IMG/VR virus record: IMGVR_UViG_2929701070_000001
Coordinates: 1 to 64,000 of that record
DNA length: 64,000 nt
Source: a virus
Lineage: Duplodnaviria > Caudoviricetes
Strand: one strand, 5' to 3'
In this document: one piece after another, positions 1-64,000 of the stretch
Layout of the letters: every line of letters begins with the position of its first letter
How positions within the stretch are numbered: position 1 is the first letter of the stretch
The notes under the pieces: generated by a model
Told to the model about the DNA's origin: nothing
The model's database searches: none
Seen by the model: only the letters and a program-made list of their open reading frames with translations
Made by a program: the position numbers and the translations under genes

Positions 1-324
1 TCAGTCTCCTTGATCGTTCGACGGGTTTGCGGGTTGGACCAGCTCGTTGTCGTCGCCGGCCAGCCACGTCACCCGGTCCGGGTCGAACCGCAGCACGTCC
101 GGCAGGTTCGTGTGCATGCCGTGCGGGCCGCGTACCCGGCAGGCGAGCACCGCGCCGGTGGGAGCGGCATACCGGGACGGGCACGGGTTGGGGTCGCCGA
201 ACCGGTCGGCGCACTCGCCGCGTTCGTTCTCGAAGCAGCCGCGTCCGGGGTGCAGGGCGGTGGTGTGCGCTCGGATGACGTCCTGCATGGCGGCGGCAAG
301 TTCGGCAGCGTTGCTCACGGTCAC
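1..324 (-). CDS. hypothetical protein
   Basis: GTGA overlap with upstream gene; 3' part of ORF 1..1269 reads as protein-like. Confidence 0.55.
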   Translation of the reverse strand: MTVSNAAELAAAMQDVIRAHTTALHPGRGCFENERGECADRFGDPNPCPSRYAAPTGAVLACRVRGPHGMHTNLPDVLRFDPDRVTWLAGDDNELVQPANPSNDQGD

Positions 325-626
325 AGCCCCGGCAGGGTCGGTTCGGCTGCGGTCGTGTCGGCGGGCGGCAGGATCAGCCGCAGCCCGGCCAGTACCCCGT
401 CCAGGTCGGAGGCGCCAGCTACCGCCCCCGGCTGGCATAAACGCACGGCGGCGGCCGGCGGCAGGGTGGACGGCTGGAACTCCAGGGATCCGTGCACATC
501 GGTCAGTTCGGCGAGGCGGTGCATGTCGGTGTCCCGGTCGCCGGCGGTCGGGTAGGGGCCGATGATGTTGATGTCGTTGAGGTCGTCGTGATCGCCGCAG
601 TAGTTGATGACGCGGATCGTGTGCAT
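321..626 (-). CDS. hypothetical protein
   Basis: GGAGG SD before ATG; operon packing. Confidence 0.7.
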   Translation of the reverse strand: MHTIRVINYCGDHDDLNDINIIGPYPTAGDRDTDMHRLAELTDVHGSLEFQPSTLPPAAAVRLCQPGAVAGASDLDGVLAGLRLILPPADTTAAEPTLPGL

Positions 627-641
627 GTCGGATGCCTCCGT

Positions 642-953
642 TCAGGTGAGGGCGCCGCGGGCGGCGTATCCGGCGCGGAGGGTGGCGAGGACGGCGTTGG
701 TGACGGCGATGACGTCCCGAAGATTCGGGTTGCGCTGCACGTCGTCGTGCCAGGCGGACACGTGCCACGTGGTCTGGGTGATCAGAAAGTTGCCGCCGGG
801 CCCGAGCGAGCCCCGGAACGGGTAGTCGTCGCACTGCCAAGTCGTCTGGTACAGGACGAACTCGTCGCGGCCGTCGGGGCTGGCACCGGCGTGCTGCACC
901 AGTACGTCGTAGATGGCGGCGGCCTGGCCGGCGGGCAGGGTGAGGTCGGTCAT
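642..953 (-). CDS. hypothetical protein
   Basis: GAGGAG SD; operon packing. Confidence 0.75.
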   Translation of the reverse strand: MTDLTLPAGQAAAIYDVLVQHAGASPDGRDEFVLYQTTWQCDDYPFRGSLGPGGNFLITQTTWHVSAWHDDVQRNPNLRDVIAVTNAVLATLRAGYAARGALT

Positions 954-962
954 CGGTGCTCC

Positions 963-1466
963 TCAGCGGTTGGTGGCGGCGAATGCCTCGATCTGGTCCA
1001 GGTGGTCGGGCTGCAACCCGGTGGAGCCCTTCGGCCGGATGAGCAGTGCTCGCCCGTCGGCGATCAGCTCGTCGTGGATCTCGCCGTACAGGGGGACCTC
1101 GGTGTCGTCGGTCCAGATGAGTCGGCGCCCTTCGGCGAGTACCTGCCGTGCGGCGGCCAGCTTCGCCGCAGGTGCCTCCGTCTTGACGGGGGTGGTGAAT
1201 GCCCGCTCGAACACGGGTAGCGCCCATAGCCGTTCCAGAGCGTCGGCGTCGGCGCACCAGGTGGTGCACCAGCGGACCTCAATGGTGCCGGTCTTGTGCA
1301 GGTTGCGGATGCGGTCGATCAGTGGGGGCGCCCACCGCATCGTGTACTCGTAGGCATCGGAGGCGGACCAGCATCCACGTTTGCGGGGCGGGCCACCCCA
1401 GCCTGGGCGGGAGGCGTTGATAACGCCATCCACGTCGAGCAGCCACACCGGCGGCAGAGTGGTCAC
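963..1466 (-). CDS. HAD-superfamily phosphatase (Swiss-Army-Knife RNA-repair-like)
   Basis: LLDVDGVIN motif I, WCTTW motif II, WTDD motif IV, C-terminal GL. Confidence 0.85.
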   Translation of the reverse strand: MTTLPPVWLLDVDGVINASRPGWGGPPRKRGCWSASDAYEYTMRWAPPLIDRIRNLHKTGTIEVRWCTTWCADADALERLWALPVFERAFTTPVKTEAPAAKLAAARQVLAEGRRLIWTDDTEVPLYGEIHDELIADGRALLIRPKGSTGLQPDHLDQIEAFAATNR

Positions 1467-1675
1467 GGCTGGTCCTCATCGGGAAGGGCAGCGACGGCGA
1501 GGATGCCCTGCTCGACGGCGTACATGATGTTCTGCCAGCAGGTGGTGAAGCAGATGTCGCGGTGCCCGGAGTCTTGGTGGTCTTGGGGGGCGATCTTCCA
1601 TACCTCGCGGCCGATCGCCGCCCACACGTCGTCCCATGTGATCTCCTGCTCGGCAGGCTGGCTGGTCCGCGTCAT
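1463..1675 (-). CDS. hypothetical protein
   Basis: AGGAG SD; overlapping start/stop. Confidence 0.55.
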   Translation of the reverse strand: MTRTSQPAEQEITWDDVWAAIGREVWKIAPQDHQDSGHRDICFTTCWQNIMYAVEQGILAVAALPDEDQP

Positions 1676-2286
1676 CGGCGCTCCTGGAGGTTGAGAGCCG
1701 CCCAGTGGTCGGCGGCGTCGTTGCGGATGATGAGTCGGTGGTTGGCGTACACCTGCCAGCCGAAGTCGGTCAGCGTGTATTCGCGGCTGTATCCGTGGTC
1801 GACCACCTCGCCCTCGGCGAGGATGCCTTTCGCTACGAGGGACAGCACGGTTTGTCGCCAGGCGGCGTCCCCGGAGAAGTGGCCGAGCGGCCCGAGGGTC
1901 TTGCCGCCGTGCGCGGCGGCGATCTCGATGCGTTCGGCCTGCTGCTCGGACAGGCGCACACCCTTCGGCGTGACCGGCTTCTGCGCCTTGGCAGGGATCG
2001 GCTTCGCCGTAGCCTCCGCCTCGGCCACATGGTCGGCGGGTGCCTCCCACGGCAGGCAGCGCTGCCGCCACACGAGCTCGCCGTACTGCTGGCGCTGCTG
2101 GTCGGTCCAGTGGGCGGTGCGGTCGCGGCGTGCCTTGTGGGTGAACACCGTGGCGTAGTTGCCGCCGCCCGTGGACTGGCACTCCGCGCCGAACCCGCTG
2201 CCGCACTTCGGGCACTTCACCGCTTGGTCAGCCAGGTAGTAGGCGCGCATGCGCTGGTAGTCGGTGAGTTCGACGGTGACGGTCAC
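1672..2286 (-). CDS. Zn-finger protein, possible C-terminal winged helix
   Basis: CPKC...C...H pattern; TVLSLVAKGIL...YTLTDFG wHTH-like end. Confidence 0.65.
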   Translation of the reverse strand: MTVTVELTDYQRMRAYYLADQAVKCPKCGSGFGAECQSTGGGNYATVFTHKARRDRTAHWTDQQRQQYGELVWRQRCLPWEAPADHVAEAEATAKPIPAKAQKPVTPKGVRLSEQQAERIEIAAAHGGKTLGPLGHFSGDAAWRQTVLSLVAKGILAEGEVVDHGYSREYTLTDFGWQVYANHRLIIRNDAADHWAALNLQERR

Positions 2287-2474
2287 TGGTCGGCGCTCCC
2301 AGGCCGGGCGAGGCAGGTGGGGGAGCAGAAGTCCCGGCCGCCGGGCTCGCTGACGATCCATCCGCAGTTTCGGTGGGCGTGCCAGCGAACCTGTCCGGCG
2401 TTTCCGTTCCAGATCAGCGCGCTGTCACAACCGGCGCCGTTGCAGCGGAGTTCGGTAACCCGGTGGACGGTCAT
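2283..2474 (-). CDS. small Cys-rich protein
   Basis: CNGAGC...GW...DFCSPTC pattern; SD GGAGG. Confidence 0.6.
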   Translation of the reverse strand: MTVHRVTELRCNGAGCDSALIWNGNAGQVRWHAHRNCGWIVSEPGGRDFCSPTCLARPGSADQ

Positions 2475-2890
2475 GGCTTTGCCTCCACTGCGGATGCCTG
2501 GGTGTACTTGGTGGCAACCTGTTGGCGGATGCGCTCGATGCGCTCGTCGCTGAGGCCGTAGCGCTGGGCGTGTTCCTCGGTGACTCCCGAGTCGGGGTCG
2601 TGCTGGAGGGGAGACCAACGGTCGATCGCGGCGGCCAGTTCCCACCGAAAGTCGATGGCGAATGCCTGTGCGGTGGTCAGGGGCCCCTGCGCGGTGAAGT
2701 CGTTGGCGCGGAGCCAAAGGTCCGTTTCGCGTCGGCTTCGGCCGTTGGTGCGCTCAGCCTCGCTGAGGTCGCGCCGGAATGCTGCGATGGCGGCGCGCTG
2801 GTTCGGCGCTTCGTACAGGTGGCTGCGGCCGACGTTGCTGGCCGCGACCCGCCACCAGCGGCGCTGGTCACCGTTGCCGGTGTCGGCCAT
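2471..2890 (-). CDS. hypothetical protein
   Basis: AAGGAGG SD. Confidence 0.7.
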   Translation of the reverse strand: MADTGNGDQRRWWRVAASNVGRSHLYEAPNQRAAIAAFRRDLSEAERTNGRSRRETDLWLRANDFTAQGPLTTAQAFAIDFRWELAAAIDRWSPLQHDPDSGVTEEHAQRYGLSDERIERIRQQVATKYTQASAVEAKP

Positions 2891-2983
2891 CAGGCACCTC
2901 CTTGGCCGGTGGGCTGTCCACTCACCGCCCCAACATATCATGTGTGACGTGTTGGCGGGCTGTCCACATGTCATACTCGACGC

Positions 2984-3214
2984 ATGAATGGTGACAAGAA
3001 AGACCGGCACCTCGGAAAGCGCACGACCGTCCGCCCATCAACGGACGTGAAGCTCGCCGCCCTGCGGGTGCTGCGCGCCAACGGCTGGACACTCAACGAC
3101 TTCGTGCAGGCGGTCCTGGCGCTGGTCGCCGACAACCCGGCCGAGACGCTGCGAAACGTGGAAGGGTTCCGGCCACCGCGGCGGTCCGGTCGTCGCCAGC
3201 CGGCGGCGCGCTAA
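2984..3214 (+). CDS. small ribbon-helix-helix-like DNA-binding protein
   Basis: RTTVRP strand followed by two helices; divergent from the leftward operon. Confidence 0.5.
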   Translation: MNGDKKDRHLGKRTTVRPSTDVKLAALRVLRANGWTLNDFVQAVLALVADNPAETLRNVEGFRPPRRSGRRQPAAR

Positions 3215-3266
3215 GCCGCATCGGGGGTGCCGTCGCCCTGCTTTATGTCCCGGATACGGTCGGGGC

Positions 3267-3497
3267 ATGACCGATGTGAATGTTTGGTGGGATGGCCTGT
3301 CCGATGACGACCGCAACCTGTTCCTGCAACACCGCGCCACGTCGCCGCTGCCGGCGGAGGTGGTGACCCGCGCCGCGGCGACCGGGCAGCCGACGGCCGG
3401 TGCCGCGTGGGTGTCGTCGCAGCGGGGCGCCACCTTCGAGTGGCCGAGCTGGGTGCGGGAGTTCCTGGAGAAGAAGGCCGCCGAGCAGACTGCATGA
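3267..3497 (+). CDS. hypothetical protein
   Basis: protein-like ORF followed by hairpin 3503-3547. Confidence 0.6.
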   Translation: MTDVNVWWDGLSDDDRNLFLQHRATSPLPAEVVTRAAATGQPTAGAAWVSSQRGATFEWPSWVREFLEKKAAEQTA

Positions 3498-3502
3498 CCG
3501 TG

Positions 3503-3547
3503 GACGGATGGAGCCCCCGACCTCGCGGGTCGCGGGCTCCATCCGCC
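3503..3547. terminator. hairpin, probable terminator
   Basis: CGGATGGAGCCC ... GGGCTCCATCCG inverted repeat. Confidence 0.55.
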
Positions 3548-3617
3548 TTGAGCGATGCCACCGAGGATGATCGTGTCGTAACGGGCTTCGACCCCGGGCG
3601 CCGGATAGAGTCCGCCC

Positions 3618-3965
3618 GTGGCAGAAGGTGGAACGCAGTGGCACTGCGGCGGGAAGCTCACCTTCAACTCCGCCAGCAAAGCCGAACACGCCGCCATGCA
3701 CCAGTCAGGGAAGCACTCGGTGCGCCTCGTCCCGTACATGTGTCGCGGCGGCAGCCACGGCGAGCACTGGCATCTGAGGGACGACACCAAACGGAGCACC
3801 CGAAAGGTGTCTCGGTACTTGAAGCGACACCCCGACAAGGCGCGGGCACGGCGGCAGGCTTGGAAACGTAACCGTCGGGCCCGTGACCGGGAGGCCCGTG
3901 ATCGCCAGGTGCTGCTCGTGGCGCTTCTCAACGCACTTCGGGAGCGGCTGATCCGACTCGGGTAG
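3618..3965 (+). CDS. hypothetical basic protein
   Basis: CGGK...PYMC...HWHL pattern. Confidence 0.5.
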   Translation: MAEGGTQWHCGGKLTFNSASKAEHAAMHQSGKHSVRLVPYMCRGGSHGEHWHLRDDTKRSTRKVSRYLKRHPDKARARRQAWKRNRRARDREARDRQVLLVALLNALRERLIRLG

Positions 3966-3987
3966 GCGGACGGCCTGATGCCGCCGG

Positions 3988-4392
3988 TCAGCGGATGGCG
4001 ATGATCGAGCCGTATATCTGCGACCCGTCGACCAGCACGACACGCACCCCGGCAGGCTTGGTGGAGCCGCCCCACTCGGCGTACGTCTGCACATCCTTCA
4101 CGCCGGGATGCTGCGCGGCGCGGATCACGTCGGCGACTGCTGCCGCCCACGACACCGGGTCGGTCGGGGAGCCTTCCACCGCGGGGGCCGGTGCCGGCTG
4201 CTCCCACTCACCGGTGTACACCGCGCCCGATTCGGCTTTCACCATCTGCATCTGGATCTTGCCGTTGAGGGTGACACCGACTGGTTTCGGGCCGCCGTCG
4301 GTCGACCAGCGGGCGACATCGCCAACCCATGGCTGCGCGGCCAGCGATGCCGCCAGCCAGCCCTCAAAGTCGTGCACGCGCACAGGCAACAC
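3988..4392 (-). CDS. hypothetical protein
   Basis: internal repeat KPVGV / KPAGV; follows the TA pair. Confidence 0.65.
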   Translation of the reverse strand: MLPVRVHDFEGWLAASLAAQPWVGDVARWSTDGGPKPVGVTLNGKIQMQMVKAESGAVYTGEWEQPAPAPAVEGSPTDPVSWAAAVADVIRAAQHPGVKDVQTYAEWGGSTKPAGVRVVLVDGSQIYGSIIAIR

Positions 4393-4398
4393 CTCAGG

Positions 4399-4800
4399 TC
4401 AGGCGGGGAAGTAGATGACGGGCAGGCCCTCGCGCGGCGGGAACGCCTTCATGTCGCTGGCGAGGATGTAGCAGCGGTGCTCGAACGCGGCGACCAGCGC
4501 GGCGGCGGCGTCATACCGGCCAGTCAGCCCCTGCCAGTACGACAGTTCCTCCCAATCCTCACCCCACGTGGTCAGCACCACGCAGCCCGGCTGGGTGATC
4601 AGCCAGTCGAGGGCGACACGTTCGGCGCCGGGAACCACGGCGCGGGCCTCAACCAGCGCGGGTACTGGCACCCCGTAGCGGCTTCCGTTCTCGTTGACCT
4701 GGCCGACTGGTTCGGCGGCGTGCATGGAACCCGCCGCGAAGGCGAGCAGGGCCGTCCGGTCCAAAACCAAGCTGACCGGTACGTCGTCGGGCTCGCTCAC
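4399..4800 (-). CDS. PIN-domain-like toxin (VapC-like)
   Basis: LVLDRTALLA N-terminal strand with Asp, central LVEA, late YDAA and ASD; 133 aa; overlaps a small upstream gene. Confidence 0.55.
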   Translation of the reverse strand: MSEPDDVPVSLVLDRTALLAFAAGSMHAAEPVGQVNENGSRYGVPVPALVEARAVVPGAERVALDWLITQPGCVVLTTWGEDWEELSYWQGLTGRYDAAAALVAAFEHRCYILASDMKAFPPREGLPVIYFPA

Positions 4801-5018
4801 GCGGCGGTGGTGTCGCTTGGCTCGTGGCCGAACATTTCGGCGACGGCCCGCCGCGTGCGGGCCCGTACGGCGTCGAACCGCTCTGGCGGCCAGGCGGCGC
4901 GGGCGTCGGCGAGTGCCTTACGCGCCCACTCCCGCGTTTCGGGGGTGGACACCATGCCGCGGCGGGCCATCTCGGCGCGGAACTCCTCAGCCGGGCTGCG
5001 GGTGGGCTGCTCGTCCAT
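4797..5018 (-). CDS. putative antitoxin
   Basis: 73 aa, GTGA-coupled directly upstream of the PIN-like gene. Confidence 0.5.
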   Translation of the reverse strand: MDEQPTRSPAEEFRAEMARRGMVSTPETREWARKALADARAAWPPERFDAVRARTRRAVAEMFGHEPSDTTAA

Positions 5019-5051
5019 GAGGTCAGGATACGCCTGCGGGGGCGGAACACG

Positions 5052-5087
5052 CCGAAGCCCGACACGCTTGCCGGTGTCGGGCTTCGG
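5052..5087. terminator. hairpin terminator
   Basis: CCGAAGCCCGACAC ... GTGTCGGGCTTCGG perfect 14-bp stem. Confidence 0.65.
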
Positions 5088-5127
5088 TTCACAGGCAGAT
5101 GGGCGGTCAGGTGTTTCAGCGATCAGC

Positions 5128-5664
5128 CTAGGCGTCGGCGAGGATCGCGTTCCAGGCGTCGACCCGCCACACCTGCACGAACGTGGTGCCGTGCCCGTAC
5201 CAGCCGGTGCCGTCCACCGCCACCTGCAACTCCTCGTCGTTGAGTGCGGCCACCTGGGCGAACTGGTCGTTGGACAGGCCGTACGGCTGCGCTACCAGCA
5301 CCGCGGGGCGCCCGTTTCGGGACCAGCGGGTCACGTGGTCGGCCCACCGGCCGAGCGGGTCGCACCGCTGCACCCCGCAGCGCCCTTTCCGTAGCCAGTG
5401 CAGGTTTTGGCAGCGGGTTTCGGCGCGACGCAGCCCGTACTGTTCAGCCCACGACAGCATCTCCATGCGGGACTGCACGTCGATGTTCGGTCCGTACGGC
5501 CAGCCGCGCTCGCCGAGGGTTCTTCCGGCGGCTGCCCGGGCGTCCAGGTCGGCGACGAGCGCCCGGTCTTCGGGCGATGAGTGCCGGAAGCAGCGTTTCC
5601 CGCCGTCGGGGTAGAACAGGCCGTCGTGCTGGCAGCAGTCGGGGGTGGTGGACGATCCGGTCAC
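5128..5664 (-). CDS. hypothetical protein
   Basis: AAGGAG SD before GTG. Confidence 0.7.
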   Translation of the reverse strand: MTGSSTTPDCCQHDGLFYPDGGKRCFRHSSPEDRALVADLDARAAAGRTLGERGWPYGPNIDVQSRMEMLSWAEQYGLRRAETRCQNLHWLRKGRCGVQRCDPLGRWADHVTRWSRNGRPAVLVAQPYGLSNDQFAQVAALNDEELQVAVDGTGWYGHGTTFVQVWRVDAWNAILADA

Positions 5665-5690
5665 AGGGGGTGCTCCTTGCGGGTGGGTGG

Positions 5691-6233
5691 CTACTGCGGG
5701 TGGTGTCCGGTGTCTGCTGCGGCGTCGTCCTCCACCACCTGCGCGGAGGCGGTGACCCGCCACCGCCGGTTGGGGTGCGCCTTCGGCCACGCCAGTTGGA
5801 CGGCCGTGCCGTTCGCCGTGCGGTATGCGGTCACCTCGGGTTGGCCGGGCAGGGCGAGCCCATGCTTGTCGGCCTGCGCGTGTGCTTCGGCGAGCACCGT
5901 GTCGCGGTTGGTGTCCCATGCGGTGCTGGTCGTCTCGAACTGGAACCGTCGTTCCCGGTTGATCCACCGTTGGGCGCGGCGTAGCCCTTCGTCGCGGGTG
6001 TCGGTGATGAACAGGACGTCGTCGTTGAGGGCGGTGACGATGGTTTCGGCTTGGCCGTACTCGTCTTCGTCAGCGACGACGGGAACTTGTTCGCGGCCTT
6101 CGTCGGTGGGGCCGGCGGGTAGCCAACCGACGATGCGTCCGCACGACACTTCTGTTTCTTCGGCGGACACGGCGGTGCACCACAGCGGGTACGGCTGGGG
6201 GGTCATCGGTGGGGCGGAGAGCTGCTCGGTCAC
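5691..6233 (-). CDS. hypothetical protein
   Basis: AGGAGG SD before GTG. Confidence 0.7.
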   Translation of the reverse strand: MTEQLSAPPMTPQPYPLWCTAVSAEETEVSCGRIVGWLPAGPTDEGREQVPVVADEDEYGQAETIVTALNDDVLFITDTRDEGLRRAQRWINRERRFQFETTSTAWDTNRDTVLAEAHAQADKHGLALPGQPEVTAYRTANGTAVQLAWPKAHPNRRWRVTASAQVVEDDAAADTGHHPQ

Positions 6234-6468
6234 GGGGCCTCCTGGCGGGCTGCGAGACAGGCTGCTGGTGCGGGGGCAGGGTGGGGGGTGACCGGCCCGA
6301 CCGCGCTGGTGGTGTTCACGGCGCGGGGAAAGCCGGTTTTGGGCTGGGTGGCGACGGCCGGGGATCCCGGTGCTCGGGGAGCCTACCCGCGGTGGGGTGG
6401 CGGTCGCCACCGTCGCCGGGCGTGTCAGCGTGTCGGGTGGGGCGGCCGGTATGCCGCGCAGGCGACGG

Positions 6469-6744
6469 TCAACGGTGATGGGGTTGGACGGTGATGGGCT
6501 GGTGCAGGTCGATGCGGTTGCAGCACACGTCGAACCCGCCATGCACGCCGCACTCCACCTCACCCGAGGTGGGACAGAACCACCGGTCGCATGGTGTGGC
6601 GGCGTCGATCGCTTCCCCGATCTGCTCGGAGCGTTCCACGATGCGGCGGGCCGTCTCGTCGTCGGTGAGTCCGCGTAGCAGCCGCGCGTCGGGGGTGCCC
6701 AGCGACGACGCGTTGATCAGCCGGCGGATGGGTGACTCAGCCAC
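6469..6744 (-). CDS. hypothetical Cys-rich protein
   Basis: overlap packing; C-terminal Cys/His cluster. Confidence 0.55.
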   Translation of the reverse strand: MAESPIRRLINASSLGTPDARLLRGLTDDETARRIVERSEQIGEAIDAATPCDRWFCPTSGEVECGVHGGFDVCCNRIDLHQPITVQPHHR

Positions 6745-7129
6745 GGCGCACTTCCATGCCTTCCTCGATCGGTTCGAGCAGGTCCCACACCTCGGGCTCC
6801 CGGTCGGCTTCCAGAAGCTCACATGCCCGCGCCAGCAGGTGCCGGGGCAGGATGCCGCGCTGCTCGTACATGAACCCGTCGTAGTCCCAGCGGCCGAAGA
6901 ACGCGTACCCGCCGGCGGCGGACGTGCCGTAAATGTCGGCGCGGTCGAGCCGTCCAGCGGGGTCGGACAGCAGATCGGGGATGACGCCGGGCTGGCGACA
7001 CTGCCAGTCCTCATGCAGCCATTCCAGCGTCTCGGCACGGTCGCCCCACGCGATGGGGCACTCGGTGATCGTGGACCAGATGACGTACAGGTCCCGACCC
7101 TGCTGTGGCTTGACCACGATGCTAGGCAC
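6737..7129 (-). CDS. hypothetical protein
   Basis: GGAGG SD; overlap packing. Confidence 0.7.
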   Translation of the reverse strand: MPSIVVKPQQGRDLYVIWSTITECPIAWGDRAETLEWLHEDWQCRQPGVIPDLLSDPAGRLDRADIYGTSAAGGYAFFGRWDYDGFMYEQRGILPRHLLARACELLEADREPEVWDLLEPIEEGMEVRRG

Positions 7130-7538
7130 GTGCGGCCTCCGCCGGCTTGTTGTAGGCGGTGGCGTGGTGGCGGGCGATCCGCGCAGCCTGCCGTGCCGTC
7201 CGGTTGTCGGGGGCGAAGTGGGTGAGGATCGCATCCCCGATGTCCTCAGCAACCTCGGCGCGAGCCATGCGGATCTGCTTGTCGTGTGGGCTGAGGTAGT
7301 CACCGTCGAGCGCGGCGGCCCGGCCGACGTCGGTGAACCACACCTGGATTGTCTTCGGCGCTACCCCCGACTTCCAGCCCACCAAGCCGAGCTGGGCGAG
7401 ATAGTCGGCGGCCTTCCGGTACGCCGGCCCGGACGGGAACGTCCATAGCGCCTCACCGAGACGGTGCCGGGCGGCGAGCACCTCCAACATCAGGTATTGG
7501 GTGGGCGGCAGGCTGTCTACGTCAATCGGGTCGGTCAC
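7122..7538 (-). CDS. hypothetical protein
   Basis: overlap packing. Confidence 0.7.
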   Translation of the reverse strand: MTDPIDVDSLPPTQYLMLEVLAARHRLGEALWTFPSGPAYRKAADYLAQLGLVGWKSGVAPKTIQVWFTDVGRAAALDGDYLSPHDKQIRMARAEVAEDIGDAILTHFAPDNRTARQAARIARHHATAYNKPAEAARA

Positions 7539-7747
7539 CGGCGGCGCCTCCGCTTCGGCTCGTACGGTGTGACGACTGCAATGGCGATCAGCAACACCAC
7601 CGCGACGGGAGAGAACACCTCCACCAGGATGTCCTGCTCCCGGTCGGTGAACTCGCCTCCGGTGAACGACGCGACGAGGGTGAAGGCGAACAGGGCAACC
7701 ACGGTGAGGACGGTCACGATCCCTACGATCTGGCGGACGACGTTCAC
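7535..7747 (-). CDS. small two-TM membrane protein
   Basis: two hydrophobic stretches, basic tail. Confidence 0.65.
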   Translation of the reverse strand: MNVVRQIVGIVTVLTVVALFAFTLVASFTGGEFTDREQDILVEVFSPVAVVLLIAIAVVTPYEPKRRRRR

Positions 7748-8736
7748 TATTCGGCCTCCACGCGTTCGCTGGAGAGGCCGGCGGCGGCGCGTACCCGCTC
7801 GTCCCGGTCGGGGGCGAACAGGTCGTACACGGTCACCGGCAGGTGGAACGCCACGTCAGCGAGGGTGTCCGGGGCGAGTCGCGCCCACGGGCGCCGCTCC
7901 CGCAGCCACGCCATGCCCTTGTCCCACTTGGCGGCCCAGTTGTCGTCCTCATACCAGCGTTCCTGCCAGTCGGTGACGGCCTGCTGCTCGGCTTCGGTGT
8001 AGTCCTCCCACCGGTCCACCTGCCGGTGCGGGGACGCGAGGTCAGTGGTCGGGTTCGGGAACTGGTCGCACACCGAGTAGGACAGGACGATCGGCTTGTC
8101 GTCGCGGGCACGCAGCAACTCCTGCACCTGCTCCCAGCCCTGCGCGTAGAGTTCCCCGTCGGGTTCGTCGCTATGGCGGATGGCCCGCCGGTAGATGCCC
8201 GCCTTCAACCCCTGGTCGATGATGCCTGCGAGCCACGCCCTGTCGGGTCCTTCCACCCACGCGTGGGACTCACACCAGCCGTGAATCTTCGCCGCCAACC
8301 TGACCGGGTCCGAACCGGCCACGAGAGCGGTGTTCAGCTCGACGTTGCTGGAGTGCAGCTTCACCCCGGCCACATGCAGCTCAACACCGTCCACGCTCAG
8401 TCGGGTCCGCAGGAACCGCACCAGCAGCCGCCGATGCTCGTGGCTGACCGGTCCGCGTAACGGCTGGCCGGGCCGCCACTCCTGGTAGGCGGCCTTGTTG
8501 GCTCGCTGCTCCTGCTGGGCGGCCCGCAGGCCAGTGTGCAGGTAGTTGGATCCGAACTCGCCGTCGGGAACCTCCGGCACCATCGCAAGGATGTGCGTGA
8601 TCCGGTCCACGATGTCGGTGTGGTCAAAGTTCCAGGCGGCTTCGGCGGGGCCGCGGGCAACGTGATTCAGCCATGCCCGTTCGCTGCCACGCAGTTCAGC
8701 GTCACCGCTCGGGCTGTGGAAGTAGACGCGGCTCAT
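7747..8736 (-). CDS. hypothetical protein (329 aa)
   Basis: long protein-like ORF with AGGAGG SD. Confidence 0.8.
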   Translation of the reverse strand: MSRVYFHSPSGDAELRGSERAWLNHVARGPAEAAWNFDHTDIVDRITHILAMVPEVPDGEFGSNYLHTGLRAAQQEQRANKAAYQEWRPGQPLRGPVSHEHRRLLVRFLRTRLSVDGVELHVAGVKLHSSNVELNTALVAGSDPVRLAAKIHGWCESHAWVEGPDRAWLAGIIDQGLKAGIYRRAIRHSDEPDGELYAQGWEQVQELLRARDDKPIVLSYSVCDQFPNPTTDLASPHRQVDRWEDYTEAEQQAVTDWQERWYEDDNWAAKWDKGMAWLRERRPWARLAPDTLADVAFHLPVTVYDLFAPDRDERVRAAAGLSSERVEAE

Positions 8737-9305
8737 GCGGTTGCCTCCTGGTTGAGTTCGCGGCGCAACACCACGATCTCATCGACGGCCCGCGACAGCA
8801 CCGCCCGGATGTCACCGGGCGGGCAGGTGCATGCCTGCGGCAGGCCGGCGTCGCAGTGCCCGCACTGCTCCAGCCAGCGGCCCACCTCCACCAGGTCCAG
8901 CGGCTTGTCCCGGTCGGTCACCGTCGCCGGCATCTGCTGGTCGCCGAGGGTCGGGTCGGCGGTGATGCCGAAGTAGGCGTCCCGCATGCGCTCCCGCACG
9001 ATGGTGCCGTCGGAGATGACGCATCCCTGCTGGATGCGCCCGGACGGGATCACCCGCATGGCCTGGAGTAGCGGCAGCGACAGGTTGCGGCGGATCCGTG
9101 CCCGCTCCACCCGCACGGCCGCGTCGGCGACGACAGCGGCGTCCTGCCGGATCCGGTCCTCGGTGGCGCCGTCCAGCTCGGCCGGCAGTTCCCCCATGAC
9201 GCGTAGCCGCTCGATGAGGGCATCGCCGGCGGCCTGGTACGGGGCGCGCGGGTCGATGCGGCCCGTCACGTCCCCGTTGATGATCGTGGCGGTGGTGTTG
9301 GTCAT
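8733..9305 (-). CDS. hypothetical protein
   Basis: overlap packing; CGHC...CTC. Confidence 0.65.
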   Translation of the reverse strand: MTNTTATIINGDVTGRIDPRAPYQAAGDALIERLRVMGELPAELDGATEDRIRQDAAVVADAAVRVERARIRRNLSLPLLQAMRVIPSGRIQQGCVISDGTIVRERMRDAYFGITADPTLGDQQMPATVTDRDKPLDLVEVGRWLEQCGHCDAGLPQACTCPPGDIRAVLSRAVDEIVVLRRELNQEATA

Positions 9306-9565
9306 CGGGGTGCCCTCTCCGCCCGCATCGCGATGGCGCCAAGGGTGGCGTGGACCTGCGCCGCGGCCAGCATCTCGCGCCGCCGGCCGCGCTTCCACCA
9401 GCCGGACATGGACGCGGACAGTGCACGGTCGGCGAGGTCTTCCGCGCGGCGCGCGTGCCAGTCAGCGGCGAACAGGGTGGGTCCGGTGTTGAAGCCGAGC
9501 CCACCGCCGGAGGTGGCGGCCTGGTGGAGGGAGCCTGCGAGAGGATCGGTGGTCTGGTTAGTCAT
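9302..9565 (-). CDS. hypothetical protein
   Basis: AC-rich leader plus GGAG SD. Confidence 0.6.
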   Translation of the reverse strand: MTNQTTDPLAGSLHQAATSGGGLGFNTGPTLFAADWHARRAEDLADRALSASMSGWWKRGRRREMLAAAQVHATLGAIAMRAERAPR

Positions 9566-9592
9566 GGTGTGCTCCGGTGGTTGGCGGTTGGG

Positions 9593-9838
9593 TCACAGAA
9601 ACAACATCGTGACGCTGGCAATGGCCAGCGCTGCGGCCACAACAGCCGCCACGATGGCCTTCCTGCCTGCGGCATCGGCCTCGTCGGCGAGTCGGACCGC
9701 GTCGGCGGCGTGCGCTTTCGCCTCCGCGGCAAACCGCGCGCCCTCGTCGGCGTGGAACCTGGCCTGGTCGAGATACCGCACCCGGCCGGCGGCCGTGCAC
9801 TCGTCGCAGCACCGCTCGGCGTTGGCCTTGTCGGTCAT
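9593..9838 (-). CDS. small protein with C-terminal TM
   Basis: GGAGG SD; hydrophobic C-terminus. Confidence 0.6.
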   Translation of the reverse strand: MTDKANAERCCDECTAAGRVRYLDQARFHADEGARFAAEAKAHAADAVRLADEADAAGRKAIVAAVVAAALAIASVTMLFL

Positions 9839-9860
9839 GGTGCCTCCGGTCGGGGTCAGG

Positions 9861-10118
9861 TCAGCGGATGGCGCCGGCGGGAATCAGCCCGAACTCTTCG
9901 AGCCGAGCCACGGACATGAACACGTGCGGCTTTGCGAGGCGGGTGCGCCTGCACAGCCCGTCGAGGGTGATGTCGCCGGCGCGAATGCACTCGTCCAAGT
10001 CGTGGATGTGCGGCCACGCTGCGATCAGGTTGAGAACGTGCTCGTCGTTGGGCGACATGCGCACGTCGAGGGGGCCGACGATCGCCGCGAACGCGATCGG
10101 TGGGCTGCTGCGCCTCAC
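9861..10118 (-). CDS. small wHTH-like protein
   Basis: LDGLCRRTRLAKPHVFMSVARLEEFGLI. Confidence 0.5.
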   Translation of the reverse strand: MRRSSPPIAFAAIVGPLDVRMSPNDEHVLNLIAAWPHIHDLDECIRAGDITLDGLCRRTRLAKPHVFMSVARLEEFGLIPAGAIR

Positions 10119-10615
10119 CGGCCCGACTCCGCGTACCGGCGCAGCGCCAGCTCGAACGGCACGTCGTCTTCCTCGCAGTGGTGGTCGGGGAAGTCCACGT
10201 CCGGGTGCCCGTCGCCCTCCATCGCCAGATTCACTGTCAGCCCGGCCTTCTCCGCGACCGCCAACGCCACCGAGGCTGGCGACGCCACCCGCTCGATCCC
10301 GAGGTCGTACACGTACCGGGAGTCTCGGCTGTGCGGGTCGTCCACGGTGTTCAGGAACCAGCCGCGGTCCTCGTTCCAGCCGACGTTCACTTCGTCGTGC
10401 GACCAGATCGGCTGCCCGTCGATGGTGCCCTGCCGGGTGAGGTCGAGGGCGATGTTGCCGTCGCGGGGTTGGTTCGGGTCGGCGTCCCAGTCAGCGACTG
10501 GGAACCCGGCCGCAGCCAGGGCTCGCGCTACCGCCCTGATGTACGGGACGTGGGCTCGATACCAGCCCGGACCCTCCCCGTACAGTTCGTTCATCGTCGG
10601 CGCGGTGCCGGTCAT
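10115..10615 (-). CDS. DUF6292-like actinobacterial protein
   Basis: YIRAVARAL ... WNEDRGW ... SPASVA pattern, recognised from memory. Confidence 0.6.
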   Translation of the reverse strand: MTGTAPTMNELYGEGPGWYRAHVPYIRAVARALAAAGFPVADWDADPNQPRDGNIALDLTRQGTIDGQPIWSHDEVNVGWNEDRGWFLNTVDDPHSRDSRYVYDLGIERVASPASVALAVAEKAGLTVNLAMEGDGHPDVDFPDHHCEEDDVPFELALRRYAESGR

Positions 10616-10812
10616 CGGGTGTCCTCCGTAGCGTGGTGCAGGAAGTGGTCGAGGCTGGAGATGCCAACACCCCGGTCGGAGATGTCCGGGTAGGAGGTCT
10701 CGTACTGCACGTTCGGCTTGCCGTGGATCGTGGTGATGCCGGTGACCGTCAGGGTGGCGCCGTCACAGTTCCGCGTCCACACGCTAGTCACGGCGGGAAT
10801 CGTGTCGGTCAC
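10612..10812 (-). CDS. hypothetical protein
   Basis: overlap packing. Confidence 0.5.
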   Translation of the reverse strand: MTDTIPAVTSVWTRNCDGATLTVTGITTIHGKPNVQYETSYPDISDRGVGISSLDHFLHHATEDTR

Positions 10813-11603
10813 GCTGACACCAGCTCCCGCAGAAACGGCATCGCTGGGATCGCCTCGGCTAGAAACCCGTCCGGCTCGGCCGTGAAGTGCGGCGCCGGAC
10901 CGGCCTCCCACCACGAGCGGAACGCGTCCACCGTCTGCTCCTCCTGGGTGCGCTTGTGGGTGAACGTCACCTGTCGCATCCCCGACGTCTTCACCACGAC
11001 CCGGCCGCGCTTGCAGCCGTCCGGGTAGTCGTTCCAGTTGATGCCCTTCTCCGACCACAGCAGCTCCTGCATCTGCCCGGTGTTCACGCCGTGCAGCCGC
11101 TTGTGGGAGAACTGCGCCTGCGCGGCCATGGTGATGGAGTTGCGGACACAGTCGCGCTGCCGCCAGATGAAGTAGTTCGCGACCTCCCGCGGGTCGGAGA
11201 TGGTGAACACCCGGGAGTCGAACAGCGCCAGCGCCACCTGCTGGGGCCGGCGGCGGGTCATCTTCGCCGACGCGAGCGCCGCCGACCCGGACACCATCTT
11301 CGCGACCACCCCGCCGAACCACGGCTGGGTGTGCGGAGTGGCGAAGTCGCAGGCGAGGACGCTGATCTCGTCGGACTGGGTGTAGGCGAACACCGCCCCG
11401 GCGATCTCCTGGCACAGATCCTCGGCGACCTGGTCCATGTCCTCCATGAACTGGTGGTCGTACGGCTTCTCGGCGCCGTGCAGGTAGGAGTGGAACGCGC
11501 GGCCGTCCACGCGGATGATCGTGTAGGTGCGTCGGGGCAGGACCGTGCGGGTGGCGGCCTCGTACGCCTTCATCCGGTCGCCGAGGCTGGTGTTGTCGCT
11601 CAT
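10809..11603 (-). CDS. tRNA(His) guanylyltransferase Thg1-like protein (3'-5' polymerase)
   Basis: GDRMKAYE, IIRVDGRAFH, YTQSDEIS, FDSR, YFIWRQRD, NWNDYP motifs. Confidence 0.93.
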   Translation of the reverse strand: MSDNTSLGDRMKAYEAATRTVLPRRTYTIIRVDGRAFHSYLHGAEKPYDHQFMEDMDQVAEDLCQEIAGAVFAYTQSDEISVLACDFATPHTQPWFGGVVAKMVSGSAALASAKMTRRRPQQVALALFDSRVFTISDPREVANYFIWRQRDCVRNSITMAAQAQFSHKRLHGVNTGQMQELLWSEKGINWNDYPDGCKRGRVVVKTSGMRQVTFTHKRTQEEQTVDAFRSWWEAGPAPHFTAEPDGFLAEAIPAMPFLRELVSA

Positions 11604-12022
11604 CGGACGGGCTCCCCAGTGATGTCCAGACGGGTGGTCCCGAGCCGGGCCGGGCGGATCCGCTCGGTGGCGTCGGTGAAGCCGAGCGAGTCCAGCAGCT
11701 CCCGCACGCCGTCGAGGGTGTCGGGCTTGTCCTCGGCCAGCGCCGCGAAGAACGGCGCGATCTCGGCGAGCGCGTCGAAGGACTCGCCGTACATCTTCAA
11801 CCGGATCGTGCCCGGCCGGATCTTGGCGCTGTAGTCGGCGATCGTGAACTCCCACGCGCAGCCGCCGGCCAGCGCCGCCTTATGCACGATGATCTCCGGG
11901 TGTGGGCTGATCTCCTTGACGGTGCCGGCGTAGTACCAGGCTTCGTGGGTGACCACGTACTCGTAGCGGTATCCCTCGCCGGGGTTCAGTGCCCGGACGG
12001 CGGCGTTCGTCGGGTCGGTCAC
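11600..12022 (-). CDS. hypothetical protein
   Basis: overlap packing. Confidence 0.65.
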   Translation of the reverse strand: MTDPTNAAVRALNPGEGYRYEYVVTHEAWYYAGTVKEISPHPEIIVHKAALAGGCAWEFTIADYSAKIRPGTIRLKMYGESFDALAEIAPFFAALAEDKPDTLDGVRELLDSLGFTDATERIRPARLGTTRLDITGEPVR

Positions 12023-12624
12023 GGCTGCCGCTCCTCGCCCTTGCTGGCGGCACGCCGCTCGTGGATGATCTCCACGCATAGCGTGCGCGCGGTGTCGTCG
12101 GCCGCCCCGTGCTGCTTCAACCACCCCATGATCTCCGTGCCGGACATGCCGCTGTCGGCCGCGACGCGCGCACCCACCGTGCGAAGATCGGCGATCTGGT
12201 TTTCCAGCAGGGTGACCTGCCGGTCGATGTCCGCGAAGGTGCCGATGTCCCCGCCCGTTGTTCCTGCGCCGGCCGAGAGGGCGAGCCGCACGAGCGCGGT
12301 CAGGTCCCGGGCGTACAGCGGCTGCCGGTCCCGCACGTCGTACAGGCCGTCGCCGCACACCCCGATGTACTCGTTCACGCGCTCCGCGGCCCGCGCCAGG
12401 TCGGGCAGGTCCCGGGACTGCTCGGAGATGCCGTCCGGCTGGTCGGGGATCTGCGAGGCGTTGGCGCTCTGCTCGTGGCTGCGGGCGAGGTCTCGGGCGG
12501 CGTGACTCGGTAGGACCGGACGGCTGCCGTCACCGCAAGAGCACGACCACCTGTAGCTGCCGGTGGTCGGGTCAGGGCTGACATCGGTGCGGTGCTCGGC
12601 GGTGGAGCTGGTCGTGGTGGTCAT
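12019..12624 (-). CDS. hypothetical protein
   Basis: AC-rich leader plus GGAGG; N-terminal CSCG...H. Confidence 0.7.
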   Translation of the reverse strand: MTTTTSSTAEHRTDVSPDPTTGSYRWSCSCGDGSRPVLPSHAARDLARSHEQSANASQIPDQPDGISEQSRDLPDLARAAERVNEYIGVCGDGLYDVRDRQPLYARDLTALVRLALSAGAGTTGGDIGTFADIDRQVTLLENQIADLRTVGARVAADSGMSGTEIMGWLKQHGAADDTARTLCVEIIHERRAASKGEERQP

Positions 12625-12663
12625 GGCAACCTCCGGTGGTTGGTGGTTGGTGGTTGTGGTTGG

Positions 12664-12999
12664 TCACGGCTGGTACAGCGGCATCGACCGGCCGGCGTCG
12701 GTGAACAGCCGCTCCGCGTCGGCGGCCGGCATCACCATGGCGAGCAGGAACCGCAGCTGTGACTGCTCGATCGGGGTGGCGTTCGCGCGGATCCGGGCGA
12801 CCGACTCGGTGTCGGTGGGCAGCGGGACGTGACCGGCGAGCACGTCGGCGATGTACTGCTCGGTGGCGGCGCCGTACTGGTTCGTCGGCATGGCCTCGGC
12901 GGCGGACCGCGCGCTGCGGGGGTAGCGGCGGGGCATGCCCGACGGGTGGGGCAGCGGTCCGGCCTCGGTGATGATCTGCGCGGTGGTTCTGTCGGTCAT
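12664..12999 (-). CDS. hypothetical protein
   Basis: GGAGG SD. Confidence 0.65.
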   Translation of the reverse strand: MTDRTTAQIITEAGPLPHPSGMPRRYPRSARSAAEAMPTNQYGAATEQYIADVLAGHVPLPTDTESVARIRANATPIEQSQLRFLLAMVMPAADAERLFTDAGRSMPLYQP

Positions 13000-13040
13000 G
13001 GCGACCTCCGGGACTCGCTGGTGGTTGGTGTCCATGCCGG

Positions 13041-13337
13041 TCAGCTCGCCCAGAGGGCGCGGGCGGCGGCCAGCACCGCCGTGTCGACCATCTGGCGAGC
13101 GTGGTTCACGCCGCCACGGACCTCGCCAACGCGGGTGGTGATGTGCTCGACGGTGCTGGCGCGGTGGCCGGCGTCCAGGGTCAGCAGCCGCATGAACGTC
13201 AACCCGTAGTGCCGCTGCGTCTCCGCGAGCTCCGCCGCGATCAGCGCGGCCGTGGCGGCGATGTCGCCGTTGAACCGGCCGGACAGGGCGTGGTGGGCGG
13301 CCTGGTACGCGGCCGAGTCGGTGCTGATCTGGGTCAT
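13041..13337 (-). CDS. hypothetical protein
   Basis: GGAGG SD. Confidence 0.65.
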   Translation of the reverse strand: MTQISTDSAAYQAAHHALSGRFNGDIAATAALIAAELAETQRHYGLTFMRLLTLDAGHRASTVEHITTRVGEVRGGVNHARQMVDTAVLAAARALWAS

Positions 13338-13442
13338 GACGACCTCCGATCGGTCGGGTGTGGTGTGTGGTTGGGGTTCAAGCACAGCATAGGTGGCGTG
13401 TCGACGGGCAGGCTATGGCCACAGCCAGCAAGTCACAGAAAG

Positions 13443-13892
13443 TCAGTCGCGCGCTGCGGCGGCAAGCAGAACGGCACGGGCTTTCGCGTACCGGCGCCGC
13501 AGAAACTCGGCGACCTCCGGCTCCAGCACCGCCAGCCGATCCGGCGAACTGTTATGGCTGTTATCCGCCAGCTTCACCAGCCGGCCGAGCAGGTCGGCGG
13601 CGGCACGCCGGATCATGTCCATGTACGTCTCGCCTTCCCGCCGGGACACGGCGTCCACCGCCGACACCACCGCCTCCGGGTAGCCGGCTGCCCGCAGGTC
13701 ATCCAACGTGACCGGGGTGTCCTCCACCACGTCGTGCAGCAGACCGGCCATCACCGCAAGGTCGCCGTGCTCTGCGAGGGCCGCCGCAACCGCCCGCGGA
13801 TGCTCAATGTACGGGCGCCCAGCCTTGTCGACCTGGCCGCGATGCGCCCGCTCGGCGAGCGCGTCAGCGTCGGCAACAGTCGGGCCGGTCAT
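13443..13892 (-). CDS. HD-domain protein, RelA/SpoT hydrolase (Mesh1/SAH)-like
   Basis: AHRGQVDKAGRPYIEHP, LLHDVVEDT, VKLADNSHN. Confidence 0.9.
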   Translation of the reverse strand: MTGPTVADADALAERAHRGQVDKAGRPYIEHPRAVAAALAEHGDLAVMAGLLHDVVEDTPVTLDDLRAAGYPEAVVSAVDAVSRREGETYMDMIRRAAADLLGRLVKLADNSHNSSPDRLAVLEPEVAEFLRRRYAKARAVLLAAAARD

Positions 13893-14200
13893 CGGGTGGC
13901 CTCCGCCCGCACCGTGGACGTGTAGCCGCGCGCCCACTCCGGCACCTCGGCCAGCCGATCGTAGTGGCGGGTCACCCTGATCGACGGATGTCCCACCGCC
14001 GGACCGGACACCCGCAGATGCCGGAACCGGCCGTTGCGGTACTCGACGGCCAGCACGTCCGGCTCGAACTCCGTCGACCGCGCCAACATGGTGGTGGGCA
14101 CGGGGGGTGCGTCGGTGATGGTGTACGTCTCAGTGACCGTCGTCGTGACCGAGCCGAACAGGCGGGACAGGAAGCCCAGGCGACGCCGGTCAACGCTCAC
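13889..14200 (-). CDS. hypothetical protein
   Basis: overlap packing. Confidence 0.6.
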   Translation of the reverse strand: MSVDRRRLGFLSRLFGSVTTTVTETYTITDAPPVPTTMLARSTEFEPDVLAVEYRNGRFRHLRVSGPAVGHPSIRVTRHYDRLAEVPEWARGYTSTVRAEATR

Positions 14201-14324
14201 TGCGCACCACCGGCGGTCGGGTCCTCCTGGATCCGCTTGCCCCGGGCGAACCTGCCCACCCGCTGCGACCAGCGGCGCACCTCCTGCTTGAGCCGGTCAT
14301 CAGCCAGCGGCGGCTCGGTGCCGG

Positions 14325-14588
14325 TCATCGCCGCCCCTGCGTTCCGTCCTCACGGGTCAGCCAAGACGTCTCAACGCCGTCCTCCACCCGGCCGCCGTCC
14401 CAACGCACCGACACCCGCCAGTACGGGTCGGCGAAGTGGCCGTACCTATCGCAGCGGATCACCGTTCCGACAACGTCGGGCTGGCGCCATCGGACGACGC
14501 GTTCGTTGTGCTCGGGTTCCCACTCTTTCAGCGGGGTGTGGTCCTGGTCGATGGTCATAATCGGTCCTTTCAGGTGGTGGCTGGTCAT
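14325..14588 (-). CDS. hypothetical protein
   Basis: protein-like ORF; start uncertain. Confidence 0.55.
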   Translation of the reverse strand: MTSHHLKGPIMTIDQDHTPLKEWEPEHNERVVRWRQPDVVGTVIRCDRYGHFADPYWRVSVRWDGGRVEDGVETSWLTREDGTQGRR

Positions 14589-14609
14589 CGGTTCATCTCC
14601 GGCTGCGGG

Positions 14610-16034
14610 TCAGCCGCGCGAGACGGCGGGGGAATCCTGGCTTGCTCGATACTCCGCGACGCGCTCCGCAAACTCCATCTCCGGTAGCACGGCAAGGTCC
14701 AGCGCGTCGGACACCTTCGGCAGCCGCACAAAACCTTCGCCGCGGACCCTCACGCCCACGAACATCAGGTTCCAGCCCTTACCGCCGCCATGGCCCTTGT
14801 TCCTGCGCTTGTACGCCGCCCGCAGCAGCGCATCACCACGGGCCGCGTCGACCCGCGCCTGCCCGCCGTCCCCGTCCCCGCCCGGCTGATGGTCCACTCG
14901 GGCGTCCCAGCCGGCCGCCGTCAACTTCTCGGCGAGCACCTGCGCGGCCTGCGGCACCGGCGAGCTCGGGTGCAGGGCCCCAGGGCGCGGCGCCGGAACA
15001 TCCACGGACGGCGGCCCAGCCTGACCCTCTCGTGCCTGCTCCAAAGCCTGCTGGAACTCGTCAGGGTAGGCACGCCGCAGCTCGTCGCGGGCAGCAGCGT
15101 ACACCGGCCCCAGCGTGACGTTCTGCCAGTCGGCGATCTGCCGCCGGAAGCGGCGAGTGAGGGTTTTCTGCTCCAGCCACCGCTGCTGCACGTGCGCCAG
15201 AAACCGGAACTGGTTGATCCGCCTGTACGCGGTGTCCTGGTCGAGACCGGCAACGGTCAGGTCAACGTCGGCGAGCGCCGCCATCGGCCGGTGCGGCAGC
15301 CCCAGCAGGTCGGCGGTGTTTTGCGCCAGCCGGTCCAGCGACTCACCCCACCGGTCCAGTAGCAGCGTGTGCGTCAGGTCGGGTTCCTCCGGTTCCTGCT
15401 GCACATCCCGCGCCACCACCTGGTCCAAGTCGAAGTCGGGTAGCGCCGCCAGCTTCCGCACCCGGTCAGTCAACGGTTGAGCTGGCGCACCTACCTGCAA
15501 AGCCCACAACGTCATCAACTCGGTGGTGTCGGAGTCGGCCCGCCGCGCCGCCGGATCCACCCCCGCCGCGTCCGCCGCCGCCACGAACATCTGCCGATAC
15601 TCGGCGAAATAGACGCCGATCAGCTTTTTCGTGGCCGCCCGCACGATCGGATCGTTGTCGGTGCCGTACGTGTGCGGGCGCCCACGAGATTCCCGCTTCG
15701 CATGCGCCCGAACCTTGTGCAGGCGGGTACGGACCGCAGTAAGCGCCTCTGTGTTGTTACGGACTCGCACCGCGTGCGGGCCATCCTCGTAGCGGGCCCG
15801 CAACACCGCCACCTGGAGATTCGCCTCAGCACCCGTCAAGGCGTCAATCCAGTCGTCACGCCACTCCGGCAGACGCAACACCTGACGCAACGCCGGCGGC
15901 GTCCCCTTACGGGTCGCCTCAGCCACCACGCAGGAGCAGAAGTTGTCGTAGCTGCTGCCGAGTAGGACGGCGATCTGCTCGGGGGTGGTGTCTTTGGGGA
16001 GGGCGGCGATGTCGCGGGGACGTAGCTTCGGCAA
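14610..16034 (-). CDS. hypothetical protein (474 aa, helical)
   Basis: GGAGG SD before TTG; long ORF. Confidence 0.75.
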   Translation of the reverse strand: MPKLRPRDIAALPKDTTPEQIAVLLGSSYDNFCSCVVAEATRKGTPPALRQVLRLPEWRDDWIDALTGAEANLQVAVLRARYEDGPHAVRVRNNTEALTAVRTRLHKVRAHAKRESRGRPHTYGTDNDPIVRAATKKLIGVYFAEYRQMFVAAADAAGVDPAARRADSDTTELMTLWALQVGAPAQPLTDRVRKLAALPDFDLDQVVARDVQQEPEEPDLTHTLLLDRWGESLDRLAQNTADLLGLPHRPMAALADVDLTVAGLDQDTAYRRINQFRFLAHVQQRWLEQKTLTRRFRRQIADWQNVTLGPVYAAARDELRRAYPDEFQQALEQAREGQAGPPSVDVPAPRPGALHPSSPVPQAAQVLAEKLTAAGWDARVDHQPGGDGDGGQARVDAARGDALLRAAYKRRNKGHGGGKGWNLMFVGVRVRGEGFVRLPKVSDALDLAVLPEMEFAERVAEYRASQDSPAVSRG

Positions 16035-16075
16035 GGGTGCCTCCGATCCGGGGTCAGCCGTGCAAGACGGCAGGT

Positions 16076-16501
16076 TCAGCCCTGCCGTCCGCAGTCGGCG
16101 CAGTAGTGGTCGGGCTTCGGGGCGTCACCGCACGCTGTGCATGTCGGCGAACCAGTCCCGGCGCGTTCAACGGCCGCGTCCGACTCCATGGTCATCGCAA
16201 CCCTCGTCCACGCGGTCTGGAACCCAGCGAGCGGATCCATCTCGAACACGCCGTCGGCACGCTGCCGGGCCAGCGGCCCCACCTCCACCACCTGCGACCA
16301 CAACACCACCTTCACGCCGGCGGAGAACTGGCCGATCGGCCACGAGTACAGGTCCAACCGGAACCCGTTGCTGTCGGCGGCGGTGACCACCCCGACCGGG
16401 CATTTCTTGTTGGCCAGGCCGACGGCGACCACGTCACCGGGCCGCAGGATCAGGTCACGGGCAGGGGCCGGGGTGTTGTCGGGGACGGGCTTCTTGGTCA
16501 T
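16076..16501 (-). CDS. hypothetical protein
   Basis: GGAGG SD. Confidence 0.7.
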   Translation of the reverse strand: MTKKPVPDNTPAPARDLILRPGDVVAVGLANKKCPVGVVTAADSNGFRLDLYSWPIGQFSAGVKVVLWSQVVEVGPLARQRADGVFEMDPLAGFQTAWTRVAMTMESDAAVERAGTGSPTCTACGDAPKPDHYCADCGRQG

Positions 16502-16539
16502 CGGTTACCTCCGGTTTGCGGTTGGTGGTCAGCGAGGAG

Positions 16540-16719
16540 CTAGTACGAGCCGTAGTCGCCGACCTCAATCTCGATCTCGGCGTACTCGGGCTTCTTCGCC
16601 AACTCGCGGACCTCGCCCATGAACTTCTGCCACGCGGCGCGGTCGATCTCGTCCTGCTCGTCGTTGTGGTTGGAGATGTTGTAAGCGAAGACCCGCATCT
16701 CCGCCGTCTTCCGACCCAT
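16540..16719 (-). CDS. small acidic protein
   Basis: GAGGAGG SD. Confidence 0.65.
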   Translation of the reverse strand: MGRKTAEMRVFAYNISNHNDEQDEIDRAAWQKFMGEVRELAKKPEYAEIEIEVGDYGSY

Positions 16720-16769
16720 CTCTGGTTCCTCCTCGTTCGGGACTTCGTTGCCTGTTGATGGCAGGTGCT

Positions 16770-16816
16770 GTAGCAAGTGCCAAGCAACTTGCTACCGGGT
16801 TGCTATGGAGTTGCTT
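16770..16816. promoter_or_regulatory. array of AGCAA/TTGCT boxes, probable operator-promoter
   Basis: GTAGCAAG ... CTTGCTAC inverted repeat plus TTGCTA and TTGCTT at about 10-bp spacing. Confidence 0.5.
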
Positions 16817-16819
16817 CGG

Positions 16820-17542
16820 TCAGCCGCGCGAGACGGCAGGGACGAGCAGGTCCGCGCGGCCATGCTCAATCAGGTAGGCCACGAGACGGGCGCGCGCCTC
16901 CGGGGTGTCGTTGTGCGTAACGTTGAACAGCGGACGCTCCGCCTTGATCGCCTCCCGCTCGGCGTCGAGCGCGTGCAGTCGGGTCGGCAGCCTTTGCACC
17001 GTTGAGTGGTCTGCGAACTCGGCCCAGGTCGAGCGCTTCGCATGGGCAGTCTGGCGCGTGGCGAGGTCGCCGGTAATGCCGATGTAGAGCAGCACATCGT
17101 CGGTGTCGTACCAGAAATACAGGGCGGTCAGGTCGCGGCGGATCTCGCGGAGGAAGTCGTTGAGGCTGGCCCGCTGCAACCACAAGGGTTCCGAATGAGT
17201 CGTCCGCCGCGGCATTCCGCGTTCGTGGGCGGCTATCAGGTCGGCCAGCACCTTCGGGCTGATGGTGTCGGACACCCGCTGGGCGAGGCTGTCAGGGGTG
17301 ACCTCATCGCCGGCACTGCACATCGCCAGCATGGTTTGACAGATCACCCGGTGGTCGCCATCGAAGTCCGATGGCCGCAGGTCTTCGGAAGCCGCATCGA
17401 TCAGCTCCGCGCCGCCATGCAGCAGCACCGTGAGCGCGCACCCCTCCATGCTGTGGCGCCACTCCTTGCCTTCCGGCCGGTGGGCGTCCAACTCGGGGGG
17501 CGTCAGGGCGAATGGCAGCGGATAGCCATCCCGGTTGGTCAT
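16820..17542 (-). CDS. DnaB N-terminal-like domain fused to GIY-YIG-like nuclease
   Basis: LRPSDFDGDHRVICQTMLAM (DnaB-N-like); ALYFWYD..VLLYIGIT..R..H ... AEREAIKAERPLFN (GIY-YIG). Confidence 0.7.
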   Translation of the reverse strand: MTNRDGYPLPFALTPPELDAHRPEGKEWRHSMEGCALTVLLHGGAELIDAASEDLRPSDFDGDHRVICQTMLAMCSAGDEVTPDSLAQRVSDTISPKVLADLIAAHERGMPRRTTHSEPLWLQRASLNDFLREIRRDLTALYFWYDTDDVLLYIGITGDLATRQTAHAKRSTWAEFADHSTVQRLPTRLHALDAEREAIKAERPLFNVTHNDTPEARARLVAYLIEHGRADLLVPAVSRG

Positions 17543-18399
17543 GCCGTACCCCTTGTCTGCGCCTGAAACGCGGATTCAAGGGGATCCTTGAACCACCGCG
17601 GCCAGTTCGGTGAGTAGTGCTGCGCCATCCACTTGTAGCTGAGCACGTCGATGATGTGCGCCGCGTGCTCGCCCTTGAGGTCGTCTGGGTCCATGCGTTC
17701 AACCTGGCGGATGGCCTCGTTGCGGCACTCGCGGTAAATCTTGGGCCGCTTCCGCTCGACCGCTAGCAGGTGTCGGCGTCGCAGATCCGGGTCCATGGCG
17801 TCGATGACGGCATAGACCTTCCGCATCTGCTGCTCCTCTGCGTCGCTGTCGTCTGCCGCCTCGGCGGCAGCGAGCGAAGCGAGCGACACGGAATGTTCGT
17901 CGGACAGTCTTTGATCTTCCGTGTTTGTATCCGTCTTAGTGTCCGTGTTCTTAGTAATGGACCGGCCTGCCGACGTCTCGGTGCCCCGACGGTCCGGATT
18001 TCCGACGTGCCGGTCACCCGACGACTCGGGAGGCCGACGGTCCGGTCCTCCGACAGTCCGGTTTCTGGTACGTCGGGCGTCCGGTTCGGGCTGGGGCACG
18101 TCGCACACCGACATGACCGTGGTCCAGTGGCCGCGCTCGTCTGCCTCTCGGATGTACCGGACGTAGCCGATCGTGGCGAGTTCGGCGACAGCGGCGCGCA
18201 TGGCTGCCCGGCCCTCGGTGGCGTCGCCGCGTTCACGGGCGGCAGCGACGAGCTTGTCGACAGTGGTGTCCCAACCGTCGGGGTACGACAGCAGCTCAGC
18301 CAGTAGCCCTCTGGCCCGCCAGCTCAGGCGGTAGTCGCGGAGGGCGGCGTTGGCGATCGGCGTCCACCCATCCTCGGGCATAGCGCGGCGCACCTTCAC
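17539..18399 (-). CDS. phage replication initiator (HTH, lambda O-like organisation)
   Basis: WTPIANAALRDYRLSWRARGLLAELLSYPDGW ... ELATIGYV; internal iterons. Confidence 0.8.
   Translation of the reverse strand: MKVRRAMPEDGWTPIANAALRDYRLSWRARGLLAELLSYPDGWDTTVDKLVAAARERGDATEGRAAMRAAVAELATIGYVRYIREADERGHWTTVMSVCDVPQPEPDARRTRNRTVGGPDRRPPESSGDRHVGNPDRRGTETSAGRSITKNTDTKTDTNTEDQRLSDEHSVSLASLAAAEAADDSDAEEQQMRKVYAVIDAMDPDLRRRHLLAVERKRPKIYRECRNEAIRQVERMDPDDLKGEHAAHIIDVLSYKWMAQHYSPNWPRWFKDPLESAFQAQTRGTA
17970..18061. repeat. iterons, probable replication origin
   Basis: CCGAC-N4-CGG at 17970, 17986, 18002, 18018, 18034, 18050 (exact 16-bp period) next to an AT-richer tract at about 17905-17960. Confidence 0.85.
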
Positions 18400-18446
18400 G
18401 GGTTGACCTCCCGTGATCGCACACCAGTTCGCAAGGTACTTTTCAT
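18396..18446 (-). CDS. putative 16-aa leader peptide coupled to the initiator
   Basis: ATG..TGA overlapping the initiator GTG; SD inside hairpin CGGAG-AGGTAG-CTCCG. Confidence 0.45.
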   Translation of the reverse strand: MKSTLRTGVRSREVNP

Positions 18447-18522
18447 GTGGGCGGAGCTACCTCTCCGTCAAGTCGTCCCTGGGGCTGTCGTTGCGAGCGC
18501 GGTTCCAGGGGCGCACTTGTCT

Positions 18523-18783
18523 CTAGGGGTTGTCGGTTCGTCCCTCGGCCTGGAGGGCGGCTGCCTTCCGTGCCTTTCGGGTGAGGTCGTAGACGACCTG
18601 CGCCGACGTGTCGATGTCGACCGCGACCTGTGCCGGCTTCCGGCCGGCGTCCAGCTCGCGCTGGAGCCGTTGTCCGCGGCGCAGCCCCCAGAACTGCATC
18701 TGGTCGCGGTGGTAGGCGATCTTCTCTTGGATCAGGCGATCGGCCTCCTTTACGGGGAGGGCGTCGTAGTCGGGTTCCGTCAT
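18523..18783 (-). CDS. small HTH regulator
   Basis: GRKPAQVAVDIDTSAQVVYDL; divergent from strong promoter. Confidence 0.65.
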   Translation of the reverse strand: MTEPDYDALPVKEADRLIQEKIAYHRDQMQFWGLRRGQRLQRELDAGRKPAQVAVDIDTSAQVVYDLTRKARKAAALQAEGRTDNP

Positions 18784-18814
18784 GAGATCAAAGACTACTG
18801 GCGAAACCCTACCC

Positions 18815-18844
18815 TTGACAACCCGTAGGGCCACCCTTTAAGTT
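18815..18844 (+). promoter_or_regulatory. housekeeping-sigma promoter for rightward operon
   Basis: TTGACA-18 bp-TAAGTT with ACCCTAC / GTAGGG boxes around the -35. Confidence 0.7.
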
Positions 18845-18914
18845 CGAGGCACAAGGGAATACGGCGTCGCGAAGTGCTCGCAACACTGACGCCCCGATCG
18901 GGAGGTAGCCCGAG

Positions 18915-19247
18915 ATGAGGAACGCTGTCCTCGACGTGCCCGGCGACGTCACCGAACCGCCGGCCACGCCCACCCCGCACACCGTGTGGTGCCAGCCGAG
19001 CCACTGCCGGGCGTTTCCCGGCGCCGACGCCACCCACCGCCACCTGATCGGCCAGGCCGCCGGCGTGGAGGTGTGGGTGGAGCGCTCCGACACGACCCGC
19101 GCCGACGGCACCCACGACTACGGGACGCCCGCCGTGTACGTGTGGTCGGAGGGTCACCTGCCGCTCGGCCGCCCCGAGCTGGACAACCTGAACGCGCTGC
19201 TGTCCGCGGCCGAGGTGTTCGCCGACGAGTTCACGGGCGTGCGGTGA
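18915..19247 (+). CDS. hypothetical protein
   Basis: GGAGG SD; WC...C...H pattern. Confidence 0.7.
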   Translation: MRNAVLDVPGDVTEPPATPTPHTVWCQPSHCRAFPGADATHRHLIGQAAGVEVWVERSDTTRADGTHDYGTPAVYVWSEGHLPLGRPELDNLNALLSAAEVFADEFTGVR

Positions 19248-19549
19248 TGGGCGCCCCCACCTTGCACCAGGTGCTCACGGATGTGGCTGCCGGGCTGGTG
19301 ACCTTGGATGTGAACGGGTTCATCGGCATCCCCGACACGGTGGACGTCGCCGACGGCCAGGCGTACCGGCTGGTGGTGGTCACCGCCGTCACCCGCTCGC
19401 AGGTGATGGTGCCGCCCGGGCAGCGGGTGCTGGTGTTGTCCACGATCGGGGAGCACCTGCGCCGGAAGGGCAACCCGAACGCGTACCGGTCGCCGCGGGC
19501 GTTCGACATGCGTGACGGCAAGCTGGGTACGGCGGCGGTGGCCCGGTGA
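19247..19549 (+). CDS. hypothetical protein
   Basis: TGATG coupling. Confidence 0.6.
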   Translation: MGAPTLHQVLTDVAAGLVTLDVNGFIGIPDTVDVADGQAYRLVVVTAVTRSQVMVPPGQRVLVLSTIGEHLRRKGNPNAYRSPRAFDMRDGKLGTAAVAR

Positions 19550-20202
19550 ACACGAACCGGCGGCCCGACCGCATCCTGCCGAACACGCCGTCCCGGTCGG
19601 CGCACCAGCTGATCGCGTCGGCCGCCGACAACGCCGGCGCCGCCCCCGTCAACGGCCCGTACCGGCCGCGCACGACCACTGCCCGACACGCCGCCGTCTG
19701 ATGGCCGCGGAGGTGCGCAGCCTGGACGCGCAGCGGACCCGCACCGACAGGGGCCGCGACGAGCAGGTGCTGATCGAAGCGGACCGCATTCGTGACGGTC
19801 TCACGTCCCGCGGCCAGAAGCAGTCCAACCAGAAGCGCTGAACCGGCGCTGCGGCCGGCGCCCGTGGAGGGGCGGGCGCCGGCCGGCACCACCCTCAGCC
19901 CCTTCGCCCAACCACACCACACCTTGATCTGAGGAGATCACCATGTTCGCGTCTGCCACCAGCGTCACCTTCGGCTCCACCAGCCGTGAGATCCGCCGCC
20001 CGATCACCGTCGACACCGGCGACGGGCAGCGCACCATCCGGGTGCGGCCGGGCCGCTCGAACGCCCGCCGGGAGGCCATCAACACGTCGCTGGGTTTCCG
20101 CCGCTGACGTCTGCACGTGAGCCTGCCGGGCCGGACCTCGCACTCCCGGCCCGAGCAGGGTCACCACAGCCGACCAGCCAACCCGCAATCCACGGAGGAA
20201 CC

Positions 20203-20922
20203 GTGACCACCACAATCCCTACCTGGCATCACCCGCACTTCGTGTCCGCCACCGACGACTACTTCGGCACCCGCTACCAGTTCAAGCCGTTCACTGGCGA
20301 CGAGCCGGAGCCAGCGCTGGACCTGCCGGAGGACGTGGCGGCGGCTTTCCGCGTCGCCTACGGCCGGGCGCTCGCCGAACACGCTGCCGACCCCGTCGAG
20401 AGAAACCGGGCTGCCGCCTCCGCGATCTCGGCGGCGTGGTCGGCCGCCGAGCGGGAGGCGCGGGCGGCGAACACCTCGTGGCGGGTGGCCCGCTTTACCC
20501 GCGACGTGACCGCGAAGCTGCGGAACATCGCGCCCGCCGTGCACGCCTACCAGGCGGCACGCAAGACAGCCGTCGACACGTACGACAGCCTGCACGGCAC
20601 CCCCGACGGGTTCTGGCAGGCGAAGCTGCTCACCCTTGCTGAGCTGCGGGAGAAGACGCTCGCCGCAGCGAGGCAGCTTGACCGGGAGGCTTCCGGCATC
20701 GCCGTCATGACGGAGGGACTGCCGGAGCGGGTGCTGGAGGGAATCCCCGCCATCGGGCAGCTCGCGAAGGAGTGCGGCGCCGAGTTGGGCGGCTGGACGC
20801 CGGACAGCTCCGACGCCTACGAGTGGAGCCGCGGGCCGACGGTGCAGGAGCTGGAGCGGCTGTTCACCGAGCAGGACGCGCGGATCGCCGCGGTCACCCG
20901 GATGTTCGGCGGTTCGCGGTGA
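20203..20922 (+). CDS. hypothetical helical protein
   Basis: GGAGG SD. Confidence 0.75.
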   Translation: MTTTIPTWHHPHFVSATDDYFGTRYQFKPFTGDEPEPALDLPEDVAAAFRVAYGRALAEHAADPVERNRAAASAISAAWSAAEREARAANTSWRVARFTRDVTAKLRNIAPAVHAYQAARKTAVDTYDSLHGTPDGFWQAKLLTLAELREKTLAAARQLDREASGIAVMTEGLPERVLEGIPAIGQLAKECGAELGGWTPDSSDAYEWSRGPTVQELERLFTEQDARIAAVTRMFGGSR

Positions 20923-21098
20923 GCGACGACCTCGCGGACGCCCTGGCCGCCGACGACGCCGCGGAGGACGCCGGCATGCACCCGGACGACCGGCTCACCT
21001 GCCACACCCACCAGTGCTGGTTGGAGGACTGCGCGGACCACCCGATGCACACCCGCCCGGCCACCTACGCGCTGGCGCCGAGCCTGTTCGGTCGCTGA
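20919..21098 (+). CDS. small Cys/His protein
   Basis: GTGA coupling; CHTHQCW..DC...H. Confidence 0.55.
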   Translation: MSDDLADALAADDAAEDAGMHPDDRLTCHTHQCWLEDCADHPMHTRPATYALAPSLFGR

Positions 21099-21200
21099 CC
21101 TGCGATGTGAGCCTGCCGGGCCGGACCCAGCAGTCCCGGCCCGCGCAGGGTTGCCGCAGGCCACCAACCCAACCAACCCAACCGACCCGCTGGAGGAACC

Positions 21201-21416
21201 ATGAACACGATCACCGTCACGACGACCGTCGACATCAACGGCGAGAGCAAGACGTACACCGCCGCCGCCAGCACGGAGGCGAACCCGTACCGGATCGCGA
21301 ACGGGCTGCTCAGCAGCCTCATCACCGACATCGGGCAGGCGACGGCGGACGCCCGCATCGCCTGGGACAACAAGCGTGATGACGCGTCCCGTGCGCCCGC
21401 CACAGGCGGACGCTGA
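21201..21416 (+). CDS. hypothetical protein
   Basis: GGAGG SD. Confidence 0.7.
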   Translation: MNTITVTTTVDINGESKTYTAAASTEANPYRIANGLLSSLITDIGQATADARIAWDNKRDDASRAPATGGR

Positions 21417-21570
21417 TGGACCCCGCGACAGACAGGTACGCCCACAACGAGGCGGTGATGCGCCGGTTGCAGGCCGACGCCGACGCCGCGCTGGTCCGCA
21501 TACACCGCCACGAGCAGCGGGAGTGGCGTCGGACGCTGCCGTGGTGGCAGCGCTGGCGGAGGCTTCCGCG

Positions 21571-21891
21571 ATGACCGGGCCGGCACCGCACCCCAGCACC
21601 TACGTTCTGCCGCCGGTGGCGGTGGAAACCGTGAACGCCGGTGATCTGCTGCTGCTCGGCGGCGTGTGGCTGACCGTGCAGGGCGCCACCCCGGACGGGC
21701 CGCGGGTAACGGTGCGGGTGCCCGACCGGGACCTGCGGTACTGGCGGGGCGAGCTGGTGACGGTGTTCCGGCCGGTGCCGCAACAGATGGCCAACCCGGC
21801 GTTCCTCGCCACCTTGGGGCCGGCGGTGTTCACGTCGAGTCTGGTCGACCGGTTTTTTGACTGGATCGGCTGGCGCAGGCCCCGCACATGA
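21571..21891 (+). CDS. hypothetical protein
   Basis: GGAGG SD; VNAGDLLL SH3-like strand pattern. Confidence 0.55.
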   Translation: MTGPAPHPSTYVLPPVAVETVNAGDLLLLGGVWLTVQGATPDGPRVTVRVPDRDLRYWRGELVTVFRPVPQQMANPAFLATLGPAVFTSSLVDRFFDWIGWRRPRT

Positions 21892-22009
21892 CGGTGGGGT
21901 GCGGTTCCCGAAGGCACCGCACCCCACCTCTGGTCCAACCACAGACCACATCCGGCGAGGGGCACCACCCCCAAGCCGAACCAACCGAGCCACCCGAAGG
22001 AGGCCGACC

Positions 22010-22186
22010 ATGGGAAAGCGTACAACCACAGACAGCAGCCAGGACAAGCCCCCGTACGACATGCCGAACATGGACGCGGTGCGCAACGAGACCCGTCGCC
22101 TCAACGACCCGCAGGCCACCTACGACCTCGCGGTGAAGGCACGTGACGCGCAGCTGGCGGGCGCGTTCCGCCGGAGGCCCCGGTGA
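22010..22186 (+). CDS. hypothetical protein
   Basis: AAGGAGG SD after hairpin and AC-rich leader. Confidence 0.6.
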   Translation: MGKRTTTDSSQDKPPYDMPNMDAVRNETRRLNDPQATYDLAVKARDAQLAGAFRRRPR

Positions 22187-22372
22187 CGGCAGGCCAGCAG
22201 ATCGCGGGGGTGGCCACGTACGGCTACCCCCGCCACACCCGACGCCGTGCGGTGCAGCTCGCCCCACGGCCGACCGTGTGCGTGTGCGGCACTGACACCG
22301 AGCTCGGTCCGTGCCCGCAAAACTGTCCCACCCGCGACGTCGACAGCCGGGCTGCCGGCCGGTAGGAGACTG

Positions 22373-22705
22373 GTTGCTGTGCCGCTGATCCGCCAACCCG
22401 AGCGCTGCTGGATTCTGCTCGTCCACTCCGCTTGCGCCGACGAGGACCGGGAACATCACCGGCCGACCGTGGACGTGTTCCTGCCGATCGTGGCGGAGTT
22501 GTGGGCACGCTGGCCGGAGCGGGACACGCCGCTGCCGTGGCTGAACGACGAGCCGTGCCTGATCGTGCAGTGCCGGGTGTGTGGCCTGGCGGTGGGGGAT
22601 GGGGAGCATTTCGCCGATGCGGAGCACGCGTGGGAGGCAGCCGAGTGCGACGGCTGGCAGGAGGACGTGTGTCCGTTCTGCCAGCCGAACGCCGTATCAC
22701 TCTAG
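22373..22705 (+). CDS. Cys-rich hypothetical protein
   Basis: two CxxC pairs plus GW....CPFC; start uncertain. Confidence 0.55.
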   Translation, partial: VAVPLIRQPERCWILLVHSACADEDREHHRPTVDVFLPIVAELWARWPERDTPLPWLNDEPCLIVQCRVCGLAVGDGEHFADAEHAWEAAECDGWQEDVCPFCQPNAVSL

Positions 22706-22729
22706 GGTATTTTGCCCTACCCTAAGGTC

Positions 22730-23002
22730 ATGGAGAAACCGATGGACACATCTGAGCTGGCGCAGCTCATCGCTGGGTTGCCTGCGATGCCGCCTGTGGT
22801 TCGCGCTCGCGCTGCTCGCGGGCTGGTGGACGACGCGAAGCGCATCCTTTCTGCAACTGCTGACGCGGCAGTGGAGGAGGCGACGCGGACGGCGACGTAC
22901 GCCCAGGTGGCGAAGGATCTGGGCGTGTCGGAGGCGTCGGTGAACAAGGCGGTGTCCCGTCGGCGGAAGTTGGCGCGAAGAGGCTCCGCAGGATCACCGT
23001 AG
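22730..23002 (+). CDS. small HTH regulator
   Basis: TYAQVAKDLGVSEASVNKAVSR. Confidence 0.8.
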   Translation: MEKPMDTSELAQLIAGLPAMPPVVRARAARGLVDDAKRILSATADAAVEEATRTATYAQVAKDLGVSEASVNKAVSRRRKLARRGSAGSP

Positions 23003-23035
23003 GGTATTGCTTCCGACATGACCCTACGGTAATGT
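22997..23035 (+). promoter_or_regulatory. promoter with overlapping inverted-repeat operator
   Basis: TTGCTT-17-TAATGT; CCGTAGGGT ... ACCCTACGG. Confidence 0.7.
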
Positions 23036-23075
23036 CTCCGGTGCGGACAACCACGCCAACCAGCAAGGAGCCAAG

Positions 23076-23468
23076 ATGTCGGACACCGACAACAGCCCCC
23101 GCCCGTCGTTCCTCGACCGGCAGCGCGACGCCGCCCTCGCCCAGATCACCGAGCAGCAGCAGGAGTTCCGGCGGGTCGCCGAGCTCGTCATCCCGTCCGA
23201 CCGGCGCCGCCGCAGCGACGAGCGGGTCACCGACGTCATCCGGCTCGGTAACGACCACCTCGTAGAGGTCACCAAGCGGGGCAGCGACGAGCAGGGCGAC
23301 ACCGTCAGATGGACGTTCGTGATCGGCGACAAGGCCGCCGGCTGGTACCACCACACGCAGGAGGACGCGATCCTGCACCTGATCGCCTCCCGCTACGACG
23401 ACAACCCGAACAGCAACGGGGCCGCCGCGCTCTACGCCGGCCGCGTCCTCGGCATCCCCGCCGAGTGA
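23076..23468 (+). CDS. hypothetical protein
   Basis: AAGGAG SD directly after promoter. Confidence 0.8.
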   Translation: MSDTDNSPRPSFLDRQRDAALAQITEQQQEFRRVAELVIPSDRRRRSDERVTDVIRLGNDHLVEVTKRGSDEQGDTVRWTFVIGDKAAGWYHHTQEDAILHLIASRYDDNPNSNGAAALYAGRVLGIPAE

Positions 23469-23537
23469 CCGCGACGCCCCACGCCTTCTCACCGCCCTCC
23501 ACGCCGGCCCGCTGAAAGCAGACAGGGAGAACCCGCC

Positions 23538-23765
23538 GTGATTCCCACCATCGAGCGGCACTTCGACGCCATCCATCTCATCCACACCACGAAGACCAAG
23601 CGCCTGAACCGGACACGACTTCTCGCCGCGATCGACCTACTCAACCAGCGGGACGGAAAGGCTGCCGCAACCCTCCACGAGAGGTTTCCGCTCATGTCAC
23701 CGGCAGACGTGTACGACCACCTGGCAGCCGCGCAGCAGTGCATCGACTACGACCTCAAGCCCTGA
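23538..23765 (+). CDS. hypothetical protein
   Basis: GGAG SD. Confidence 0.6.
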   Translation: MIPTIERHFDAIHLIHTTKTKRLNRTRLLAAIDLLNQRDGKAAATLHERFPLMSPADVYDHLAAAQQCIDYDLKP

Positions 23766-23857
23766 CCCGACAGCCTCCGCATCCTGCCGTGAGGGGCGCC
23801 GCATCGAATGCGGCCGGAGGTGCCACAGCCCCACCAGCCCCGCATTGAGGAGAATCC

Positions 23858-24394
23858 ATGGATCTGCCGCAGCCAACCACCAAAGCGCTTCACGCGCACC
23901 GCGAACTGACCTACGCGCTGTCGCAGTGGGCGCCGACCGTGCACCGGCTCGTGCGGGAGCGCATCGCCGCGCTGATGGAGGCGTACGGCCGGTACGAGCA
24001 CCCGCTGGAGACGGCGGAGGAATACGCCATGCGTGTCCTCGCCAAGGGGCAGATCCCGTTCCCACAGGGCGTCTGCCTGTACGACGACGACAGCGGCAAC
24101 AGCAACATCGCCTACGAGCACGTTGACGTCGGGCACGGCCTGACCGAGGACGGCGGCACCCGGATCACGTACACCGGCTGGTACCCGCACTGGGCACCTG
24201 ACGGGCAGGCGTACGAGCGGCGCTTGGCGACGATCCACTGCCCCGGCTGGCTGGTCACCGACCCGAGCGGGGTCGACCGGTTCCGGCAGCAAACCACCGA
24301 CATGTGTGAGGTCGTGCGGCAGGAACGCGCCGCCAACGCCGCCCGCATCTCCGCCCTAGTCGACGCACTGCTTGCCGATGCGAAGGAGAAGTGA
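23858..24394 (+). CDS. hypothetical protein
   Basis: GAGGAG SD. Confidence 0.75.
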   Translation: MDLPQPTTKALHAHRELTYALSQWAPTVHRLVRERIAALMEAYGRYEHPLETAEEYAMRVLAKGQIPFPQGVCLYDDDSGNSNIAYEHVDVGHGLTEDGGTRITYTGWYPHWAPDGQAYERRLATIHCPGWLVTDPSGVDRFRQQTTDMCEVVRQERAANAARISALVDALLADAKEK

Positions 24395-24588
24395 CCATGC
24401 CACCCACTCCGCTGTGGCGCGTCACCTATGCGCTTCCCGCCCACAACCGGGTCATCGGCACCGTCCGCGCCGCCACCGGCGTAGCCGCCATCGAGGAAAT
24501 CGAGCGGCAGGAGGCAGCGTTGGGTCGCGGCCCGCTGATCGCCGGGGCCACAGACGTTGAGCAGGTTTACGAGACCGAGGAGGTGTGA
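24391..24588 (+). CDS. hypothetical protein
   Basis: coupled start. Confidence 0.55.
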   Translation: MTMPPTPLWRVTYALPAHNRVIGTVRAATGVAAIEEIERQEAALGRGPLIAGATDVEQVYETEEV

Positions 24589-24589
24589 G

Positions 24590-24790
24590 ATGCCGAGACC
24601 TCACCGCACCGCCTTGATGCCGGTCGGCACCGTCATCGAGTGCGACGGCGACCGCTACCGCAAGACCCACGAGTCCCGGCGGGAGCCGTTTCCGTGGACC
24701 ACGGAGACCGGCTGCGAGTTCGGCGACGAGCGCATGGCTCACCTGCTGGACGAGGGAGCCCAGATCGTGGAGGAACCCGACCATGGCTGA
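24590..24790 (+). CDS. hypothetical protein
   Basis: GGAGG SD. Confidence 0.55.
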   Translation: MPRPHRTALMPVGTVIECDGDRYRKTHESRREPFPWTTETGCEFGDERMAHLLDEGAQIVEEPDHG

Positions 24791-25331
24791 CATCGACCTG
24801 ACCGGCAAGTGGGCGTGCCGTTTCTGCCGGCACGACCAGTACACCCACAACCTGATCCAGGGATGCGTCTCATGCGACTGCCTCGCCACTCCCGGTGAGG
24901 CCGCACCACGCACCGACGCAGAGCTAGACGCCCCGATCCTGCCTTCCGGACAGGTCAGCCCGGGATACACGGCGAGGCGTCGGCTGAGCGAGACGGTCGC
25001 CGTAGCCCTGGACGAGCTCAACACCACCGAAAGGGAAACGGGCATGACTGTGCAGCGCTACGAGGAACTGACCATGCCGGAGCGGGCCGCACTGAACGTG
25101 TGGACGACCGGCTCAGCCGACACCACCGGAATGCTGTGCGCCGTGCGCGCCGCCCTCACCGCCCACGACACCACCGAAGACACGCGGCTCGCGCTCGCCG
25201 AGCAGGCCCTGCGGGACCTGCTGGGCATGGTCGACCAGTTCGACACCCCGCGCGACCCAGGCCGGGTGCAGGCGTTCGTCGGGGACGTGCGCCAGGTGGC
25301 GCTGCGCGGGCTGGGGCAGCGCCGTGGCTGA
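24783..25331 (+). CDS. hypothetical protein (possibly two, internal ATG near 25044)
   Basis: CRFCRH...C..CDC N-terminus. Confidence 0.6.
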   Translation: MADIDLTGKWACRFCRHDQYTHNLIQGCVSCDCLATPGEAAPRTDAELDAPILPSGQVSPGYTARRRLSETVAVALDELNTTERETGMTVQRYEELTMPERAALNVWTTGSADTTGMLCAVRAALTAHDTTEDTRLALAEQALRDLLGMVDQFDTPRDPGRVQAFVGDVRQVALRGLGQRRG

Positions 25332-25677
25332 CCAGACCGAGCTTACGCTGCCGCTCACGCCCGCGAAGCTCGGCCGCGCGGTCGGCGCCATCGTGGAGTC
25401 CGCGTTCCCGCACCCGCGGCAGGAGAACTGCATCCCGGTGGGGGAAATGGAGCGGGCGTTGACCGCCCTGTGCGGGGAGGCGGTGCAACTCGCGTACGAC
25501 GACGCCGCCGGCATCCACCGCGACGCCCGGCAGCGTCTCGCCCGGCACCTGTACCTCAGCGAGCACACCGACGAGTGGGCGCCCCGGCAGTGGGACCTGC
25601 CCAGCCACGTCAACCAGGAGCCGTACCTGCGGCGCGCGGACGCGCTGCTGGCCGTCATCAACGGACAGGGGAAGTGA
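25324..25677 (+). CDS. hypothetical protein
   Basis: overlap packing. Confidence 0.65.
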   Translation: MADQTELTLPLTPAKLGRAVGAIVESAFPHPRQENCIPVGEMERALTALCGEAVQLAYDDAAGIHRDARQRLARHLYLSEHTDEWAPRQWDLPSHVNQEPYLRRADALLAVINGQGK

Positions 25678-25678
25678 C

Positions 25679-25882
25679 GTGGACTCGATCGAGGCACGGC
25701 ACCTGACCCGCGAGGCGGAACACGCCGAAAGGTGGGCGGCGCAGCTCCGCTCCCAGCAGCAGCACCTACTCGACCGGGCGGCGAACGTCGGCGCCCAGGC
25801 CACGGCGGCGGAGGAGCAGGCGGCAGCATGCCGCGCGAAGGCCGCCCGGGTTCTCGACGGCAACACCGGACAGGAGAACTGA
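25679..25882 (+). CDS. hypothetical protein
   Basis: operon packing. Confidence 0.55.
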   Translation: MDSIEARHLTREAEHAERWAAQLRSQQQHLLDRAANVGAQATAAEEQAAACRAKAARVLDGNTGQEN

Positions 25883-25883
25883 C

Positions 25884-26078
25884 ATGTGCGGATGCGCCGA
25901 CCACATCGTGTGCGGCTACCACACCCAAGTCATTGCTGACCTGCTCGAACGACTCGCCGAGGCGGAGGCAGACGGCGACGAACTGGCTGCGGCCGGGCTT
26001 CGGTCCGAACTCAACTTCTACGGTGCCAAGACCAAGATCGTGCGCGCCAACCTGGACCGGGAGGCCAGCCGTGGCTGA
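25884..26078 (+). CDS. hypothetical protein
   Basis: AGGAG SD. Confidence 0.6.
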   Translation: MCGCADHIVCGYHTQVIADLLERLAEAEADGDELAAAGLRSELNFYGAKTKIVRANLDREASRG

Positions 26079-26403
26079 CCGGGTCGACCCGGCCGCGTTC
26101 CGGGCCGCCTACAACGCCCTCATGCCGCACCTGCCGCACGCCCAGGTCCGCGGTGACATCGCCGAGCGGGTTGTCCGCGCCGTCGTGGACCTACGTACCC
26201 GCGACGGGCTGGACCGCATGGACACCCTCGCCAGCCTCAACCACGCCCGGCAGCCCGTCGTCGCCCAGCTCAAGGCGGCCTTCCCGGAGGCGTACACGCG
26301 GGTCACGGGTCGTGCTGTTGATGACGCCGTTCAAGCCGCTGCCCGCGCACTGCTGACCGGCGACGAAGGCAGCCCTCACCACTTCGACTCCAAGGAGCTG
26401 TGA
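26071..26403 (+). CDS. hypothetical protein
   Basis: GGAGG SD; overlap packing. Confidence 0.6.
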   Translation: MADRVDPAAFRAAYNALMPHLPHAQVRGDIAERVVRAVVDLRTRDGLDRMDTLASLNHARQPVVAQLKAAFPEAYTRVTGRAVDDAVQAAARALLTGDEGSPHHFDSKEL

Positions 26404-26406
26404 CCC

Positions 26407-27087
26407 ATGAACCCGACCGACCGGATACTCCACGAGCGCTACCTGCACGCCATGGTCGCGCTCGACACTGTCGACGCCATCGCCGAACGGGTACGCAACC
26501 TGTCGTCCCACGGCCGCCGCATCACCGTCACCGACCGGTTCACCTACGTCGACCGTCCACCGAAGGTGACTGCCGGCCTCACTGTTGACCGGCTCGACCC
26601 GTGGGCCAATGACCGCGGCAAGGGCTTGCGGGTGCTGCTCAAGCCCGGCCTGATGACCGGCTTCGGCTTCGCCGCGTACACCGGCGAGAACGACACCGAG
26701 AAGGGCGAGTGGAAGAAGTTCCACGCTGGCAAGTCGGTAAGCGACCGGTGGGACGAGCGGCGCCGTGATGTGACCGAGGTGGAGATGATCGGCGGGCTGC
26801 CCGGTGACGGCCCGGCCCGCGACGACCAGCTCGTCATCCGCGCCTGGAACCGCGACGGAGTGTGCACCGAGAACGTCATCGCGTTCGACTACGGGCCCGA
26901 TCGGCAGCAGATCCGCGAGGACGTCGCCAAGCACCTGTGGGTCGCTGATGGGGCGGACCCGGAGTTGTGGGACAAGCTCGCCGACATGGCGTGGGGCATC
27001 GGCGGGGCCAAGGTGGACGGATCCGAACAGCGGGAGAAGTTCCTCGCCGCCGCCGACCAGGTGCTCGCCATCGCGTGGCGGGACTGA
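26407..27087 (+). CDS. hypothetical protein
   Basis: AAGGAG SD. Confidence 0.75.
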   Translation: MNPTDRILHERYLHAMVALDTVDAIAERVRNLSSHGRRITVTDRFTYVDRPPKVTAGLTVDRLDPWANDRGKGLRVLLKPGLMTGFGFAAYTGENDTEKGEWKKFHAGKSVSDRWDERRRDVTEVEMIGGLPGDGPARDDQLVIRAWNRDGVCTENVIAFDYGPDRQQIREDVAKHLWVADGADPELWDKLADMAWGIGGAKVDGSEQREKFLAAADQVLAIAWRD

Positions 27088-27090
27088 CCC

Positions 27091-27507
27091 GTGGACGACC
27101 AGCTCGACCCGCGCGACGTGGCTGTGCTGCGCATGCTCGCTGGCGCCAACTTTTTCGGCGGCCAGGTCACCCTGCCATCCGGCCGGGTTCTCGACCGCGA
27201 GGAGATGCAGGCACTCACGTCTGCGTATGCGCCCGCCGTGGGCGAGGTGGACGACGTTGCGCGGCAGGTCAACGACACAGCCCGGCAGATCGCCGACGCC
27301 GCCAGTATGGCCGGTCGCATGCCCCGCGAGGGCGAGTCCCTGGAAGCGCACTACCTCGCCAACGGGGGTGACCCGGGCAACAATCAGACGCGGGCGATCC
27401 TGCGAGAAGCCGACCGTGGGCGGGAGCGACGCGAGGCGTCGGGGCGGGCGGCTAGCGACGAATCCACGCCGGGAGAGGCACGACGGCGCTGGTGGCGTCG
27501 CCGCTGA
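27091..27507 (+). CDS. hypothetical protein
   Basis: operon packing. Confidence 0.6.
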   Translation: MDDQLDPRDVAVLRMLAGANFFGGQVTLPSGRVLDREEMQALTSAYAPAVGEVDDVARQVNDTARQIADAASMAGRMPREGESLEAHYLANGGDPGNNQTRAILREADRGRERREASGRAASDESTPGEARRRWWRRR

Positions 27508-27580
27508 CCGACTACGACGCCAGCAAGGACGAAGCCATCCACCTGCCAGGTGGGTGGCTTCTCTGCGCCTGCCGGTTGGG

Positions 27581-27985
27581 CTACGCCTGTTCCGGGATGC
27601 CATCCGGGTGGTCTGCTGAGCGGATCTTCCGCGCCTCCGTGAGCACAGCGGCGACATCCTCGGGGTGGGCAATGCGTTCCCCCGACGGGTCCATGACGTA
27701 GCGGATCGGCAGACGTCTCTTGCCGAAGCGGGCGCCGTTGGTTAGCCACCGGTCGACGCTGGATCGGCCGGCGGGCTTCCCGTTCGGGTTGGCAAACAAC
27801 ACCATCAGCTCACCGACCTTCAACCATTCGCCCGCGGTCAGCCGCCGCTCGATGTCGGCCTGCTCTTGCGGGTCCACCCGGTCGTCTGCGCCCACGCGTT
27901 GCCTCCTCGCCCTCGTTGGCCGTGATCGTAGCGGCGCAACCGGGGCGATCGGCACTGGCAGGCGGATCGCCGAGGTATCTGACAC
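27581..27985 (-). CDS. MerR/Xis-like HTH protein, divergent regulator of the transfer operon
   Basis: EWLKVGELMVLF...GRSSVDRWL...PSGERIAHPEDV; start uncertain. Confidence 0.65.
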   Translation of the reverse strand: MSDTSAIRLPVPIAPVAPLRSRPTRARRQRVGADDRVDPQEQADIERRLTAGEWLKVGELMVLFANPNGKPAGRSSVDRWLTNGARFGKRRLPIRYVMDPSGERIAHPEDVAAVLTEARKIRSADHPDGIPEQA

Positions 27986-28100
27986 CGGCTCAGCATAGCC
28001 AAACCCGACGATCCCTACTAGCCCGATCGGCCCGACCAGTGCTACTGTCCATGGCGTGCCCAAATGGGGGGTGCCACCCAATCGCAGGAGGTGTCAGCCG

Positions 28101-29711
28101 GTGACCATGAACCCAGTCGCACTCATCCCCGACCCGGGAGAGCCGGTGCAGTGGCATGTGCCCGCCGCAGTCGGCGACGGCTGGATTTCCCTGACCCCGC
28201 CGGCCGAAATCCCCAACATCGACAACACCGACCACACCGCCGTCGACCCGAAGACCTCGGAGGCAGGACGTCGAGCCGCCACGGTGGACGACCTTCGGAG
28301 CAAGCTCGCGGTCGACCGCGAGTTCACCGCCGTCAAGCGCCGCCACGAGCAGATCCGGCACGTCCAGACCGTCCAGCATCGTGTCGCCATTGCCAACGCC
28401 ACCGAATGGTCCACTGCTGTTGAGCGTGCCCGCCGTGAGCGCGCCCGCGATGCCGCCGAAGCCACCGAGTTGGCGCAGCTGCACCGATGGGCCGCCCGCT
28501 CCGGTGAGCGCGCCCGGATCCGCGCCGACATTCAGCGGTCGGCGGAGATGCGTGCCCTGCGGGTCGCGCAGGTCCGCAAGTACACGATGCTTGTCGGCTT
28601 CCCCGTCATGGTTGGCTTCGCGGCCATCAGCACCCCCGGCGTGCAGGCTGGCATGGCGCATCTGCTGAACCTGACTACCGGCTCGGTGGGCTGGTGGACC
28701 GCGTGGGCCGTCGAGCCGCTTCTGATCGCCGTCGCCACCTCGATCATCGTCGTCAAGTCGGTCCTCAAGATGTCCGGCGGCCTCACCGACTGGCGGGCCG
28801 ACGCCGCGAAGTGGGGGGCGCTGCTGTTCTCCATCGCCCTGAACATGCTCGGCGGCTGGACCGGCAACAGCGACAAGCTGACCGCTCTCGGTGAGGGACT
28901 GAGCCATTCGGTCGGCGCGATCGGCGCCGCCGTCACCGCCTGGCTGATCGGTGTGATCGTGGACTACGCGAGCAAGGCGACGCCGTGGCAGGACGCCCCC
29001 CGCCTGACGGACCTCGGTCTGCTTCCGACCGCAGCGGGTGACGTGCTGACGCCTCAGCCGATGACGCCCGTTGGCACCGACCCGGACCGTCACGTCATCG
29101 GCATCGCCCCCGCCGTCACCGGCATGCCCGCCACCGTCGCCCCGGTACCCGTCACCCCGGCTGACGCCCCGACCGTCACCCGTACCGCGCCGTTCGCCGT
29201 CACCCCGGCCGTCACCACTGACGCCGTCACCGACGAGCCGGCCCCCACCGTCACCGACACCACCGGTCGGGCCGTCACCGACACCACCAGCGACGACGCT
29301 GACGGTGACACCCCGACCGTCACCCCGACCCGGACCGTCACCGCTAAGAAGCCCAGCACCGACCTCGTGGCGGTGCGACCCCTGCCCGACGACCTCATCG
29401 ACCCCCGCCTGCGGGACTGGACCGTCGAGCAGCGCTGCGACTACGCCGCCGACAAGGCACGCCAGATCGTCGCCGGAGGCGGCACAAAGAAGGAGGGCAT
29501 GCGCGTGTTCCTGCTGCTGTGCATGGCCCTCGGCGTGGACCCGGCTGGCACCTGGATGGCAAAGGCTGTCGGCAGCGCCCAGTCCCTGGCCCGCACCAAC
29601 AAGCCCCGCTGGCTCGCCGAACTCGCGGTCGCCGACGCCGAGCAGATCCTGCTCGCCGAACACAACCGCATCGTCGCCGAGGTGACGTCGAGGGGTGACG
29701 TTCGTGGCTGA
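28101..29711 (+). CDS. Spd-like (plasmid spread) multi-TM protein
   Basis: coiled coil, four TM segments, Pro/Thr-rich linker, C-terminal helical domain; first gene of operon ending in FtsK ATPase. Confidence 0.6.
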   Translation: MTMNPVALIPDPGEPVQWHVPAAVGDGWISLTPPAEIPNIDNTDHTAVDPKTSEAGRRAATVDDLRSKLAVDREFTAVKRRHEQIRHVQTVQHRVAIANATEWSTAVERARRERARDAAEATELAQLHRWAARSGERARIRADIQRSAEMRALRVAQVRKYTMLVGFPVMVGFAAISTPGVQAGMAHLLNLTTGSVGWWTAWAVEPLLIAVATSIIVVKSVLKMSGGLTDWRADAAKWGALLFSIALNMLGGWTGNSDKLTALGEGLSHSVGAIGAAVTAWLIGVIVDYASKATPWQDAPRLTDLGLLPTAAGDVLTPQPMTPVGTDPDRHVIGIAPAVTGMPATVAPVPVTPADAPTVTRTAPFAVTPAVTTDAVTDEPAPTVTDTTGRAVTDTTSDDADGDTPTVTPTRTVTAKKPSTDLVAVRPLPDDLIDPRLRDWTVEQRCDYAADKARQIVAGGGTKKEGMRVFLLLCMALGVDPAGTWMAKAVGSAQSLARTNKPRWLAELAVADAEQILLAEHNRIVAEVTSRGDVRG

Positions 29712-29802
29712 CGCCGTCGCCCCCGCCCAGCGGAACCGTCACCCGAGCGTCACCCCGCCACCTGTCACTGACGCCGTCACCCCTGACGGCGTCACCGTCA
29801 CC
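29113..29802 (+). repeat. cluster of CCGTCACC octamers, clt-like
   Basis: exact copies at 29113, 29149, 29173, 29197, 29209, 29224, 29248, 29272, 29317, 29335, 29736, 29774, 29795. Confidence 0.7.
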
Positions 29803-29950
29803 GGAGGTACCGACCTGCACCACGACCTGACGCATCTGCCGGGTGACGTCCGCCGGGCCGTCACTGACGACACCGCCGCGATCCTGCGCGAGGTGTGGCA
29901 GACGTTCCCGAAGAACATGCCGATCCTGTCCGACCCCGAGGAGGAGACCG

Positions 29951-30313
29951 ATGAGCGTTGACCACCTGCCTGCCCGCACCACCACCGCGGCGGCCACCGA
30001 CCTTCCCGAGATCCACATCTACTTCGATGAGGCCACCAACCCGGTCGTCCTCAACGAGGCGGATGTCCACCGCGACCGCACGCAGGACGCCTACGACGCG
30101 TCCGTCATTGGGGCCGGCGTCATCGGCACCGCCGCCGCGTTCGCCCACGCGTACAGCCACTCCACGCTGCTCAACAACACCCTCATCGGCGTCACCGTCG
30201 CCCTGGTGCTCGCCGCGATGCTGCTCCGCTGGGCCGTCACCAGAGAGGGCCGCAAGTGGGTGTACGCCGACACCGACGAACCCTACGACGGTGACCCCGC
30301 CGCAACCCCCTGA
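29951..30313 (+). CDS. two-TM membrane protein
   Basis: GAGGAG SD; hydrophobic segments. Confidence 0.65.
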   Translation: MSVDHLPARTTTAAATDLPEIHIYFDEATNPVVLNEADVHRDRTQDAYDASVIGAGVIGTAAAFAHAYSHSTLLNNTLIGVTVALVLAAMLLRWAVTREGRKWVYADTDEPYDGDPAATP

Positions 30314-30344
30314 CCAGCACAAACGCAAAGGATTCGAGACTGCG

Positions 30345-30614
30345 ATGTCATCGAAAATCTACGAACTTCGGGTGTTCAAAGACGGGCGGGAGGTGCGCGG
30401 GATGGAGCCGTTCCTGACCAGCGTCGACCTCGCCGACGGCGACGCCACCGCCGACACGCTGAACCGGCACCTGCTCGGGTCGGCGCTACGGGCGGGCGCC
30501 CACCGCTCCGAGGCACACCGGTTCCACCTGGAGTTCCGCGACATCGACACCGACGGCAAGGGCCGCGGGCCGGTGCTGTTCCGGTGGGCGATGCCCGCCA
30601 CGGGGGGTTTCTGA
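30345..30614 (+). CDS. hypothetical protein
   Basis: operon packing. Confidence 0.65.
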   Translation: MSSKIYELRVFKDGREVRGMEPFLTSVDLADGDATADTLNRHLLGSALRAGAHRSEAHRFHLEFRDIDTDGKGRGPVLFRWAMPATGGF

Positions 30615-30832
30615 TGGCTGGCCGGTCCACGAAACCCGAGGTCAACCGGCGTGATTGGCATTCCACTCGCGTCGCGGAGGCGGAAACACCGAAGCAGAAG
30701 CTGTGGGCGTACTGCCACTGGCTGGTGGCGGAGGCGTTCCACGCCGGACCCACCCAACTGGAGGCCGCGACCGTCATGGTCCGCGACCGGATTACGGAAC
30801 TGACCGAGGCCAGGAAGGAGGCAGCCCGATGA
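30614..30832 (+). CDS. hypothetical protein
   Basis: TGATG coupling. Confidence 0.6.
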   Translation: MAGRSTKPEVNRRDWHSTRVAEAETPKQKLWAYCHWLVAEAFHAGPTQLEAATVMVRDRITELTEARKEAAR

Positions 30833-31263
30833 CCACGACTGTCACCGAGCGTGAAATTCGATCCCCCATCAACGGGCGGGTTCCCAAGTTGGACAGCCCG
30901 CCCGCGCCCGCGCGCGCGGGCGCGAGAGTACCGGTCACGCTGAGTTTCAGCAAGGCGTGGTCGGCGGTGCGGGCCGGCTGCTGCTCGTGGTGGGCGTGGA
31001 CCGCCCGCCCCGCCTCCCTGTCCGGCCTGTGGGCGGCCTCCGCAGTCGACACGAAGCGGATCCCCGCGAACGCCGGGCCGCTGCGTGCCGCCTGGCAGGT
31101 GTCCAACTGGACGGACCGGCTGCTGATGTTCGCGGTCATCGCCGTCGCCCCCACGTTCCTGACTGGGCCGCTGCGGTGGCTCGCCGCCCGCCCCACCCGT
31201 CGGTGGGCCTTCTACCTCGTCCTCGCGGCGTTCGCCGCCACCTTCACCCTCGGAAAGGGGTGA
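30829..31263 (+). CDS. membrane protein
   Basis: AAGGAGG SD; two C-terminal hydrophobic segments. Confidence 0.7.
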   Translation: MTTTVTEREIRSPINGRVPKLDSPPAPARAGARVPVTLSFSKAWSAVRAGCCSWWAWTARPASLSGLWAASAVDTKRIPANAGPLRAAWQVSNWTDRLLMFAVIAVAPTFLTGPLRWLAARPTRRWAFYLVLAAFAATFTLGKG

Positions 31264-31268
31264 CTGCC

Positions 31269-31661
31269 ATGTTCAACGTCGGTATCGGCTTCGGCCTCGT
31301 CATCATCGCCATCACCGCCCAGTACCTGATCTCCAAGCGGCTCAAGAACCAGAAGGTGTCGAAGGTCTTCTCCTGGATCGCCTGGGGTGGGGCGCTGCTC
31401 GGCGGGGTGGGCATGTCCAGCGAGTTCGGCAACGCCGTCGGACTCAGCTCCGGCGGAGCGGCCATCGCTTCCCTCGCCGCGATCCTGTTCATCATCGTGG
31501 ACATCGCCGACCGGCGTCCCGACTGGCCGGCGTTCATCCTCATCTGCCTCGCCCCGACGCTGATGCGGGTCACCGGCGGGAACCTCGGCGTCATGTACGA
31601 CGCGCTGCTCACCCCGTTCGACGGCGTCATCACCGGGCTGCGCGCCTTCCTGGGGATGTGA
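31269..31661 (+). CDS. four-TM membrane protein
   Basis: mostly hydrophobic. Confidence 0.75.
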   Translation: MFNVGIGFGLVIIAITAQYLISKRLKNQKVSKVFSWIAWGGALLGGVGMSSEFGNAVGLSSGGAAIASLAAILFIIVDIADRRPDWPAFILICLAPTLMRVTGGNLGVMYDALLTPFDGVITGLRAFLGM

Positions 31662-31664
31662 CCG

Positions 31665-32702
31665 GTGGACCCCATCTCCATCGCCGTGACGATCCTCGCC
31701 ATCTACGGCATGTTGCAGCGGTCCCCGCAGTGGGCGGGGGAGCTGGCCGAGGAGTGGCGGGCCGCCAAGCGTGGGGAGGAGTCCCCGGCCGCCGCCGCCC
31801 GACGGCAGCGCCTCATCGACGCCGGTGTCGACCCGGCGACGGGAGGGCCGCTGCGCCAATACGTGGGCAACCGGTGGCGGGACTTCTGGCTGGACGAGGA
31901 CATCAAAGCCACCCGCCGCCGCGCCGCCCGCCTCGACAAGGAAGCCGCCGGCGAGGCGCTGTCGTGGCAGGAACGCCTCGCCTCACGCATGGACGACGAG
32001 GTGACCCGCCGCGCCGAGCAGTGGCGCACCCGCCCGCCCGCCGACGTCGTCCCACCTGTCACCACCACCGGCGGGACCACCCCCGACACCGGCGGAAGCG
32101 GAGACACAGGCACCACGCCGCCGTCCGAGCCGCACACTGCCGGCCCGGACAGCGGCGAACGGTGGACGTCCAGCACTGTCCACGACGACGACTTCTACGT
32201 TGCCGGCGGCGCCCGCGGCACGCACGACGGCATGCACAGCGGATGGACGCGCGACGCACCCACCGCACCGAGCAACGCCACGCCCCGCGACCCAATCCGG
32301 GTAGACGCCACCGTCGGCGACCTGATCCGCCCCACCCGCAACCAGCCGACCGCCGCACCCGCGGCGATCACCGCAGGAGGAACCATGTCCAACGCCATCG
32401 CCCAGCAGGCCGTCACCGGCGTCGTGTCCGGCGCCGCCGAGGCCCGCGCCATCCAGGCCGCAATGAACCAGGCCACCGAGGAGTACATCGCCAAGCTGAA
32501 CCGGCTGCGCAGCCGGATCTACTCCCTCGGCGAGCAGACTCTCGGCACCGTGCAGATGTCCGGCCGGTCGCAGGTCGTGGCGAACACCGCCGCCGCCGCG
32601 GAGGCCGCCGCCGCGGCGACCGCGAACGCCAAGGCGTGCACCGCCGAGGTGGAACCGTTGCTCGGCAACGTCGCCCGCGCCTTCGACCGCATCAACAGCT
32701 GA
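31665..32702 (+). CDS. TraA-position protein: N-terminal TM, linker, C-terminal helical domain
   Basis: two genes upstream of the FtsK ATPase; internal SD-ATG at 32385. Confidence 0.7.
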   Translation: MDPISIAVTILAIYGMLQRSPQWAGELAEEWRAAKRGEESPAAAARRQRLIDAGVDPATGGPLRQYVGNRWRDFWLDEDIKATRRRAARLDKEAAGEALSWQERLASRMDDEVTRRAEQWRTRPPADVVPPVTTTGGTTPDTGGSGDTGTTPPSEPHTAGPDSGERWTSSTVHDDDFYVAGGARGTHDGMHSGWTRDAPTAPSNATPRDPIRVDATVGDLIRPTRNQPTAAPAAITAGGTMSNAIAQQAVTGVVSGAAEARAIQAAMNQATEEYIAKLNRLRSRIYSLGEQTLGTVQMSGRSQVVANTAAAAEAAAAATANAKACTAEVEPLLGNVARAFDRINS

Positions 32703-32716
32703 GAAGCGAACCCGAC

Positions 32717-32890
32717 ATGAGTGGGTTCTCATTCGGTGCGGTGTTTGGCGACGGCGGTGTCCGCCGTGGCGACAAAACGCTGCGATGCCCGTGCGGCAAT
32801 GAAACCGATTGGCTGCGCATGGTCAGCGACTCGGAGAAGACCGAGGCAATGTGCGGCGAGTGCGGCCAAACCGTCACGGTTCGCGACTAA
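32717..32890 (+). CDS. small zinc-ribbon protein
   Basis: CPCG ... CGECG. Confidence 0.55.
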   Translation: MSGFSFGAVFGDGGVRRGDKTLRCPCGNETDWLRMVSDSEKTEAMCGECGQTVTVRD

Positions 32891-32915
32891 CAGATCGAAG
32901 AAGAAGGAGGACGCC

Positions 32916-35354
32916 GTGGCAGTGACGACGCACCGGCCGGCGCCGCTGCCCACCAGCGGCCCCGCAGCCAAGCCCGCCCCCACGCCGGTGCCGGTGGGGG
33001 CGGCGAAGATGCAGACCTGGTACATCGACCCGACCGACGACCGGCGCAAGCGCATGCCGTACCCGGTGCCGGTCGACGCCGACGACCACCTGACCGCGCA
33101 CGTGCGGCACCAGTGCTCGAAGATGCGCAACCTCAACGGCGGCGGCAAAGAACGCTGCACCGAGTTCGCGTGGATGCTGCCTGGGGAGGAGCAGTTCTGC
33201 CAGCGGCACGGCGAGAAGCTGACGCCGCCGCCGTCGAAGCGCACCCGCCTTGCCGCTGTGGTGGGGGAGGCGAAGCGGCTGCACAGCGACTCGGCCGCCC
33301 CGTGGGCGCTGCCTGCCCTGGCCGCCGCCGCCGACACCGCCGCGCACCTCGCCCTGGTGTCGCCGACCGGGACGCTGCTGGCCGCGCCCGCCGCCGCCGG
33401 CGTCACCTACCTGCTGCGCAAGCGCACCCTCACCAAGCGTGCGGTGGCACGTAACCGCATCGAGATGGGCCAGCGCACCGGCAAGCGGGTGCGCGCCATC
33501 GCCCGCCAGGCGCGACGCGACGCGGCCGTCGCCGCCGAGACCGGACTGTGGGCCACCGCTCTCACCGCCACCGACCTCGCCACCTGGCCGGGCCGGATCG
33601 TCGCCGCTGCCGGCATGGTCCGCTGGGCCGTCGGCATGCGCGGCTGGTGGGTCGCCGCCGAAGAACGCCGCGCCCAGCCGCCCGCGCCCGCACCTGTGCA
33701 GGTCACCCCAGCCGACGACGTCAAGCCGGTCGACAACCCCGACCCGGTGCGGCTGCGTGCCGTCACCACGTGGACGATGCTCATAGGCTGCGCCGGCGGG
33801 CCGCTCGCCGGCACCGAACTGGTCGACTACCAGCAGATGCCCGCCTGCGAGGTGGGCGCGCACTCCCGCACCCGGCTGCCGAACTGGACGGCGAAGGTCG
33901 TCGCGAAGATCCCCGGCTCCATCAACATGCGCGAGTCCCGCCCCAACCTGCTCGGCCGGATCGCCGCCGCCTACGGCTGCACCTACGCCGACGTGTCGTT
34001 CAACGCCGACGAGTCCGACCTGTCCATCGGCTGGCTGCGGGTACAGCCGGACAACCTGCTCGCCGAAACGAAAATCTGGCCGGGACCGAAGGCCGCGAAC
34101 GACTGGCGGCGCGGCCGGTCCCGCATCGGCCGGTTCGATGACGGCCGCGACATCTGGTACCAGTGGTGGACGAAGCAGGGTGCCGCCCACGACCTGATCT
34201 CCGGGTGCACCGGCTCCGGCAAGTCCGAGCTCGTCGCGCAGCTGCTGCTCGCGTCCCTGCACTCCGACGGTCTCGTGCTCGACTGGGTGGGTGACCCGCA
34301 GGGCGGGCAGTCGTACGGGCAGTTGAAAAACGCCGTCGACTGGTTCGCCCGCGACACCTCCGAGATCAAGCTGATGCTGCTGGCGGCGTTGAAGGAAATG
34401 CTGCGCCGCAACGACGAACTGTCAGCGAACAACATCAAGACGTGGCAGCCCACCCGGGCGATGCCGCTGCTGGTCATCACCCTGGACGAAGTCCAGTCGT
34501 ACATCGATGACCCGATCATCCTGGAACTGGTGGAGAAGCTGGTCGGGATGGGCCGCAAATGCGGCATCAAGATGCGGCTGATTACCCAGATTCCCGCCGC
34601 CTACAACCTGGGCGGCTCCACCTACATCAAGGAGCAGTTGAAGGCTGGTCAGACGCTGATCTTCCGGGCGATGACTGACATCGCCGGCCGGTCCGCTGTC
34701 GACGGCGACTGCCCGGTCGACCCGACCGAGCTGCCGTCGGTCTGGGGTGCGAACACGTGCGCGGCTGGTGAGACCACCGCCGGGCTGATGTTCGTGCAGG
34801 GCGTCAACGGCCGTGACGTGTATGGCCGCGCCGACTTCACCGGCGAGGACATGGGGGTGTGGCTGGTCGACGGGGAAGGCCAGTCGACGCTGACGCCGGG
34901 GGTGTTCGGGCCGGAGGCGCAGCAGGAGTCGGGGCCGCTGTGGGGCGACCGGAAGGAACGGGCCGCGCTGCTGCTCGCCGCGGGTCGCTCCGACGCGGAC
35001 CTGCTGTCCGGCGGCAAGGCCCTCGAACTGCTGGAGGCCGCCGCGGTTACGCAGGTCACCCCGCAGGCGCTACGCGAGCCGGCGCCGCCGTCGCCCGAGG
35101 CGCAGCGCAACGCGCGCGTGTCCCGGGAGGTGGTGCTGGAGGCCGCGACCAAGGCCGCGAACGACCGCGGCCTGGTCACGAAGGACCAACTCATCGCGCA
35201 GCTCGCCGGGATGGCGGAGCAGATGAAAGACGGCACCCGCGACAAGGCCCTCACCGATCTTGTGGCGGACGGGAAGCTGCGCCGGGTCAAGAACGGCCTG
35301 TACGAGGTGCCTGGGTTGGCGGCCACCCTGTTCGACGCGGGAGCGGCCCGGTGA
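32916..35354 (+). CDS. traB: FtsK/SpoIIIE-family DNA translocase, TraB-like
   Basis: N-terminal hydrophobic segments, Walker A GCTGSGKS, Walker B VITLDEVQ, GRKCGI..LITQ, C-terminal wHTH (LVADGKLRRVKNGLY). Confidence 0.85.
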   Translation: MAVTTHRPAPLPTSGPAAKPAPTPVPVGAAKMQTWYIDPTDDRRKRMPYPVPVDADDHLTAHVRHQCSKMRNLNGGGKERCTEFAWMLPGEEQFCQRHGEKLTPPPSKRTRLAAVVGEAKRLHSDSAAPWALPALAAAADTAAHLALVSPTGTLLAAPAAAGVTYLLRKRTLTKRAVARNRIEMGQRTGKRVRAIARQARRDAAVAAETGLWATALTATDLATWPGRIVAAAGMVRWAVGMRGWWVAAEERRAQPPAPAPVQVTPADDVKPVDNPDPVRLRAVTTWTMLIGCAGGPLAGTELVDYQQMPACEVGAHSRTRLPNWTAKVVAKIPGSINMRESRPNLLGRIAAAYGCTYADVSFNADESDLSIGWLRVQPDNLLAETKIWPGPKAANDWRRGRSRIGRFDDGRDIWYQWWTKQGAAHDLISGCTGSGKSELVAQLLLASLHSDGLVLDWVGDPQGGQSYGQLKNAVDWFARDTSEIKLMLLAALKEMLRRNDELSANNIKTWQPTRAMPLLVITLDEVQSYIDDPIILELVEKLVGMGRKCGIKMRLITQIPAAYNLGGSTYIKEQLKAGQTLIFRAMTDIAGRSAVDGDCPVDPTELPSVWGANTCAAGETTAGLMFVQGVNGRDVYGRADFTGEDMGVWLVDGEGQSTLTPGVFGPEAQQESGPLWGDRKERAALLLAAGRSDADLLSGGKALELLEAAAVTQVTPQALREPAPPSPEAQRNARVSREVVLEAATKAANDRGLVTKDQLIAQLAGMAEQMKDGTRDKALTDLVADGKLRRVKNGLYEVPGLAATLFDAGAAR

Positions 35355-36028
35355 GCGCGCCCACCCGCCCGCGGGTGCCGCGCCCCCGCCGGCCCGCGGG
35401 GGAGCGGCGGTGGAGTGTCGTGTACGGCATCCCCACCCTGCCCGTCGACCGGGACGGCCGCATTATCCCGGGCGCCCCGCCGGTGGTCGGCTACATCGGC
35501 CAGTCCGTGCAAACAGTCAAGCAGCGCGAGGACCAGCACCGCGCCGACCAGCCGTTCGGGGACACGATCTGCGGCGGCTCGTGGGTGATCGAGGAGGGCC
35601 TGTGGACGCAGGCCGAGTTGGACGCGCGGGAGCGGCACTACATCCGTCACGGGGCGGTGCTGGTGCCCGGCCAGCCCGCTCAGCGGCCCGTATACAACTA
35701 CGAGCACAACCTCGACAACCCGCACCGGATCGAGGTGTGGCGGGCCAGGCAGCACCGGCAGGTTCGCGAGCCGGGCTGGCAGCCCGCCAGCGGGCGCGTG
35801 GACGTTCAGGCGACCGGCGGCGTGGGCTGGGCGGGCCGCGGCTGGTGGCTGGCCCGTCAGCCGGCCGCGTGGTGGCTGCTGCTGGCCGTGGTGGCGGTCG
35901 CCTGGGTGGGGTCGCTGCCGCAGGCGACGTGGTGGGACGGCGCCGTGTACGTGGCCTGCGCCGCCTGCACGATCGCAGGGCTGCGGATGCCCGGCACGCG
36001 GCGCCGCAGGCGGGGGAGACGACGGTGA
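35351..36028 (+). CDS. GIY-YIG-like nuclease with C-terminal TM segments
   Basis: VVYG ... GYIGQS...R..QH ... ERHYI ... RPVYN; two hydrophobic segments and basic tail. Confidence 0.7.
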   Translation: MSAPTRPRVPRPRRPAGERRWSVVYGIPTLPVDRDGRIIPGAPPVVGYIGQSVQTVKQREDQHRADQPFGDTICGGSWVIEEGLWTQAELDARERHYIRHGAVLVPGQPAQRPVYNYEHNLDNPHRIEVWRARQHRQVREPGWQPASGRVDVQATGGVGWAGRGWWLARQPAAWWLLLAVVAVAWVGSLPQATWWDGAVYVACAACTIAGLRMPGTRRRRRGRRR

Positions 36029-36291
36029 CCGTGTGGCGGTGGGAAGCCACCGACCCGCACGGCACAGTGCAGATCGCCGACACCCTGTCGGACCCGTTCG
36101 CGACCACCGCCGAGCAGGCCGCCGAGACCGGGATGGCCCGGCTCATGATCCGCGCCGCCCCCTCCTACCGCCGGCTGCGCGGATGGCGGGTACGTGCGTG
36201 GGCGGACGGGCTGGGGGAGGCGTCGGTGTGCGCCGACGACTGGCTGCGCGCCGACCAGGAAAGCCGAGGGCTGGCGAACAGCCGCCCGTGA
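36025..36291 (+). CDS. hypothetical protein
   Basis: GTGA coupling. Confidence 0.55.
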   Translation: MTVWRWEATDPHGTVQIADTLSDPFATTAEQAAETGMARLMIRAAPSYRRLRGWRVRAWADGLGEASVCADDWLRADQESRGLANSRP

Positions 36292-36313
36292 CATCACATC
36301 GAGAGGAGACAGG

Positions 36314-36508
36314 ATGACCGTGAACATCGCATCCGACGGGGACCGGGCGGCCGTGCAGGTCGGTTATGTGGGCGGCAGCAGTGAGCGCCGTGAGCGTGCC
36401 GAGGTGCCGCCGGAGCCCGGCGACGTGCAGGTGGAGAACATCCGCGAGGGCAACGCTCGTGTCGGCATGCAGGCTGACGTGATCGTGGGGGACCTGCGTA
36501 TCGGTTAG
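36314..36508 (+). CDS. small repeat protein
   Basis: GAGGAG SD; two NI..G...V.Q repeats. Confidence 0.65.
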   Translation: MTVNIASDGDRAAVQVGYVGGSSERRERAEVPPEPGDVQVENIREGNARVGMQADVIVGDLRIG

Positions 36509-36701
36509 CCTCCCGCTTGTGGAGGTTGAGCATCCGCTGCGGCCCGGGGTGACGGTCATCGTGACACGTCACCTCGGGCCGTACCGTGTGGCGCTGCGCG
36601 GCGAGATGAGCCTCGCCGAGGCGGCGCAGCGGTCAGCCGTTCTGGACCGGCTCGCGGCCGGGGTTGAGGACGAGTCGTTCCCGGATGCCAACCCACCATC
36701 C

Positions 36702-36730
36702 TTGTGCTTCCTAAAATAGGAAGCTATGGT
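36702..36730 (+). promoter_or_regulatory. promoter with palindromic operator in spacer
   Basis: TTGTGC-17-TATGGT; GCTTCCTA-AAA-TAGGAAGC at 36706-36724. Confidence 0.8.
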
Positions 36731-36782
36731 GTGGGTGTCAGGTCAGGGGAACAGCCCCAGATCCCACCGGAAGGAACCGGCC

Positions 36783-37088
36783 ATGACCAAGTTTGTTGCT
36801 GCCCTCGCCAACGCCTCCGACGTTGTCTCCGGCGACTACTGCGACGTCAGCGTCATCGAAAGTGAAATCGTCAGCTACCGGGAGGGCCGCGACGGCAACG
36901 ACGTCCCCGAGTACGGCCTGACCGACAAGTTGGCAATGGATGCGGTGGACACCAACGTCCGCACCGACGGCGACATCAAGGCCGCCCTCGCCGACGCCGA
37001 CCGCGTTCTTCGCGATAACGGATGGAACCGCAGCGGCGACTGGGAGCCCAGCCAGAACGCCTACTACGCCGAGGTCGAGCGCGCCTAG
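36783..37088 (+). CDS. small acidic protein, candidate anti-CRISPR / anti-defence
   Basis: 101 aa, Asp/Glu-rich, between operator-promoter and Aca2-like gene. Confidence 0.75.
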   Translation: MTKFVAALANASDVVSGDYCDVSVIESEIVSYREGRDGNDVPEYGLTDKLAMDAVDTNVRTDGDIKAALADADRVLRDNGWNRSGDWEPSQNAYYAEVERA

Positions 37089-37159
37089 TTTCCACCTCCC
37101 CCCTGACGGCGCGGCCCCGACCACCCCGGGGTCCGCGCCGCACCTCTTGGAGTCGCACC

Positions 37160-37588
37160 GTGACCACCTACACCGACCCGCCCAACATGCCCGAGGACGA
37201 ACGCATGACCGACGCCGAGTTCCGGGTCGTCCGCGAATACCTCGGCCTCACCGGCGACTGGCTCGCCGGGCACCTCGGGGTGTCCGCCCGAACCGTTCGC
37301 CATTGGGAGCAGGGCAAGTACCCGATCCCCGACGGGGTGCGCCTCGCCATCGAAAGCCTGGAAGCTGAGACCACCGCTTTCGTTGGGGCCGTGGTCGAGA
37401 ACCTGCTCGCCAGCAACGACACAGACCTGGCGGTGGTCACCTACCGCAGCGACGCCGACTACCGGGCGGCGCACCCGCAGCTTGACTGGCCGGCGTCGTG
37501 GCACCGCGCGGTCATCGCACGCGTAGCCCAGGAGGTGTTGGGGCTCGCAATCGTCTACGCGTCCAGCACGGCGGGGGATCCGTCATGA
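37160..37588 (+). CDS. DUF1870 / Aca2-like HTH regulator
   Basis: MTDAEFRVVREYLGLT...GVSARTVRHWEQGKYPIPDGV plus YRSDADY...W...WHRAVIAR C-domain. Confidence 0.8.
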   Translation: MTTYTDPPNMPEDERMTDAEFRVVREYLGLTGDWLAGHLGVSARTVRHWEQGKYPIPDGVRLAIESLEAETTAFVGAVVENLLASNDTDLAVVTYRSDADYRAAHPQLDWPASWHRAVIARVAQEVLGLAIVYASSTAGDPS

Positions 37589-38016
37589 CCGGCGTGGGCG
37601 ACCAGGGAACCGCCGATCGGATCGCCCACTACCACCACGGGCTCGCCGACTGGCTACCCGACAGATGCGAGCACATCGGCCAAGGTTCGCAGCGGACCGT
37701 GTACGTCGACCACAACACCGGCACCGTCTACAAGATGGGCGACGACGGGGCGAACCGGCAGGAGGTATGTACGCTAGCCGAGCTGCGCGCCCGGGGAGTT
37801 GACCATGCTCCCCGCGCGACCCTTCACGAGGTGACCGTCCCCGACGGGTACGGCGACACGATCGCCTGCACGGTGGTGGCGATGCCCTACCTGCCCGACG
37901 ACGGCAGCGTGCCGCGCCCGTACCCGATCCTGGAAGGTGCGGCGGATTTCAACCCGAACGGCAACGTCCACGCCAACGGCGGGCAGCTCTGGCTGATCGA
38001 CGCTGGCGGTCTGTGA
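37585..38016 (+). CDS. minimal protein-kinase-like protein
   Basis: IGQGSQRTVY, VYK, NRQE, DFNPNGNV, LIDAG. Confidence 0.65.
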   Translation: MTGVGDQGTADRIAHYHHGLADWLPDRCEHIGQGSQRTVYVDHNTGTVYKMGDDGANRQEVCTLAELRARGVDHAPRATLHEVTVPDGYGDTIACTVVAMPYLPDDGSVPRPYPILEGAADFNPNGNVHANGGQLWLIDAGGL

Positions 38017-38054
38017 CCTAGACACGCATCCGCTACACGAGCTCCCCAGACACG

Positions 38055-38086
38055 GTGAAGGCCCGGCGGGCAGGCCGGGCCTTCAC
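38055..38086. terminator. hairpin terminator
   Basis: GTGAAGGCCCGGC ... GCCGGGCCTTCAC. Confidence 0.7.
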
Positions 38087-38211
38087 TACGTCGCAACGTC
38101 TCCCAATTCTAGCAGCGCACGAACACGCCGAGTACGGTCGATGTGACCGGCTGGCGTTTGGGCAGGAACGGTCGGCACCACAATCCACCCCTCGGGCAGG
38201 AGGGCACCACC

Positions 38212-39414
38212 ATGGCACGCACCGACTACATCGGCCTACGGGTCGCCCGCTGGCGTGACATCGCCGGCCTCACCCAGTTGGAGCTAGCCGACCGCGTCGG
38301 ATACTCCCGCGAGTACATCTCAATGATCGAAAACGGTTCGCGGATCGTCACCAAACGGTCCCTCCTCATCGCACTCGCCACCGCCCTCGGAGTGAGCGTG
38401 AACGACCTCACCGGCCAACCCGACCGGCCCCGATCCCGCGACGAACTCGCCGTCTACTCCGCCGTACCCAACCTGCGCGGCGCCCTCGATGACGAACCCG
38501 ACACCCTCCACCCCCTACACGTCGACCAGCTCACTGCTGGCGTCGACCAGGCGATGCGCGCCCGCATGATGTGCGACTACCCGGCCCTCGCCCGAATCCT
38601 GCCCAGCCTCATCGCCGACACCCGCCGCCTCGCCGACAGCGACAACCCCGCCGGCCTCGCCCTGTTCGTGCGTGCCGCCGTGTGCGCCGCGCTAACCATC
38701 AAACCGTTCGGCTACGTCGACCTGTCCGCCCGGCTGTCCGAACGCGCCGAACTCGCCGCACGCCTACTCGACCGGCCCGTCGAGCTCGCCGCCGCCCGCT
38801 TCGCCGCCGCGCAAACCGCCCTGTCATCCGGGACCTCCGGCGGGCAACGCCGCTCCCTGCACACCGCCGCGACCGCCGCCGCGCAACTCGGCGACAGCGG
38901 CGGCGACGACCACCTCAGCTGGTACGGCATGCTGCACCTGCACGCCGCACTGTCCGCCGCGTCCCTCGGCCGCACCACCGACGTAGCCACCCACCTCGCC
39001 GAAGCGGAGGCAACGGCGACACGCACCACCTCCGACCCGTGGCGCATGGAGTGGAGCCCCGCCAACGTGGCTGTGTGGCGGGTTGGTGTGGCCGTCGAGA
39101 ACGGCGAACCGGAGCGGGCACCCGAGTACGCGCGCCGTGTCGACCGCACCCAGCTGCGCACCGCCAACCGGCTCGCCCGCCTCCACATCGACGCTGGCCG
39201 CGGCCACTACGCGGCAGGGGAGCCCGAGCAGGCGGTGCGCCGATTCCTGGCCGCCGACGAAGTGTCCGGCCCGGAACTGCGGTCCCGCACGACAGTGCGC
39301 GAAATCGTCGCCCAGCTGGTGCGCGACGCCCGCCGCGGCGGCTCCGACGAACTGCGTGACCTCGCCGTGCGCATGGGTGTCGACCCCCTCGACCCCGACC
39401 ACCACCAGGTGTAA
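38212..39414 (+). CDS. XRE-family HTH regulator with helical-repeat C-terminus
   Basis: AGLTQLELADRVGYSREYISMIENG; actinobacterial 400-aa XRE type. Confidence 0.9.
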   Translation: MARTDYIGLRVARWRDIAGLTQLELADRVGYSREYISMIENGSRIVTKRSLLIALATALGVSVNDLTGQPDRPRSRDELAVYSAVPNLRGALDDEPDTLHPLHVDQLTAGVDQAMRARMMCDYPALARILPSLIADTRRLADSDNPAGLALFVRAAVCAALTIKPFGYVDLSARLSERAELAARLLDRPVELAAARFAAAQTALSSGTSGGQRRSLHTAATAAAQLGDSGGDDHLSWYGMLHLHAALSAASLGRTTDVATHLAEAEATATRTTSDPWRMEWSPANVAVWRVGVAVENGEPERAPEYARRVDRTQLRTANRLARLHIDAGRGHYAAGEPEQAVRRFLAADEVSGPELRSRTTVREIVAQLVRDARRGGSDELRDLAVRMGVDPLDPDHHQV

Positions 39415-39425
39415 CAGCCTGTTAC
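39411..39425. promoter_or_regulatory. palindromic operator
   Basis: GTAACAG-C-CTGTTAC overlapping the XRE stop codon. Confidence 0.55.
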
Positions 39426-39753
39426 GCAACTTGTACCGACATGCTCCTAGGGTCAGGGTAGAGGCGCGGCGGATCGTGGACAGTAGTCGCGGGTCGCCGC
39501 CGCCGACGTGAGTGTGGCGGCTGGCGGACCCCAGCCCCCCAGCCGCCACACCCCCATCCCACCTTGAGGGGGTCGGTGTGGACGACAGGTGGAGGCAGCA
39601 CAACAACCGGACGGTGCGCGTCACCGCCGACCCACCCCCCGCCGACAACAGCAACGACAGGTCCCGACTGGACAACCGGCGTGACTTCGCCGCCGGCGCA
39701 TCCAGGAACCGGATCAGCCGCAACCAGTCCCGCCGCCACCCGCGGGGGCAGCG

Positions 39754-40002
39754 GTGACCGTCGACCTGAACGTGCCGGCCGGCACCCGCCTGCACCTGCT
39801 CGGCGGCGAAATCCACCCCAACCCGACCGGCCGCGACGAACTCGTGTGGACCGTCGCCGTGTTCACACAGGCCGTCGCCGGCATGGTGTGGGTGCGCGGG
39901 CACGTGTGTGGAGGCCCCGAACCCGACTGCGCCGCTGGCTGGTGCTTCGAGGCGCGTGTCGCCGTGCACGCGATCCGCGCGAACCTGGCAGGTGCCCGAT
40001 GA
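39754..40002 (+). CDS. hypothetical protein
   Basis: WVRGHVC....C...WC; coupled starts. Confidence 0.65.
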   Translation: MTVDLNVPAGTRLHLLGGEIHPNPTGRDELVWTVAVFTQAVAGMVWVRGHVCGGPEPDCAAGWCFEARVAVHAIRANLAGAR

Positions 40003-40232
40003 GCGCCCCCACCCGCGCCCAGGTGAACGACTGGTGGCGCATCCTCGCCGAGCATCAGCAACGCGACGGCCGCTGCCCCCGCTGCGGCACCCGCGGCCGA
40101 TGCTGGGAACGGGCGGCGGCGCTGGCCGAGCTGATCGCCCACGACGTGTACCACCTCGGCCCGCCGCTCACCCCCGCCACGTCAACCGGCGGCAACCCGA
40201 CCGCCGGCCAGCCCGAAGGAGAAGTCCCGTGA
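39999..40232 (+). CDS. small Zn-binding protein
   Basis: H....GRCPRC.....CW. Confidence 0.6.
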   Translation: MSAPTRAQVNDWWRILAEHQQRDGRCPRCGTRGRCWERAAALAELIAHDVYHLGPPLTPATSTGGNPTAGQPEGEVP

Positions 40233-40456
40233 CGACCGACCAGCGCCCGCTCGGCCAGTGGTTCAAGTCGAGCAAGTCCGGCCCGAACTGCGACAACTGC
40301 GTGGAGGTGCAGTTCCTCGACGGCGGTGTGGTGCAGACCCGCGACAGCAAGAACCCCGGCGGTGCCGTGCACACGTGGCGGCCGGGTGAGTGGGACGCGT
40401 TCATCGCGGGCGCGAAGTCCGGCGAGTTCGACCGTCCGTCCGCCAGCACCATCTGA
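40229..40456 (+). CDS. DUF397 domain protein
   Basis: WFKSSKS...NCVEV...RDSK..G....W.AFIAGAK.GEFD. Confidence 0.92.
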   Translation: MTTDQRPLGQWFKSSKSGPNCDNCVEVQFLDGGVVQTRDSKNPGGAVHTWRPGEWDAFIAGAKSGEFDRPSASTI

Positions 40457-40471
40457 CATTCCTCCACCCGA

Positions 40472-40507
40472 CAGAACGGCCCCGCCCACGTCGGCGGGGC
40501 CGTTCTG
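40472..40507. terminator. hairpin terminator
   Basis: CAGAACGGCCCCGCC ... GGCGGGGCCGTTCTG. Confidence 0.7.
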
Positions 40508-40574
40508 GTGTAGACAGCGCGACACCCCCGCGACAGTGTCCGTAGGCATTGACGTTTGCCGGTACCGTCACCAC

Positions 40575-41045
40575 ATGGTCGCCGCCCGCCACGCCGCCGC
40601 AGTCCTCACCCTCACCGCCGCCGCCACCCTCACCGCCTGCGGCAGCGACAACAGCAACCCACCCGCACCCGCCAGCGCCCCCACCAGCAGCCGCGCCCCC
40701 CAACCCCACCTGGTACGCGGCACCCTCACCATCGGCTTGCCGAACTTCGCGTGGAACCCCGGCGAGGGATGCTGGGGACGCGAAACCCTCGCCGACGTCA
40801 CCGCAGGCACCCGCGTCATCGTCACCGACAACACCGGCGCGACCGTCGGCATAGGTGCCCTCGACGCCGGCTCGGTGATGATGAACCCCGACGACGCCGA
40901 ACGCGCCCAGTCCTGCCAGTTCACGTTCAAAGTCGCCGACGTGCCAGCAGGGAAAGGCTTCTACGGGGTAGAGATCAGCGGCGTGCCCGGCCGCGTGCAG
41001 GTGCCAGAATCCGACCTAGACGACCTGGTGCAGGTGACGGACTAG
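40575..41045 (+). CDS. lipoprotein
   Basis: signal peptide with lipobox LTAC; two further Cys. Confidence 0.8.
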   Translation: MVAARHAAAVLTLTAAATLTACGSDNSNPPAPASAPTSSRAPQPHLVRGTLTIGLPNFAWNPGEGCWGRETLADVTAGTRVIVTDNTGATVGIGALDAGSVMMNPDDAERAQSCQFTFKVADVPAGKGFYGVEISGVPGRVQVPESDLDDLVQVTD

Positions 41046-41509
41046 GCAGCCCGGCCCCGTCCGGCCCGACGCTCCGCTGGCCCGCCCGGTCACGGCGCAC
41101 CACCTCACGGGCGAGCCGGTCCACGCCGCGCGCCCGCTCCGCCTGCAACGCTTCCTCCTGCGCCGGGGTGCGCCGACGCGCGGCGCTCACCGCCGCGGTG
41201 ATCGCCGACCACCAGATGTCTGCCCGCATGAAAGTCCCCCCGGCAAGCTGCTTCCCGACAATCATTCATGATCGTCGGTGCGGTCGACCGTCGGCCACCG
41301 GTACGACATCGGCCCCCACCAGGCGAAACGGTGGGGGCCGAACGGCCGGCATGCCGGGTACGGTCAGCGGCGGTAGCGCCGGACCGGCTTACCCGACGCC
41401 AACACACCCACCCCGATCGCCGTGGCGAACGCCCACCCGATCAGGTTGGTGCCCGAACACGCCCCGACCGCCAGGAACACCCCCAACGCCACCCACAGCC
41501 GCGCCCCAC

Positions 41510-41920
41510 TCACCGCGCACCACCCGCGGTGCCGGTCTTGCGGGGGCGCCCACCGCCGACACCACGACCGGTCATGCCGCGCCGCCACGCGATCAGCTCG
41601 GCCTCCACATCGGCCAGGGTTTCCCCGTCCGCCCACGGCGCCCAGTACGGCACCGCGGACCCGCTGCGGAACTCCGGCACCTGGCCGGGCGGCAGCCCCA
41701 CGTAGCCCGACGGCGGGCGCAGCGGCCGGTGCGCGTACCGGCCACCCGGACGGGACTTGCGGACAGCGTCGAGCACGGTCGCGGGACTGATGACGGGCGC
41801 GTCGGGGTTGTTCTCCCGGTCAACGGCGGTGAACAGGGCCGCGACGTGCGCGGCGAGCAGGTACCCGCGCCGCGGGTCCGGCAGGGTGCTCGGGTAGGTG
41901 ATCGGCTCTCGGCGTGGCAT
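41510..41920 (-). CDS. putative DNA-binding protein
   Basis: AGGAG SD; ends WRR...GRGVGGGRPRK as in actinophage excisionase-like regulators (recollection). Confidence 0.55.
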   Translation of the reverse strand: MPRREPITYPSTLPDPRRGYLLAAHVAALFTAVDRENNPDAPVISPATVLDAVRKSRPGGRYAHRPLRPPSGYVGLPPGQVPEFRSGSAVPYWAPWADGETLADVEAELIAWRRGMTGRGVGGGRPRKTGTAGGAR

Positions 41921-41959
41921 CGGTGGTGCTCCTGTCGGCTGGTTGTGGCGGAGGTCAGG

Positions 41960-43957
41960 TTAGGCCGCACGCCGGCGGGCGGCGAGCAGGTCAGCGAACA
42001 CGTCCAGCGGCGCGACCGGGGCCGCCTTCGGCTCGGTGACAACGGCGGGCGGCGGGGCGACATCGGGCGTCGGCTCCGGCTCGGCCGGGTGGGTGCGCTC
42101 GGCGCCGTCGGCGGCGAGTAGCGCGGCATACGCGGCCAGGTACGCGGCGGCTTTCTCCTCGTACGCGCCCGGGTGCCGGTCGGTGAAGTCGGCACCCACG
42201 TAGTCATCCGGGACGCCGCAGACCCGCCGCCTGGCGATGCTCATACGCTGTGTGCGTGCCTTCTGGTTTCGCTTGTTCGTGTCCGCGATGCAGGAGGCGA
42301 CGAGCCTTTCCCACCGCTCGACGGCCGTCGTCTCCGGCTGCACCTCAACGACCGTCTCCGGCTCGGTGACGGGTCCGGGTGCGTTGACCGGCTCGGCTGC
42401 CTCTGCGGCAGGCTCCGGCATGCTTTCCGGCTCGGTGGGGGAGGCCGGCAACTCGGCGCGGTGCACGGCCAGCGGCTGCCACGGCTTGAACTCCCGCCGC
42501 GTGCCGTCGGCCAGGATGACCGCCCACCACCCGATGAACCGCTCCCCGGAGTAGTCGGGCCCGTCGTGGGGGATCACCTCGGCGACCGGGCCGCAGAACC
42601 CGCGCAGCAGCCGTTCGCCCATGCCAGCGAAACCCCGATCCCACCACCCGGCGACGATGTCGCCCGGCTGCACGTCCCGAACGTGCAGCCGCTCCGGCTC
42701 ACCCTCCGGCATCGTCCACGCGGGTTCCACCTCCGGCATGGCCGGCAGGCTGGCCCGGATGTCCGGCACCAACTCCCCGGCGGTCAGCCGGTCGAAGATG
42801 TCCACATAGGCGGCGGCCAACGCTCGGCGGGTGTCGGTGTCGTCGGGGTGCGGCTGGAACGCCTCCACCTCCGACCGCGCGGCGCCCAGGTCCAACCCGT
42901 GGGCGATGCGCTGCGCCCACCGCACGTGCTGCGCCTCACGCCGCGACGCGTCGTCGTGCCCGTCACGGTCGATCCACCGGGCCAAGTCCTCCCAGCGGGC
43001 CACCTTGCGCGCCAGGTCGACGGGCCACGCCTCGCCGTTCGGTGTGTCGAGCTGCATGCCGTCGCGCCGCCGGCCGCCGAGGTCGTCCCACGGCACGGTA
43101 TCCGTCCACGACCACGGCTGACCGTCGGCACCGTTCGGCTGCCCCAGCCCGATCAGCGGCGGCACACTGACGCTCTTACGGTTGACCCGGACTACCGGAT
43201 ACCAGACGCCGCGCACGTTCACCAAGTCACCCTTGCGGAAGTGCTCCGGCCCCCACGGCACGAACTCGCCCGACTCGGCCAACTTCCCCAGCTCTGCCCG
43301 CCAGTGCTCAATTTCCTCGGTCAGCCGTGCCACCTTGCTGGCGGCGCGCTCCCCGTAGTCGCGCTCCAACTTCCGCCGCTCCACCTCCAACCGTTCGATA
43401 CGCCGCATGGTCACCCGGGGATCCTGCCGGTGGGCCAGGTTGTGTCCGACCGCCTCGGCGCGGTGGGACAACTCGCGCGCCTTGTCGGCCGCCTCCCATG
43501 ACTTCTGGGTGTGGGCGTGGATCTTCTCGAACGCCCGCCGGTGCTTCCGCTCGGAGTGGTGCCCGATCTTGATGGGCTCCCCGAAAGGCATGTGGTCGCT
43601 GATCGCGTCGGCGGCGGCCCGCCGCGCCGACGACTCGGCGGCGGCCTTCCCGGCACGCTCGGCGTACCGGTCGGCCCGCCGGTCGGCGCGCTCGGCGCGG
43701 TCGGCTTCCCGCTCGGCAGTGGTGCGGGGGGTGTTGTCGATGTTCACGGTCACGTCGTGTCCGGCGTCGCGCAGTGCGTCGGCGGTGCGGTTGATGCGGG
43801 CGCGGTTGGCGTCCTTGTCGCGGCTCTGCCGGAGGTAGATGCCGACGTGCCGGCTGAAAGCCCAACCGTTGGCCTTGCAGATTTCCCATACGCCGTCACC
43901 CTTGCGAGATCCGGCGAGGGTGGTGCCGTCGGCGTGGGTGTGGGTGATGGTGAGCAC
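41960..43957 (-). CDS. DUF3560-domain multidomain protein
   Basis: R.ER...Y.ERA ... MPFGEPIKIGHHSERKHRR signature; FRKGDLV..RG.WYPVVRVNRKSV. Confidence 0.85.
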   Translation of the reverse strand: MLTITHTHADGTTLAGSRKGDGVWEICKANGWAFSRHVGIYLRQSRDKDANRARINRTADALRDAGHDVTVNIDNTPRTTAEREADRAERADRRADRYAERAGKAAAESSARRAAADAISDHMPFGEPIKIGHHSERKHRRAFEKIHAHTQKSWEAADKARELSHRAEAVGHNLAHRQDPRVTMRRIERLEVERRKLERDYGERAASKVARLTEEIEHWRAELGKLAESGEFVPWGPEHFRKGDLVNVRGVWYPVVRVNRKSVSVPPLIGLGQPNGADGQPWSWTDTVPWDDLGGRRRDGMQLDTPNGEAWPVDLARKVARWEDLARWIDRDGHDDASRREAQHVRWAQRIAHGLDLGAARSEVEAFQPHPDDTDTRRALAAAYVDIFDRLTAGELVPDIRASLPAMPEVEPAWTMPEGEPERLHVRDVQPGDIVAGWWDRGFAGMGERLLRGFCGPVAEVIPHDGPDYSGERFIGWWAVILADGTRREFKPWQPLAVHRAELPASPTEPESMPEPAAEAAEPVNAPGPVTEPETVVEVQPETTAVERWERLVASCIADTNKRNQKARTQRMSIARRRVCGVPDDYVGADFTDRHPGAYEEKAAAYLAAYAALLAADGAERTHPAEPEPTPDVAPPPAVVTEPKAAPVAPLDVFADLLAARRRAA

Positions 43958-43975
43958 TATTCCCCCTAGAATCTC

Positions 43976-44023
43976 TGCCCGTACTCTACGGGCAATGTTA
44001 CGGGATGGGTTGACCTGGCACAA
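43976..44023 (-). promoter_or_regulatory. promoter with downstream inverted repeat
   Basis: minus strand TTGTGC-17-TAACAT; TGCCCGTA-CTC-TACGGGCA; 15-mer shared with 48015-48029. Confidence 0.7.
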
Positions 44024-44063
44024 CCGGCCAGCCCGACACCGCGCCGGGCTGGCCGACCGTCCA

Positions 44064-44780
44064 CTACCGACGCGCCGCCAGCAGGTCGGCGAACACGCCC
44101 GCCGCCGTCTCGGCCGCCGGCTCCGTCGCCGGCTCGCCCACCTCGCCGGGCTCGGCAAGCCGCCAGTGCGGCGCGGACAGGATCACCGACCCCCGGTCCG
44201 TCTCGGCGATCAGCCCGCCCGGCTGCACCCCGTGCACGGTCGCCGACACCGCGGGCGAGTCGCACACCCACACCTGCCCGACCTCCGGTGCCGGGGTGGT
44301 GTCGGGGCGCATGCTCTCCGGCCCCACGTAGGCGGGCCCGAGGGCGGCCCGGTTCACCGTGTACACCACGTCGCCGTCGGGCGCGTGGGTCACCTCGGCG
44401 ACAACGCCGGCCGACTCGGTGCCCTGCCACCCCCACCGCACACCCACCCGGTCGCCAACCGCGTACGCGTCGGCGGATCCGTACCCGCCCGGCTCGGCCA
44501 GCTCGGCGACCGGCTCCGGCTCGGCGGCGGCCCTGATCAGGTCACGCTCGGCGCGGGCGGCGGCGTCCCGGTTCGGGAACGTCGGCGCCTGCTCGAACGG
44601 GCGCGAATCGCACACGATCCGCCATTTGCGGTCGGGGTAATTGCGGCTGACGCACCCGGACGCGCCGGACGGATACCGGACGTTGGTCACGTACCACCCG
44701 CCGTGACGCCACGGCGAGTAGGTCGGCTCCCAATCGTCGGCGGCGTCGGCGGGGGTGTGGGTGTGGGCGGTGCTGGCCAT
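44064..44780 (-). CDS. multidomain hypothetical protein
   Basis: AGGAGG SD after AC-rich leader; ends VFADLLAARR. Confidence 0.8.
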   Translation of the reverse strand: MASTAHTHTPADAADDWEPTYSPWRHGGWYVTNVRYPSGASGCVSRNYPDRKWRIVCDSRPFEQAPTFPNRDAAARAERDLIRAAAEPEPVAELAEPGGYGSADAYAVGDRVGVRWGWQGTESAGVVAEVTHAPDGDVVYTVNRAALGPAYVGPESMRPDTTPAPEVGQVWVCDSPAVSATVHGVQPGGLIAETDRGSVILSAPHWRLAEPGEVGEPATEPAAETAAGVFADLLAARR

Positions 44781-44899
44781 TGGTCGGCCCTCCTGTCTGG
44801 TCGGTTCGGTGGTTGGTTGGTGGTTGTGGTTGGTTCCGGGCGGTTGCCCCGCCGGCCGGTACCCGGTACAGCACCGGCCGCGGGGGTGGCGTCCGGCGC

Positions 44900-46039
44900 C
44901 TACGCGATGCGGGCGGCGGCCAGGTCGGCGAACGGGCTAACCGGTGCGGGCGCGGGCGCCACCTCGGCCAACGGGTTGGCCAGCGTGCACGCCGTCGCCC
45001 CCGGGCCGAGGATGCCGCACGGGTGCACGGCGCACCCCGTCAACACCTCCATGCCGTCCCACACGCCCGGCAGGTACGGGCCGGGACGCTCGCCCCGCAA
45101 CCGCCAGCACCCGCAGCCGAGCCGGTCGACCTGCTCGGCCACGAACCGAGCCACCGTCCGCGCGCCGGTCGTGTCCTCACACCACACCCGCACCCCATCC
45201 CACGCCCGCGGGCGGGTGCCGGCGGCCAGGTCGGCAGGCGTCAACGTCACCTCATGCCGCCCGGCACGTGCCACCGTCACCACATCGGCCGGGTCGAACC
45301 ACACGACCACCTGCGCGGCCGTCCCACCCGCCACCGTCTCCACCTGCTCGACACGCCGCGCGCCGAACTCCCGCCGCACCGCCTCCACCACCTCGGCGGA
45401 CGTCGCCGGCTCCGGCAGCGGCACCCCCGACGCGGAAACACGCCGCACCACCGCGTAACGCTTCCGCTCGGCCGTGGCGTGCGCGGCGTACTGGCACACC
45501 GTGTAGGCGTAGGAGGCGGCAGCGCCGACCGCCTCCGCGTCGGGGTGCGCGTGCTCCCGCCCCACCGCGTGGAAAGCGGCACCGTTCGCGACACCCGCCC
45601 CGCTGCGGTCGACCACGCCGATCACATCCGCGCCGACCTCGGTGCACACCACGATGCCCGCAGCCTGATACGCGGCGTTCTGCGCGGCGCGCAGCGTCTC
45701 ACCGGCCGCCCGTGCGGCGTTCCCGTCGGCCAGCGGCGCCAGCTCCCGCAGAATGCGGGCCATCTCCGCCAGCCCGCACGCGTCCAGCCAGGCGGGCGCG
45801 CACACCCTCGCCAACCAATCGAGCGACGCGAACCCGTACGCGGCGTTCTGCCGGGCGGCCTGCACCGCCGGCCCGGTGACGGTCGCGACCACCTGCACCC
45901 GGCCGCCGACGTGCGCGGCGTGGGCGATGTGGGCGACGCTGCCGCAGGTGCCGACCAGCCGCACACCGTGCGCGGCGTCGGGCATGATGGGCAGCCGCTC
46001 GGCGGGGCGGCTGTCGGTGGTCCTGATGGATGCGTACAT
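44900..46039 (-). CDS. multidomain hypothetical protein
   Basis: AGGAG SD after AC-rich leader; ends PFADLAAARIA. Confidence 0.75.
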   Translation of the reverse strand: MYASIRTTDSRPAERLPIMPDAAHGVRLVGTCGSVAHIAHAAHVGGRVQVVATVTGPAVQAARQNAAYGFASLDWLARVCAPAWLDACGLAEMARILRELAPLADGNAARAAGETLRAAQNAAYQAAGIVVCTEVGADVIGVVDRSGAGVANGAAFHAVGREHAHPDAEAVGAAASYAYTVCQYAAHATAERKRYAVVRRVSASGVPLPEPATSAEVVEAVRREFGARRVEQVETVAGGTAAQVVVWFDPADVVTVARAGRHEVTLTPADLAAGTRPRAWDGVRVWCEDTTGARTVARFVAEQVDRLGCGCWRLRGERPGPYLPGVWDGMEVLTGCAVHPCGILGPGATACTLANPLAEVAPAPAPVSPFADLAAARIA

Positions 46040-46127
46040 CTTTCGGTCTCCTGTCCGGTCGGTGCGGTTGGTGGTTGTGGTTGGTTGTCCGGGCGGTTGC
46101 CGTGCGGGCGGGCGGCGTCCGGCGCCG

Positions 46128-46538
46128 TCAGCAGGTACAGGCGGGCAGTACGGTTTCCGAGTCGCGCACCGGCTCGGCGAACCGCCGCTCCGGCGCCCCC
46201 GCGCACTCCGGCGGCAGCGTCCACGCGCCCAGGTAGAACCGCAACCGCCGCTCGGCGAACTCCACCCACCCGACCAGGTTTCGCGCCCGCCAATCCGACC
46301 GGACACGCGCGACACGGGCACGCTCCCGGGTGATCTGCTCGAACTCGCTGCGCAGCTGCCAAACGAGGTTGGTTCGGCGGCACTCCGGCCCGGTCTCACC
46401 GTGAAGGCGCATCCGGCAGCAGTACGCCGGCAGTTCGCTTTCGGTGACGGTCGCGGCGGGCAGGTCCCGGGTAGCGGCCTGATAGATGCCGTTGTCGTAC
46501 GGGTGGCCGGGTGTGGGGGTGGTGAGTACGCGTCGCAT
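46128..46538 (-). CDS. hypothetical protein
   Basis: GGAG SD after AC-rich leader. Confidence 0.7.
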   Translation of the reverse strand: MRRVLTTPTPGHPYDNGIYQAATRDLPAATVTESELPAYCCRMRLHGETGPECRRTNLVWQLRSEFEQITRERARVARVRSDWRARNLVGWVEFAERRLRFYLGAWTLPPECAGAPERRFAEPVRDSETVLPACTC

Positions 46539-46662
46539 GGCTGCTGGTCTCCGTTCGGTTGGTCCGGTCTGGTGGTGTGGTTGGTTCGGTTGCTCCGACG
46601 GTCCGGTGCCCCGTGGCCGCCGACCGGACCGGGTAGCCCGGTCGGCGCCAGGCGGGCACCGG

Positions 46663-46920
46663 CTACCGGGCGTCGGCGGGGCACAGGTCGGGGTCGTGTT
46701 CGCCGGCGGGCCATCCGCACACTTCGCACGTCTCGACACCACGTTCGTTAAGTTCGGTTTCGATGGCGACTAGCACGACTACCCAGGCCGCCCCATCGGC
46801 ACCGTGCACACTGCGCGAAAGGCCGCTGCCAAGTTTGTAGTCGCGGATCAGTTGGTCCGTAGATCGAGAGGTCACCATCGTGCGCATGTCGCTGCGTAGA
46901 TGCTGGGCCGTCTTCGCCAT
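46663..46920 (-). CDS. hypothetical protein
   Basis: AGGAGG SD; C-terminal CEVCG....H. Confidence 0.6.
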   Translation of the reverse strand: MAKTAQHLRSDMRTMVTSRSTDQLIRDYKLGSGLSRSVHGADGAAWVVVLVAIETELNERGVETCEVCGWPAGEHDPDLCPADAR

Positions 46921-47063
46921 TTCCGCCCTCCTGCGTTGTCGGTCATGGTGTCTGCCTCCGGCCGGTGCGGGTGATTCGGTCGGGTGGTTGGGCGAGGTTG
47001 CCCGGTTCCCCGCGGCCACCCGCCGGACCGTCACCGGCTCGGCGGGCACCGTGCGGGAACCGG

Positions 47064-47546
47064 TCAGCCGCTGAACCGGTACGCGCGCCCCTTGTCGATC
47101 AGGTGCGGCGACGCGTGCACGTGCAAACCCTTGGTGAGGGGGTAGTCACGCCACCACCGCGCGTCGGCGTCCCACCCGGCCGCACCCACAATGAACGCGT
47201 AGCCGCAGCCGTGCTCGGCGTACTGCCGTGACTGCCGGTACCGGTCGGCGTCGTGACCGGTCGCCCCGGCCGGAATCGGGCTGGCCGCGTACGCGGCAAC
47301 GATCGTCGCGGTGGTGCGGAACATCCACCCGCCCGCAGGAAACTTGCGCGACTCGCCGTCGGCGACGCCGGGAAACTCCCGCCACCCGTCGCGGGTGATG
47401 TCCCGCATCAGCCGGGCGAACACGTCCGGGATGACGATCACCTCGCGTCCCATGTGGTCGGTGGTCACGGTGACGTCGGCGGCGGTGAGGGTCGGCAGAA
47501 TGACGGCGGTCTGCTCGGTCGGGCGGGTGGCGATCGCGGTGGTCAT
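47064..47546 (-). CDS. hypothetical protein
   Basis: GGAG SD after AC-rich leader. Confidence 0.75.
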   Translation of the reverse strand: MTTAIATRPTEQTAVILPTLTAADVTVTTDHMGREVIVIPDVFARLMRDITRDGWREFPGVADGESRKFPAGGWMFRTTATIVAAYAASPIPAGATGHDADRYRQSRQYAEHGCGYAFIVGAAGWDADARWWRDYPLTKGLHVHASPHLIDKGRAYRFSG

Positions 47547-47646
47547 GGCGTGCACTCCGTTTCGGTCGGTTTGGTTGTGGTGGTGTGGTTGGCCCGGCGG
47601 TTGCCACACGGGCCCCGCGCGCGCCGGCCGCATGGTTGGGGTTGGA

Positions 47647-47955
47647 TCAGCGGCCGGGCGGCGGCCCGTACTTGGGAGACACGCAGAAGTCGGCGATTAC
47701 GTCGGGGGAGCCGACCCGCCGCAGGACCGGCTGCCCCGGGTCGATGCGGTTACCGCACAGCACGCACCACATGTCCCGGGCGGTGGTGGTGGTGTGCTCC
47801 CACCGGTTCCCGTCAATGTCATCGACGACGGTCGGGCATCCCCGCTTGCCGGCACCCTCACAGAACTCGCACCCGCCGGGCTGCCCGCCGCACCACCCGC
47901 ACCACTGCCACCCGGTGCACGGTCCGTGTCCGGTGCACTCGCTCGCGTTGTCCAT
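47647..47955 (-). CDS. Cys-rich Zn-finger protein
   Basis: CGWCGG..GGCEFCEG.G; AGGAGG SD. Confidence 0.7.
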   Translation of the reverse strand: MDNASECTGHGPCTGWQWCGWCGGQPGGCEFCEGAGKRGCPTVVDDIDGNRWEHTTTTARDMWCVLCGNRIDPGQPVLRRVGSPDVIADFCVSPKYGPPPGR

Positions 47956-48151
47956 GTCGTTCCTCCTGTTCGTTGGTTGGTGTGGTGTGTGGCTGGAATC
48001 CTTGCCGGTGTGTCACGGGCAATGTTACGTGTGCGAGGGGTAAACCGCCACCCCAACGGCGGCCCGCACCCCGGAATTTCTGGCCGAGAGCTCGGCGACC
48101 CGGCCAGGCCGGACGGGCACCGGCCCAACGAACCGGCACCCGCCCCACCGG

Positions 48152-50974
48152 CTACACGCCGGCAGCCACCCCGGCAGGCGTGAAACCGCGCGCCGCCAAC
48201 TGATCGGCCACAATCGCCCACACCTGCGGCAGATCGGAGGCGGCAACACGGTCCGGCGTGACCGTCACCCGCTTAGCCTTACGGTCCGGCACAATCGACA
48301 CCTGCCCCACCTTGACGCCGGCGTCACGCATGAGCTGCGCCACCTGCGGCCGTACCGCCTTGAGAACCGACCACAGCGGCATGCCCGCCGGGTACACCCA
48401 CACCGGCACCGGCACACCGTCCACCGACGCCAGCTCGGCGACCGGACCCGGCGCCGGGGCGGGCGACACCGGCACCGGCATGTCATCCGCCGCCCACCCG
48501 GCCACCACCTCCGCCGCCGTGTCCGGCACAGGCCGCGCCTCCGTGTGCTGCGCCCGCCACTGACCGGCGTTCACCCGCCCGTGGGTGGCAAACCACTCCC
48601 GCAATTCCTCCGACGCATACAGCTCCACCCGCGACGCCGGGCCGGACCACAGCGACCGGGGGTCGATACCGGCAGCCTCCCCGGCCGCCGTGAGCATGTG
48701 CCCCCGACAGTCAGTCTCGGCCTGCTTGAACCACACGCCCACCATGTCGGCGTAGTCGCGTCGCAGGATGGCTGCCCGCGACGGGCGCGGCGTACGGGCG
48801 GCAGCCTCGGCGGCAGCGGCAGCCTCGGCGGCTTCCCGGTCCTGCGCACGGTCGCACGCGTCGGCGATCCCGTAAAGGGTGTCCCCGTCGTCGGGGTCAA
48901 CGTCCGCCATGACGGCCAGCGCCACGGCCAGCGCGTCACTGTCGACCGTGTCCAGACCGGCCCACAGGTCGACCGGCTCGGCGGTGTTGGCGTCGACCAC
49001 GGCAACGGGCAGCGTCGCCCCGGCCTCCGGCGTCGGGTCGGCCTCCGGCTCCGGCTCGGCGGTCAAGTCCACGCGACGCGCGACCGCCACCAACACACCG
49101 CCAACGGTCACGCCGTAATCCGGGTCCGCCTCGGCCTCCGCCTCCGGCTCCGGTTGGGTCGGGGTCGGCTCGGCCTCTACCTGGGCGACCGGCCCGGCGG
49201 CCGTCGGCTCGGTCAGCGCGTCGGCAGTGATGTTGCCCAAACCATCGATCATGCCGAGGTCACCCCAGTTGCGGCGGGCCGCCGCGCGCGTGTCAGCGCA
49301 CGCGAACAGTTGACCCTGTACCGCCTCCGGCTCCGGCTCGGCGACCGACACGGGCGCACGGTCAGCGACACTCGGCGCGTCCACGGGGAACGCCTCCGCC
49401 TCCCCGTCGGTGGTCAGCTGGACGACGTCCGGCACCGCCTCGGCGACGGGCCCGGCCTCCGGCTCCGGCAGTGCGGGCAGTTTGTCGAACACGTCCCACG
49501 GGGCGTGCGCCTTCCCGCAGTAGCACACGAACTGAGGCGACCGGCACACGTTGTCGCCAATCACGGCAAGCCGCACCGTGTAGTCAGGCGCAAACCGGGT
49601 GTACGTGCCGCCGTTGAAAATCCAATGCCCATCCGCCCCGGCGTGTCGGCCGGACCGTTGAACGGTGCCGAGGTGTCCGCCGCCGGTCAGCACCCACACG
49701 CCCGGCCGGATAGCGTCCGGCACAGGCACCCGCGCGGCGACCGGCTCGGCGGGGGTCGGCTCGGCACCCGCCAGCACGTCCGGCGACACGTCGCACGGCT
49801 CGGCCTGGCCGTCCCCTCCCGCGACCGGCTCGGGCTCGGCCATGGGCAGAGCGGCCAGCATGTCCGACCACCCGTACACCGCGCCCGACGCGCCCGTCTC
49901 CCGGTAGCCGGGGGCGACGCGCTGCCCGTCCGCCACGGCCTGCCGCGCGCCGTCCATGTCACCAGCGGCGTACGCGTCCAACGCACGCGCCATGATCTCG
50001 GCAGCCGGGTCAACCGTTTCCGGCTCCGGCGCGGCGTCGGTCGTGGCCGGATCGACGGTGACAGCCTCCGGCTCGGCAATGATCGGCAGATAGTAGGCGT
50101 AAAAGCCACCGAACGCCGGAGACTCCGCACGATCGAACCGGTACGGACGACCGAACGCACGCGACACAAGCGCGGCATCCGGGCGGGCACCCTTGACCGA
50201 CACTCGGCCCGTTTCCAGGCTGTACCGCACCCGCACCCGGTCCGACCCGCGCAGGTTCCCCGCACGGCGCGCGGTCTGCGTCAACGACCGGCACGCACGG
50301 TCAACGTCCACGATCGGCGTGACCGGCTCGGCCACGGTCTCCGGCTCGGCGTCCGGGGTCACCTCGGCCACCGGCTCGGCGTCACGCCGGACGGCGTACC
50401 GGTCAGCGTCACCGTCGACCGGGGTCAAGATGTCTTCCGACACCGACCGGGACCCGTAACCCGGCAGGGTGAGCCGGTAGTTACGGAGCGCGTACTCACC
50501 ACCGGGGTACGCGTCACACACAGCCTCCACCGTCGCCGTGAGGTATTCGGCGTAACCGGACGTGACTCGCACCTCGGTACCGACCGGGTACGCCGTACGG
50601 AAGTTGACCCCCGTCGGGCACGTGACGCACACCGCCACGGGCTGACCGTCCGCACCGTCGGTGATCTCGGCCTTCCCGTACATGTTCACGCCGCATCGGG
50701 CGCACATGACACGGTGAAAGTCGATCTCTTCCCGTAGTGCGGTGACAGCCTCGGCGCGGACAACGTCGGCAGGCTTGCTGCGGGCGGAAAGTTTCGCGTT
50801 CACGGTTACCCGCTTCCCGCAGTATCCCCATTCGGTGCCATCGGACAGCTTGATCAGGGTGAATGACAACTTGCCGTAGAACTTGCTACCGAGGTGCGAC
50901 ACGTTGCGCACGCTGGTCACCCGGAACTCTTCACCCCGTACGGTCACGTGGTCGCCCATGCTCTGCGGTGCCAT
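48152..50974 (-). CDS. large multidomain (polyvalent-like) protein, 940 aa
   Basis: small domains joined by Glu/Pro/Ala linkers; AGIDPRSLWSGP...YASEELREW module. Confidence 0.8.
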   Translation of the reverse strand: MAPQSMGDHVTVRGEEFRVTSVRNVSHLGSKFYGKLSFTLIKLSDGTEWGYCGKRVTVNAKLSARSKPADVVRAEAVTALREEIDFHRVMCARCGVNMYGKAEITDGADGQPVAVCVTCPTGVNFRTAYPVGTEVRVTSGYAEYLTATVEAVCDAYPGGEYALRNYRLTLPGYGSRSVSEDILTPVDGDADRYAVRRDAEPVAEVTPDAEPETVAEPVTPIVDVDRACRSLTQTARRAGNLRGSDRVRVRYSLETGRVSVKGARPDAALVSRAFGRPYRFDRAESPAFGGFYAYYLPIIAEPEAVTVDPATTDAAPEPETVDPAAEIMARALDAYAAGDMDGARQAVADGQRVAPGYRETGASGAVYGWSDMLAALPMAEPEPVAGGDGQAEPCDVSPDVLAGAEPTPAEPVAARVPVPDAIRPGVWVLTGGGHLGTVQRSGRHAGADGHWIFNGGTYTRFAPDYTVRLAVIGDNVCRSPQFVCYCGKAHAPWDVFDKLPALPEPEAGPVAEAVPDVVQLTTDGEAEAFPVDAPSVADRAPVSVAEPEPEAVQGQLFACADTRAAARRNWGDLGMIDGLGNITADALTEPTAAGPVAQVEAEPTPTQPEPEAEAEADPDYGVTVGGVLVAVARRVDLTAEPEPEADPTPEAGATLPVAVVDANTAEPVDLWAGLDTVDSDALAVALAVMADVDPDDGDTLYGIADACDRAQDREAAEAAAAAEAAARTPRPSRAAILRRDYADMVGVWFKQAETDCRGHMLTAAGEAAGIDPRSLWSGPASRVELYASEELREWFATHGRVNAGQWRAQHTEARPVPDTAAEVVAGWAADDMPVPVSPAPAPGPVAELASVDGVPVPVWVYPAGMPLWSVLKAVRPQVAQLMRDAGVKVGQVSIVPDRKAKRVTVTPDRVAASDLPQVWAIVADQLAARGFTPAGVAAGV

Positions 50975-51089
50975 GATCCTGCTACCTCCGGTCGGTTGGT
51001 GCGGTCGGTTGGTTGGTGTGGTTGGTTGCTCCGAGGATTGCCACGCATGCCCGACCCCCGTCGGGCACCATGGGTGACCTCGGAACGGG

Positions 51090-51365
51090 TCACACGGTGT
51101 GGGGCCGCTCGGCGAGTAGTGCGTTAACCCGGTCGGTTACAGCGTTCACCAGCCGCCATCCGGCGGGATCGGACGGGTCTTCCGGAAGGTCGGTCCCCCA
51201 CGGCACCTCCTGCACGTACTCGTTCGCGTCCACGTAGTCATGCAGGTCGGTGAACGTGCGAACGGTGGCGGGCACCTCCCCGTTCTTTATGCTGGCCAGG
51301 ATGTCGGCGTAAACGGCCTGCGCGACGCCTTCAACGTCGTACGTGTTGGGATCGATCGTGACCAT
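51090..51365 (-). CDS. small acidic protein
   Basis: GGAGG SD; FTDLHDYVDANEY. Confidence 0.75.
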   Translation of the reverse strand: MVTIDPNTYDVEGVAQAVYADILASIKNGEVPATVRTFTDLHDYVDANEYVQEVPWGTDLPEDPSDPAGWRLVNAVTDRVNALLAERPHTV

Positions 51366-51397
51366 GGCGGTTACCTCCGGTCGGTTCGTTCGGTTGG

Positions 51398-51622
51398 TCA
51401 GTGAATCTCGGTCACGGTTGCGCCGTGCTGCGCGCACGCTGCGAGCAGATCGGTCACACGCTCGGCAGACATACCGGTAGCGGTGACCGTGTGAGTCATT
51501 CCCTCCACCCACCGGATATCGGCACCCACCTCCGCCATGGCGGTGAAGGCGTCCCCGATCGGGTTGGGGTCCTCGGCGTAGTAGGGACGCTCGGCGTGTT
51601 CGGCGATCCTCCACGTGCGCAT
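51398..51622 (-). CDS. hypothetical protein
   Basis: GGAGG SD after AC-rich leader. Confidence 0.7.
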   Translation of the reverse strand: MRTWRIAEHAERPYYAEDPNPIGDAFTAMAEVGADIRWVEGMTHTVTATGMSAERVTDLLAACAQHGATVTEIH

Positions 51623-51663
51623 GTCGGTTACCTCCGGTCGACTGGTTGGGTTGGTTGGTTCGG

Positions 51664-51927
51664 TCAGCAGCAACCGACGTGCCACCCGTGCGGCAGGCTG
51701 ATCGGCGCACCCCCGATGACGGGCGACGGGGCGGACCGCAGGATGTCCATGCCGTTGCCGAACCGCTCGCCGCAGTTCGTGCAGGTCTCGCCCGACGTAG
51801 CCACGCTGTGAACGTAGCCACCCGTAACGCACGGGCAGGCAACCGTGCCGATGTCGCCGCAGTGGTCACACCCGTTGCTGCCGCACGCGTCGCAGATGAA
51901 CCGCTGCTCACACTGTCCGTTCGCCAT
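51664..51927 (-). CDS. Cys-rich Zn-finger protein
   Basis: multiple CxxC; GGGAG SD. Confidence 0.7.
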   Translation of the reverse strand: MANGQCEQRFICDACGSNGCDHCGDIGTVACPCVTGGYVHSVATSGETCTNCGERFGNGMDILRSAPSPVIGGAPISLPHGWHVGCC

Positions 51928-51972
51928 GCCCGCTCCCCAGATCGTGGCCCGTCGGTGACGGGCGAGGATTGG

Positions 51973-52019
51973 ACGCTAGCACGTCACCCATGACGTCCAC
52001 AACCCGTCACCCATGACAT
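51973..52019 (-). promoter_or_regulatory. promoter with tandem palindromic operators
   Basis: minus strand TTGTGG-18-TAGCGT; GTCACCCATGAC twice (51983, 52006). Confidence 0.7.
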
Positions 52020-52277
52020 CTCCGCTCGCCCCTGCCGTGCAGCTCGGCACCCTGCCCACGCACACGCACACGCGACGCGCGCCACGCACACCGCTCGGCG
52101 CACCCGCCCTACACCCACGGGCGGGCACCCCCCGCCCCCCGCCGGCACGCCGCCCGGGACGTTCGGGGCTTAACGCTGTGTACGGGTCTGGGACTTCTCA
52201 ATCGCCGCCTGCTGCTCGCCGCGGTCTTCCTAAGTTGCTGCCAGTTCCTCCTAAGTTGGGAGGACGCGCGGGCGCAT

Positions 52278-52317
52278 GAAGACGCCCCGCCGGCTGCTGC
52301 TTCGGCGGGGCGTCTTC
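52278..52317. terminator. hairpin terminator
   Basis: GAAGACGCCCCGCCG ... CGGCGGGGCGTCTTC. Confidence 0.75.
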
Positions 52318-52328
52318 GGTGTCAGGTG

Positions 52329-52517
52329 CTACCGGTATCGGGGGAGCGACCAGGCCAGGAACCACGATGCCGGCCAGGAGGCGATCCACGCGCACGGCCA
52401 GAACGGGTCGGCGTACTGGGTGCCGGGTTCGGTGGCCTCGCTGGTCTGCCAGTAGGTGAGCAGCAGGAGGAACGCGACCGCCCAGATGATCGCGCAGCAG
52501 CAGGCGACGCGGCTCAT
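52329..52517 (-). CDS. small membrane protein
   Basis: two hydrophobic segments. Confidence 0.55.
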   Translation of the reverse strand: MSRVACCCAIIWAVAFLLLLTYWQTSEATEPGTQYADPFWPCAWIASWPASWFLAWSLPRYR

Positions 52518-53080
52518 TGCGCTGGCCAGTACCAGGTGATGAGGCCCCCGCCGGCCGGCTGTGCCCGGTGAAGGTCAATGGTGCTGGTGATCAGGCCGCG
52601 GTGCAGCTCGTGCTCGATGCGGCCGACGCGTGGGGCCACCATCCGCACCGGCACCCCGTCGCTGCCGACGGCGTGGCCGACGATGGTGTGCACGGTCTCG
52701 TTGTCGTACCAGCCCTCCAGGTGGAACTCCCACACGATGAGCAGCTGCGGGACGCGGACCGTTGAGCGGGTGAGCAGGTCCCCGGTGGGGTCGAAGGATG
52801 GCTCGGTCAGCCGCACCTTGCCCTTGCCGGCCCACGCGTACTCCTCGGGCAGCGGCGTGACGGTGTCGGTGGGGACGGGTGCGCCGACCCGGGCGGCGTA
52901 GATGTCGAGGAGGATGCCGGGCGGCTCGAACCGGCCGCCGCACGGGTAGCCGTCGGGCTGGGGCATCCGGCATTCGGCGCCGAACTTGCTGGGCGACCAG
53001 GTGAAGCGACCGCACCGCCCGCACTGTTGGGAGGGGGCGTTGTCGCGCAGGTGCGCGGGCCACGTCGACTGGTCGGTCAC
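52514..53080 (-). CDS. hypothetical protein
   Basis: overlap packing; CGRC...C...C. Confidence 0.65.
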   Translation of the reverse strand: MTDQSTWPAHLRDNAPSQQCGRCGRFTWSPSKFGAECRMPQPDGYPCGGRFEPPGILLDIYAARVGAPVPTDTVTPLPEEYAWAGKGKVRLTEPSFDPTGDLLTRSTVRVPQLLIVWEFHLEGWYDNETVHTIVGHAVGSDGVPVRMVAPRVGRIEHELHRGLITSTIDLHRAQPAGGGLITWYWPAQ

Positions 53081-53334
53081 TGGTTCGCTCCGTTCAGCCG
53101 GACGACGCCCTGCACGCCGCACAGGTCGCAGGACCGCTCGTCGGGGTTGTTGTCGGGGGTGACGGCGACGCACGTGACGCCGAAGAGTTCCCCGCAGCTG
53201 CACTCGACGGCTGTGCCTCGGAGGTGTGTGTGGTGTGAGCTGTGCGGGTCACGGGCCGTCTGATCGGCTTGTTCGGTGGCAGCCCGTTGGCGTGCCCGCT
53301 GCGCCATGCCTTCCACCCAGGCGTTGTCACTCAC
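53077..53334 (-). CDS. small Cys/His protein
   Basis: overlap packing. Confidence 0.6.
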   Translation of the reverse strand: MSDNAWVEGMAQRARQRAATEQADQTARDPHSSHHTHLRGTAVECSCGELFGVTCVAVTPDNNPDERSCDLCGVQGVVRLNGANQ

Positions 53335-53645
53335 CGGGTCATCTCCTCAACGTCGTGCAGGGGGATTAGCCACATCTGGCATGCGGACGGTTGTCCACCG
53401 ACGCGCCGTGCGGTCGCCTTGGCCCAGTTGACCTGGAAGTGCTCTGTGTCGGCCTCGGTGTGCGCCTTCTCGTAGTCGGCGTCACCGTAGTACCAGAGCC
53501 GGCAGCCGCGGCCGTCTTCGCGGAAGCGGATGCCTTCGCGGTCCTCGAATGTGAATGACCAGCCCATGGCCTTCGGTGCCCCGGCGTGGTCGATGTTGTC
53601 CGCGAGGAACCGCAGCCTGCGGGCGAGCCGCTGTCGCAGGGTCAC
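53331..53645 (-). CDS. hypothetical protein
   Basis: overlap packing. Confidence 0.65.
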   Translation of the reverse strand: MTLRQRLARRLRFLADNIDHAGAPKAMGWSFTFEDREGIRFREDGRGCRLWYYGDADYEKAHTEADTEHFQVNWAKATARRVGGQPSACQMWLIPLHDVEEMTR

Positions 53646-53887
53646 TGGGTTCGGTCCTCTCCGGCTGGTTCGGGCGGTGCCCACCGGCAGTCGTATGGCG
53701 TGCATCCGTGGTGCCCTTCGATGTCGCAGGTGCGCGGCAGCACGACCACCCGTGCCACGTCCTCGAACATGCAGCGGCTGACCGGGAACGGCACCCGGTC
53801 GTCGTCGGCTGTGCCCGGCCCGTGCACGATCCCGCCGGATGCGTACCGGGGCTCGATCTCGCTGTGCTCCGGCTGCTCTACGGTCAT
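53642..53887 (-). CDS. hypothetical protein with ASGG..GPGT..D.VP motif
   Basis: GGAGG SD. Confidence 0.6.
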   Translation of the reverse strand: MTVEQPEHSEIEPRYASGGIVHGPGTADDDRVPFPVSRCMFEDVARVVVLPRTCDIEGHHGCTPYDCRWAPPEPAGEDRTQ

Positions 53888-54397
53888 GCGTCCTCCAGGA
53901 TGCGGCGGAGGATCCGGTGGCCCTGGTCCACCAGTTCCTCGGGGGTGGGTGGGGTGGCGGCGTGCTCGTGGTCGGCGGGTGGCCAGCCCGACGGCACGTA
54001 CCGCAAGGGGGTACCGCCGAGCGCGCAAATCGCCACCGTGTCGGTCGGTTCGGCGCCACACCACCAGCAGCGCAGCCCATTCACGCTGGCACCCCACGCC
54101 CGGCTCGCGTGCATGTGGGGCAGATTCCGACGGATGCCCGCCACCCGTCTGGGCTGTTCGGCGGCTGCATGGGGTCCGGCACGCTCGACGGCTTCCCGTT
54201 GATGTCGCGCCACTCGTGCCCGCCGAATGGCTGCCCGCACAGCGGGCATGGCAGCCAGAAGAACCCGGCTTGGCGTGCCCACCAGCGGTGCATGGCCCGG
54301 AAACGGTAGGGGACGAGCAGGCGCGGCCACTCCAGCAGTGCGGGGTAGGAGCGGGCGGACCGTCCGGGGCGCAGCCGGAGCCGGATTTCGTGGCGGC

Positions 54398-54745
54398 TCA
54401 TAGCTGTGGTCCGGGCGTTGACGGGGGCGCGGTCCGCCGGGTTTGAGCTATCAGGTCTACATGCCTGCGGCGGCGTTCCATCGCTTCTTGGGTCAGCCGC
54501 TGCGTCTGGTCGATGCGGCGCATGGCCTCGGACTCGTCGGCGGTGCCGTACAGAACGGTGCGGATCACCCGGACGCGGGTGTCCTCGGGGATGCCTTCGT
54601 TGTCTAGCGCCAGGTCGAGCAGTTCGAGCATGCGCTGCGCCCACTGCATCTGCCAGTGGTACTGCGGGTCGTTCAGCCGCGCCTCACGGGCGTTGGGCAT
54701 CCGCTGGAGGTAGCGGTCGAGCTCGTCACGTACGCGACTGGTCAC
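54398..54745 (-). CDS. hypothetical protein
   Basis: overlap packing. Confidence 0.6.
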   Translation of the reverse strand: MTSRVRDELDRYLQRMPNAREARLNDPQYHWQMQWAQRMLELLDLALDNEGIPEDTRVRVIRTVLYGTADESEAMRRIDQTQRLTQEAMERRRRHVDLIAQTRRTAPPSTPGPQL

Positions 54746-55143
54746 GGCCGCCGCCACCTCTCCTGGTAGCCGGGCTTATCGTCGTACGGCAGGGCCATGG
54801 CGCTAAGGATCATCTCCGTGACCGGATCCACGTACCGTTCGACGGCGAACTCCGGCGGACCCGCACTGGAGTCGTGGATGACGCATCGCTGGGAGCGGGC
54901 GCAGGGACACGGGGTGAGGTCGAGCGCGGCGAGGATGCGCCGCTTGGCGTCCAGCTCGGCGAGGCGCTGCTGGCACATCTTCTCCACGTTCGGCCAGTCG
55001 TGCCAGCCGGGGATCTCCTTGCCGAGCAGCCTCGGTTCTTTCAAGGTCAGGACTGTCTGCTGCGCCCAGTAGAGCAGCGTACGGGTGCTCGCCTCGGCGG
55101 CGGTGATCTGCTCGTGGAGCCAGGTTGTCAGGTTGTCGGGCAC
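54742..55143 (-). CDS. DUF6221-like protein
   Basis: LTTWLHEQI ... LAELDAKRRIL ... ALPYDDKPGYQERWR. Confidence 0.75.
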   Translation of the reverse strand: MPDNLTTWLHEQITAAEASTRTLLYWAQQTVLTLKEPRLLGKEIPGWHDWPNVEKMCQQRLAELDAKRRILAALDLTPCPCARSQRCVIHDSSAGPPEFAVERYVDPVTEMILSAMALPYDDKPGYQERWRRP

Positions 55144-55496
55144 GGCCGCCACACCTCCCGGTATCCGGGCTGGTCGGCGTACGCCTCCGCCCGCATGCGT
55201 ACCGCCGTCTCCCACGTGTCACGCCGCGCGTCCCAGGCGGGGCCGACGCGTAGAGGGTCGCGGAACAGCAGCCGTTCGTATTCGGCGAGAATCCGCCGGT
55301 CGGCCGCTACCTCCCTAAGCGTCAGCTCCGGGCTGTGCGCCTGCATGTGGTCTGCGACTGCGTCTAGGTCGGATGAGCGGTTGGCGACTTGGTCGGTGAG
55401 TGCCTGCCATTCTCCGGGCCATTCGGCAGCAGCAGCGCGTGCCACCCGCTCGCGGGTATTGAGTACGTGGTGGAGCCAGGGGATGAGTTCGTCCAC
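55128..55496 (-). CDS. DUF6221-like protein
   Basis: LIPWLHHVL ... HSPELTLREVAADRRIL ... AYADQPGYREVWRP. Confidence 0.75.
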   Translation of the reverse strand: MDELIPWLHHVLNTRERVARAAAAEWPGEWQALTDQVANRSSDLDAVADHMQAHSPELTLREVAADRRILAEYERLLFRDPLRVGPAWDARRDTWETAVRMRAEAYADQPGYREVWRPCPTT

Positions 55497-55613
55497 CCGC
55501 CCACTATCGCACCTCACGCGCCGGGTGTGACGCGCCGCAGCACGTCGCATGTTGCGTGTTGATCAGCGATGTGTCATCCTTCGCGCAGGGGATCAGTGTC
55601 CCTACGCAACGTC

Positions 55614-55645
55614 GAGCCTCACACCCGCCACGGTGTGGGGCTTTC
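55614..55645 (+). terminator. terminator just after probable late promoter
   Basis: GAGCCTCACACC ... GGTGTGGGGCTTT; TTGCGT-17-CATCCT upstream at about 55552-55580. Confidence 0.55.
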
Positions 55646-55697
55646 GTCGTATCCGGGACCGTGCATCACCACCAGATCGCGCCCGCCACACGTCGGG

Positions 55698-55769
55698 GCA
55701 CTCCCTGCCGCCGGGACGGCAGGTGACTCCGCTGGACTGCTGCCCGTTCAAGTCGGGCCGGGTGCACCA
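55698..55769 (+). ncRNA. tRNA-like element (canonical T-arm, acceptor 3' strand, CCA; no proper D or anticodon arm)
   Basis: GCCCG-TTCAAGT-CGGGC-CGGGTGC-A-CCA. Confidence 0.45.
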
Positions 55770-55816
55770 CCTGATCGATAACTGAACCCGCGAGCGGATC
55801 CGAGGAGGTGTGATCG

Positions 55817-56065
55817 GTGAACCGCGACGTCTATCTGTCTCGGGCGGAAGCCGCCACTGTCGCCGGCGTGAAGCCGCGGACGCTGGAGGGCTGGCGCAAC
55901 CGAGGCTGGTCCACCCCCGCCGGCGAGCACCGGGAGTTGACGACCCGGCCGGGCCCGCGCGGGCATCTGCGCTACAAGCTCGGTGACGTCCTCGACGCTG
56001 CCCGCGACACGGCCCAGAATCCGAAAAACCCGGGCCGTGAAGCCCAGGTGCTGGTGCTGGCCTGA
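55817..56065 (+). CDS. MerR-like HTH protein
   Basis: LSRAEAATVAGVKPRTLEGWRNRG ... YKLGDVL. Confidence 0.8.
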   Translation: MNRDVYLSRAEAATVAGVKPRTLEGWRNRGWSTPAGEHRELTTRPGPRGHLRYKLGDVLDAARDTAQNPKNPGREAQVLVLA

Positions 56066-56376
56066 TGTCCGGGGGATGGGCTGGCAGCACGAGAAAGTCC
56101 ACGCTGCCGGCGAACTGGTACACCGAGATCCGCGCCGCCGTCATCGAACGGGACAAGGGCAAATGCCGGTGGCCGAGACCGAACGGCCGCGGCATCTGCG
56201 GGCACCTGGGCAATCAGGTCGACCACAAAGATGACCCGCTCGATCACCGCCTGAGCAATCTCCAGCTGCTGTGCGAGCGGCACCACAACTTGAAGTCGTC
56301 CAGGCAGGGCAACGAGGCGCGGGCCAAGCTGGTGTCGAACCGTCGGCCGAAGCCACCCCACCCCGGACTGCTGTAG
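56065..56376 (+). CDS. HNH endonuclease (packaging-associated type)
   Basis: RAAVIERDKGKC ... VDH ... NLQLLCERHH..K. Confidence 0.92.
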   Translation: MSGGWAGSTRKSTLPANWYTEIRAAVIERDKGKCRWPRPNGRGICGHLGNQVDHKDDPLDHRLSNLQLLCERHHNLKSSRQGNEARAKLVSNRRPKPPHPGLL

Positions 56377-56385
56377 CTGCCGGGG

Positions 56386-56631
56386 GTGGTGCTCGTGGCG
56401 CGAAAGCCTCGACGGCGGAAGGTGTGGCTGCACCGCGGGCTTGCCAGCATGTGGGTGCTCCTCGCCATCCCGGGCACCCTGTGGTGGGCGCAGAGCATCC
56501 TGTTCGTGATCCTGGTCAGCCTGTACGCCAACTTCGCGAGCGAACTCGCCGCCGCAGAGGCCAGCGACGACCGCGATGTGTTGGAGCGGCTGGACCGGAT
56601 CGAGAAGCTGCTCGCTGAGCGGGCAAAGTAG
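56386..56631 (+). CDS. small two-TM membrane protein
   Basis: hydrophobic core. Confidence 0.65.
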   Translation: MVLVARKPRRRKVWLHRGLASMWVLLAIPGTLWWAQSILFVILVSLYANFASELAAAEASDDRDVLERLDRIEKLLAERAK

Positions 56632-56727
56632 TCGACTGATTGCACTCACCGTGACGGCGCATCGATAACCGTTAGCCCGTCTCCGGGATTTCGCCGACAT
56701 CCCGTCACAGACAGTGAGGTGAGTGCG

Positions 56728-57303
56728 GTGACGACGATCGTGGCGTGCGGCGACGGCAGCACCGTGTGGATGGCCGCCGACTCGGCCACCAACGTGTACG
56801 AACGGCCGATCATCGGCGGGGTACGGAAGCTTCTGCGTCTGCGGGCCGGCGCTGGCTACCAGGTGCTGCTGGGCGTCGCCGGTGCTGGCGGCCTCCCGGG
56901 CTGCCTCGCCGCCAACTTGAAGATCGATGCGGTGCCGCTGCCCGGTGAAGACGTGCACGCGTGGGCGCACGCCATCGCCTGCGCGATCACCGAGATCGCC
57001 GACGACGCCGGCCTGATGGAAGACGGCGCGCTCGACGGAAGTGTGCTGCTCGGCTGGGGCGGCCGTCTGTGGACGGTAAGCCAGTCGTGTGCCTGCGCGC
57101 ACCCGGACGGTCGGGCCGCGATCGGCTCCGGCGAAGGCCCCGCGATCGGCGCTCTCGACGTGCTCCTAGACCAGGGCACCGAACCGGCCGTCGCGGTCAC
57201 GCGGGCCGCCCAGGTCGGCATCACCCGCGACCGCTACTCCGGCGGACCCGTGCAGGTTGAGCGATTGGCGGGCCCTGACGAACCTGATGAGGGTGACCGG
57301 TGA
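56728..57303 (+). CDS. Ntn-hydrolase, proteasome beta / HslV-like protease
   Basis: after Met removal Thr1, Asp17, Lys33; AIGSG and DRYSGG motifs. Confidence 0.85.
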   Translation: MTTIVACGDGSTVWMAADSATNVYERPIIGGVRKLLRLRAGAGYQVLLGVAGAGGLPGCLAANLKIDAVPLPGEDVHAWAHAIACAITEIADDAGLMEDGALDGSVLLGWGGRLWTVSQSCACAHPDGRAAIGSGEGPAIGALDVLLDQGTEPAVAVTRAAQVGITRDRYSGGPVQVERLAGPDEPDEGDR

Positions 57304-57464
57304 GCGAGCAGCCGTACAACAACGGCGGGTGCCTTCCACCGCCGCAGCCGATCCGCATGCGCCTGCACCCCGACGAATGCGTGGTCCGATTCGAGGATGA
57401 CCGGGCGGTGTGCGTGCGCGCCGACCACCAGGACCGCACCTGCTCCCGCCGCCCCACCGACTGA
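57300..57464 (+). CDS. small hypothetical protein
   Basis: GTGA coupling. Confidence 0.5.
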   Translation: MSEQPYNNGGCLPPPQPIRMRLHPDECVVRFEDDRAVCVRADHQDRTCSRRPTD

Positions 57465-57625
57465 CTGTCTGGTTCCTCGCGCGGCCGGCGTGCTGCGACA
57501 CCCGAGCCCATACGGAGGCTGTGACCTTCGTGTGCTGCGGGAAACCGAGGATGTGCCCTCGGCGGTGACCCGACCCACCCCGGGATGGGACGGCGCCGCA
57601 CCGGCCGCGCGAGCAACCAGACAGT
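57464..57625 (+). ncRNA. candidate structured RNA
   Basis: 24 of 25 bp closing stem (57464-57488 with 57601-57625) around several small hairpins. Confidence 0.5.
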
Positions 57626-57708
57626 AGAGACAACGGTCGTGACATGAGCTATCCGATAGCCATCCGGCATGCCACAGCGCATGCCATGGCCGTTGCCATC
57701 CGCGACAG

Positions 57709-58023
57709 GTGGTGACCACGCTGACCTCGCCCACCCCCAGCCGCAGGCCCTGCACCATCCTCGTCGCGCTCAACGAAGCCGACGCCACCTGGTGGCAGTT
57801 CGTCACCGACCCCGACCACGTGTACCTCACCCAACGCCCCGCCCCACAGGACACCGGGTTGCAGCCGACAGCCGTGCACATCACCCCCGACGCCCGCCGC
57901 GGCGACCACTACCGGCCCGTCATGGACCTCGTGCACCGGCAGCTCGCCGCCATGCGCCCCCACCAGCGACCGCCCATCAACCGGCTGGACGAGCATCCGG
58001 GGCGAGGGGAGAAGCCGCAGTGA
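57709..58023 (+). CDS. hypothetical protein
   Basis: shares a domain with the next gene. Confidence 0.65.
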   Translation: MVTTLTSPTPSRRPCTILVALNEADATWWQFVTDPDHVYLTQRPAPQDTGLQPTAVHITPDARRGDHYRPVMDLVHRQLAAMRPHQRPPINRLDEHPGRGEKPQ

Positions 58024-58529
58024 GCCGCACACCCAGCCCCGCCGACCAGCGCTGCAACCTCAACCCGGATGTGGTGGACGCCCTCGCCGACCAGTTGCAC
58101 ACCCTCAACTGCACTCCACTTATCGGCGCCGCCGCAAAGTTCACCCCGCAGCATCGCGACAACGACCTCGCGCAGGCACGGTTCCTGCTCCAAGGACTCC
58201 GCGGCACCGGCTGGGAACTCACCCGCGCACCCAAGCCGGACGGAGAGCAGCCCCATCGCTGCGCTCTCTTGGTGGCGCTGAACGAGGACGACGCCAAGTA
58301 CTGGCGGCACGCAGGCGGCACCCGACGGGCGGCCCTCACCCACGGCAACAGCCCACTCCGCAGCGTTGAAGGACTCAGGGTGACCGATGTGTACATCACC
58401 CCACGCGCCGCCGAAGGCGAACGGTACGAACGGATCATGGGCACGGTGCACCGGAGCCTGCGGCTGATGAACGTCGACCCGAGCACCGCCATCAACTACC
58501 TGCACGAGCAGCCGGAAGGCGGGCAGTAG
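58020..58529 (+). CDS. hypothetical protein
   Basis: GTGA coupling; paralogous C-terminal domain. Confidence 0.7.
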   Translation: MSRTPSPADQRCNLNPDVVDALADQLHTLNCTPLIGAAAKFTPQHRDNDLAQARFLLQGLRGTGWELTRAPKPDGEQPHRCALLVALNEDDAKYWRHAGGTRRAALTHGNSPLRSVEGLRVTDVYITPRAAEGERYERIMGTVHRSLRLMNVDPSTAINYLHEQPEGGQ

Positions 58530-58531
58530 CG

Positions 58532-58885
58532 GTGGCAGTCGAAGACGGCAAGAGGTACAGCCCACTCGACCGCGACAGCGTTCACGCCGACATGGCCGAC
58601 GACCCCATCACCACCCGCCGCAACCTCGACCGGCAGCCCGCTGTAGCCGCCGCCCACGACGGGTGCGCCGACTGCGCGACACTTCTGCCACCGCAGGCAC
58701 CCAACCGAGTCGGGAAGATCCAGCTCACCCTCCAAGAAGTATCCGACACGTTCGGCCTTCCGGCCGGCGCGCGAGCACTGCGCATGTACGTGCAGGACGA
58801 CCCGCACGCCCTCGTCGTCGTCGTGGAATCCGACGACCTGCCGCCCGTCCCCGACGGCGCTGGCACCCCGTATCTGAACCGCTGA
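58532..58885 (+). CDS. hypothetical protein
   Basis: operon packing. Confidence 0.65.
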   Translation: MAVEDGKRYSPLDRDSVHADMADDPITTRRNLDRQPAVAAAHDGCADCATLLPPQAPNRVGKIQLTLQEVSDTFGLPAGARALRMYVQDDPHALVVVVESDDLPPVPDGAGTPYLNR

Positions 58886-58957
58886 GCATCCCCGCTCACG
58901 GGCGGCCATCCCGGCATGGGGCGCTGCTCGTCTTCCCGACATGGGAGTTGACTCGTC

Positions 58958-59473
58958 ATGGCTGGACGCGGCCCCGCGCCGAAGGACCCGAGCAAGCGGG
59001 CACGACGCAACAGTGACCCCGTGCCCACCACCGTCATCGACTTCACCAAGGGTGAGCAGCCGGAACTGCCGGCGGACTACCCGTGGCCGGAGCAGACCCG
59101 CGCCTGGTGGCGGATGTGGGCAGAGTCTCCGCAGGCCGAGCATTTCATGCAAACCGACTGGGACTTCCTGCTCGACACTGCGATGGTGCACGCCGAGCTG
59201 TGGGCCGGAAACATCGGCGCTGCGGCTGAGCTGCGGCTGCGGGTGGCGAAGTTCGGCGCGACGCCGGAGGACCGGGCGAGGTTGCGGATTCAGTTCGCCG
59301 AGGCGGACGAGCGGGACGGCGCGCGGCCGGCGGGCAGCACCGCGAAGGAGCGGTACGGGAACCTGCGGCCGGTGGCCAGCGGCGAGGGCGGCGGCGCGAC
59401 GGTAGTGCCGATCAAGTCGGCCCCGGCGAGGAAGGCGGCGGCACCTCGGCGGCGCACCCAGGCGGACAAGTAA
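58958..59473 (+). CDS. terS: terminase small subunit
   Basis: MAGRGPAPK ... W..WAESPQA..F..TDWDFLLDTA..H ... ELRLRVAKFGATPEDRARLR, actinophage TerS pattern; position. Confidence 0.88.
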   Translation: MAGRGPAPKDPSKRARRNSDPVPTTVIDFTKGEQPELPADYPWPEQTRAWWRMWAESPQAEHFMQTDWDFLLDTAMVHAELWAGNIGAAAELRLRVAKFGATPEDRARLRIQFAEADERDGARPAGSTAKERYGNLRPVASGEGGGATVVPIKSAPARKAAAPRRRTQADK

Positions 59474-59587
59474 TCACGGCAACGAGCTGCGGGAACGCTC
59501 GCTTCGTCTCCACATGAGACAATAAAAACGTAAGCCCCGGCGGGTGCTGGTAACACCCCCGGGAGTGGCCGACTGGTTGGAGTCGAC

Positions 59588-60451
59588 ATGGCCGAGCATA
59601 CCTGCGCACACTGCGCCGGTCCCATCACCACCCGCACGAGCAAGGCGACCTTTTGCTCCGTCAACTGCCGTCAGGCGGCAGGTCGACGCCGGAGGGGCGA
59701 GGTCGTTGGGGCAGCCGGCAACTGCCCGGGATGCGGAGCCTCGCTCGCCGGGCGTTACCAGGGAACGAAGCACTGCTCGATTGCCTGCGCGAGGGCGGTT
59801 CAGCGGAATCCTGGAGTTCTGCTTCCGATGCTCCTGCCGATCCGTTGCCGTAGGTGCAGGGTGGAGTTGCCCGATCAGCGGGGCATCCGGGGCAAGAAGC
59901 GGCTGTGCAGCGACGACTGCCGACGGCAGAAGAAGAACGCCGTACGCCGCGCCGAACGCTTCACCATCCAATGCGTTGTCTGCCACGCATCTGTGGAGAC
60001 GGCGGACGGACAACAGCGGTACTGCTCGGTTGACTGCCGTAGGATCCGCCGCCGACACCCCCGTGACGCGAGGGTGTGCGGCCCATGTGGCTCGCCGTTC
60101 TGGCCGAACACGTCCCAGCAGATTTACTGCGGCCGGGTGTGCCGCAGGCGCGGTCATTACCTGGCGAACAAGGACCGCTATCTCTCCGACGTTCGGCTTC
60201 GCAAGGCCCGCGTTCGGGGTGTGACGACGGAGTACTTCACCAGCCTGGAAATCTACGAGCGGGACGGCTGGATCTGCGGCATCTGCCACCAGCACGTTGA
60301 TCCAAAGCTGGAGTTCCCGCACCCGTGGAGCAAGAGCCTCGATCACCGCATCCCCGTCTCCAAGGGCGGGCCACACTCCCGCGAGAACACTCAGATAGCT
60401 CACCTCCTCTGCAACCTCCGAAAGAGCGACAAGTTGCTGGAGGCCGTTTGA
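59588..60451 (+). CDS. free-standing HNH endonuclease with tandem Zn fingers
   Basis: repeated CxxC ... (F/Y/H)CSxxC units; IYERDGWICGIC ... SLDHRIPVSKGGPH...N...AH..CN..K. Confidence 0.9.
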   Translation: MAEHTCAHCAGPITTRTSKATFCSVNCRQAAGRRRRGEVVGAAGNCPGCGASLAGRYQGTKHCSIACARAVQRNPGVLLPMLLPIRCRRCRVELPDQRGIRGKKRLCSDDCRRQKKNAVRRAERFTIQCVVCHASVETADGQQRYCSVDCRRIRRRHPRDARVCGPCGSPFWPNTSQQIYCGRVCRRRGHYLANKDRYLSDVRLRKARVRGVTTEYFTSLEIYERDGWICGICHQHVDPKLEFPHPWSKSLDHRIPVSKGGPHSRENTQIAHLLCNLRKSDKLLEAV

Positions 60452-60469
60452 CGAGAGGACGGTGAGGTC

Positions 60470-62171
60470 ATGCCATGGAAGCCGAGTTACCCGGGGGAAG
60501 TCCCCACTCTCGGCTGGCTTTGACCTCGTCCTCGACTGGATCTCCGAGTATTTGGCGGCACCAGATCGGGCTGAGTATGAGCCCTTTGTGCCGTATTCGG
60601 AACAAGCCGAATTTCTACTGGCTTTCTATGAAATCAACCCGAGAACGGGAAAGCGTCGGCGTCGGCGGGGCGTGATCAGCCGGCCGCGTGGGTGGGGCAA
60701 GTCTCCGCTGTTGGGGGCGATCGCGCTCGCCGAGGCGTTGGGGCCGGTGGTGCCCGACGGATGGACAGCCGATGGAGAACCGGTCGGCCGTCCTTGGAGT
60801 GACATCCGCACGCCGCGGGTGGGCATCCTCGCTGTGTCGGAGGCGCAGACCGACAACACGTGGGCGCCGATGCTGGAGATGTGCGACGGCCCGCTCATGG
60901 CCGAGTACCCGGGCTTGGAACCGCTCGACACGATGGTGAACCTGCCCCGAGGGAAGATCGAAAAGGTCACCTCGTCGGCCCGTTCCGTCAAGGGCAAGCC
61001 GTTCAATTTTGCGGTGATGGACCAGACCGAGGAGTGGGTGCCGTCTAACGGCGGCCTTAACCTGTTCGAGAAGGTCAAGAACAACACGGCGAAGACCGGC
61101 GGTTCGTTCATTGAGTCGCCGAACGCGTTCATCCCCGGCGAGGGGTCGGTTGCCGAGCAGTCGGCGTCGTTCTGGGCGGCCATCAAGGAGGGCCGGGCCC
61201 GTGATGACGGCCTGTACTACGACCACCGTGAGGCGCCGGCCACCACGGACCTGACTGATCGGGAGTCGCTGATTGCTGGCCTGCGGCTGGCGTATGGGGA
61301 TTCGTCGGCGCACCCGGACGGGTGTGTGCTGCACGATCCGCCGTGCCCGCCGGGTCACACGGACCTGGACCATCTGGTTGCCACGATTTGGGATCCCACC
61401 TCGGATGAGCAGGTGTCCCGGTCGGACTTCCTCAACCAGGTCACCCACGCCTCCGACTCGTGGCTGTCGCAGCCGGAGTGGAAGGGCTGCTTCGACGGCA
61501 CGAAGGTGGTCGCCGACAAGGAGACCATCACCCTCGGCTTCGACGGCTCCCGGTCTCGCGCGAATGGGCGCACCACGGACGCGACCGCGTTGATCGCGTG
61601 TCGGGTAGAGGACGGGCACATTTTCGAGCCCCTGGACAAGTCCGTGTGGGAGCAGCCAGCGAAGATGCCGATCGGCCCCGACGGCAAGCCGACGGTGTGG
61701 CAGGTGCCGGTCCACGAGGTTGTGGCCGCCGTGCACGAGTGCTTCCGCCGATACAACGTGGTCGGGTTCTTCGCCGACCCGGCCAAGTGGGAGACGTGGA
61801 TCGCGGACTGGGAGGCCAAGTACGGCGCCCGGTTGAAGGTGAAGGCCACCCGTGACCACCCGATCGAGTGGTGGATGACGGGCGGCCGGTCGCGGCAGAT
61901 TGTGCAGGCGTTGGAGGAGTTCCACAACGCTGTGGTCACCCGGGAGTTGACCCACGACGGCTCGTACGCCCTGACACGTCATGTACTTCATGCTCGCCGC
62001 CGGTACAAGGCGGGCTCGGGGATGCAGATAGCGAAATCCCACCCAGACAGTGCCGACAAGATCGATGCCGCGGTTGCGGCCGTGCTCGCCTGGCAGGCGC
62101 GGATGGCGGCCGTGGCCGCCGGTGTGGAGACGAAGCAGCGGCGACCGTACCGGGTGAAGCGGCTCCGATAG
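60470..62171 (+). CDS. terL: terminase large subunit; 5' end interrupted by an in-frame TGA at 60521 (needs +1 shift or 7-nt hop)
   Basis: Walker A RPRGWGKS, AVMDQTE, LGFDGS, DATAL, KIDAAVA. Confidence 0.92.
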
Positions 62172-62206
62172 GCAAATCGCCGACGGCTACCAGGAAGGGG
62201 GTGGCC

Positions 62207-63736
62207 GTGGCGATCAACATCGAGGTGCCCCGCAGCCCCGGCTGGTGGATGGCGCGGCTGTTCAAGAAGCTGCACGACCGGCAGCGCGTTGACCGGCTGG
62301 AGTTGCTGCACAACTACCTGCACGGTAAGCCTCGGTTGCCGCAGGGCGCGGAGAACGTGCGGGAGATGTTCGCGCAGTTCCAGCGCAAGGCGTGCGTGAA
62401 CGTGCCCGCGGTGGTGGTGGGGTCGGTGTCGGATCGGCTTCGTCCGGTCGGTTTCAAAACGGCAGTTGACCAGGACGTTTCCGGTGACCAGCAGGCGTCG
62501 GACGTGTGGGAACGGACCGGCCTGAACATCATCGCCGCGGACGTGCACGACATGATGCTGAACCTCGGTGAGGCGTACGTGATTGTGGGTCCGGTCGATG
62601 ACGACACGGGGGCGCCGGTCATCACGGCTGAGGATCCGCGGTTCATGGTGGCGGAGGCTGACCCGGCGAAGCCGCAGAAGCTGCTGGCGGCGTTGAAGGT
62701 GCTGCACGACGACATTGACGGCGTGCACCGGGCGTACCTGTATCTGCCGGGCCGGGTGTATGTGGCGTTCACTCCGTCGAAGGTGGCGCAGGCGAGGCCC
62801 CGGTTTTCGTCGGCGTCGTGGTCGTGGGATGCGAGCAAGGGCGGCGAGGACGGCCAGAAGCTCACGCACGACCGGATGCCGGTGGTGCGGTTCCTGAACA
62901 AGGACGGTGCCGGCGAGTACGAGCACCACCTGGACCTGATCGACCGGATCAACCACAACATCCTCCAGCGGCTCGTGATCGCCAGCGGACAGGCATTCCG
63001 GCAAATGGCCGTGTCGGGGCTGCCGGACGAGGACGCAGACGGCAACGAGATCGACTGGTCCGACTCGTTCGTGATGATGCCGGGCGCCATGTGGCAGTTG
63101 CCGCCGGAAGCGGAGATGTGGGAGTCGCAGGTCACCGACCTGCGACCGATCATCGAAGCGTCCCGTGACGACTTCCGTCAGGTCTCCATGGCCACCGGCA
63201 CCCCCATGTACATGATGGTGCCGGACGGGCAGAACCAGTCGGCGACCGGCGCGGGCCTGTACCGGGAGCAGTTGGTGTTCCGGGCGAGGGACCGCCGGGA
63301 ACGGGCGACCGGCCGGTGGGCTGAGGTGATGTCGCTGGCGTTCGAGGAACTGGGTGACACCAAGCGCGCGGACGTGGCGACCTTGCGAACGCAGTGGGCG
63401 CCGGTGGAGCAGTTGTCGCTGGCGGAGAAGGCCGACGCGGCGGCGAAGGCGCAGAACGACATGCCGCGCCGGTCCCGGCTGATCGAAATTTGGGGCTGCA
63501 CCCCGGATCAGGCTGACCGGATGATGTCGGAGTGGCAGGACGAGCAGGTGTTCGCCATGCAGCTCGCGGCGATGCAGGCCGCCCAGAATCAGCTCCAGGC
63601 GGGTGGGCAGCCGCCGATTCGGGCTATCGCGTCCACGCCGGCGCAGCCGCAGGTGCCGCCGGCTGAGGATCCGCTGGCCGGGCTTGACCTCAACCAGATC
63701 GCGAGCACGGATCCGGTGACGACGGCGGTGAACTGA
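62207..63736 (+). CDS. portal protein (SPP1 gp6-like)
   Basis: follows terL; DRLRPVGF, GEAYVIV, PVVRFLN..G.GEYE...IDRIN patterns. Confidence 0.9.
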   Translation: MAINIEVPRSPGWWMARLFKKLHDRQRVDRLELLHNYLHGKPRLPQGAENVREMFAQFQRKACVNVPAVVVGSVSDRLRPVGFKTAVDQDVSGDQQASDVWERTGLNIIAADVHDMMLNLGEAYVIVGPVDDDTGAPVITAEDPRFMVAEADPAKPQKLLAALKVLHDDIDGVHRAYLYLPGRVYVAFTPSKVAQARPRFSSASWSWDASKGGEDGQKLTHDRMPVVRFLNKDGAGEYEHHLDLIDRINHNILQRLVIASGQAFRQMAVSGLPDEDADGNEIDWSDSFVMMPGAMWQLPPEAEMWESQVTDLRPIIEASRDDFRQVSMATGTPMYMMVPDGQNQSATGAGLYREQLVFRARDRRERATGRWAEVMSLAFEELGDTKRADVATLRTQWAPVEQLSLAEKADAAAKAQNDMPRRSRLIEIWGCTPDQADRMMSEWQDEQVFAMQLAAMQAAQNQLQAGGQPPIRAIASTPAQPQVPPAEDPLAGLDLNQIASTDPVTTAVN

Positions 63737-63737
63737 C

Positions 63738-64000
63738 GTGCCGACCGACGATGGGAAGCTCACCGCCTCCGAGGCCGCCGCCATGTATGCGCTGGTGCAG
63801 GCGCAGGCCGCGTTGCGGCAGCAGATCACCCAGATGGCTGTGGCGGCGGCGACGTTGCCGTGGACGACGTTCTCGGGCTGGTTCTCGTCGGCGGAGATCG
63901 GTCAGCTTGTGGCGAGTGTGTTGCGGATCGTGCAGCCGCTGCAACGGCAGGCCGCGCAGGTCACCGACGCGTTCCTGGCCCGGCAGATGTCCATCACACT
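63738..64000 (+). CDS. head morphogenesis / minor capsid gene, partial
   Basis: open to window end, directly after portal. Confidence 0.6.
   Translation, partial: MPTDDGKLTASEAAAMYALVQAQAALRQQITQMAVAAATLPWTTFSGWFSSAEIGQLVASVLRIVQPLQRQAAQVTDAFLARQMSIT

Follow-up and report, generated by a model that had tools for sequence, protein, structure and literature searches.

Does the small operon described here, an acidic gene followed by a repressor-like gene and a kinase-like gene, belong with the operons controlled by the Aca2 repressor, and, if it does, what does its first gene contribute to the element that carries it? The operon lies in a stretch of 64,000 nucleotides that was analysed as a whole (the 64-kb window), and its host is a soil actinomycete, Micromonospora-like, with a genome that is 99.94% complete. 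The window carries a TraB/FtsK-like transfer gene, and the cassette directly follows TraB and an spd-like gene, both here and in two other loci (L005 and L019). Comparison of the whole window with 12 genomes of the same genus revealed no synteny; the boundaries of the element were sought and not found, and the 64 kb contain no tRNA gene. The cassette is located on a large mobile island of conjugative type, and comprises the following features.

36702..36707, + strand: -35 hexamer TTGTGC, read from the sequence; CTTGCG or CTTGTG in relatives, with its position kept in 38 cassettes
36706..36724, no strand assigned: operator GCTTCCTA (36706-36713)-AAA-TAGGAAGC (36717-36724), a perfect 8+3+8 palindrome that fills the spacer from -35 to -10
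36725..36730, + strand: -10 hexamer TATGGT (TAnnnT), its T, A and final T invariant across the 37-38 aligned cassettes
36741..36763 (core 36746-36758), + strand: leader hairpin 1, GGUC-A-GGGG / AACAG / CCCC-A-GAUC; stem kept, loop variable
36767..36780, + strand: leader hairpin 2, CCGG-AAGGAA-CCGG; its loop contains the Shine-Dalgarno sequence, and the ATG follows after 2 nt
36783..37088, + strand: orfA, encoding an acidic cargo protein of 101 aa from an unnamed family; homologues found; AF2 pLDDT 96
37107..37140, + strand: GC-rich hairpin between orfA and orfB, a candidate attenuator or 3' stabiliser (-34.1 kcal/mol, z -3.1)
37160..37588, + strand: orfB, encoding a 142-aa HTH repressor of the Aca2/YdiL family (PF08965); GTG start, with GGAG 7 nt upstream
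37585..38016, + strand: orfC, encoding a 143-aa minimal protein-kinase-like protein; its start overlaps the orfB stop (ATGA, 4 nt); AF2 pLDDT 92.7
38054..38087, + strand: operon terminator hairpin with a 14-bp stem (-34.8 kcal/mol, z -4.55; matched by 0/200 shuffles)

A preliminary description of this DNA had proposed a TTGTGC-17-TATGGT promoter with a perfect palindrome in its spacer, leader hairpins GGGG-AACAG-CCCC and CCGG-AAGGAA-CCGG (the latter over the Shine-Dalgarno sequence), a 101-aa acidic ORF, a DUF1870-like HTH gene and a terminator at 38055, and each of these proved to be present. The -35 and -10 hexamers are separated by 17 nt, the orfA ATG stands at 36783, and the core of hairpin 1 can be extended by GGUC/GAUC. 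Consensus scans returned neither the + strand promoter, because it has only 8/12 consensus matches, nor the terminator, because a T tract is missing. Within the 64-kb window the palindrome is found a single time, where 0.03 copies would be expected even with up to three mismatches, and the 7.07-Mb genome likewise holds its 17-nt core a single time. The folding energy of the leader is unexceptional (z 0.38), and a search of positions 36500-38300 against Rfam 15 gave two chance-level rows only and no matching family.

Comparison with other loci showed that promoter, operator and leader together form a block of ~85 nt that is almost unchanged in 37 distinct loci, carried by Micromonosporaceae, Streptomyces and Streptosporangium, by plasmids and phage-like contigs, and in metagenomes. 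These 37 cassettes derive from 12 loci in species-representative genomes, 14 in IMG/VR, 25 in metagenomes and two Streptomyces plasmids. Ten further loci with the palindrome (L031, L036, L045, L048, L049, L052, L053, L055, L059 and L061) were left out of the counts, as the script saw no GGA[AG]GGA in the 95 nt that follow the palindrome. In an alignment of 38 cassettes the operator arms, the TAnnnT of the -10 element, the stems of both hairpins and the distance to the ATG are retained, and loops and spacers vary; this conservation shows that the block is no chance arrangement. Six of the eight operator arm pairs never vary among the 37 cassettes, and the 3-nt centre does vary.

The leader stems are conserved as pairs. 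In hairpin 1, 96% of cells are paired, and three pairs have changed on both sides, each in a single sequence (L011, L021 and L014). The stem of hairpin 2 is invariant in the 37 cassettes, and in Streptomyces phage Gilgamesh, whose gp86-gp87 form a variant cassette adjoining the small terminase gene, it reads CUGG...CCAG, a compensatory change. Summed over the leader, pairing holds in 97.6% of cells, and both sides have changed in 4 pairs, a covariation that consists of four single-sequence events. None of 500 shuffles matched this pairing and covariation (0/500), and slid controls were 26-59% paired.

The genes behind the block behave differently from one another. An OrfB homologue follows in 31/31 cassettes with sufficient downstream DNA, the remaining 6 of the 37 having less than 500 nt beyond the start codon. 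The first gene, in contrast, is variable: the 35 first-gene products of at least 30 aa fall into 9 BLASTP clusters (sizes 12, 11, 4 and 3, plus five singletons). Acidity is common among them, with a pI of 4.4 or below in 31/37 first-gene products. The nearly invariant 85-nt block marks a slot for at least nine families of small acidic proteins, and it spans three actinomycete orders as well as phages, plasmids and islands.

By sequence, OrfB belongs to the Aca2/YdiL (DUF1870) family. It scored 29.2 bits against Pfam Aca2_YdiL (PF08965; cut-off 23.8), over positions 1-93 of 118, and 31.7 bits against HTH_31; at 29.1 bits in the genome search it is the sole PF08965 match in the host. Its best four PDB sequence matches are all Aca2 (8w35, 7vjo, 7b5j and 7ezy; E 7.8e-5 to 3.3e-3), a likeness that is weak in sequence (E about 1e-4 to solved Aca2). 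Relatives of OrfB make up 702 clusters, for most of which the precomputed Pfam annotation lists PF08965, and PADLOC gave a weak HTH match to RmrA only. In common with the family (PF08965; 7b5j, 7vjo, 8w35, 7ezy, 1s4k), OrfB has an N-terminal HTH with a W-E-x-G-x-x-x-(I/V)-P segment; it differs in length (142 aa, versus about 116-125 aa), in a 15-residue N-terminal extension (TDPPxMPEDER) and in a longer C-terminus. An OrfB homologue is also present in Mycobacterium phage Typha, where no recognisable version of the leader was found.

The architecture of the locus, as read from its sequence, is that of an acr-aca2 operon, a kind already published, and it suggests the following course of events. 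In a repressor-free cell, for example a new recipient, the promoter would fire. The mRNA would yield acidic OrfA and, upon read-through past the intergenic hairpin, Aca2-like OrfB with the coupled OrfC. A dimer of OrfB would then occupy the spacer-filling palindrome and block transcription; if it acts like Aca2 from phage ZF40, OrfB would also bind both leader hairpins, including the second, in which the ribosome-binding site lies, and block translation of the cargo, so that output would come as a burst. The cargo slot would be exchangeable, with OrfA among nine or more unrelated small proteins, most of them very acidic, and OrfA would most likely aid establishment of the element in a new host by inhibiting host defence, CRISPR not being specifically indicated. 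Autoregulation of the Aca2 type is, from the conserved anatomy, very probable, and a further layer of control at the RNA level is likely by analogy. Combined DNA and RNA control, including the 'actino-motif', has already been published for acrIF8-aca2 of Pectobacterium phage ZF40 and for the wider group of acr-aca2 operons, according to PMC13551039; the locus therefore adds little on regulation. We infer that the leader is this published actino-motif, a likeness that holds at the level of the description given in PMC13551039.

The function of OrfA is a separate matter. The protein (pI 4.2, net charge -11) belongs to a family of 172 cluster representatives, and its fold is modelled with high confidence. 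It has no match in Pfam, PHROGs or PADLOC and no clear one among solved structures (no Foldseek match of its model at E <= 1e-3), and any functional reading proceeds by association. The sequence-profile search of the PDB returned nothing meaningful, and in none of these searches, by sequence or by fold, was a likeness to a known Acr or anti-defence protein seen. The best VIA-align Z, 4.9, to actin-like/RNase H-like beta-beta-beta-alpha-beta subdomains, is within the tool's stated noise range. In the ESM Atlas OrfA found only unnamed actinobacterial clusters, with GyrI-like models at TM 0.48. A tblastn search of plasmids with OrfA gave no match, and a 7-sequence OrfA alignment run against genome contigs gave 123 pattern matches and 0 confirmed. 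Cargo families also occur in true phages, besides plasmids and islands: gene 045 of phage P1312 belongs to the OrfA family and precedes an Aca2-like gene, and orf41 of Thermobifida phage P318 is a fusion of two cargo modules, a TTSYGTW module and the OrfA domain. The TTSYGTW cargo had no PADLOC match.

The preliminary description had called the locus a candidate anti-CRISPR operon with an Aca2-like repressor. The regulatory half of that claim stands, in the family of OrfB, the conserved palindrome and leader, and the variable slot, but 'anti-CRISPR' lacks specific support because of the missing Pfam, PHROG, PADLOC and clear structural matches and because neither Cas1 nor a CRISPR array was found in the host. 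A true anti-CRISPR would act against the type I CRISPR-Cas systems of actinomycete hosts, with its output limited by Aca2. The variable small gene upstream of an aca2-like gene is what such an operon has, many Acr proteins are small and acidic like OrfA, and, the element being mobile, the targets may lie in other hosts. Against this, no Cas1 was found in the host genome, and a repeat scan found no array with more than three repeats; the host scan therefore offers no self-targeting evidence. In the survey in PMC13551039, fewer than half of the Aca1/Aca2-regulated genes have an assigned function, and helicases, RM and DNA-modification genes are among them. We consider it improbable that OrfA is an anti-CRISPR in the strict sense. 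'Other anti-defence protein', which the preliminary description had also allowed, is plausible by analogy, and we tentatively assign the cargo as an anti-defence or establishment factor, at somewhat below even chances.

The genes and domains that accompany OrfA might suggest another role, in which the products of the first slot, OrfA included, would act as partners, either of the regulator or of DNA handling by the element itself, and the cassette would be a built-in housekeeping switch. Of 39 longer members of the OrfA family that were scanned, one (P0049) joins the OrfA domain to Aca2_YdiL (30.5 bits, exceeding the cut-off), and in five more (P0094, P0011, P0012, P0019 and P0127) HTH or Phd/YefM-like segments with sub-threshold scores adjoin the domain; such fusions to DNA-binding domains may mean that its role is regulatory and not that of an effector. 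Also in keeping with such a partner is where the cassette lies: behind TraB and the spd-like gene in this locus and in L005/L019, and next to the small terminase gene in Gilgamesh. Co-regulator, anti-repressor, and transfer or packaging factor are the roles that it might take. A specific partner would, however, be expected to co-vary with its regulator, and the slot holds nine unrelated clusters while OrfB is 65-85% identical among its closest 120 clusters. Fusions of an inhibitor to its own repressor domain are, moreover, known among anti-CRISPRs (AcrIIA1 and AcrIF24). We regard a partner role as rather unlikely. Separately, in view of its N-terminal fusions, the OrfA domain was considered as a HicB-like or Phd/YefM-type antitoxin and rejected, all Phd/YefM matches being below the Pfam cut-off.

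The third gene had been described as a mini-kinase belonging to the operon. The kinase fold is well predicted, but related cassettes do not regularly carry OrfC. Its model matched OspG (Foldseek E 7.3e-4), then APH(2'')-Ia, NleH and HopBF1; to OspG, APH(2'')-Ia and NleH the Foldseek probability is 1.0, with TM values of 0.4-0.46 only (0.38-0.46 when HopBF1 is included). OrfC had no match in Pfam, in the PDB by sequence profile, or in PADLOC. Like the minimal kinases (OspG, NleH and HopBF1) and APH(2'')-Ia, it has an N-lobe glycine-rich loop with conserved Lys and Glu, a short C-lobe with conserved Asp/Asn, and a size of about 140-170 aa; unlike the minimal kinases, it is no secreted effector but the product of an actinomycete mobile element. 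Within its family K50, E60 and D139 are invariant, which suggests an active kinase, and D121 and N127 are at least 90% conserved.

An HTH gene followed, with a 4-nt overlap, by a gene for a putatively active kinase whose fold matches minimal effector kinases and APH invites comparison with HipBA: OrfB and OrfC could be a toxin-antitoxin or addiction pair that stabilises the island, with the kinase as toxin and OrfA incidental. HipA, though, is far larger and represents another kind of kinase. OrfC is missing from 29/31 cassettes with downstream DNA, lies upstream of the cassette in Catenuloplanes, and in L007 and L067 is present with no Aca2-like gene; elsewhere the third slot holds a 292-295-aa protein, a helicase or nothing. 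The 295-aa protein had no PADLOC match. To judge from this distribution, OrfC is an optional passenger of the cassette, and an addiction pair is very unlikely.

We favour, with moderate confidence, the reading of the whole as an Aca2-type, self-limiting cassette on a mobile island, its cargo most likely anti-defence. A bolder form of it, for which we would claim distinctly less, is that OrfA represents a new fold with which plasmids, integrative elements and phages of actinomycetes inhibit host defence, for example as a DNA- or protein-mimicking anti-restriction or anti-CRISPR protein, released in a burst on entry through the Aca2 DNA-plus-RNA switch. If so, the nine cargo clusters would amount to a ready collection of anti-defence proteins, all new, for Streptomyces and related bacteria, and some would be modular in the manner of P318. 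Few characterised inhibitors of actinomycete defences are known, and poor DNA uptake limits genetics in antibiotic-producing actinomycetes. Should these cargos inhibit defences, they would have biological as well as practical value, and simple transfer assays would suffice to test each one.

Compared with the published acr-aca2 operons, as they are described in PMC13551039, the locus has the same order of a small cargo gene, varying by locus, and then an Aca2-family HTH gene; an inverted repeat that overlaps the promoter; and two conserved 5' UTR hairpins that occlude the ribosome site at a conserved distance from the start codon. The DEAD/HA helicases that the same paper reports downstream of aca2 have their counterpart in some loci of the present set, as in L020, where a DEAD/HA helicase lies downstream of the aca2-like gene. 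Unlike those operons, the present one carries a cargo of an unnamed family and a coupled kinase-like third gene, and its element, in contrast to phage ZF40, is a conjugative-type island of a Micromonospora-like host. It also differs in the GC-rich hairpin that separates the cargo and repressor genes: a stem of at least 8 pairs stands at the corresponding intergenic place in 26/27 loci despite their differing sequences, and this conserved hairpin is the one unreported detail that the locus adds to the published design.

The three co-directional genes orfA (acidic cargo), orfB (an Aca2/YdiL-family HTH repressor) and orfC (kinase-like) had been read, in a preliminary description of the sequence alone, as an operon with a palindrome inside its promoter, two hairpins in its 5' leader, a small acidic first ORF and a terminator near 38055. 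Each of these features was located, and the observation is confirmed in full.

Features of the operon
36702-36707, plus strand: promoter -35 element, TTGTGC
36706-36724: operator, a perfect palindrome, GCTTCCTA-AAA-TAGGAAGC, filling the promoter spacer
36725-36730, plus strand: promoter -10 element, TATGGT, 17 nt from the -35
36746-36758, plus strand: hairpin 1 of the leader, GGGG-AACAG-CCCC
36767-36780, plus strand: hairpin 2 of the leader, CCGG-AAGGAA-CCGG, its loop containing the Shine-Dalgarno sequence
36783-37088, plus strand: orfA, ATG at 36783; 101 aa, pI 4.2, net charge -11
37160-37588, plus strand: orfB, 142 aa; GTG start with GGAG 7 nt upstream
37585-38016, plus strand: orfC, 143 aa; its ATG overlaps the orfB stop
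38054-38087, plus strand: terminator hairpin at the operon end, 14-bp stem, -34.8 kcal/mol, z -4.55, lacking a T tract

A consensus scan missed the plus-strand promoter, which matches the consensus at 8 of 12 positions, and called no terminator at the operon end because the hairpin there lacks a T tract. The window is ~70% G+C and is located on a 637-kb contig of a 7.07-Mb genome of Micromonosporaceae kind; close homologues carry the source names Micromonospora, Salinispora and Verrucosispora. The palindrome occurs once in the window (expectation 0.03 matches at up to 3 mismatches), and its core occurs once in the whole genome.

OrfB scored 29.2 bits against Pfam Aca2_YdiL (PF08965, formerly DUF1870; cut-off 23.8), 31.7 bits against Pfam HTH_31 and 1.8e-12 against phrog_955 of PHROGs. 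Among solved structures, the four that match it best by sequence are Aca2 proteins (8w35, 7vjo, 7b5j and 7ezy; E 7.8e-5 to 3.3e-3), bearing out its earlier assignment as a DUF1870-like HTH protein. No other gene of the genome matches PF08965; a single such gene and a single operator therefore form a closed repressor-operator circuit. The OrfB family is large in actinomycetes, with 702 clusters at E <= 1e-10, the nearest 120 at 65-85% identity. The NCBI label "DUF1870 family protein" is found in 43 plasmid records (Streptomyces, Gordonia, Prescottella and others), and the family extends to Streptomyces phage Gilgamesh, Thermobifida phage P1312 and several Mycobacterium phages.

Two Actinoplanes cassettes located through OrfA (L004/L018 and L005/L019) encode OrfA proteins just 45-50% identical to that of the window; despite this divergence, their operator arms, -10 and leader are nearly letter-for-letter identical to ours. 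The control region behaves as a conserved, mobile block. Its operator and hairpin 2 pattern was found at 12 loci in species-representative genomes (one Catenuloplanes, two Actinoplanes, one Paractinoplanes, two Streptosporangium and six Streptomyces), the palindrome by itself at 14 IMG/VR loci, and the palindrome plus two extra bases at 25 metagenome loci; the block is also carried by two Streptomyces plasmids. Removal of ten loci for which the scripted search gave no oriented leader, and de-duplication, left 37 distinct cassettes. Fixed across their alignment are the operator arms (six of eight pairs invariant), the -10 as T-A-n-n-n-T, both stems and the distance to the ATG; the variable parts are the operator centre, the loops of the hairpins and some 15 nt that follow the -10.

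When the leader of phage Gilgamesh was added to the alignment, standard pairs filled 97.6% of pair cells, compared with 26-59% in slid controls. Four pairs were changed on both sides, which none of 500 shuffles reached: GGGG/CCCC to GGGA/UCCC in L021, U-A to G-C in L011, G-C to A-U in one further sequence, and CCGG/CCGG to CUGG/CCAG in hairpin 2 of Gilgamesh. This covariation is real but thin, since each change is a single event; taken by itself, the leader has an ordinary folding energy (z 0.38). G-G-A-A stands at a comparable place in both hairpins and in each operator half-site (AGGAAG, CGGAAG, GGGAAC), an arrangement that, we suggest, would fit one recognition surface for both DNA and RNA. 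Among the phage loci, that of Gilgamesh (L064 2029-2115, gp86-gp87) joins its compensatory hairpin 2 change to a variant operator, GCTTCCAAATTTGGAAGC, and is flanked by small terminase and lysin A genes. In the variant cassette of phage P1312 (L066 1300-1420) the operator is imperfect and the leader carries hairpin 1 in duplicate; the annotated start of P1312 gene 045 is probably within the promoter -10.

Downstream sequence was long enough in 31 of the 37 cassettes, and in every one of these the first gene is followed by an OrfB homologue; the remaining 6 have <500 nt beyond the start codon. A survey of the genes upstream of OrfB homologues, which the preliminary description had recommended, revealed a variable slot: the 35 first-gene products of at least 30 aa fell into 9 BLASTP clusters. 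The largest, with 12 members, is the OrfA family and includes longer forms sharing just its C-terminal half; another 11 products of 106-111 aa have a start around TTSYGTW, 4 of 107-108 aa share a GYKxxxxYxADGWY motif, 3 are basic, HTH_17-like and 170 aa long, with more genes preceding the Aca2-like gene, and five are singletons. First-gene products are commonly acidic (pI <=4.4 in 31/37, net charge -10 to -39). In orf41 of Thermobifida phage P318 (L006, 3638-4801; 387 aa) a TTSYGTW module is directly followed by an OrfA domain, a build shared by several profile matches (P0033, P0042, P0061); the cargos are thus modular, and their modules recombine.

A GC-rich hairpin that the preliminary description had not listed (37107-37140; -34.1 kcal/mol, z -3.1) lies between the cargo stop and the repressor ribosome site. 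Of the 27 loci whose spacer measures 54-87 nt, 26 (all but L040) have a stem of at least 8 pairs in this position; four further loci with other spacings are outside the 27. The position is shared by loci L008, L009 and L011-L060, the sequences are unrelated, and some Streptomyces loci have a T-rich stretch after the stem. To us this looks like a partial terminator or 3' stabiliser; as a possible attenuator, it would set a high cargo-to-repressor ratio.

Close relatives of OrfA are rare: a search of 5.8 billion proteins gave 7 clusters, and such relatives turned up in 2 of the 400 other family genomes, none of 56 of the same genus, no plasmid record and one phage record. A profile from the seven clusters reached 172 cluster representatives at E <= 1e-3 (72 at <= 1e-10), all actinobacterial where a source is named; Pfam gave no credible match for any of 87 aligned members. 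The AlphaFold2 model built from this alignment (pLDDT 96, pTM 0.84) comprises a sheet of three strands with a long hairpin, together with a helix and two further strands. No solved structure matched it clearly: Foldseek against the PDB gave nothing at E <= 1e-3, an exhaustive aligner gave a best Z of 4.9, inside its stated noise, and a PDB profile search gave nothing meaningful. Among the models of a viral library, the same fold is seen in a 387-aa (TM 0.83) and a 137-aa protein (TM 0.81), both listed without names, and more weakly in Streptomyces and Actinoplanes phage proteins.

The preliminary description had proposed that orfA encodes an anti-CRISPR (Acr) or other anti-defence protein. A variable small gene before a conserved Aca gene is the pattern used to locate such genes, a link by association only. 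Cas1 was absent from the host genome (99.94% complete), and a repeat scan of it gave nothing above three regularly spaced repeats; there is therefore no resident system for an Acr and no self-targeting spacer. An Acr aimed at other hosts remains compatible with this, but the anti-CRISPR label itself is left with guilt by association and no specific support. The wider role stands as the best available reading, held tentatively: OrfA may act in anti-defence or establishment. A serious, if unlikely, alternative is that OrfA instead works as a partner to the regulator or to DNA transfer, and the best argument for a DNA-binding partner comes from fusions. Pfam searches of 39 longer family members found one, P0049, in which a complete Aca2_YdiL domain (30.5 bits) follows that of OrfA, sub-threshold segments of HTH_31/HTH_3 in P0094 and of HTH_17 in P0011, and sub-threshold Phd/YefM-like N-termini in P0012, P0019 and P0127. 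Such fusions would also suit a self-regulated effector; Acr-Aca fusions are known, AcrIIA1 among them. Two OrfA homologues of 155-158 aa (P0006, P0007) carry, before the OrfA domain, an N-terminal extension with two CxxC pairs, possibly a zinc ribbon.

Of the proposed mini-kinase, the fold was upheld but its place in the operon proved not to be constant. OrfC has no Pfam match; its AF2 model (pLDDT 92.7) is closest in Foldseek to the minimal effector kinase OspG (E 7.3e-4, TM 0.44), followed by APH(2'')-Ia, NleH and HopBF1 (probability ~1, TM just 0.38-0.46). Because its homologues never vary at K50, E60 and D139 and hardly vary at D121 and N127, an active small kinase is plausible. The 53 homologues are mostly from Micromonosporaceae, with one on a Micromonospora zamorensis plasmid, and occur in 2 of 400 other family genomes. 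Among the related loci compared, only the window has OrfC after the Aca2-like gene; in Catenuloplanes (L011/L068) the homologue is upstream of the cassette, and L007 and L067 have it but no Aca2-like gene. In other loci the third position is occupied by a helicase (L020), by a protein of 292-295 aa that Pfam does not match (L008, L018, L019), or by no gene. OrfC is not part of the conserved cassette. At 1 kb downstream of its OrfC homologue, the M. zamorensis plasmid (NZ_CP107937; L007) has an isolated gene (6405-7259) with the annotation type I-C Cas7/Csd2; there is no other cas gene among the 13 features listed for that stretch in the incomplete PLSDB gene table.

Genes surrounding the cassette
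32721-35354, upstream: TraB/FtsK-like protein, 877 aa (PF01580, 23.8 bits; FtsK/SpoIIIE-like PHROGs)
38212-39414, downstream: XRE-type HTH regulator, 400 aa (phrog_5823, 3e-58)
about 40250-40453, downstream: DUF397 gene
41960-44182, minus strand: DUF3560 protein
48152-51136, minus strand: 995-aa protein with a phage head-morphogenesis-like segment

The XRE-type regulator and DUF397 gene form a pair that we take to be typical of actinomycete WhiJ/BldB-like modules, and the upstream gene beside the TraB/FtsK-like gene resembles neighbours in Actinoplanes loci. Most other window genes gave no match, and no tRNA gene was found in the 64 kb. No synteny with any of 12 same-genus genomes was seen in the first or the last 20 kb, and the 64-kb window as a whole has none with them (an unpublished genome among those listed, G416, carries no part of the argument); the cassette therefore lies within a large accessory, conjugative-type island whose ends are beyond the window.

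Among the papers searched, none deals specifically with the OrfA family or this actinomycete cassette, and Rfam 15 holds no family for the leader. The regulatory design is not new in kind, because its mechanism has been published: according to Feussner et al. (NAR 2026, PMC13551039), Aca2 of phage ZF40 represses transcription via an inverted repeat overlapping the promoter, and two RNA motif variants, the "actino-" and "proteo-motifs", are credited to Birkholz et al. (Nature 2024). Compared by description, the obvious reading is that the window leader is the published actino-motif. The regulatory part of the preliminary description is thus supported and agrees with the published mechanism. Practical interest lies in the nine cargo clusters to which the conserved leader points; of 450 genes under predicted Aca1/Aca2 control, under half have an assigned function, as given in the same paper (PMC13551039). 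That paper also describes DEAD/DEAH-HA helicases as common downstream of aca2, and locus L020, with a 769-aa ResIII/HA helicase after its Aca2-like gene, resembles these published loci.

Follow-up and report, generated by a model that had tools for sequence, protein, structure and literature searches.

Genomic Context of the Interrupted Terminase Gene

The window, a 64,000-nt stretch of Caudoviricetes prophage DNA, contains a large terminase gene (terL) that is interrupted after codon 17 by seven extra bases, the first three of which form a stop codon. All features described here lie on the plus strand. Upstream of the terminase genes is a small HNH endonuclease of 103 aa (56065–56376; phrog_333, E 1.1e-25). 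The small terminase subunit, TerS (58958–59473; Pfam Terminase_7, 118 bits), is 41% identical to the TerS of a prophage in genome G303, and it is separated from TerL by a second HNH endonuclease of 287 aa (59588–60451; Pfam HNH, 28.9 bits; phrog_1271, E 2.2e-28). A portal protein gene follows terL (62201–63736, start inferred at GTG 62201; Pfam SPP1_portal, 76.2 bits; phrog_104, E 4.9e-97). The late module is complete, with genes for TerS, portal, scaffold, decoration, major head, adaptors, major tail, chaperones, Dit, minor tails and holin, and a tape measure of 1745 aa. ARAGORN found no tRNA in the window. The names attached to the closest homologues suggest a Micromonospora-like actinomycete as host.

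No integrase turned up next to the prophage, which may therefore not be a complete, inducible element. The prophage also seems dispensable, since strain X10, which carries the same species label, yielded 0 raw reads on the region. In two public sequencing runs the prophage contig was deeper than one chromosomal contig on C5 (367 versus 224 in X1; 606 versus 432 in X2); this excess is the only hint of an active phage, and a replication gradient could account for it just as well.

Reading Frames at the 5′ End of terL

The original prediction placed the terL start, the premature stop and the frame of the body as we find them by reading the sequence and its open reading frames directly. The frame opened by ATG 60470 spans 17 codons (60470–60520), encodes MPWKPSYPGEVPTLGWL and is closed by TGA at 60521–60523. 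The junction reads TGG CTT TGA C CTC GTC. Here CTT (60518–60520) is the final codon of this first frame (ORF1) and the proposed take-off or shift codon, and the 7-nt coding gap (60521–60527) consists of the TGA, C 60524 and CTC at 60525–60527, the proposed landing codon. The TerL body resumes at GTC (V18) and runs uninterrupted for 547 codons in the +1 frame (60528–62171, no internal stop). It forms part of a long ORF at 60462–62171, 569 aa when counted from GTG 60462, in which TerL is recognizable from VLDWISEYLAAPD on. The ribosome-binding region (60453–60467) reads GAGAGGA and then GGTGAGG, with GAGAGGA placed 10 nt ahead of ATG 60470 and merely 2 nt ahead of GTG 60462.

The body is identified as a terminase by homology that spans both the ATPase and the nuclease domain. 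It matches the phrog_9 terminase large subunit over residues 23–560 (E 2.6e-63), is 63% identical to the annotated TerLs of Streptomyces phages SF1 and SF3, and is 90% identical to homologue P0004. Its score against Pfam TerL_nuclease was 23.1 bits, slightly below the cut-off of 24. The Walker A motif is RPRGWGKS, and the gap lies about 58 codons upstream of GWGKS. In the public annotation, terL is represented by P0154, a protein of 527 aa starting at GTG 60587.

We compared the N-terminus with 150 homologous proteins of at least 300 aa, of which 140 were readable at this end; the rest comprised nine N-truncated gene calls and one shifted protein, P0010. The junction PTLG-x-x-V(L/I)DW was unbroken in 140/140 readable homologues, with exactly two residues after PTLG. 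Because of this unbroken junction and its invariant spacing, we count exactly seven extra bases in the window, TGACCTC; a CT repeat allows them to be placed anywhere within 60519–60527. Homologues start at the equivalent of ATG 60470 and not of GTG 60462, a start there being another outcome that the original prediction had named as refuting it. Four phage homologues begin (M/I/L)PW(K/R)..PGE(V/L)PTLG-x-x-VLDW, and among 40 homologues the first 17 residues include five that are invariant and five nearly so. The invariant W3, P5, P12, L14 and G15 are all retained in ORF1, which matches the family N-terminus. By this comparison of homologue starts, TerL truly begins with the short frame. AlphaFold2 places the junction (residues 17|18) of the 90%-identical P0004 inside a helix at residues 15–25 (block-mean pLDDT 92–95).

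The seven bases are real in the DNA of the carrier strain. Contigs of two public runs (Logan) span 59400–62400 and agree with it throughout (0 differences, 0 gaps; word depths 367 and 606). The runs are two samples from two studies, each of which may be a source of the present assembly, and the comparison was made on assembled contigs. Among the public runs listed as containing the region, none was an RNA run. Both keep the seven bases; reads lacking them, which the original prediction had named as grounds for abandoning it, were not found, and on these contigs sequencing or assembly error is rejected for the carrier strain.

Distribution of the Gap Among Relatives

The insert was seen as DNA in the carrier genome only, across pattern scans, IMG/VR loci and 401 genomes of the family. 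It was absent from about 96 IMG/VR TerL loci examined, and a scan with a gap-specific pattern gave 0 matches in genome_contigs, 0 in viral_contigs and two, both unrelated, in metagenome_contigs. The 401 family genomes contained one other close TerL (G303), which is unbroken. The shifted N-terminus alone as a query (region 1–40) returned 13 candidates, none of which scored, and soil metagenome X3 contained many diverged relatives with nothing usable at the junction.

Further support for the gap comes from P0010, a single protein from one 3841-nt contig that could be compared at the protein level. P0010 is 72% identical to the window's TerL and starts MRPCHGSRAVLGSSLHSAGFDLILDW, which is read in the +1 frame just as the window's MRSCHGSRVTRGKSPLSAGFDLVLDW is. 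When back-translated, it is compatible with a short frame that reads MPWKPS?PGE(V/L/I)PTLGW(L/..) and has TGA or CGA as its next codon, where a stop depends on the Phe codon being TTT. The differences V9A, R11L, K13S, P15L and L16H each require that the middle base of a +1-frame codon be altered, which is the third base of a short-frame codon, and all five leave the inferred short-frame residues unaltered. The +1 N-terminal frame is therefore not the constrained one. With P0010 as query, the nearest relatives (at most 76% identical) had normal N-termini, and no further shifted protein was found. A quick tree placed P0010 just outside the window's clade (SH-aLRT 89), while the window's nearest relative, P0004, and P0006 have normal N-termini; the distribution of the gap is thus patchy. 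As far as these comparisons go, carriers number two among several hundred relatives, the window and, by protein, P0010, and the insert is rare. An insert unique to one decayed prophage had been named as a finding that would count against the original prediction; P0010, known as a protein, weakens that objection.

These data also bear on whether the canonical 17 residues are dispensable and TerL is made from another start, either GTG 60462 (giving MRSCHGSRVTRGKSPLSAGFDL-VLDW) or by re-initiation at TTG 60551 or GTG 60587. Re-initiation could be coupled to UGA termination near a start codon, no stop interrupts the +1 frame from GTG 60462 onward, P0010 has also been called from the equivalent codon, and GTG 60587 is the start in the public annotation. 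Against this, the spacing of 2 nt between GAGAGGA and GTG 60462 is short, the "MR" shared with P0010 is the Shine-Dalgarno (SD) sequence GTGAGG read as codons, and the P0010 differences fall at second positions of a frame that appears unconstrained. The downstream starts would forfeit the helix at residues 15–25, and any of these starts would discard the conserved residues of the first 17. We consider this explanation very unlikely.

An insert found in the DNA of this genome alone would also fit a prophage in early decay, recently inactivated by a 7-nt insertion and making no functional TerL, with the recoding-like layout then a matter of chance. The dispensability of the prophage and the lack of an adjoining integrase fit such a history, as do the shorter public protein and the N-truncated TerL calls of the close Micromonospora relatives P0005 and P0155. 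However, by our own rough estimate a random 7-nt insert would place a stop right after the last native codon with a probability of about 0.02 and end on a codon read by the same tRNA with a probability of about 0.03, or jointly in fewer than 1 in 1000 cases. P0010 shows the same frame structure at 72% identity, both bodies are full-length, and the other late genes and the conserved residues of ORF1 are intact. Simple inactivation strikes us as unlikely.

Putative Recoding at Codon 17

The sequence evidence favors expression of terL by translational recoding at codon 17, to which we assign a probability of roughly 0.6 when a ribosomal hop and a +1 slip are taken together. Of these two forms, a 7-nt hop from CUU to CUC is one that we propose tentatively, at somewhat less than even odds. 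Ribosomes would initiate at AUG 60470 and translate ORF1 until peptidyl-tRNA-Leu(GAG) sits on wobble-paired CUU in the P site with UGA-C in the A site. A fraction would escape termination: the tRNA would leave CUU, the mRNA would move by 7 nt, and the tRNA would re-pair with the fully cognate CUC. Decoding would then restart at GUC to give TerL with a family-normal junction, ...PTLGWL-VLDW..., and the remaining ribosomes would terminate and release the 17-residue peptide. The predicted product PTLGWLVLDW, which the original prediction had likened to related TerL N-termini, has the spacing of all 140 readable homologues. As the original prediction assumed, CUU and CUC can be read by one and the same tRNA-Leu(GAG), of which the host has one. 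CTT is rare in the late genes (25/519 Leu codons). The prophage uses UGA more than any other stop, so most ribosomes should terminate, which counts against the hop.

The same codons could support a +1 frameshift in the manner of RF2 (prfB), in which the tRNA re-pairs one base on, from CUU to UUU, with GAC as the next codon, yielding ...GWL-DL-VLDW.... The heptamer CUU UGA C is the exact conserved RF2 shift site with a weak-termination C, as given in the passages available from PMC5009743 and as originally noted. A one-base move would suffice, the +1 frame is open from 60462, and the same host tRNA-Leu(GAG) would serve. However, the SD-like element 3 nt upstream that drives RF2 frameshifting is absent, again as first reported; no SD-like run occurs within 15 nt upstream of CTT, where the sequence is ACT CTC GGC TGG. 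Slippage would also add two residues where none of the 140 homologues has any, inside the confidently predicted helix, and the same added-residue argument led the authors of PMC10732093, in the portions available, to favor bypassing in phiHau3. The host prfB is itself without a frameshift, and there is therefore no sign of the host using a prfB-type mechanism. We judge the slip to be improbable.

A long imperfect hairpin surrounds the site (60455–60533), with three pairing segments: GAGGACG (60455–61) with CGTCCTC (60527–33), GAGGTCA (60464–70, the SD plus the A of ATG) with TGACCTC (60521–27, the gap), and AGCCGAG (60480–86) with CTCGGCT (60509–15). In this fold, the gap and the terL ribosome-binding site are thus base-paired with each other. 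The 86 nt from 60450 to 60535 fold at −43.1 kcal/mol (z −3.57), a value equaled by 0/200 shuffles. This SD-to-junction hairpin is not conserved among relatives, and a comparison of 59400–61000 with Rfam returned nothing at E up to 1. Since the gap exactly complements GAGGTCA (60464–70), we considered whether it had been templated by switching within an imperfect palindrome; the junctions are unfit for a clean switch and the SD region of P0010 would mismatch, so we set this aside as a bare possibility.

Two other routes through the stop were rejected. The host does have a tRNA-Sec, but selenocysteine insertion at UGA with frame-0 readthrough would give an unrelated peptide that soon stops. Transcriptional slippage was discounted on a T run of merely 3 bases. 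The insert and its layout, its presence in the DNA, the host tRNA set and the spacing in relatives are established; that ribosomes bypass the gap, how often they would do so, and whether the hairpin or the neighboring HNH gene contributes are matters of inference. The regulatory idea of a switch on DNA packaging is likewise conjectural. Taken as a whole, the original interpretation is partly supported.

Comparison With Known Recoding Systems

Candidate UUA-triggered bypassing has been described in the TerL of Streptomyces phage phiHau3, of prophage StrepC.1 and of an S. catenulae prophage (Antonov et al., 2023, PMC10732093, which cites Smith et al., 2013), which bears out the terminase precedent cited in the original prediction. 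According to the available parts of the latter report, the gaps in two Streptomyces prophages are 7 nt long, changing UUA to the stop UAA still allowed the recoded product to be made in E. coli, and a junction peptide detected by mass spectrometry showed bypass (PMC10732093). We read the phiHau3 g6/g7 junction directly: take-off is at GGC, UUA is in the A site, and a 10-nt gap, TTACTCCGGT, ends in GGT before resumption at AAG. Our comparison of gap sequences covered phiHau3.

The window resembles phiHau3 in several respects. Both are actinophage TerL genes from one broad family, broken by a short, frame-disrupting block (7–10 nt) that has no counterpart in relatives. In both, the insert opens with a slow-to-decode codon and closes with three bases synonymous with the preceding codon (CTT/CTC here; GGC/GGT in phiHau3). 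The product has a native junction, here by prediction. Local mRNA structure goes with the phiHau3 gap; the window has the hairpin described above, which its relatives do not conserve. The trigger differs, being the stop UGA here and a rare sense codon, UUA, there, and the proposed link to bldA and host cell-cycle stage is therefore inapplicable. Since UAA could functionally replace UUA in E. coli, the class of mechanism still fits, although the regulatory logic does not. The site lies at codon 17 here rather than at Walker A (KGWG|K, g6/g7) or the g7/g8 junction; take-off and landing use Leu CUU/CUC rather than Gly GGC/GGU, with no internal SD seen here; and the host appears Micromonospora-like, by homologue names, rather than Streptomyces.

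RF2 offers an identical heptamer (60518–60524) and a similar layout, a short ORF1 followed by a functional body in the +1 frame; the published shift site is CUU_U followed by UGA-C (PMC5009743). Beyond the missing SD, the unshifted host prfB and the two residues that a slip would add at an invariant junction, terL differs in having no tie to RF2 synthesis. T4 gene 60 carries a 50-nt bypass together with a cassette for the HNH homing endonuclease MobA (PMC5009743; Manning and Atkins, preprint 10.1101/2022.08.31.505936). As far as the available text of these sources describes gene 60, the window shares with it a stop after the take-off codon, matched take-off and landing codons, and a gap close to the start of an essential gene, with a free-standing HNH gene immediately upstream and a patchy distribution among relatives. 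It differs in the length of the gap (7 versus 50 nt), and no compact take-off stem-loop or known nascent-peptide signal was seen in it. Engineered stop-hops from 1987, cited in PMC5009743, were in-frame and low-level according to the passages available; they resemble the proposed event in being short peptidyl-tRNA hops over a stop to a matching codon, whereas the present case would be natural, out-of-frame and in an essential phage gene. No natural in-frame stop-hop was known as of that 2016 review, in the portions available (PMC5009743).

A Possible Link to the Neighboring HNH Gene

The original prediction drew attention to a free-standing HNH gene beside terL, and the 287-aa endonuclease gene indeed ends 18 nt ahead of ATG 60470. 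Its product has an N-terminus with a repeated CxxC zinc-ribbon, and its GC content is 0.650, versus 0.719 for TerS. In most relatives, TerS directly abuts TerL. Relatives of this endonuclease are at most 57% identical and lie at other places: none was found in genome_contigs, one was found in IMG/VR, among the tail genes of L029, and the genus had only distant ones. A homologue 34% identical lies upstream of TerS in G303. An HNH-like ORF adjoins an unbroken terL in three IMG/VR relatives.

By analogy, this HNH gene and the 7-nt gap might form one mobile unit, a small counterpart of T4 mobA/gene 60, a suggestion that we regard as speculative and doubtful. The endonuclease would target the conserved GGCTGG-CTC-GTCCTCGACTGG, found at the 5′ end of terL genes without the gap, and the insert would destroy that target in the carrier. 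The insert could persist because UGA and a CUC landing codon let ribosomes hop. Such a unit would explain why the gap occurs in two TerL lineages that are 72% identical, with closer relatives lacking it. As a possible addition to this speculation, only RF2 reads UGA, and the terminase level could therefore follow the host's termination capacity.

To our knowledge, natural bypassing is confined to very few systems, namely T4 gene 60 with its homologues, inserts in yeast mitochondria and the candidate phiHau3 terminase gaps. If the recoding reading is true, the window would add a stop-triggered 7-nt gap at a new site in terL, with a phiHau3-type layout independent of the UUA/bldA biology of Streptomyces. 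It would also offer a minimal natural substrate for hopping, comprising 17 codons, a single stop and a landing codon. Tools that assess prophage completeness would rate such an element defective, and genes of this kind would be mis-annotated. The public terL call, which begins 39 codons downstream of the true ATG 60470, would be one example.

Structure of the terL Start

The packaging end of the prophage lies within the window, in the order small HNH gene (56065-56376), terminase small subunit (TerS, 58958-59473), a zinc-ribbon HNH gene of 287 aa (59588-60451), terminase large subunit (TerL) and portal. From ATG 60470 a short frame of 17 codons, MPWKPSYPGEVPTLGWL, runs to a TGA at 60521-60523, while the TerL body occupies the +1 frame, which is open from GTG 60462 to 62171. 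This layout and the junction, GGC TGG CTT TGA C CTC GTC CTC GAC TGG, agree with the original prediction. The window thus reads PTLG-W-L, then TGACCTC, then VLDW. The codon ahead of the gap, CTT, is rare, accounting for 25 of the 519 late-gene Leu codons; the gap opens with the stop TGA, followed by C, and its final three bases are CTC. The public protein for this gene, P0154, begins at GTG 60587 (MPYSEQ..., 527 aa) and thereby leaves out ORF1 (17 codons) and 20 codons at the start of the body; an identical protein is recorded from 4 contigs.

Logan contigs of two sequencing runs (two samples, two studies) span 59400-62400 with 0 differences and 0 gaps, at word depths of 367 and 606, and both retain the seven bases. 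This rules out an assembler slip, although the runs do not represent independent biology, since both may be data behind this assembly.

Homologues and a Second Carrier

TerLs of phages SF1 and VWB (Streptomyces), ReT1v-2 (Rhodococcus) and Kuwabara (Gordonia) start (M/I/L)PW(K/R)..PGE(V/L)PTLG-x-x-VLDW. Two protein searches gave a set of 150 homologues of at least 300 aa; exactly two residues separate PTLG from (V/I)(L/I)DW in all 140 with a readable N-terminus, the other ten being nine N-truncated calls and one shifted protein, P0010. None of 54 IMG/VR loci read from a first scan has a stop or frame change at the junction (41 match the motif, 7 keep the spacing but with different residues, and 6 are of a more distant N-terminal type). 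A scripted search for the PTLG-type motif over 100 IMG/VR loci returned 80 instances, 67 of them normally spaced at 6 nt; the remaining 13 proved to be chance out-of-frame 'PSLG' strings. Judged by this uniform spacing, the true TerL N-terminus is the short frame and the window carries seven surplus bases; an alternative TerL start appears very improbable. Recurrence of the insert, for which a homologue alignment had been proposed, is suggested only by P0010, known as protein only, and all 140 readable homologues are unbroken.

Three further homologues, P0101 (MLDW...), P0088 (MAIDW...) and P0023 (VIDW...), are called from the codon right after the studied junction; these starts could reflect contig ends, start-calling, or junction lesions with the +1 frame closed upstream.

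P0010 (557 aa, 72% identical) comes from one Logan contig of 3841 nt. Its N-terminus is MRPCHGSRAVLGSSLHSAGFDLILDW, and the +1 reading of the window is MRSCHGSRVTRGKSPLSAGFDLVLDW. On back-translation, its short frame can encode MPWKPS?PGE(V/L/I)PTLGW(L/V/I/F), then TGA or CGA, and the codon count up to LDW equals that of the window. The 'MR' common to both comes from translating the ribosome-binding site GTGAGG. Five differences (window vs P0010: V9A, R11L, K13S, P15L and L16H) each need a change at the second base of the +1 codon, which is the third base of the short frame, and keep the inferred short-frame residue; one further difference changes the variable short-frame residue 7, and another gives V/L at residue 11, as across the family. 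Because the five substitutions are silent at short-frame third positions, they indicate that constraint during this divergence acted on the short frame rather than on the +1 frame. TerL bodies are full-length in both, and the pattern fits a gap persisting in working genes, although the gap may also have been acquired twice. In a quick, preliminary maximum-likelihood tree, P0010 was sister (SH-aLRT 89) to a clade (support 96) of the window, P0004, P0005, P0006, P0028 and P0022, in which window + P0004 + P0005 and P0006 + P0028 each received 99. With P0004 and P0006 having normal N-termini inside this clade and the shifted P0010 outside it, the distribution of the gap is patchy.

Proposed Recoding at the Junction

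We propose recoding, by a hop or a +1 slip, as the best explanation of this terL (probability about 0.6). A 7-nt hop from CUU to CUC, with decoding resumed at GUC, would yield PTLGWLVLDW, whose predicted resemblance to related TerLs is borne out by the spacing of the family. The host has a single tRNA-Leu(GAG), as expected if one tRNA serves both codons; by standard wobble rules it pairs fully with CUC and by G-U wobble with CUU. We favor the hop as the route only tentatively. A +1 slip at CUU UGA C, giving GWL-DL-VLDW, seems unlikely: the sequence is indeed the RF2 (prfB) shift site, as described in PMC5009743, but the extra residues occur in no homologue, and in an AlphaFold2 model of P0004, which is 90% identical (mean pLDDT 86.3), the junction falls inside a helix (15-25, block-mean pLDDT 92-95). 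The RF2-type SD, correctly noted as absent, is missing at the site, and the host's own prfB is unshifted. Hop and slip events may both occur, with the native product expected from the hop only.

The known kind is the phiHau3-type terminase coding gap. The phiHau3 genome record reads AAG GGT TGG GGC | TTA CTC CGG T | AAG GAC: GGC is the take-off codon, UUA the hungry codon after it, and the 10-nt gap closes with GGT, synonymous with GGC, before decoding picks up again at AAG. The window terL has the same design but differs in trigger codon, amino acid and site; new here are the stop-codon trigger, the site and the host group. Gaps of this type occurred in 3 of 100 ter genes, two of them of 7 nt; full-length product was seen in Streptomyces, and in E. 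coli a version with the stop UAA in place of UUA yielded a recoded product (PMC10732093). The same paper reports a bypass junction peptide detected by mass spectrometry (PMC10732093).

P0005, P0155 and P0022, close relatives of this TerL (86-90% identical) from isolates of Micromonospora, have N-truncated proteins as their annotation. P0005 starts MNRKSPFL and P0022 MKRKSPFL, directly at Walker A GWG|KSP, which is where the g6/g7 gap of phiHau3 lies; their clade may hide a coding gap of a second type.

The HNH Neighbor and a Predicted Hairpin

TerS directly adjoins TerL in most relatives, whereas the 287-aa HNH gene intervenes in the window, with a G+C of 0.650 against 0.719 for TerS. Its relatives are distant and variously placed: between tail genes on an IMG/VR contig, upstream of TerS in the related prophage of G303 (34% identity, terL unbroken), and at genome ends in many actinophages. 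It looks like a mobile, free-standing endonuclease. In the G303 prophage (C101, 2323-3810, minus strand), small HNH, zinc-ribbon HNH, TerS and unbroken TerL form one run, with the zinc-ribbon HNH on the opposite side of TerS from that in the window. An HNH gene beside a gapped terL recalls T4 mobA and the gene 60 gap (PMC5009743; 10.1101/2022.08.31.505936). By this analogy, HNH gene and gap might form one mobile unit, which we consider quite doubtful; contrary to such a pairing, three IMG/VR relatives have an unbroken terL with an adjacent HNH-like ORF.

The 86 nt at 60450-60535 fold as one long predicted hairpin (-43.1 kcal/mol, z -3.57; 0 of 200 shuffles as stable), with z -2.23 for a 106-nt stretch. 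The gap sequence is exactly complementary to GAGGTCA at 60464-60470 (SD and first base of the start codon), flanked by the helices GAGGACG:CGTCCTC and AGCCGAG:CTCGGCT, and the hairpin would hide the terL SD and AUG. The HNH stop codon (60449-60451) lies 4 nt ahead of the 5' arm. This suggests coupled initiation, in which a ribosome ending the HNH gene could open the hairpin. If the RNA refolded behind a ribosome pausing at CUU-UGA, this could favor its advance, as has been discussed for T4 gene 60 (10.1101/2024.12.09.627546). The SD-to-junction pairing was not common to the relatives compared, and the SD region of P0010 would bear one mismatch in it.

State of the Prophage

A recent inactivating insert is another explanation of the junction, though an unlikely one. 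Every late gene is open and recognizable, and ORF1 keeps every invariant family residue. No integrase was found beside the prophage and no tyrosine integrase on contig C3; a serine recombinase lies about 5.6 kb past the left end of the window, and the element is absent from a strain bearing the same species label. Word depth of the prophage contig exceeded that of one chromosomal contig (G000:C5:271404-271877) in both runs (367 vs 224; 606 vs 432), a ratio of 1.4-1.6 that is only a hint of an active prophage: it could mean spontaneous prophage replication or just a replication gradient.

Upstream of a 1745-aa tape measure gene, two overlapping tail-assembly-chaperone ORFs (L033:9929-10749, minus strand) show the usual arrangement for a canonical -1 frameshift, a further sign of an intact late module. 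About 25 kb past the right end of the window, just beyond the prophage holin region, a 534-aa protein (L034:5197-6801, minus strand; phrog_850) has TROVE (Ro60-like; Pfam, 74 bits) and VWA domains; proteins of this kind usually have a small Y-like RNA as their partner.
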